From contig JAGVWJ010000040.1 of assembly GCA_018304385.1 (NCBI GenBank), forward strand, positions 1-13,760: a stretch of DNA of 13,760 nt, in the 5' to 3' direction. Every line of letters begins with the position of its first letter. The first letter of the stretch is position 1. The position numbers and the translations under genes are program-made. Below, in pieces: positions 1 through 13,760 of this stretch. This DNA is from Candidatus Micrarchaeota archaeon. GTDB taxonomy: Archaea > Micrarchaeota > Micrarchaeia > Anstonellales > Bilamarchaeaceae. The notes under the pieces are model-generated. The model was not told the origin of the DNA, searched no databases, and saw only the letters and a list, made by a program, of their open reading frames with translations.

Positions 1-67
1 AATAACATTATTTTAAAATCTATGAGGAAATACAACATGATTTAAATTTTACCCTACCAATCAAATC

Positions 68-970
68 ATGCAGTTCCCATGCGGTGATGTAACCATTGCT
101 TTAGACCATGGCAATGGAGATGTTAGTTTTGTTTCCCATGCACATAGCGATCATTTAAACGGAGTTAGAAGAAAAGAAAAAATTATTGCTAGTGAAGAGA
201 CGATTGCGCTTGCAGAACTAAAAGGAACGCAGCATAATCTGCAAAATGTTAAGCTAATTAACGCTGGCCATATTCTAGGAGCACGACAAATTATAGTTGA
301 GAATGATGGCAGCAAGGCTGTTTATACTGGTGATATTTGTTTAAGAGATAACTTAATTGCTAAAGGCGCAGATATCGTGGAATGCGACCACCTAATTATA
401 GAAGCAACATATGCTGATCCATTTTATAAATTTCCTCCTTATGAAGAGGTTTGCGAACAGATGGCAAAATGGATTAAGGAAAATTATGAAAAAGGTGCAA
501 ACATTGTTATTGGTTGTTATGAATTAGGAAAGGCGCAAGAACTAGTTAAGTTATTGAACAATTACTGCAATATCGCACCATTAGTTAATGAAAAGACGAA
601 TAGATTCTGTGAGGTTTATGAAAAATTTGGTGTGAAATTAGATCACGTACTTATAGGTAGTGATGAGGCAGAAGAGATGATGAAAAAACCATTTGTTGCG
701 CTTGTGCCTATGCGCAATGGCAAAAGATACTTTGCGCGGAAGATTGCTGAGGCATTTAATCGCGAAACGCTTGTTGCAATTGCCACCGGTTGGGCAATGA
801 GATATGGATTTAATGTGGATATGGCGTTCCCATTAAGCGATCATGCGGATCATCATGATTTGAAATATTATATAGAACAAAGCAATGCGAAAGAAGTTGA
901 ATTTTTCTCTGGAGATGGGTCCTCCTTGTTAGGTAATAAACCATTAAACCCAAGGCTATCTATTTTTTAA
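68..970 (+). CDS. MBL-fold metallo-hydrolase, beta-CASP family (putative RNA-processing or DNA-repair exonuclease)
   Basis: 300-aa ORF with the metallo-beta-lactamase/beta-CASP motifs in order: SHAHSDH (HxHxDH), AGHILG, YTGD, EATY, GKAQE and C-terminal SDHAD. A TTTAAA element at 41-46 lies about 22 nt before the ATG. Confidence 0.88.
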   Translation: MQFPCGDVTIALDHGNGDVSFVSHAHSDHLNGVRRKEKIIASEETIALAELKGTQHNLQNVKLINAGHILGARQIIVENDGSKAVYTGDICLRDNLIAKGADIVECDHLIIEATYADPFYKFPPYEEVCEQMAKWIKENYEKGANIVIGCYELGKAQELVKLLNNYCNIAPLVNEKTNRFCEVYEKFGVKLDHVLIGSDEAEEMMKKPFVALVPMRNGKRYFARKIAEAFNRETLVAIATGWAMRYGFNVDMAFPLSDHADHHDLKYYIEQSNAKEVEFFSGDGSSLLGNKPLNPRLSIF

Positions 971-985
971 GTGGGAAACCCAATA

Positions 986-994
986 TTATTAATA
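986..994 (+). promoter_or_regulatory. Putative TATA box for the tRNA-His transcript
   Basis: TTATTAATA preceded by purine-rich GGGAAA (BRE-like). Archaeal spacing puts the start site near 1017-1023, upstream of the 1023-1062 hairpin. No comparable TATA lies 25-30 nt before 1075. Confidence 0.45.
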
Positions 995-1022
995 GTTTTG
1001 AACCAATAGTTTAATCTCTTAT

Positions 1023-1062
1023 GGCCACGATCAGTTTGAACTACGGTTCAAATCTCGTGGCC
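1023..1062 (+). ncRNA. Hairpin copying the tRNA-His acceptor stem (minihelix-like element in the tRNA 5' leader)
   Basis: GGCCACGA (1023-1030) pairs perfectly with TCGTGGCC (1055-1062). Both are identical to tRNA-His positions -1..7 and 66..73. The inner 7-bp stem TTTGAAC/GTTCAAA is closed by a cUACGg (UNCG) tetraloop. The structure is seen directly; its function is unknown. Confidence 0.6.
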
Positions 1063-1090
1063 GCATATTCGTTTGGCCACGATAGTGTAG

Positions 1091-1131
1091 AGCCTTGAAC
1101 AAAGTTCAAGATTTGTCCGCAAGGCGTACAA
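1091..1131 (+). other. tRNA intron 1 (41 nt, non-canonical position 15/16, D-loop)
   Basis: Relaxed BHB: central helix GTGT 1085-1088 / GTAC 1126-1129 (two G-U pairs), bulges AGA 1089-1091 and AAT 1130-1132, intron-side helix GCC(TT)/(AA)GGC. The exon-side helix is weak. Confidence 0.82.
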
Positions 1132-1153
1132 TGGTTAGCATGGAGGCCTGTGG

Positions 1154-1212
1154 TTGTGCATTTTAGGAAAAGGCACCCCAAAACGGGGAAGTTAATTAAA
1201 ACTTCAACAGAC
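1154..1212 (+). other. tRNA intron 2 (59 nt, canonical position 37/38)
   Basis: Canonical BHB: central helix CTGT 1148-1151 / ACAG 1207-1210, bulges GGT 1152-1154 and ACA 1211-1213. It is flanked by the anticodon stem and by TG/CA. Confidence 0.92.
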
Positions 1213-1227
1213 AGCCTTAGACCCGAG

Positions 1228-1285
1228 TCCCGCCTTTTAGGAAAAGGCGGCCTAAAACCGTCACTTCAAAAAAGTCGGGTGGGAT
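1228..1285 (+). other. tRNA intron 3 (58 nt, non-canonical position 53/54, T-arm)
   Basis: Full BHB: central helix CCCG 1222-1225 / TGGG 1280-1283, bulges AGT 1226-1228 and ATT 1284-1286. The intron-side helix is CCCG/CGGG and the exon-side helix is GA/TC. Confidence 0.9.
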
Positions 1286-1305
1286 TTCGAATCTCGGTCG
1301 TGGCC

Positions 1306-1318
1306 TTTTCTTTTTTTT
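1306..1318 (+). terminator. Oligo-T terminator-like tract after tRNA-His
   Basis: TTTTCTTTTTTTT starts immediately after C73. U-rich tracts are the established archaeal intrinsic termination signal. Confidence 0.65.
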
Positions 1319-1637
1319 AAACCTTAACCTCACATAATATATGCACACCCTTAAGTGCGGAATCAACTGCAGTATTGGATTTACTAAATTTCGCCCTAAG
1401 TTGCACAGTCGTGCCTGGTTCAACTCCGCGTGTCTGCAGATCTTTTGCTAGTCTCTCATAAAAAGTCTCAATGATAGTATTATCTAAAACTGCTTTAATT
1501 ATTGCAATTGGCACGCTTGTTTTAATGTCCAGTGGTTTTAGCATTCTTTTTCCGTTTTTTTCAAGTACTTTATAAAATAATAATTCTACTCTTTCATTTG
1601 CTACAGCTTGCCTCTCCATTCTTCTTAGATTAACCAT
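1317..1637 (-). CDS. Hypothetical protein (106 aa; alternative ATG at 1619)
   Basis: Fills the gap between the tRNA and the GGCT gene, has ordinary soluble-protein composition, and has an upstream TATA at 1681-1688. No family recognised. Confidence 0.65.
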   Translation of the reverse strand: MVNLRRMERQAVANERVELLFYKVLEKNGKRMLKPLDIKTSVPIAIIKAVLDNTIIETFYERLAKDLQTRGVEPGTTVQLRAKFSKSNTAVDSALKGVHILCEVKV

Positions 1638-1679
1638 AACAATTATTCTTAATGGATTGTTTTAAATCCCCTTCATATA

Positions 1680-1689
1680 GTTTATAAAC
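1680..1689. promoter_or_regulatory. Self-complementary TATA box in a divergent intergenic region
   Basis: GTTTATAAAC is palindromic and contains the archaeal consensus TTTATAAA. It lies between the divergent starts at 1637 and 1720. Confidence 0.55.
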
Positions 1690-1719
1690 CTTATGCAACC
1701 ACGTTAATAAACATTTTGA

Positions 1720-2175
1720 GTGATGAGCATGGTTCTTTATTTCGCATACGGATCAAATATGTCAACCAAGCAGCTTCGAGAGCGAGGAATAAAACCAAAG
1801 CGTTCATTTGTAGCGGAGTTACGAAGGCACAAACTCGATTTTAATAAACAAGGAAGCGATGGTTCTGGAAAAGCAAATGTCGAACGCGATGAGAGCAACA
1901 AGGTTTTAGGTGTTGTTTTTGAAATTACACAAAGCGACTTGGCAGAATTAGATCGCTATGAAGGCGCTCCTACACATTACGGAAGAAAAAATGTTACAGT
2001 TATATCAGAAGAAGGAGAAAGCTGCAGAGCAATAACGTATGTTGCAGTTAGAAAAGCAGAAGGCCTTAGACCAAAGGCAGCATATGTTAGAAAAATTATA
2101 GAAGGTGCAGTAGAAGCTGGCTTGCCATGGACATATATTGAACCATTGCACATACTTTTATCTGGTTTGGAATAA
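1720..2175 (+). CDS. Gamma-glutamylcyclotransferase (GGCT/AIG2-like) family protein
   Basis: N-terminal YFAYGSNM signature, G.ANV, V.GVVFEI and LDRYEG with the catalytic Glu, then a Y.R motif. Start could be GTG 1720, ATG 1723 or ATG 1729. Confidence 0.88.
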   Translation: MMSMVLYFAYGSNMSTKQLRERGIKPKRSFVAELRRHKLDFNKQGSDGSGKANVERDESNKVLGVVFEITQSDLAELDRYEGAPTHYGRKNVTVISEEGESCRAITYVAVRKAEGLRPKAAYVRKIIEGAVEAGLPWTYIEPLHILLSGLE

Positions 2176-3381
2176 TTAGCTTCCGACCTGTTGCTTTGCG
2201 TATTCCATAAATTCAATTGCAATTGGCATAAAATTTTTAAGCGCTTCTCTGGAATACAAGTACCTGGTATTGTTAATAAGTTTATCAAGCAAGTCTTTAT
2301 TCATATAACTCTTATATACTCCTGCAAAGGCATTAGGCAAACCTGCCCAAAACATATATGGGTAAGCCTCTCTTTTCAGATATTGTTCTCTCTGGTCTTT
2401 TAGATCAATTCCTTCTTCTTTATACTTTTCTTGATAGTGCTTAGGAATTTCTATGTCAAATCGCTTAAATCTTAACCACGAAAAAAATATGAGGGCACTT
2501 GTTAATTCTTTTTTCTCATCACTAGTTAACCTAGTATACCGCTCTATAACGAAATCATAAACAAGGCTCATCGCACTGTGATGGTCTAGATGTTTTTCAA
2601 ATTCTTCGTCAACACCTCCTGCGTACAATAAGCTAGATAATGCATCTTGAAATTCTCTTCTGGATTGCGCACTTAGAGCTGTTGAATAGATATCGTGTAA
2701 AATTTCATGAACCACAACTTCTGATGATATTTCCTCTTTCTTTTTATAGTATAGTATATTATACTCGGAACATGCCTCGTCACATGCAGCAATTTCATAA
2801 CCGTGGGTGTCATAAATCTTAAAAGCTTCTGCTCTAGTATATTGTCCAGCAGCTCCACTTAATGATGTTTCTTCCTCTTCGGTAGGTTGAGAAATCAAAT
2901 AAACATTGTTTTCCAGAATTTCTATAACGGCTGGATTTCCCAAATTTAAACTATTTTCAATAGAAGGCACCACCTGTTCTTCCATGTACTTCCTCAAGTT
3001 AGCCCGAACCTTACCTGGAATTTTCTCTGGTGAAGAGTATGTGTTTCTCAAACCATCATATTTTGTTTGAGATGGAAATAGGCCTAAAGAAACATCTTCA
3101 ATCTCAAAACCGCCATTTTCTCTTTTCATTATTTTAAATGCTGGAAGCCATACCAAACCTTCTTTTGGAATTTCTTGGTGCTCCTCTTTTGGTGTAACTA
3201 GAAAGCGATCGTCCCCGCAACCAGTTATCATCCCAATAGCAATAAAGGGAGACAAAACAGCACCAACTGCATAGCCCGCAATTTTCTTCCATGTAGGAAT
3301 TTCTTTTTTAACCGGTATGATTATTGGTTTAAACTTTTCTTTTTCTTCATCTTCTGGCCTCTTTAATGCAGCTTTTACCAT
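2176..3381 (-). CDS. Membrane-anchored or lipoprotein-like protein with HEXXH zinc-metallopeptidase motif
   Basis: Charged N-terminus, hydrophobic segment IAGYAVGAVLSPFIAIGMITGC ending in Cys, VVVHEILHD (2695-2709) and a downstream REAY Glu as candidate third ligand. The family is not recognised. Confidence 0.65.
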   Translation of the reverse strand: MVKAALKRPEDEEKEKFKPIIIPVKKEIPTWKKIAGYAVGAVLSPFIAIGMITGCGDDRFLVTPKEEHQEIPKEGLVWLPAFKIMKRENGGFEIEDVSLGLFPSQTKYDGLRNTYSSPEKIPGKVRANLRKYMEEQVVPSIENSLNLGNPAVIEILENNVYLISQPTEEEETSLSGAAGQYTRAEAFKIYDTHGYEIAACDEACSEYNILYYKKKEEISSEVVVHEILHDIYSTALSAQSRREFQDALSSLLYAGGVDEEFEKHLDHHSAMSLVYDFVIERYTRLTSDEKKELTSALIFFSWLRFKRFDIEIPKHYQEKYKEEGIDLKDQREQYLKREAYPYMFWAGLPNAFAGVYKSYMNKDLLDKLINNTRYLYSREALKNFMPIAIEFMEYAKQQVGS

Positions 3382-3403
3382 ACTTTAGCTATCTGCTAAA
3401 CGA

Positions 3404-3411
3404 TTTATATA
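3404..3411. promoter_or_regulatory. Central TATA element of a divergent, probably leaderless gene pair
   Basis: TTTATATA lies about 23 nt from both start codons (3381 minus, 3435 plus), the spacing expected for leaderless archaeal transcripts. Confidence 0.55.
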
Positions 3412-3434
3412 TTTAATCATCTAATAAGTTAATC

Positions 3435-3710
3435 ATGGCAGGCATAAGAAAAGTAGTACTAGATGTTTTAATCCCTCTCCAGATTTCAAGCATAGACCTA
3501 GCGAAAAAACTAAGCAAGATGAAAGGAGTAGACGGTGTGGATATTAATATTCACGAAGTAGAGCGCAAGGTAGAAATTGCCAAGCTTACTATTATTGGAG
3601 ACGAATTGGATTTTGATCTGCTTAAAAAATCAATTGAGGATACGGGCGCATCAATCCAAAGCGTAGATCGGGTTCTAGCTGGAAAAAATGTTGTTGAGTG
3701 GGTAGAGTAG
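3435..3710 (+). CDS. DUF211 family protein
   Basis: IRKVVLDVL, GVDGVDI, TIIGDELDFD and GASIQSVDRVLAG match the archaeal DUF211 pattern. The adjacent VIT1/CCC1-like gene is its usual neighbour. Confidence 0.85.
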   Translation: MAGIRKVVLDVLIPLQISSIDLAKKLSKMKGVDGVDINIHEVERKVEIAKLTIIGDELDFDLLKKSIEDTGASIQSVDRVLAGKNVVEWVE

Positions 3711-4301
3711 TTGCTAACATTTGTTATGAAGTATGTAGAGCGCATTGTAAGATACGATAAGATTACTAGTATGAGTGAGATCCTAAGAAGATATTTTGTA
3801 ATGAACGCATTTGATGGCGCGCTAACTACTTTTGGTGTTTTGATTGGTGCGTTTGTTGGCGGTATAAAAGATCCTTCGCTCGTAATTAAAGTCGGACTAG
3901 CAACATCTGTAGCAGTTGGAGTATCAGGATTCACTGGTGCATTCTTCACAGAAAGCGCAGAGCGCAAGCGCGAGCTAAAGCAAATAGAAGTAGCTGTTCA
4001 TAGAAAACTAGATAAAACCGAGCTGCATAGGGCGTATTCATTTGCAAGTTTTGCTACTGCATTAGTTGATGGATTATCTCCTTTTACTGCATCTCTTTTT
4101 ATATTATCGCCATTCCTGTTTTCATTTGGTGGTTTAACAATTGAGTCATTATATTACTATTCCTTTGGCTTTGCTATAATATCATTTTTCTTGCTCGGTG
4201 CATTCTTAGGAAAGGTATCAAAAGAAAATATTATTTTAACCGGATTAAAACTAGTTTTAGCAGGGGTAGTTTGTATGGGTATAATTATGCTTATTGAATG
4301 A
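3711..4301 (+). CDS. VIT1/CCC1-related membrane protein (TIGR00267-like; putative Fe/Mn transporter)
   Basis: RRYFVMNAFDG motif, G.AVGVSG...TESAER, and about 5 hydrophobic segments. It is in an operon with DUF211. Start is TTG 3711 or ATG 3726. Confidence 0.82.
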   Translation: MLTFVMKYVERIVRYDKITSMSEILRRYFVMNAFDGALTTFGVLIGAFVGGIKDPSLVIKVGLATSVAVGVSGFTGAFFTESAERKRELKQIEVAVHRKLDKTELHRAYSFASFATALVDGLSPFTASLFILSPFLFSFGGLTIESLYYYSFGFAIISFFLLGAFLGKVSKENIILTGLKLVLAGVVCMGIIMLIE

Positions 4302-4318
4302 CCACGGTAATAGCTTAA

Positions 4319-5506
4319 TTATAGTCTGTTCGTACAATATTGCTTATCTTCTTCAGGTGCATGCAAATTACATGATTCTCTAATCTGGTCCTTAGGTGTT
4401 CCAAGATTAATATTTAGATAACTAATTGCATCTCTATAACAATAATCTTTCAGCTCATTATCCAATTTAGAACAGAATGGAAATGCATAATATCCATTCC
4501 ATGTATTATCAAGCAGCGCGTAAATCAATCCGCTTATATAGTCTTTTTTATATTCCTCATCAAGCTTTTTTAGATCTTCATAAGGTGCATCATTCTTAAT
4601 TCTGATATAATTAGACCGATCTCTGCCAAGACTCTTAAAACAGGTATTGACGTGCTCACCTGCTTTTTTGCAAGTATCGCTCATTTTCTCAATATCCTCG
4701 CCAAATATTTCTATCATTACTGAAGTTTGCATTAAATAGCATTGGTATCTGTATTTGCTATCAATGCCATCACATGGGTATAATGGTGACTCGAGTCTGA
4801 TCCATCTCGTTTCTTTATTTACTGATACAACATTCTCCATAAATATGCCGCCATAGCATGATTCTTTTTGGAAAGATGTATCGAGTGCATCGCAGATATC
4901 AAGAGAAAGCGTAAGATTATTATCTACATAAAACTGGATTGCATGACCCATACCATGCAGGCACTGGAAGTTTTCCTTGGTATCATCTTCAAGCTCTTTA
5001 CATGCAACCTTTACTTTTTCTTTCATTTGAGCAATTGTGACATGGGGATCGTAATCGTCCTGATAGCTGTCACCTAAAAAGAATGCCTGAATTGCACCAT
5101 GATAACATCCAGCATGGCAGGTTTGCACGCATTCGTTAAATGCATCTGGGATACTATTATTAAATTTTCTATAGGTTTCTCTGCCTATTGCATGTACAAT
5201 ATCATGACAGGATAATCTTAGGCTATTATCTTTGTTTGCTGCATCGTCAATTTCCTGAAGCGCTTGCTTTGCTGTTTTAAAATGCATTTTTTCTTTGATA
5301 AACTGATCGTAGCACTTTTCCTGCTCTTTTTTTGTTGGTCTTTCTGAACATTCTTTAATTTCTGACATTTCCCTTTCTTTTAGAGATTCGCTTTTTGTGT
5401 CTGAAATGGTTTCATTTTTTATTTTGTTTGTATCTTTTTTAGTATTAGCGCAACCAAAAAGCAGAAGAAGTACTATACCTAATAACAAAAACCAATATGG
5501 ACGCAT
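4319..5506 (-). CDS. Cys/His-rich repeat lipoprotein-like exported protein
   Basis: Start placed at ATG 5506 (MRPYWFLLLGIVLLLLFGC, signal peptide plus Cys). It has 18 further Cys in C-x(9-12)-C[YF] pairs and the His clusters CHDIVHAIG, CHAGCYHG and CLHGMGHA. Confidence 0.75.
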   Translation of the reverse strand: MRPYWFLLLGIVLLLLFGCANTKKDTNKIKNETISDTKSESLKEREMSEIKECSERPTKKEQEKCYDQFIKEKMHFKTAKQALQEIDDAANKDNSLRLSCHDIVHAIGRETYRKFNNSIPDAFNECVQTCHAGCYHGAIQAFFLGDSYQDDYDPHVTIAQMKEKVKVACKELEDDTKENFQCLHGMGHAIQFYVDNNLTLSLDICDALDTSFQKESCYGGIFMENVVSVNKETRWIRLESPLYPCDGIDSKYRYQCYLMQTSVMIEIFGEDIEKMSDTCKKAGEHVNTCFKSLGRDRSNYIRIKNDAPYEDLKKLDEEYKKDYISGLIYALLDNTWNGYYAFPFCSKLDNELKDYCYRDAISYLNINLGTPKDQIRESCNLHAPEEDKQYCTNRL

Positions 5507-5543
5507 AGATAAATTTCTATCCGCTTTATTTTTTAATCTTATA

Positions 5544-5557
5544 CTGTTATATAACAG
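5544..5557. promoter_or_regulatory. Perfect 14-bp palindrome (candidate operator or TATA) just before the nre start
   Basis: CTGTTATATAACAG is its own reverse complement. It ends 2 nt before ATG 5559 and lies in the 52-nt divergent spacer. Confidence 0.45.
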
Positions 5558-5558
5558 C

Positions 5559-6719
5559 ATGCTCGGAAAGGCCGCCTACCTAAAAAAGCTAACATCAAAG
5601 ATGCGCTTTCGCTCAGTTGAAGTCGGAGAAAAAATGGATGGGAGCAGCCCGCCAAGTGTCTTTATTGGTTCATACGGCTACCCAACAGTCTACGTTGGCC
5701 CGATGCTTACGCCACAATATGGAGATACTTCATTACTTGATTCCCCAGAAGAATGGATTCCTAGAGAAAAACAGCTTAGCGATATAGTTCAATTTAGATT
5801 ACAATTAGTGCGCGGCAAGGCGCAGGTTTGCATTAAAGATTTTGATAATAAATTAGTTTCTAAAATGCAAGAAATCTCTTTATCTAAAAACTCCATTGAC
5901 AGCGAGGCAGAGTTTAAGCATGCGCCGCGCGGCATAACATTTAACGAAGAGCATGCACCTTTTGGGCCAAGTGCGGCAATAAAGAGATTTAATATTGATA
6001 ATGTTAAATGGGAGCACAATTTTGAAAAAGTATATCATGATACAGACCTACTGGCTGGCGATGGGGTAGTTAATCTTTATAAGCAAGGATATGATTTTAC
6101 ACAAATTCAGAAGGCATTCTCAACTGGTACAATGGGTTTGGGAAAAAACAGAAAACTTGTACCTACTCGCTGGAGCATTACTGCGGTTGACTCTATAATA
6201 GGCGAGCATTATCTTGACCAGGTGAAACATTTTGAAATAATAGATAGTTTTGAGGTTTATGAATTTACTGCCTTAAATAATTATTTCGCTATCTTGCTTA
6301 CACCAACGCCATGGCAGTATGAATGGATCGAGGCATTTATCCATGTGTTAGAGGATGAAGAAGCGGTATTTAGCGATTATGAATTGTACCATCCAAAAAA
6401 AGAATATTCGAACGTTGGCGGATGTTATTACTCTGTTCGCAGCGAAGTTACACAAAAACTTGCAATGCGGCGCGCGCAAGCAGGCGCAATAGTTTTTAGA
6501 GAGGCATACCCAGGTTATATCCCGACAGGTGTTTGGCTTTGCAGAGAGGAAACAAAGCATGCACTTGCCCAAAAGCCTAATGAATTCTTTGATTTGAAAT
6601 CTGCAATCTCTTACATATCATCAAAATTAAAATTGCCATTCTATAAATTCCATAGCCAAAGTGTTTTGCTTAAGGAGATAATAAAAAGGAGGCAGATGCT
6701 GCTTGCGAACTATTTATAA
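5559..6719 (+). CDS. nreA: Nre family archaeal DNA repair protein
   Basis: GSSPPSVFIGSYGYP.VYVGP, RKLVPTRWSITAVD, GGCYY and FRE...GY.P.GVW..RE motifs, plus a C-terminal PIP-box-like QMLLANYL. Start placed at ATG 5559 (MLGKAAYL); the longer ORF overlaps the divergent gene. Confidence 0.9.
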   Translation: MLGKAAYLKKLTSKMRFRSVEVGEKMDGSSPPSVFIGSYGYPTVYVGPMLTPQYGDTSLLDSPEEWIPREKQLSDIVQFRLQLVRGKAQVCIKDFDNKLVSKMQEISLSKNSIDSEAEFKHAPRGITFNEEHAPFGPSAAIKRFNIDNVKWEHNFEKVYHDTDLLAGDGVVNLYKQGYDFTQIQKAFSTGTMGLGKNRKLVPTRWSITAVDSIIGEHYLDQVKHFEIIDSFEVYEFTALNNYFAILLTPTPWQYEWIEAFIHVLEDEEAVFSDYELYHPKKEYSNVGGCYYSVRSEVTQKLAMRRAQAGAIVFREAYPGYIPTGVWLCREETKHALAQKPNEFFDLKSAISYISSKLKLPFYKFHSQSVLLKEIIKRRQMLLANYL

Positions 6720-6742
6720 AAATTTACTATCAAAGTCATGTT

Positions 6743-7615
6743 ATGGATTCTAACGAATTAACCAAAAGGATTAATACTGAAGGTTTAGCATTCTTATTCA
6801 ATGCAGTGAAAAGCGACACTTTATTTAATTCTCTTTCGCAAGCGCTAGAAGATAACAGTGTAAAGGAAGCTCTAGCAAACATGCTTATAAGCGAAGGCGA
6901 GAAAACAAAACTGGACAATAAAAAATACTCAGTCTTATTCTCAATTTTAAATGATACTGTTTTTTCTGATAAACTTATTGAGCTTATGACAAGCAACGAA
7001 GGTATAGGGATACTAAAAAAGGTCGTTTCATCTGATGGTGGCGAAGCGCTTGTTCTTGGTGCAATGGACGCAAACTATACAAGTGCGCATGCATTTGTGA
7101 ATAAACTATTGAAAAGAAGAATTGGCAGAAGATTAGTAGTAGAATTAGTTATAGCAGCTTCGCTTAATGATAATATAAAAGTTGGGGCATCCGAGATATC
7201 TCAATCTATGCTCTCAAATAAAGGAAAGGAATTTTTAAGCTTGATATCTGATATAAAAAATCTCCAACAAGCGTTTTCAGATGATACACAAAGTGAGAAA
7301 ATCTTAGATTATTTAAAAGCAAATAGCCAAGAGGCGGCATTGGTATTATCAAATAAGCTCAATGATAAAGAATATACAATCCAACTTATTAGTGTCTTAA
7401 CAAGCGAAAGTGGAAAAACATTCTGCAGTTTAATCGGTAAGAGTGGTTTTGGTAAGAAAATTGGAGGCGGCAAGCTCTGGCATACCAAAGGAGGGCGCGA
7501 TTTTGTGCATGAGATGCTGAAAAAAGAAGATGGTGCTTATGCGATTTATGCAATAGTTACAGGTATGAGCGTTGCTGAATTTATTGCATATACTGCTAAG
7601 TTGGAAGGAGAATAA
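6743..7615 (+). CDS. Hypothetical protein (290 aa, predicted alpha-helical with recurring S-x-x-G motif)
   Basis: Long ORF that fills the gap between nre and the antiporter. No signal peptide. No family recognised. Confidence 0.7.
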   Translation: MDSNELTKRINTEGLAFLFNAVKSDTLFNSLSQALEDNSVKEALANMLISEGEKTKLDNKKYSVLFSILNDTVFSDKLIELMTSNEGIGILKKVVSSDGGEALVLGAMDANYTSAHAFVNKLLKRRIGRRLVVELVIAASLNDNIKVGASEISQSMLSNKGKEFLSLISDIKNLQQAFSDDTQSEKILDYLKANSQEAALVLSNKLNDKEYTIQLISVLTSESGKTFCSLIGKSGFGKKIGGGKLWHTKGGRDFVHEMLKKEDGAYAIYAIVTGMSVAEFIAYTAKLEGE

Positions 7616-8872
7616 TTATTTTTTCTTATTTTGTTTCTTAACTTCAGACTTACTCTCTTGTTTTTTGTAAACAAATGGAACTAGAATGCTAGTTAGAATG
7701 ATAGTAAGGATAATTATATTAAAGGCGATTTCTGGAAGATTCGTAAGTTTTGAAATTAAATCTTGCCCATTTGTTACCTGTGCTTTTTGTAAATATGATT
7801 GCACAGTTGTTAACGGATAGGTAGCAAGAACTGCTGTTGCTAATCCACGCGGGCTTATTACAGTTATTATATTACTATATGGGGATAATTCAGAACTTCT
7901 GGTTACAAATTTTGTTATTAGGTATCTTATCAATAAGAAAGAAATAACTAGCCCTAGTGCAATTATAAAATTATTAATATTACTAAAATTTACAATAATA
8001 CCTAAGAAGACAAAGAAAAAGGTTCTTATTATAAATGAAATTTCTGTATGAAACTCTCTTATAAAAATCCTTTCACTAGCCTCTTCTATTCTTATTATTT
8101 TTCTTACCAAGTTCTCATTACCAAGCATTATGCTAAATATTAAGACACCTATCGCCCCGCTACCTCCAAAAAACTCTGAGAGCGCATAAAGAATTAAGAT
8201 TACCCCTAACATTACCATATAGCTATATCCTTTTTCAATCCTTGAGAAAATAGAGATAAATAAAATACCGCCAACTATGCCAACTAGCGTACCAACAGAA
8301 AAGGTACTTAATATACCTTGACCAATCATCTGCACATCAATAAAACCAGATAATAGATTTTGAGTCAGCACTATTGTAAGAATAATTGAGAAAATATCTG
8401 TTATTGAAGATTCTAATGTTAAGAATCTACCAACATCTTTTGGAAGTTCTAATCCTTTTAATATAGATATAGTAGTAGTAGACCCAATGCCTCCTGCAAT
8501 TGCACCTACTATGGCACCTATAAGAAAATCAAAACCAAACCCTTGCATTAAAAATCCTGCTGCAAACATACTTGCAACAGTTATCAAAATCGACATTAGA
8601 AATATTCTGCCGCTTTTGAATAGAACATCTAGGATATTAAGTGTCAGTCCACCATCAAAAAGTAAAATTATCAGTGCAAGCGTCCCAAATAAGCTTTGTA
8701 GTCCTGTTAGATCAGCTACATCTACATAACCACTTACTTTTAGTAAATATCCGATTAAAAGAAGCATAATTGTACTAGGTATGCTAAATTTTTTTGAGAA
8801 TAACTCTCCTATATACCCAATTATAATAATACCGCCAAATACTAAGAACGCACCTTCAATTCCTATTGCCAT
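7616..8872 (-). CDS. Cation:proton antiporter, CPA1/NhaP type
   Basis: About 12-13 hydrophobic helices, with ILLFDGGL, LESSITD (ES..xD motif), F...FVFLG and PRGLATAVLA motifs typical of NhaP-like CPA1 transporters. Confidence 0.88.
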   Translation of the reverse strand: MAIGIEGAFLVFGGIIIIGYIGELFSKKFSIPSTIMLLLIGYLLKVSGYVDVADLTGLQSLFGTLALIILLFDGGLTLNILDVLFKSGRIFLMSILITVASMFAAGFLMQGFGFDFLIGAIVGAIAGGIGSTTTISILKGLELPKDVGRFLTLESSITDIFSIILTIVLTQNLLSGFIDVQMIGQGILSTFSVGTLVGIVGGILFISIFSRIEKGYSYMVMLGVILILYALSEFFGGSGAIGVLIFSIMLGNENLVRKIIRIEEASERIFIREFHTEISFIIRTFFFVFLGIIVNFSNINNFIIALGLVISFLLIRYLITKFVTRSSELSPYSNIITVISPRGLATAVLATYPLTTVQSYLQKAQVTNGQDLISKLTNLPEIAFNIIILTIILTSILVPFVYKKQESKSEVKKQNKKK

Positions 8873-8931
8873 AAGATATAATGATACTTAAGGATTAAAA
8901 ATTATGCGAGTGAAATTTATTTGGTGGTATA

Positions 8932-9531
8932 TTGGTTCTAGTTAGCTCTAGATATGACATATTAAAAAAAGGAGAGAAGGCAGTGAATTTTTCTCTGCAA
9001 GGCATTGACGGAAAGACTTATTCGCTCGCAAGCTTTGCAAAAGCAAAGGCATTACTAATTATATTTATGTGCAATCACTGCCCATATGTAAGACCCAAGT
9101 TTGATTATTTTGTAGAATTGCAAAGACGCTACGCTTCGCAAGGATTGCAGATAGTTGGAATAAATCCAAATGATCCGACTAATTATCCAGATGATAATTT
9201 AGATGGGATGACACAAACTGCGCGAGAACAGGAATTTAATTTTCCATATTTAGTTGATGAAAAACAAAAGATTGCTATAAAATATGGTGCAATCTGCACA
9301 CCTGACCCATATTTATTTAATGAGAAACGCGAGCTTGTTTATCATGGCAGGTTTGATGATGCGCATAAGCTTCCGCATGACAATGCAAAAACTAGCGAAA
9401 TTGAAGACGCCATTAAGCAGGTGCTCGCTGGAAAAGAAGTAACTGTAGAAACAATGCCAAGCATGGGCTGCTCGATAAAGTGGACAAGGGGAAATGAACC
9501 CAAATATTACATTGATGCCCTACCGTCCTAG
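8932..9531 (+). CDS. Thioredoxin-fold AhpC/TSA family protein
   Basis: FMCNHCPYV redox motif, YGAICTPD, Y.GRFDD and C-terminal SMGCSIKW. TTG start preceded by an SD-like GGTGGT (8923-8928). Confidence 0.9.
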   Translation: MVLVSSRYDILKKGEKAVNFSLQGIDGKTYSLASFAKAKALLIIFMCNHCPYVRPKFDYFVELQRRYASQGLQIVGINPNDPTNYPDDNLDGMTQTAREQEFNFPYLVDEKQKIAIKYGAICTPDPYLFNEKRELVYHGRFDDAHKLPHDNAKTSEIEDAIKQVLAGKEVTVETMPSMGCSIKWTRGNEPKYYIDALPS

Positions 9532-9673
9532 CAAAAGAATGATTGACAAGGAGTAGGAAAGTGTGCTAAAGCTTTTTTAAAATTTAACGGCAGAATTGTT
9601 GATTTAAATCATTGATGAGCTCCCTAATAACAATGTATTTAAATCACCTAAAAGAAGTAATGTTGGTGATCTC

Positions 9674-11233
9674 ATGCGTATCCCATTGTATGCAGTGTTT
9701 ATGTTAGTTATAGTTTTTTCAGTTCTTGTTTATGCTTCATCTAACTCTCCAGAAGGGGGCATGCCAGAGGAATACAAAGAGTACATGGAAAAATATGGCT
9801 CACCCCCAGAAGGCATGAATACACCTGAAGGTTTTAATCCAGAAGATATGAAAAAGTATGGTCAACCTCCAGAAGGTTTTGATCCTACAAAAATGGGTGC
9901 GCCGCCAGAAGGATTTAATTATAGTTATGGCACTGGGAACTCATATGGATATTCAACAGGTTATTCATCAAGTTATAGCTACTCGTATTCTGGCAGCGGT
10001 TCAACTGTAAGTTCTGAAATGGGCTTTCCAGAAGATTACGAAAAATATAAGGAGATGATCATGTCCAACGGTGGCCAGCCATTAGATAAGGATTTTTTCG
10101 ATTCTAAAAAAGATGAATGGAAAAAGAATTTCGAAGGAATGAAAGACTTTAAACAAGGAACAATGGTTCTTCCTTCTTATGACAATCCCCACATGTCAGC
10201 AGGAACAACGCTAAGCGAGGATGAAATGAAAAAACTACAAGAAGATTTTATGAAAAGATACAATGAAGGAGAGGATAAAGAAAAATTAATGGAAGACTGG
10301 AGAGAAAAGGTTGAACCATTTATGTACGCAGCGAAGCCTGAAAAATCAACAATGATGGTAGATCCAGCAAAATATGGGGAGTATGAAGGCCGTTTTGGCG
10401 CAACAATAGATATGGTCTGCGCTGTTACTGCTGGAAGCGAGGGCAAGGCATGCGAGCGCTTACAAGAGATAGCAAGTGATCCCTGCTCTGGTAAAACTGG
10501 CGAAGAACAAGCAACCTGTGTTCGTGCAAAAGAAGAAATGGCTGAATGCATGAGCAGCGGGGTAAACATGGAAGAATGCGCAAAGGAATTCAGTTCATCT
10601 CCTGAATATATGAAATATAAGAAATATGAATGTCAAAGTGAAGAATGTACAAGAAGATACCAATCTGTTTCTACAGAATTGGTTGTTATTATGGATATGG
10701 ACGGTGAGGTTCAAACATGCAGAAATGATGCACAATGCATAGAAGATGCAAAGAAAAAATACTGCGACCATATGAATAATAAATGGCAGGAATTTAAGAG
10801 AATGAGTAAAGAAGAGAAAAAGAAAATGATGGAAAAAATGAAAGAGGAATCAGTTAAATACTTTGATGAGATTAAGAAAAATGCAGCAGAAGTAGAACAA
10901 AAGTTTTCTGAGAATCAAAAACAGGTTTATAATAAACTAGAGGGCACGATGTTTGATGAGTACGCGCAATATATATCAAAGAAAGAGAAAGAACGTGATG
11001 AAGTTAAAGCACAAGGAAAGGACACGAGTGAATTAGATTTTATAATATCACAGATGAAGGATCAGTTAGATGCTGCTAGGAAGGCAATGACTGAAGAAAG
11101 ATATAAAGATTCCCTTAAGCCGCTAAAATCAATAAATAACGATTTACATAAGGAATTCGAGGAGGCAATGAAGTTTATAGAAGATAAAACAGATTATGAG
11201 CCTCCAGCGGATGTACTGCAATGTAATGGCTAG
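9674..11233 (+). CDS. Large secreted hypothetical protein (PEG repeats, Tyr/Ser linker, Cys-rich core, coiled-coil tail)
   Basis: SD GGTGAT at 9665-9670, N-terminal signal peptide (MRIPLYAVFMLVIVFSVLVYA), 12 Cys, about 35 Met, and an E/K-rich C-terminal half. Confidence 0.8.
   Translation: MRIPLYAVFMLVIVFSVLVYASSNSPEGGMPEEYKEYMEKYGSPPEGMNTPEGFNPEDMKKYGQPPEGFDPTKMGAPPEGFNYSYGTGNSYGYSTGYSSSYSYSYSGSGSTVSSEMGFPEDYEKYKEMIMSNGGQPLDKDFFDSKKDEWKKNFEGMKDFKQGTMVLPSYDNPHMSAGTTLSEDEMKKLQEDFMKRYNEGEDKEKLMEDWREKVEPFMYAAKPEKSTMMVDPAKYGEYEGRFGATIDMVCAVTAGSEGKACERLQEIASDPCSGKTGEEQATCVRAKEEMAECMSSGVNMEECAKEFSSSPEYMKYKKYECQSEECTRRYQSVSTELVVIMDMDGEVQTCRNDAQCIEDAKKKYCDHMNNKWQEFKRMSKEEKKKMMEKMKEESVKYFDEIKKNAAEVEQKFSENQKQVYNKLEGTMFDEYAQYISKKEKERDEVKAQGKDTSELDFIISQMKDQLDAARKAMTEERYKDSLKPLKSINNDLHKEFEEAMKFIEDKTDYEPPADVLQCNG
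9746..9919 (+). repeat. Five imperfect intragenic repeats encoding (P)PEG(F/M)
   Basis: SPEGG, PPEGM, TPEGF, PPEGF, PPEGF. The DNA core CCAGAAGG (once CCTGAAGG) recurs at uneven spacing. Confidence 0.75.
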
Positions 11234-11242
11234 GTGTTTACT

Positions 11243-11440
11243 ATGAAAAACATTGTTTTTATTTTAGTTTTTGCGACAGTTTTAGTTTTATTATTTGGCT
11301 GTGCGCAGCAAAAAGAGGAGAAAAAAGATAGTGCTCCAGCGCCGCAACCAGCGCCTGCACCGCCTCCAGCAGAAAAACCCAAGCTTGGAGAAGGGGATCA
11401 GGCTATAGAAGAAGATGAAATACCTAAGCCACCAGAATAA
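11243..11440 (+). CDS. Small Pro-rich lipoprotein-like protein (65 aa)
   Basis: MKNIVFILVFATVLVLLFGC signal ending in Cys, followed by a PAPQPAPAPPP linker and an acidic tail. The SD-like GGTG overlaps the upstream TAG. In-frame GTG 11234 is an alternative start. Confidence 0.75.
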   Translation: MKNIVFILVFATVLVLLFGCAQQKEEKKDSAPAPQPAPAPPPAEKPKLGEGDQAIEEDEIPKPPE

Positions 11441-11471
11441 TCTATTTTTATTCTTTGTCTTTGATTATTTT

Positions 11472-12491
11472 ATGATACTTATGCTTAAACGCGACCAGAT
11501 TATAATTTTGTTAGATGCAGTAATATCCATAGGGCTAATTGTATTTATTCTAAGCTATGTAGGCATTAATGAGGTTATTGATCATTTACTAAAAGTTGAT
11601 TTGTTTCTATTATTTCTTTCAATTATATTTTTACTGGCAATGTACATTGGTATGTCTGCAAGAATAAAAATCTTATTGCATGATTTAGGGATTAAGCTTG
11701 GCTGGCCTGCAATATTACGCTCGCATTTTGTTGGTATGTTGCTTGCAGATTTTACTCCTGCACGCAGCGGGTATTTTGCAACTGCTGCATCCCTGCATTA
11801 TAACTACAAGGTTCCGAGCGAGAAAGCTTTGATATCTATTTTTGGTCCGCAGATATTTGATTTTGTTCTTAAGGTTACAGCAGGTATGGCGGGCGTGCTA
11901 TTGCTATTATCTAAATTTTTAAAAGAAGGTGAGGGCGCAATACTATATATTGCAGGAGCAGGCATGAGTATTTTAGTCATTACAATGATTCTGCTTTTAT
12001 TTTCTCAACGCTTTCTCGCATTATTTAATTTCACAATGCGATTGCCGCTTGTTGGTGGATTAGCTACAAAAGTAATTAGTATCTTTGAGAGAATGCAGGA
12101 AAGCTCGCATGTTGTAATCAAACGTACACCGCATTTAATCGTTCTTTTAATATTTACCTGGTCAATGAAAGCGATTTCATGGTATTTTGTTGCGAAAAGT
12201 TTAGGTATTACTATTAGCGGTATAGACTTCCATGAGGTTTTCTTTTATTTCTTTTTCCAGCCACTAATTACAATGCTTGAGTTTATGCCTTCGCCAACAA
12301 TCGCTGGCGTTGGCTTAAGCGAAGGTGGCTCTGCATTAGTTATGGCTTTGTTTGGTGTTACACCTGCAGCTGCTACTTCTTTTGCAATATTAGCAAGGGG
12401 CAAAACAATTCTAATTAATTTAGTTGCAATACCAGATACAATAAAAATTATTCCGAAGTTTTTTGATTCAAAAGTGAAAACGCATTTGTGA
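11472..12491 (+). CDS. UPF0104 / lysylphosphatidylglycerol-synthase-TM-like (flippase-like) membrane protein
   Basis: About 8 TM segments, R...LL, TP.R.G-type motif (DFTPARSG), QIFD and P....G.G..EG signature (PSPTIAGVGLSEGG). Start is ATG 11472 or 11481; the longer ORF start overlaps the previous gene. Confidence 0.82.
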   Translation: MILMLKRDQIIILLDAVISIGLIVFILSYVGINEVIDHLLKVDLFLLFLSIIFLLAMYIGMSARIKILLHDLGIKLGWPAILRSHFVGMLLADFTPARSGYFATAASLHYNYKVPSEKALISIFGPQIFDFVLKVTAGMAGVLLLLSKFLKEGEGAILYIAGAGMSILVITMILLLFSQRFLALFNFTMRLPLVGGLATKVISIFERMQESSHVVIKRTPHLIVLLIFTWSMKAISWYFVAKSLGITISGIDFHEVFFYFFFQPLITMLEFMPSPTIAGVGLSEGGSALVMALFGVTPAAATSFAILARGKTILINLVAIPDTIKIIPKFFDSKVKTHL

Positions 12492-12902
12492 TCAAAGTAA
12501 CTTTATTATATCTTCAGTTTTGAAAATCTTTATTCTGTTTTGCTTATCAAAATGTCCATCTTCTGAGAATATACCATCGGCTTTAATTGCAAGCGCACAC
12601 GCAATAAATATAGAATCGGTCGGATCTATATCTTTCATTAATTCCTCAGCTTCATGCATAAATGGTTCAATGTCCTTCTTTTCAACCAATTCTAGATCCA
12701 GCAGTATAGAAGAATATAAGGTTTCTAACTCTTCGTCGCTTAAACCGCTTTTCTCCTTTACTAAGGCTCGATGCTTTAATACCTCTTCTAAAGCCCCTTC
12801 TGATGTGAAAAATTCGAATTTATTTGAATGGATTATCTCCCTTGTTGTACCGCTTCGTATTAGCGCGGCCAATAATCGATTAGTGTCTATTACTAATCTC
12901 AT
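12492..12902 (-). CDS. vapC: PIN-domain protein, putative VapC-type toxin
   Basis: VIDTN at the N-terminus, a conserved E (EGALEEV), DPTD..FIACAL and SEDGHF, which give the acidic PIN active-site set. It has a 4-nt ATGA overlap with the upstream small gene. Confidence 0.88.
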   Translation of the reverse strand: MRLVIDTNRLLAALIRSGTTREIIHSNKFEFFTSEGALEEVLKHRALVKEKSGLSDEELETLYSSILLDLELVEKKDIEPFMHEAEELMKDIDPTDSIFIACALAIKADGIFSEDGHFDKQNRIKIFKTEDIIKLL

Positions 12903-13120
12903 TTAGAGTACCTTTTATAAAGAGCCTTTTTTATTATGTGATCAAGTTCATCAATATCGCTTTCTTTTAGTTTACTTTTTTCTACTAATTTTTCAGTTAG
13001 TTGTATCAATCTGGCTTTATCTGTAATTGCCTTTCTAGCTAACGCTTCCCAATTTACCTCTGAATGTTTTTGAACAATTTTTTGCACTTCGACCGGAATA
13101 TGAACATTTATATTTTCCAT
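12899..13120 (-). CDS. Putative RHH-type antitoxin
   Basis: 73 aa with an N-terminal alternating beta strand (NINVHIP) and two helices (VNWEALARKAI) typical of archaeal ribbon-helix-helix antitoxins. It is translationally coupled to the PIN gene and has an AGGTGA SD at 13125-13130. Confidence 0.78.
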   Translation of the reverse strand: MENINVHIPVEVQKIVQKHSEVNWEALARKAITDKARLIQLTEKLVEKSKLKESDIDELDHIIKKALYKRYSK

Positions 13121-13151
13121 AATTTCACCTGTTTTATACTTTGTTTACGGG

Positions 13152-13163
13152 AATTTATAAATT
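13152..13163 (-). promoter_or_regulatory. TATA box of the toxin-antitoxin operon
   Basis: AATTTATAAATT palindrome with a TTTATAAA core. It predicts a start near 13130, just upstream of the SD. Confidence 0.55.
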
Positions 13164-13215
13164 TTTCTATCAGCACAGCACAAAATAAAATGTTCATAAT
13201 TCTGTTTTTTATCCA

Positions 13216-13760
13216 TTATTCCAACCTAATAACATAAGTAGTCCTATACGTTCTCTTTCCTTCCTTAAGCCCGAATAACTTTTTGCTGATTCCATAAGTA
13301 TAACCAAGCTGTTCTATCAATTCAAGTGCAGCCTTATTGCTTCCAATATAAATATCAGTTCCTTCTTTTTTCTCATCAACCTTGCTAATAAACGTTGTTT
13401 TCTTTAACTCACTTTCGAGCGTATTTGCTAATTTAACTATTCTTTTCTCATTGCCTCGCAGTTGAATAATTGCTTCATAATACCCGCCACTTAGCCTAGT
13501 GCAATCCGAACACATATTTTTATTGAATTTTACATCAATCCATTTGTTTAGCGTTATTATCTTACCGGACTTTTTTATAAAAAAGGTTATTGCACCAGTA
13601 CTACGATCGTACACCGCATTGAAGAACTCGCCTCTGCATTTACGTATTATATAATTATTAAACTCTTCCTCTTTAACATCCTGCCAACTGCCCCTAAACT
13701 TTATTTTTTCGCATCTTTTGCAGGTTTCAAAGATAAGACCTGTCGGTACCTTGACATCTA
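13216..13760 (-). CDS. nmd3: NMD3 family protein (5' part outside the window)
   Basis: The frame is open from the window edge: ...VPTGLIFETCKRCEKIKFRGSW... (Zn knuckle), then CSDCTRLSGGYYEAIIQLRG, the NMD3 signature. The listed 13614 start is an internal GTG. Confidence 0.9.
   Translation of the reverse strand, partial: DVKVPTGLIFETCKRCEKIKFRGSWQDVKEEEFNNYIIRKCRGEFFNAVYDRSTGAITFFIKKSGKIITLNKWIDVKFNKNMCSDCTRLSGGYYEAIIQLRGNEKRIVKLANTLESELKKTTFISKVDEKKEGTDIYIGSNKAALELIEQLGYTYGISKKLFGLKEGKRTYRTTYVIRLE

Follow-up and report, generated by a model that had tools for sequence, protein, structure and literature searches.

The hairpin upstream of a micrarchaeal tRNA-His gene is one member of a dispersed hairpin family

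The hairpin that directly precedes the tRNA-His gene of a Candidatus Micrarchaeota archaeon (family Bilamarchaeaceae, assembly GCA_018304385.1; genome G000, with other G numbers denoting relatives) is one member of a dispersed hairpin family and is not specific to tRNA-His. It lies on the plus strand at positions 1023–1062 of the window, which is the whole 13,760-nucleotide stretch of contig JAGVWJ010000040.1 that was analysed. The hairpin is probably one copy of a duplicative cassette that is dispersed across this order of small archaea. The core of such a cassette, here termed hp1, consists of the letters TCNG, a helix of 7–8 bp whose base is fixed (TTTG/CAAA) and whose tip is free and covaries, and the letters TCT. 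About 30% of copies are built into the first bases of a gene in the order X – hp1 – X′ – spacer – X. Here X stands for the opening 7–36 nt of a gene or transcript, and X′ repeats the bases beside hp1 in inverted form. At tRNA-His, X is the 5′ strand of the acceptor stem with G-1, and X and X′ would rebuild the acceptor helix beneath hp1 by construction.

The tRNA-His gene and its hairpin

The tRNA-His(GUG) gene occupies positions 1075–1305 of the plus strand. It has three introns and no encoded CCA, and its exons lie at 1075–1090, 1131–1153, 1213–1227 and 1286–1305. A simple scan for bulge-helix-bulge (BHB) motifs recovered introns 2 and 3 at exactly these exon borders. Both ARAGORN and Rfam missed the gene, and the two together (Rfam at gathering score) reported nothing in the window or in 15 other loci that hold hairpin copies. 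These tools are blind here, as ARAGORN detected just two tRNA genes in the whole 1.53 Mb of G000 with introns allowed. Hairpin modules of the tRNA-His introns (for example, 1155–1175 and 1230–1250) recur at 11 further places in the genome, and intron 1, in the D-loop, has a similar CTTGAAC/GTTCAAG hairpin. The gene upstream of tRNA-His (68–970) has no Pfam match, is present in all 99 of the 99 family genomes searched, and adjoins tRNA-His in many of them.

A reading made from the sequence alone had described an 8-bp helix equal to the acceptor stem, with the G-1:C73 pair included and GCA following, and rereading of the letters confirmed each of these statements as well as the geometry of the hairpin. 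The base helix pairs GGCCACGA (1023–1030) with TCGTGGCC (1055–1062), which are the same 8 bp as those of the tRNA-His acceptor stem. A 3-nt bulge separates this base from an upper 8-bp helix (1034–1041/1046–1053) with seven Watson-Crick pairs, one G.U pair and the loop UACG (1042–1045), and GCA stands directly 3′ of the hairpin at 1063–1065. The upstream arm is, as had been claimed, a duplicate of the tRNA 5′ end. This direct-repeat copy (T GGCCACGA T, 1022–1031; X-up hereafter) is identical to 1074–1083, and nine bases of the arm (GGCCACGAT) recur past a 12-nt spacer as the start of the tRNA-His gene.

The family core, as delimited by an alignment of 20 copies and the covariance model described below, spans 1031–1055 and comprises TCAG, the upper helix with its loop, and TCT. 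X′ (1055–1062) can pair either with 1023–1030 or with the true 5′ strand at 1075–1081. The spacer runs from the inverted copy to the tRNA (1063–1074), and comparison with orthologues shows that its motif ATTCGTTT is common to G023 and G008, and almost so in G054. The likeness of the 3′ arm to the tRNA 3′ end is real as a match, but it consists mostly of CAAATCT, which are letters of the family and not of a T-arm.

The 40-nt hairpin has a predicted stability of −25.1 kcal/mol (z −6.77); the values are the same for a 43-nt hairpin RNA, and 0 of 200 shuffles were equally stable. An assembly artefact behind the region, a concern raised by the same reading, is unlikely, because a 1307-nt Logan contig, built from runs of two studies that possibly include the source sample, reproduces 700–1638 with 0 differences. 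No joint that skips the hairpin was found among Logan contigs.

The only A/T-rich box at promoter distance is a TATA-like sequence at 982–995 on the plus strand, upstream of the hairpin as had been stated. It is the likely promoter of tRNA-His, with a predicted transcript start near 1016, just 5′ of the hairpin, and similar A/T boxes occur in G017 and G023, 25–38 nt 5′ of their upstream repeat copy. Since this sole box lies upstream, and since the 12-nt spacer is too short to hold a promoter, the hairpin is very likely situated within the leader of the pre-tRNA. Its removal by RNase P, likewise deduced from sequence, is plausible because a candidate archaeal RNase P RNA is present in G000 (C40:14199–14404, locus L123). 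This candidate covers the full model length at 69.4 bits, below the Rfam gathering score of 84, and may be a reduced form.

Distribution and turnover of the family

A pattern search of the whole G000 genome (1.53 Mb, 36% G+C, 65 contigs) recovered 21 hairpins, compared with 0–3 in shuffled genomes, and about 15 of the 21 are clear family copies by eye. These share a frame of TCNG, a helix that starts with TTTG and ends with CAAA around a free tip, and TCT. Among the 20 aligned copies, the letters T, TTG and C, AA, C, T are invariant. Within CAAATCT, five letters (C, AA, C and T) are invariant and the remaining two are at least 70% conserved, whichever gene is the neighbour. In the family helix, pairing stands at 96%, two positions show four pair types each, and 0 of 500 shuffles reached the observed covariation. 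A second hairpin (CTCGAA..TTCTCGAT) often follows hp1; a K-turn reading of this hairpin was rejected, as it would imply a bulge of 4 nt and ordinary pairing accounts for the sequence better.

Copies were counted with a covariance model (R1) built on the hp1 core, which matches the window hairpin at 1025–1063 (40 bits, E 6e-8). It finds 19 copies in G000, 34 in the congener G002 and 27 in G005, and a search of a further congener, G001 (92% complete), returned 0 copies. Within this archaeal family, 29 of 61 genomes, belonging to 19 of 23 genera, have a match, and bursts are seen in other families of the order, with 12 equal-scoring copies in G034 and 23 copies in G116. Across the order, the patchy distribution of copies takes in intergenic sites, gene starts and in-frame positions within proteins, and many copies meet their flank at a GA|TC-like junction. 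The copies showed no orientation bias relative to genes (21 same-strand, 16 opposite, 15 both), and 11 of them lie inside opposite-strand reading frames. Independent insertions are fewer than the number of copies, because several copies are located in paralogous genes.

Comparison of equivalent loci indicates that the family is gained and lost within a genus. The start of SRP54 carries a copy in G000 and G002, and an unrelated short leader in G001 and G004. The type-2 IPP isomerase (IDI2) of G000 has an in-frame copy that amounts to 18 extra residues relative to G001 and G004. This copy (C57:12930–13010, L036) has two hairpins, is flanked by the 8-nt direct repeat AGTCTTGA, and is missing in G001, which has empty sites both here and at the SRP54 start. 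In a gene for an MBL-fold protein, G000 and G005 have a copy directly behind codon three, and G042 has a start-duplicating version at the same place. The presence of the tRNA-His leader hairpin itself also varies within genera (G000 versus G001; G054 versus G007, G065, G075 and G044).

One subfamily, comprising G000 C7:26068–26130 and loci L072–L075 and L086 of G002, has the hairpin TCGTGACC-TTCG-GGTCACGA before hp1, and several of its copies are in paralogous genes. This additional hairpin is nearly a copy, in permuted form, of the acceptor helix of tRNA-His, and L086 shows a G.U intermediate. A cassette linked to tRNA-His may have been the source from which the subfamily was copied.

The tRNA-His leader was examined in 25 family genomes. 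At least nine of these, from seven genera, have hp1 together with an upstream repeat (G000, G005, G017, G023, G008, G054, G084, G087 and G063), and a tenth leader, in G093, looks degenerate. Pairing within hp1 is kept by double changes (AAC/GTT to AGC/GCT), and G017 has an added pair. Synteny and covariation in related genomes had been proposed as a check on the hairpin, and the outcome is divided: the hp1 core is kept with compensatory changes, but the acceptor mimic and the GCA are not. The bases after X′ are AGA or ATT in orthologues, and X′ has one mismatch in G005, G087 and G063 and two in G017 and G023. In G084 and G054 the register is shorter, with ATGGCCA as the repeat and TGGCCAT as X′. 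The latter contains the complement of two bases of the leader, a sequence without counterpart in the tRNA 3′ end, so the source of X′ is the adjacent X and not that 3′ end. On these comparisons, the acceptor mimic is not a conserved feature of orthologous leaders. X-up is letter-perfect in six genomes (G000, G005, G017, G023, G087 and G063) despite diverged spacers, which hints at either constraint or repeated young insertions. The upstream copy has decayed in G008 and G054, and the copy joined to the tRNA is intact in all carriers.

Leaders without hp1 have either a different hairpin family against the tRNA-His end (G001, G004, G097 and G086) or nothing. In these four genomes (loci L125, L131, L143 and L146, respectively), a hairpin of AAACTTTT, a 3–5-nt loop such as CCT, and AAAAGTTT abuts the tRNA-His 5′ end. 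In reverse orientation, the AAACTTTT/AAAAGTTT stem is similar to the TTTTAGGAAAA hairpins of the tRNA introns. In G007 (L013, minus strand, about 1160–1400), a tandem repeat of T-loop-like TTCGAATCT units is located just downstream of tRNA-His beside a run of N, and may represent an assembly problem or a repeat array.

The layout at gene starts

In the full layout (X – hp1 – X′ – spacer – X), the actual gene start is the downstream X. The 5′ flank (8–36 nt) is repeated within 100 nt downstream in 26 of 89 copies, compared with 4 of 89 in a mirrored control, and 10 of those 26 have an inverted flank copy right after TCT (0 in the control). Examples include SRP54 (ATGGATC), an NFACT-like gene (ATGAAAC), hisA in G021 and the MBL-fold gene. 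Where the target is a protein gene, the long hairpin has a base helix that duplicates the start codon, and the three-part layout puts the start codon in a second hairpin. The acceptor look-alike at tRNA-His is most likely a by-product of the same construction: the acceptor helix, G-1:C73 included, would be rebuilt because the duplicated X happens to be the acceptor 5′ strand. The hisA copy prompted consideration of a histidine regulon, which was rejected, as copies are found at SRP54, NFACT-like, MBL-fold, Dph2-like and many other genes.

The start of the Dph2-like gene (MKILLQFPEG) has one or two tandem hp1 copies in five genera (L058, L046, L056, L083 and L049), accompanied by gene-start repeats of 26–36 nt and a newly added ribosome-binding site. 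In two genera, an Ala-like tRNA (L065 in G073, L070 in G008) has hp1 after a 15-nt copy of its own 5′ end, which corresponds to the acceptor strand and the start of the D-arm. At start-duplicating copies of protein genes (G000 C40 L034 and C1 L040; L045, L052, L082, L058, L089, L106 and L049 in relatives), the old ATG opens a frame of 14–30 codons through the hairpin. These upstream frames end within −5 to +4 nt of the real ATG in nine of ten strict cases, four of them as an ATGA overlap, and look like a relay for translational coupling.

According to the preferred model, the cassette at tRNA-His would be transcribed within the 5′ leader from a promoter upstream of X-up. It would fold first during transcription (−25 kcal/mol), occupying X′ and freeing the true 5′ strand, and would then be discarded by an RNase P cut at 1074/1075. 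The origin of the layout is less certain. It could lie in templated repair or replication at a break near a gene start, in which an ectopic hp1 is copied, snap-back on the new hairpin generates X′, and re-annealing upstream generates the direct repeat. More speculatively, this would follow the logic of synthesis-dependent microhomology-mediated end joining (SD-MMEJ), for which snap-back and loop-out templated insertions are described (PMC2943611, PMC5728401).

In its most novel sense, the finding would be a self-propagating element that copies the start of a transcript both ways, and whose decoy/antisense/target module is kept as a 5′-leader device, serving as a relay frame to the start codon at protein genes and as an acceptor-stem gate at tRNA-His. 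This stronger claim is doubtful.

Alternative explanations and known systems

A functional leader switch or insulator is an unlikely explanation. Here the X-up decoy would hold X′ off the true acceptor 5′ strand, or release X′ to it, thereby gating the folding of tRNA-His and its processing by RNase P. The mutually exclusive folds that the sequence-only reading had envisaged do exist in the folding models. When 1015–1090 is folded alone, the hairpin described by that reading forms with a pair probability of 0.997, and its 3′ arm can alternatively pair with the true tRNA 5′ strand across 12 nt. For the whole precursor, spliced or unspliced, the predicted best fold is a swapped one (probability 0.98), with the tRNA 3′ end as the partner of X-up and the true 5′ strand as that of X′. 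Hairpin plus cloverleaf is calculated at −53.7 kcal/mol and the swapped fold at −55.6 kcal/mol, a gap of 1.9 that is inside the method error and makes the two near-isoenergetic. The leader could interfere with tRNA folding, because the equilibrium best fold of the precursor is the swapped one, and the order of transcription would favour the harmless fold, that is, hairpin first.

The near-equal energies, the perfect X-up in six genomes with differing spacers, and the recurrence at protein genes of the three-part layout with the start codon in a second hairpin speak for a switch. However, X′ has one or two uncompensated mismatches in most orthologues, and X′ of G008 and G054 retains its pairing with the true 5′ end although the decoy there has decayed. 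The leader has no ligand- or protein-binding feature beyond a simple hairpin and no Rfam match, and family copies lie inside coding regions in either orientation. No sign of regulation by the two folds was seen in this analysis. A selected switch specific to tRNA-His is unsupported, and the same decoy, hairpin, antisense and target arrangement at protein-gene starts, with a base helix that copies the start codon, argues against it.

The patchy copy numbers, the bursts of equal-scoring copies, the empty sites within a genus and the GA|TC-like junctions would also suit a non-autonomous transposon of the classical MITE, REP or REPIN type that a transposase mobilises, with the direct repeat as a target-site duplication. 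This is quite improbable, as a fixed staggered cut does not yield direct repeats of 8–36 nt together with an inverted flank copy. Neither G000 (89% complete) nor G002 (75% complete) yielded a Y1/RAYT-type transposase (PF01797), and among the 61 genomes there is no clear co-occurrence, with the transposase in 11 of 29 repeat-bearing and 7 of 32 repeat-free genomes. An autonomous partner with matching terminal inverted repeats was not identified. Given the variable repeat length (8–36 nt) and the lack of a Y1 transposase whose distribution follows that of the family, a classical transposon is a poorer fit than an origin by templated synthesis.

The preferred reading, a duplicative cassette, nevertheless shares much with known repeats of these kinds. 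Like the REP, BIME and REPIN elements of Proteobacteria, the family consists of short dispersed hairpins with a conserved base, often beside genes and clustered, whose copy number varies between close relatives. It differs in that no RAYT/Y1 transposase was found in the two richest genomes, and in having copies in coding regions and tRNA leaders, with direct and inverted duplications of the gene start. Rickettsia palindromic elements and intragenic MITEs (PMC10969869) are likewise small palindromes inserted in frame in unrelated housekeeping genes, represented here by IDI2 and the MBL-fold gene. The cassette is shorter (about 25–70 nt, compared with about 150 bp for the Rickettsia elements; PMC10969869), has no fixed target-site duplication, resides in an archaeal host, and includes a subtype in which the gene start is rebuilt together with a ribosome-binding site. 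From MITEs it is set apart by direct repeats of 8–36 nt in place of a target-site duplication of fixed length. SD-MMEJ insertions (PMC2943611, PMC5728401) also have inverted and direct flank copies beside structure-forming sequence (X / X′ / X). They are one-off repair scars in flies and mammals, whereas the same hp1 core occurs in dozens of copies per genome and is spread across an order.

It is very unlikely that the hairpin is a decayed tandem duplicate of tRNA-His, of which the acceptor strands and part of the T-arm are left. The 3′ arm does differ from the tRNA 3′ end by just one substitution and a 4-nt deletion, and the CTTGAAC/GTTCAAG hairpin is also found in D-loop intron 1. Most of the T-arm-like letters, though, are invariant or at least 70% conserved in every aligned copy, protein genes included, and TGGCCAT in G084 and G054 complements leader bases that are missing from the tRNA 3′ end. 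Neither the hairpin itself nor any intermediate among the 25 leaders retains a remnant of a D-arm or an anticodon arm.

Still less credible is a BHB-type intron in the acceptor 5′ strand, with X-up as the first exon and 1031–1082, or an equivalent register, spliced out. Small structured insertions in tRNA genes are a feature of this same lineage, which has many non-canonical tRNA introns. There are three in tRNA-His alone, and intron modules are repeated genome-wide. In each repeat, the palindrome GGCC is followed by ACG, the copies could pair over 4 bp with two 3-nt bulges flanking, an AC|G cut in both would give the exact mature 5′ strand, and the predicted best fold does pair X-up with the tRNA 3′ end. 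Nonetheless, one outer helix would be 1 bp, and the structure would compete with hairpins of −25 kcal/mol. The motif was not reported at the threshold that recovers introns 2 and 3, in a scan that is noisy (45 matches versus 18 in shuffles). The upstream GGCC is GGCA in G008, and an analogous cut at SRP54 would shift the reading frame. With no convincing BHB brackets around the hairpin, which lies outside the mature tRNA, and given the SRP54 frame argument, this reading was rejected.

The least probable explanation is the natural minihelix-His suggested by the sequence-only reading, which would be bound or charged by HisRS or would titrate RNase P, the CCA-adding enzyme or RNase Z. Mini- and microhelices with G-1:C73 are charged by HisRS (PMC9976931), and the 8-bp helix of G000 reproduces that pair and all eight acceptor pairs, but orthologues have one or two mismatches or another register, GCA (AGA or ATT in orthologues) stands in place of an encoded CCA, an 8-bp helix with a 4-nt loop and a 3-nt bulge replaces the 5-bp stem and 7-nt T-loop of a T-arm, and the same construction at protein genes copies start codons. 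A riboswitch or T-box leader is also a poor comparison, as there is no Rfam match, the genes beside the copies are unrelated in function, and hisA in G021 is just one site among many.

Among known kinds, REP/REPIN elements and the in-frame Rickettsia palindromic elements come closest, and the family is set apart from them by its archaeal host, the lack of a known mobilising enzyme and the start-duplicating subtype. A literature search found no published description of such repeats in this lineage.

The attractive idea of a natural HisRS decoy loses support, and look-alikes of an acceptor stem can arise mechanically. These reduced archaeal genomes carry an undescribed hairpin repeat that settles at the starts of genes and tRNAs and duplicates them, is tolerated in frame inside enzymes, and turns over within a genus. 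This has consequences for gene calling, through false starts and short upstream frames, and for the detection of tRNAs. The family may also expose an archaeal mechanism of templated repair or mobility that operates without a known enzyme.

What the first reader, a model, noticed from the sequence alone, without database searches (positions are those of the whole stretch)
1154..1285. Introns 2 and 3 are homologous four-way-junction RNAs sharing an exact 14-nt motif
Seen: TTTTAGGAAAAGGC occurs at 1161-1174 and 1235-1248 (16/17 with flanks), and the introns are 59 and 58 nt. Intron 2 folds as closing helix plus hairpins 1157-1175 (TTTT-AGG-AAAA core), 1176-1188 (CCCC-AAAAC-GGGG) and 1189-1204 (AAGTT/AACTT), with no unpaired junction bases. 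Intron 3 folds as closing helix plus hairpins 1233-1247 (same TTTT-AGG-AAAA core), 1248-1260 (CGG-CCTAAAA-CCG) and 1263-1275 (ACTT/AAGT, strands swapped relative to intron 2). Splicing needs only the BHB, so this conserved inner cloverleaf is unexplained. Established: excised archaeal BHB introns can be circularised, and intron transfer between tRNA sites has been proposed. Inference: these may be a family of structured, possibly mobile or functional circular intron RNAs copied between positions.
Basis: partly seen in the sequence, partly recalled or inferred. Interest (0 to 1): 0.78.

Follow-up and report, generated by a model that had tools for sequence, protein, structure and literature searches.

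The report
Hairpin-capped mobile tRNA introns, Micrarchaeota
Two of the three introns in this histidine tRNA gene belong to a large, apparently undescribed family of short hairpin-capped elements that interrupt tRNA and rRNA genes in either orientation across the tiny Micrarchaeota archaea, which gives a concrete handle on how archaeal tRNA introns arise and spread.

Summary
The exact 14-mer lies at 1161-1174 and 1235-1248, inside introns of 59 and 58 nt at positions 37/38 and 53/54 of a three-intron tRNA-His(GUG) gene (1075-1305).

The shared motif is not private to this gene. It is the invariant core of a 5'-terminal "cap":
- a covarying 5-6 bp stem around T4-AGG-A4;
- then a CC(N)A4C linker.

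A covariance model finds 33 caps in this genome. It finds 34-69 in three related genomes and 0-9 in 37 other relatives. A pattern scan finds more than 100 stretches, almost all in Micrarchaeota MAGs.

Caps sit 1-2 nt inside the 5' splice site. As a reverse complement they end at the 3' splice site. They also occur in a 23S rRNA intron and outside tRNA and rRNA genes. Each His intron is closer to copies in other tRNA genes (30/32) than to the other (24/32).

Orthologous tRNA-His genes gain, lose and shift these introns.

The "four-way junction" is not a family feature. The conserved unit is cap hairpin, single-stranded linker, variable hairpin and an exon-pairing tail.

A circular-RNA function is untested, and the two orientations argue against it.

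This scan found the same family before in other Micrarchaeota genomes. I found no published description.

The parts
1075..1305 (+). tRNA-His(GUG) gene with three introns. Exons are 1075-1090 (including G-1), 1132-1153, 1213-1227 and 1286-1305 (C73 at 1305).
   Evidence: ARAGORN calls a 74-nt tRNA-His(gtg) after removal of the three introns. Intron-less orthologues of 72-73 nt exist in the same family.
1091..1131 (+). Intron 1 (41 nt, D-loop 15/16). It belongs to a different intron family and has a relaxed splice motif: a 4-bp central helix with two G-U pairs, a 6-bp inner helix and no outer helix.
   Evidence: Related introns lie at the same site in tRNA-His of G004 and G064 and in tRNA-Asp of G002. 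The boundary could shift by 1 nt.
1154..1212 (+). Intron 2 (59 nt, canonical 37/38) with a strict splice motif: outer helix 5 bp, central helix 1148-1151 with 1207-1210, inner helix 2 bp.
1156..1176 (+). Cap hairpin H1 of intron 2: outer stem 1156-1160 with 1172-1176 (one A.G mismatch, 1160/1172), T4 1161-1164 paired to A4 1168-1171, loop AGG 1165-1167.
   Evidence: Covariance model R1, 50.8 bits; alignment A1; covariation.
1177..1184 (+). Conserved linker of intron 2 (CCC-A4-C). Here, 1177-1179 can pair with 1185-1187.
   Evidence: A4-C is invariant in alignment A1. The small hairpin is shared with the orthologues in G053 and G004 without covariation.
1188..1205 (+). Variable second hairpin of intron 2 (6 bp, loop containing GTTAAT-like letters).
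   Evidence: Minimum-free-energy fold. The G053 orthologue keeps it with one compensatory pair (read by eye). Similar loops occur in other members.
1228..1285 (+). Intron 3 (58 nt, T-arm 53/54) with a strict splice motif: outer helix 2 bp, central helix 1222-1225 with 1280-1283 (one G-U), inner helix 1229-1232 with 1276-1279, which competes with H1.
1230..1250 (+). Cap hairpin H1 of intron 3: 5-bp G/C stem, T4 1235-1238 paired to A4 1242-1245, loop AGG 1239-1241.
   Evidence: Covariance model R1, 52.2 bits; alignment A1. Folding with H1 forced costs about 2 kcal/mol over the best fold.
1251..1258 (+). Linker of intron 3 (CCT-A4-C). It is a perfect complement of T4-AGG (1235-1241), so an alternative 7-bp helix is possible.
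   Evidence: Sequence. Fold with the alternative helix forced, -15.6 kcal/mol. The T-run and the linker A-run have matching lengths across the family.
1263..1275 (+). Variable hairpin of intron 3 (4 bp), followed by the exon-pairing tail 1276-1285.
   Evidence: Constrained fold. A comparable layout is seen in the 53/54 intron of G097.
1023..1066 (+). Upstream hairpin whose 8-bp base copies the tRNA-His acceptor stem. It is not part of the intron family and is listed for context.
   Evidence: Sequence. Similar hairpins with different inner stems lie upstream of tRNA-His in six genera.

Best explanation
Introns 2 and 3 are two diverged members, from different subfamilies, of a Micrarchaeota-wide family of short hairpin-capped elements. 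These elements live as endonuclease-spliced (bulge-helix-bulge type) introns in tRNA and rRNA genes, and some copies lie outside tRNA and rRNA genes.

Shown:
- The shared 14-mer is the invariant core of a terminal cap. The cap is a covarying stem around T4-AGG-A4, followed by a CC(N)A4C linker.
- The cap begins 1-2 nt after the 5' cut. As a reverse complement it ends at the 3' cut. Many elements in other genomes carry a cap at both ends.
- The rest of each intron is a variable hairpin plus a short tail that pairs with the upstream exon to make the 4-bp central helix.
- The genome encodes the broad-specificity three-unit (epsilon2) splicing endonuclease.
- Orthologous tRNA-His genes differ in which of these introns they carry and where.

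Inferred:
- The cap hairpin supplies the helix next to the splice-site bulge. It takes the place of the usual intron-internal helix, so an inserted element can be cut out at many sites and in either orientation.
- The element spreads at the DNA level by an unknown route, and insertions survive only where splicing restores the RNA.
- The invariant core and linker serve that spreading or a bound factor, not a shared function of the excised RNA.
For: Family:
- Nine exact copies of the 14-mer and 23 of the 11-mer core occur in the genome.
- The covariance model gives 33 hits in this genome, none in a long open frame except two weak cases.

Cap hairpin:
- In 20 distinct own-genome copies, 97.8% of cells pair and all 5 outer pairs change on both sides; 0/500 shuffles reach the observed percentage paired, number of cells changed on both sides or covariation score.
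- In 104 distinct copies from other MAGs, 98.7% of cells pair, with 137 double-change cells against 32 +/- 6 in shuffles.

Terminal position and orientation:
- Sense copies start at intron nucleotides 1-3.
- Antisense copies are verified in tRNA-Glu(UUC) on contig 44, by deletion scan plus ARAGORN.
- An antisense copy also lies in tRNA-Tyr on contig 59, where ARAGORN finds the intron natively and the model hits the opposite strand.
- Two-capped introns occur in seven other MAGs and in tRNA-Ser(GGA) of this genome.

Cap in place of the inner helix:
- Seven of 9 solved sense introns have an inner helix of 0-1 bp while the outer helix is 5 bp and the central helix 4 bp.

Enzyme:
- A 399-aa endonuclease matches PDB 4FZ2 at E = 1e-129 over its full length. 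That enzyme type cuts relaxed motifs at non-canonical sites (PMC3239211).

Turnover:
- Cap counts are 33, 42, 34 and 69 in four genomes and 0-9 in 37 relatives.
- tRNA-His has no introns in most species searched of three genera.
- The 37/38 capped intron is in G000, G001, G004 and in only one of 11 tRNA-His genes recovered in genus g19.
- The T-arm capped intron is at 53/54 in G000 and G097 but at 59/60 in G001, and is absent in G004.

Other:
- Each intron has nearer relatives in other genes than in its neighbour.
- Stems are almost purely Watson-Crick: 907 Watson-Crick cells, 6 G.T, 3 A.C, 9 other. This fits an element that must pair on both strands.
Against: - No transposase or other mobilising gene was identified. 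IS200-type Y1 transposase was not found in the four cap-rich assemblies (they are 75-92% complete).
- No target-site duplication or common insertion sequence was seen at the cap end (by eye).
- Splicing, cleavage sites and the role of the cap hairpin are predictions; no RNA data could be obtained.
- For intron 3, thermodynamic folding prefers structures without the full cap hairpin.
- Only 7 of the 26 tRNA-associated copies were confirmed by rebuilding the tRNA. The rest were assigned by reading flanking tRNA features.
- Patchy distribution could also come from old introns with many losses.
Confidence: 0.72

Rival explanations
1. One reading: the introns are conserved four-way-junction RNAs whose inner cloverleaf has a function of its own after excision, for example as a stable circular RNA.
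For: - Excised archaeal introns of this type are circularised in several species (PMC12558985).
- Intron 2's three hairpins are its best fold, and only 4.6% of shuffles give three hairpins.
- The 37/38 orthologues share the first two hairpins.
- The core and linker are invariant, which needs an explanation beyond helix formation.
Against: - The junction drawings lie 6-11 kcal/mol above the best folds.
- The closing helix is 0-1 bp in 7 of 9 family introns.
- The linker is unpaired in most members.
- Copies occur in both orientations and so give different RNAs.
- Copies also occur outside tRNA and rRNA genes.
- G.U pairs are as rare as other mismatches.
Confidence: 0.1
2. The introns are ancient and vertically inherited. 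Their similarity reflects shared descent plus selection for endonuclease recognition, and the patchy distribution comes only from repeated loss.
For: - The 37/38 capped intron of tRNA-His sits at the same site with the same tail in three genera.
- Intron loss is easy once a spliced copy can be recombined back.
Against: - Near-identical caps (30/32) lie in unrelated tRNA genes, at D-loop, anticodon-loop and T-loop sites, in both orientations, and in 23S rRNA.
- Two genomes of one genus place the T-arm intron at 53/54 and at 59/60.
- Counts jump from 0 to 69 between genera of one family.
Confidence: 0.1
3. The cap is first of all a DNA-level or transcript-leader signal, such as a protein-binding, promoter/leader or processing site. 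It is reused in front of genes and tRNAs, and its presence in introns is secondary.
For: - Reverse-complement caps abut position -1/+1 of tRNA-His in G001 and G004, and of two tRNAs in this genome.
- One copy lies just upstream of the start codon of an open reading frame on contig 20 that looks like the stalk protein P1 gene; this is my own reading of its first residues and was not run against a family library.
- The stems are purely Watson-Crick.
Against: - Twenty-seven of 33 copies in this genome lie in or against tRNA or rRNA genes, mostly inside them.
- No binding factor is known, and no promoter test was done.
Confidence: 0.08

Closest known systems
Transposed tRNA introns of Thermoproteales (Fujishima et al. 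2010, as summarised in PMC4090602)
   Same: [quoted passage not shown] They are read as intron gain by copying, probably at the DNA level, and the mechanism is unknown.
   Different: - The lineage differs (DPANN Micrarchaeota) and so does the endonuclease type (epsilon2, not the heterotetramer).
- This family has a defined terminal hairpin cap with an invariant core.
- It occurs in both orientations and as two-capped elements.
- It also occurs in rRNA introns and outside tRNA and rRNA genes.
Multi-intron tRNA genes and the epsilon2 endonuclease of Ca. Micrarchaeum acidiphilum ARMAN-2 (PMC3239211, PMC3488258)
   Same: Same phylum. The tRNAs are heavily interrupted, including 53/54 and 59/60 T-loop introns. 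This genome has the same three-unit enzyme (E = 1e-129 to 4FZ2), which cuts strict and relaxed motifs.
   Different: The passages I read in those papers describe positions and the enzyme. They do not describe a shared intron sequence family, a cap hairpin or orientation.
Heavily interrupted tRNA genes of Asgard archaea (bioRxiv 10.64898/2026.10.13.758758)
   Same: Introns are gained repeatedly in single lineages and sit at splice-competent sites.
   Different: That study found no general route of arrival and no general role for copying between tRNA genes. Here, copying of a recognisable element is evident.
Miniature inverted-repeat elements, including hairpin-ended derivatives of IS200/IS605
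   Same: They are short, non-coding and multi-copy. They have hairpin-bearing inverted ends, occur in both orientations, and show bursts in some genomes.
   Different: No partner transposase was found and no target duplication was seen. Most copies sit inside RNA genes and must be removed by RNA splicing.
Functional intron RNAs such as the box C/D guide in the archaeal tRNA-Trp intron (cited in PMC4090602 and PMC12558985)
   Same: A structured RNA is carried in an endonuclease-spliced tRNA intron and is circularised after excision.
   Different: Introns 2 and 3 have no C or D box letters (read directly). The family is not tied to one tRNA or to one orientation.

Membership tests
Archaeal endonuclease-spliced (bulge-helix-bulge) tRNA introns | Removing the insert restores a canonical tRNA. 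| tested here: met
   ARAGORN calls tRNA-His(gtg), 74 nt, only after the three inserts are removed.
Archaeal endonuclease-spliced (bulge-helix-bulge) tRNA introns | Two 3-nt bulges on opposite strands, separated by a 4-bp helix and flanked by helices, with the cuts at the exon-intron borders. | tested here: met
   Intron 2 has outer/central/inner helices of 5/4/2 bp and intron 3 of 2/4/4 bp. Intron 1 meets only a relaxed form.
Archaeal endonuclease-spliced (bulge-helix-bulge) tRNA introns | The genome encodes a splicing endonuclease able to cut non-canonical sites. | tested here: met
   A 399-aa three-unit enzyme matches 4FZ2 at E = 1e-129.
Archaeal endonuclease-spliced (bulge-helix-bulge) tRNA introns | Spliced mature tRNA and excised intron are observed. 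| not testable with these tools
Transposed intron families (Thermoproteales type) | Near-identical intron sequence in different isoacceptors and at different positions of one genome. | tested here: met
   Caps lie in His, Ala, Asp, Arg, Glu, Gly, Ser, Tyr and other tRNA genes at D-loop, 37/38 and T-arm sites.
Transposed intron families (Thermoproteales type) | Host lineage is Thermoproteales with a heterotetrameric endonuclease. | tested here: not met
   Record titles name Micrarchaeota, and the enzyme is of the epsilon2 type.
Miniature inverted-repeat transposable elements | Terminal inverted repeats. | tested here: inconclusive
   Two-capped copies have inverted caps. Introns 2 and 3 have one cap only.
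Miniature inverted-repeat transposable elements | Target-site duplication and a cognate transposase. | tested here: not met
   No common flank or duplication was seen at the cap end (by eye). No Y1 transposase was found in the four cap-rich genomes. Other transposase families were not searched.
Any curated RNA family (Rfam 15) | A match at the gathering score. | tested here: not met
   There is no match in the window. In eight other cap-bearing loci the only match is the 23S rRNA.
Box C/D guide RNAs carried in introns | C box (RUGAUGA) and D box (CUGA). | tested here: not met
   Neither box is present in 1154-1212 or 1228-1285 (read).

The most novel reading that the evidence does not exclude
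The cap is a portable, orientation-independent splice-site cassette at the end of a small mobile DNA element. Wherever the element lands in a structured RNA gene, its terminal hairpin plus one or two flanking bases rebuilds a helix-bulge-helix that the epsilon2 endonuclease can cut, so a new intron is born in one step. The invariant T4-AGG-A4 core and the A-run linker, whose lengths change together, would form a second, alternative helix or a recognition site used in copying the element.
Probability: 0.35. Interest if true: 0.85.

Novelty: new variant of a known kind. Interest (0 to 1): 0.68.

Why it matters
How archaeal tRNA introns arrive at new sites is an open question. The Thermoproteales case has no known mechanism (PMC4090602), and a 2026 Asgard census concludes that "how they arrive remains open".

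This family has several properties that make the question testable:
- It is sequence-defined and abundant, and it appears to have turned over since related genera and species diverged.
- It has a recognisable end structure and occurs in both orientations.
- Some copies lie outside tRNA and rRNA genes.
- The lineage has a solved, recombinantly active splicing enzyme.

With these, one can test at the bench and in metagenomes whether a small DNA element can create a spliceable intron on insertion.

There is also a practical point. Standard tRNA finders recover only 2-4 tRNAs in this 1.5-Mb genome.

Tried and rejected
- **Standard detectors.** ARAGORN and Rfam find nothing in the window. An Rfam run at the E-value threshold failed internally.
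- **My splice-motif-plus-ARAGORN solver.**
  - The first version returned nothing because ARAGORN mishandled the large multi-FASTA file. It was fixed by concatenating the sequences.
  - Even then it solved only about half of the loci and gave some false solutions, such as a "tRNA-Stop". Most contexts were therefore read by eye.
- **IS200/IS605 single-strand transposition.** Rejected as the explanation for now. No Y1 transposase is present in the four cap-rich genomes, although it is present in several cap-poor relatives.
- **Strain-level comparison.** A search of metagenome contigs with the upstream gene's protein found no relatives.
- **Forced alternative helix in intron 2.** That part used coordinates one base off. 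I disregard it; the intron 3 value is valid.
- **Three-stranded fold.** A linker that starts at the foot of the hairpin cannot easily reach its T:A part.
- **Wobble-pair asymmetry.** Used as a test of RNA-level versus DNA-level selection, it has little power: 6 G.T, 3 A.C and 9 other mismatches in 925 cells.
- **Integrase next to the gene.** None was found in the neighbouring ORFs 68-970 (+), 1317-1637 (-), 1720-2175 (+) and 2176-3381 (-).

Full report
**1. What is in the window**

Positions 1075-1305 (+) hold a tRNA-His(GUG) gene in four pieces. ARAGORN and Rfam see nothing there.

I listed every pair of positions that can form a helix, a 3-nt bulge, a 4-bp helix, a 3-nt bulge and a helix. 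I then spliced the combinations and ran ARAGORN on the products. One combination leaves no residual intron:
- 1091-1131 (41 nt, position 15/16)
- 1154-1212 (59 nt, position 37/38)
- 1228-1285 (58 nt, position 53/54)

The product is a 74-nt tRNA-His with the G-1:C73 pair.

The genome is 1.53 Mb with 36.5% G+C and is 89% complete. ARAGORN finds only 2-4 tRNAs in it, and the Rfam tRNA model finds four above its cut-off. Interruption of tRNA genes is therefore the rule here.

Earlier notes of this scan and the record titles of the related loci place the genome in Micrarchaeota.

**2. The observation**

The 14-mer is present exactly at 1161-1174 and 1235-1248.
- No mononucleotide shuffle of the two introns gave a common word longer than 12 (5000 trials).
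- The global alignment has 36/60 identical columns. Its score lies far outside the shuffles.

The introns are homologous.

The drawn four-way junctions fare less well:

|---|---|---|
| 2 | -7.0 kcal/mol | -13.0 kcal/mol, three adjacent hairpins, no closing helix |
| 3 | -9.5 kcal/mol | -20.9 kcal/mol, a different long-range fold |

**3. The motif is the core of a genome-wide module**

The 14-mer occurs nine times in the genome and its 11-nt core 23 times.

The copies share these parts in order:
- two leading T;
- a 5-6 bp stem of variable sequence;
- invariant T4, A-G-G (sometimes with one more base), A4;
- the closing stem strand;
- a conserved linker, CC(N)A4C.

Evidence for the stem:
- In 20 distinct copies, 97.8% of stem cells pair, and each of the five outer pairs shows changes on both sides.
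- No shuffle reaches the observed percentage paired, number of cells changed on both sides or covariation score, and sliding the partner destroys the signal.

A covariance model (R1) gives 33 hits at E < 0.01 in this genome. Apart from two weak cases, none lies in a long open frame.

**4. Where the copies sit**

I read the flanks of all 33 copies.

| Context | Copies |
|---|---|
| Inside tRNA genes, same direction as the tRNA | 17 |
| Inside or abutting tRNA genes, opposite direction | 9 |
| 5' end of an intron in the 23S rRNA, sense | 1 |
| Not assigned | 6 |

One of the unassigned copies lies just before a start codon.

I confirmed seven tRNA contexts by rebuilding the tRNA:
- His, two copies;
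- Ala(CGC), Arg(UCG) and Glu(CUC), all sense;
- Glu(UUC), antisense;
- Tyr, antisense. ARAGORN finds this intron unaided, and the model hits the other strand.

Sense copies begin at intron nucleotides 1-3. Antisense copies end at the 3' junction.

**5. Family architecture**

Eleven sense introns of 53-61 nt were compared, nine from this genome and two from relatives. In 9 of 11 the minimum-free-energy fold has the same plan:
- cap hairpin;
- unpaired linker;
- one variable hairpin, often with a GTTAAT-like or GCTAA-like loop;
- an unpaired tail.

The tail pairs with the four exon bases before the 5' bulge. In T-loop introns it pairs with the T-loop itself.

Nine of these introns could be solved by the splice-motif test. 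In 7 of the 9 the usual intron-internal helix is 0-1 bp, while the outer helix is 5 bp and the central helix 4 bp. The cap hairpin therefore stands where that inner helix would be.

This is my main mechanistic inference: the cap provides the helix on the intron side of the splice-site bulge. It is not shown.

In the reverse orientation the hairpin plus two A precede the cut, which again gives a helix next to a bulge.

The small hairpin 1177-1187 is shared, with identical letters, only by the orthologous 37/38 introns in G053 and G004. The hairpin 1188-1205 is kept in G053 with one compensatory pair (by eye).

**6. Two caps, and the linker**

In seven other Micrarchaeota MAGs and in tRNA-Ser(GGA) of this genome, introns carry a sense cap at one end and a reverse-complement cap at the other. 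The two linkers face each other and are complementary. Such elements are nearly palindromic, which explains why single caps turn up in both orientations.

Across 103 parsed copies, the T-run of the hairpin and the A-run of the linker have the same length:

| T-run / linker A-run | Copies |
|---|---|
| 4 / 4 | 90 |
| 5 / 5 | 9, with seven different outer stems |
| 6 / 6 | 1 |
| unequal | 3 |

The sample was partly chosen by a pattern that fixes the 4/4 form, so this is suggestive only.

It fits either linker-to-linker pairing or an alternative helix between T4-AGG and the linker. In intron 3 that alternative helix is a perfect 7 bp, and forcing it gives -15.6 kcal/mol.

Stems are almost purely Watson-Crick: 907 cells, against 6 G.T, 3 A.C and 9 other. 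One would expect this if both strands must fold.

**7. Distribution**

Among 40 relatives:
- The two species of the same genus have 42 and 34 caps.
- One other genus has 69.
- The remaining 37 genomes have 0-9.

Of the 80 listed, nearly all are Micrarchaeota MAGs from many habitats. A few single hits in bacteria are in line with chance.

Four viral-collection contigs match. Two of them, from giant-virus bins, hold arrays of cap-like hairpins. I could not check that these contigs are viral.

**8. Turnover at tRNA-His itself**

I fetched the tRNA-His gene from 30 genomes of the family (29 relatives and this genome), and the gene could be delimited in 28.
- Most species searched of three genera have an uninterrupted 72-73-nt gene.
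- The capped 37/38 intron is in G000, G001 (swollen to about 165 nt by nested hairpins), G004 and G053. G053 is one of only 11 tRNA-His genes recovered in its genus.
- The capped T-arm intron is at 53/54 in G000 and G097. G097 has a further intron at 58/59.
- In G001 the T-arm intron is at 59/60, with a nearly identical cap but a different tail. G004 has none.
- The D-loop intron is present in G000 and G004 and absent in G001. Relatives of this intron sit in tRNA-Asp of G002.

Each matches copies in other tRNA genes at 30/32. Neither was copied from the other.

**9. Machinery**

- The genome encodes a 399-aa splicing endonuclease that matches the solved ARMAN-2 enzyme over its whole length (E = 1e-129).
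- That enzyme cuts strict and relaxed motifs at 37/38 and 59/60 in vitro. ARMAN-2 tRNAs have introns at 53/54 and 59/60 (PMC3239211).
- An RNase P RNA is present.
- No IS200-type transposase is found in the cap-rich genomes.

**10. Comparison with what is known**

Similar introns at different positions of different tRNAs are known from Thermoproteales. There they are read as DNA-level intron transposition of unknown mechanism (PMC4090602).

Multi-intron tRNAs and the epsilon2 enzyme are known for Micrarchaeota (PMC3239211, PMC3488258).

I found no paper in the searchable library that describes this cap, its two orientations or its spread. That library is incomplete.

The same family has been reported several times by this scan in other Micrarchaeota genomes. 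One of those notes said its copies were always co-oriented with the host tRNA, which is not so in this genome.

**11. Verdict**

- The motif and the homology are real.
- The structural drawing is only partly right.
- The functional circular-RNA idea is untested and made less likely by the orientation data.
- How the element moves, and what reads the invariant core, remain unknown.

Noticed in passing
window 1023-1066 (+); L165, L168, L170-L173, L183, L185, L186 upstream of tRNA-His: A hairpin whose 8-bp base repeats the tRNA-His acceptor stem (including G-1:C73) lies 8-25 nt upstream of the real gene. Comparable hairpins stand upstream of tRNA-His in six genera of the family. They keep the same base but have different, still complementary, inner stems, so this looks like a conserved leader structure rather than a local remnant.
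   Followed up: partly
L023 (G001) and L022/L184 (G004) just 5' of tRNA-His; own genome contig 55 near 2626-2661 and contig 33 near 8307-8343: Reverse-complement caps end exactly at position -1/+1 of some tRNA genes, with the same junction as at intron 3' splice sites. This raises the possibility that some 5' leaders are removed by the splicing endonuclease, although an RNase P RNA is present.
   Followed up: no
window 1091-1131; L026 (G002 tRNA-Asp); L164 (G064); L025 (G012, non-tRNA context): Intron 1 belongs to a second intron family with conserved ends and a TTGAAC/GTTCAA-type hairpin. It occupies the 15/16 site of tRNA-His or tRNA-Asp in different genomes. In this genome the same site of tRNA-Asp holds a capped intron instead. 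A 24-nt identical stretch occurs outside any tRNA in G012.
   Followed up: partly
whole genome G000: ARAGORN finds only 2-4 tRNA genes and the Rfam tRNA model only four above its cut-off in a 1.53-Mb, 89%-complete genome. Several tRNAs appear to carry three or more introns, including composite ones and further families (for example inserts starting GCCAT in T-loops, and an ATAGCCCC...GGGGCT type).
   Followed up: partly
L154 2100-2300 and L157 4100-4350 (IMG/VR giant-virus bins): Arrays of cap-like hairpins (the T4-AGG-A4 type and its reverse complement, with A4C linkers) occur on two contigs binned as giant-virus MAGs. Whether the contigs are viral or mis-binned was not checked.
   Followed up: partly
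L023 1504-1788 (G001 tRNA-His 37/38 intron): The orthologue of intron 2 in the sister species is about 165 nt long. Further perfect hairpins are nested inside the cap stem and after the linker, so these introns grow by insertion of hairpins into hairpins.
   Followed up: no
own genome contig 20, 41772-41807 (-): A cap copy lies between two open reading frames and directly upstream of a ribosome-binding site and a start codon. From its first residues the downstream gene looks like ribosomal stalk protein P1; this is my own reading and was not run against a family library.
   Followed up: no
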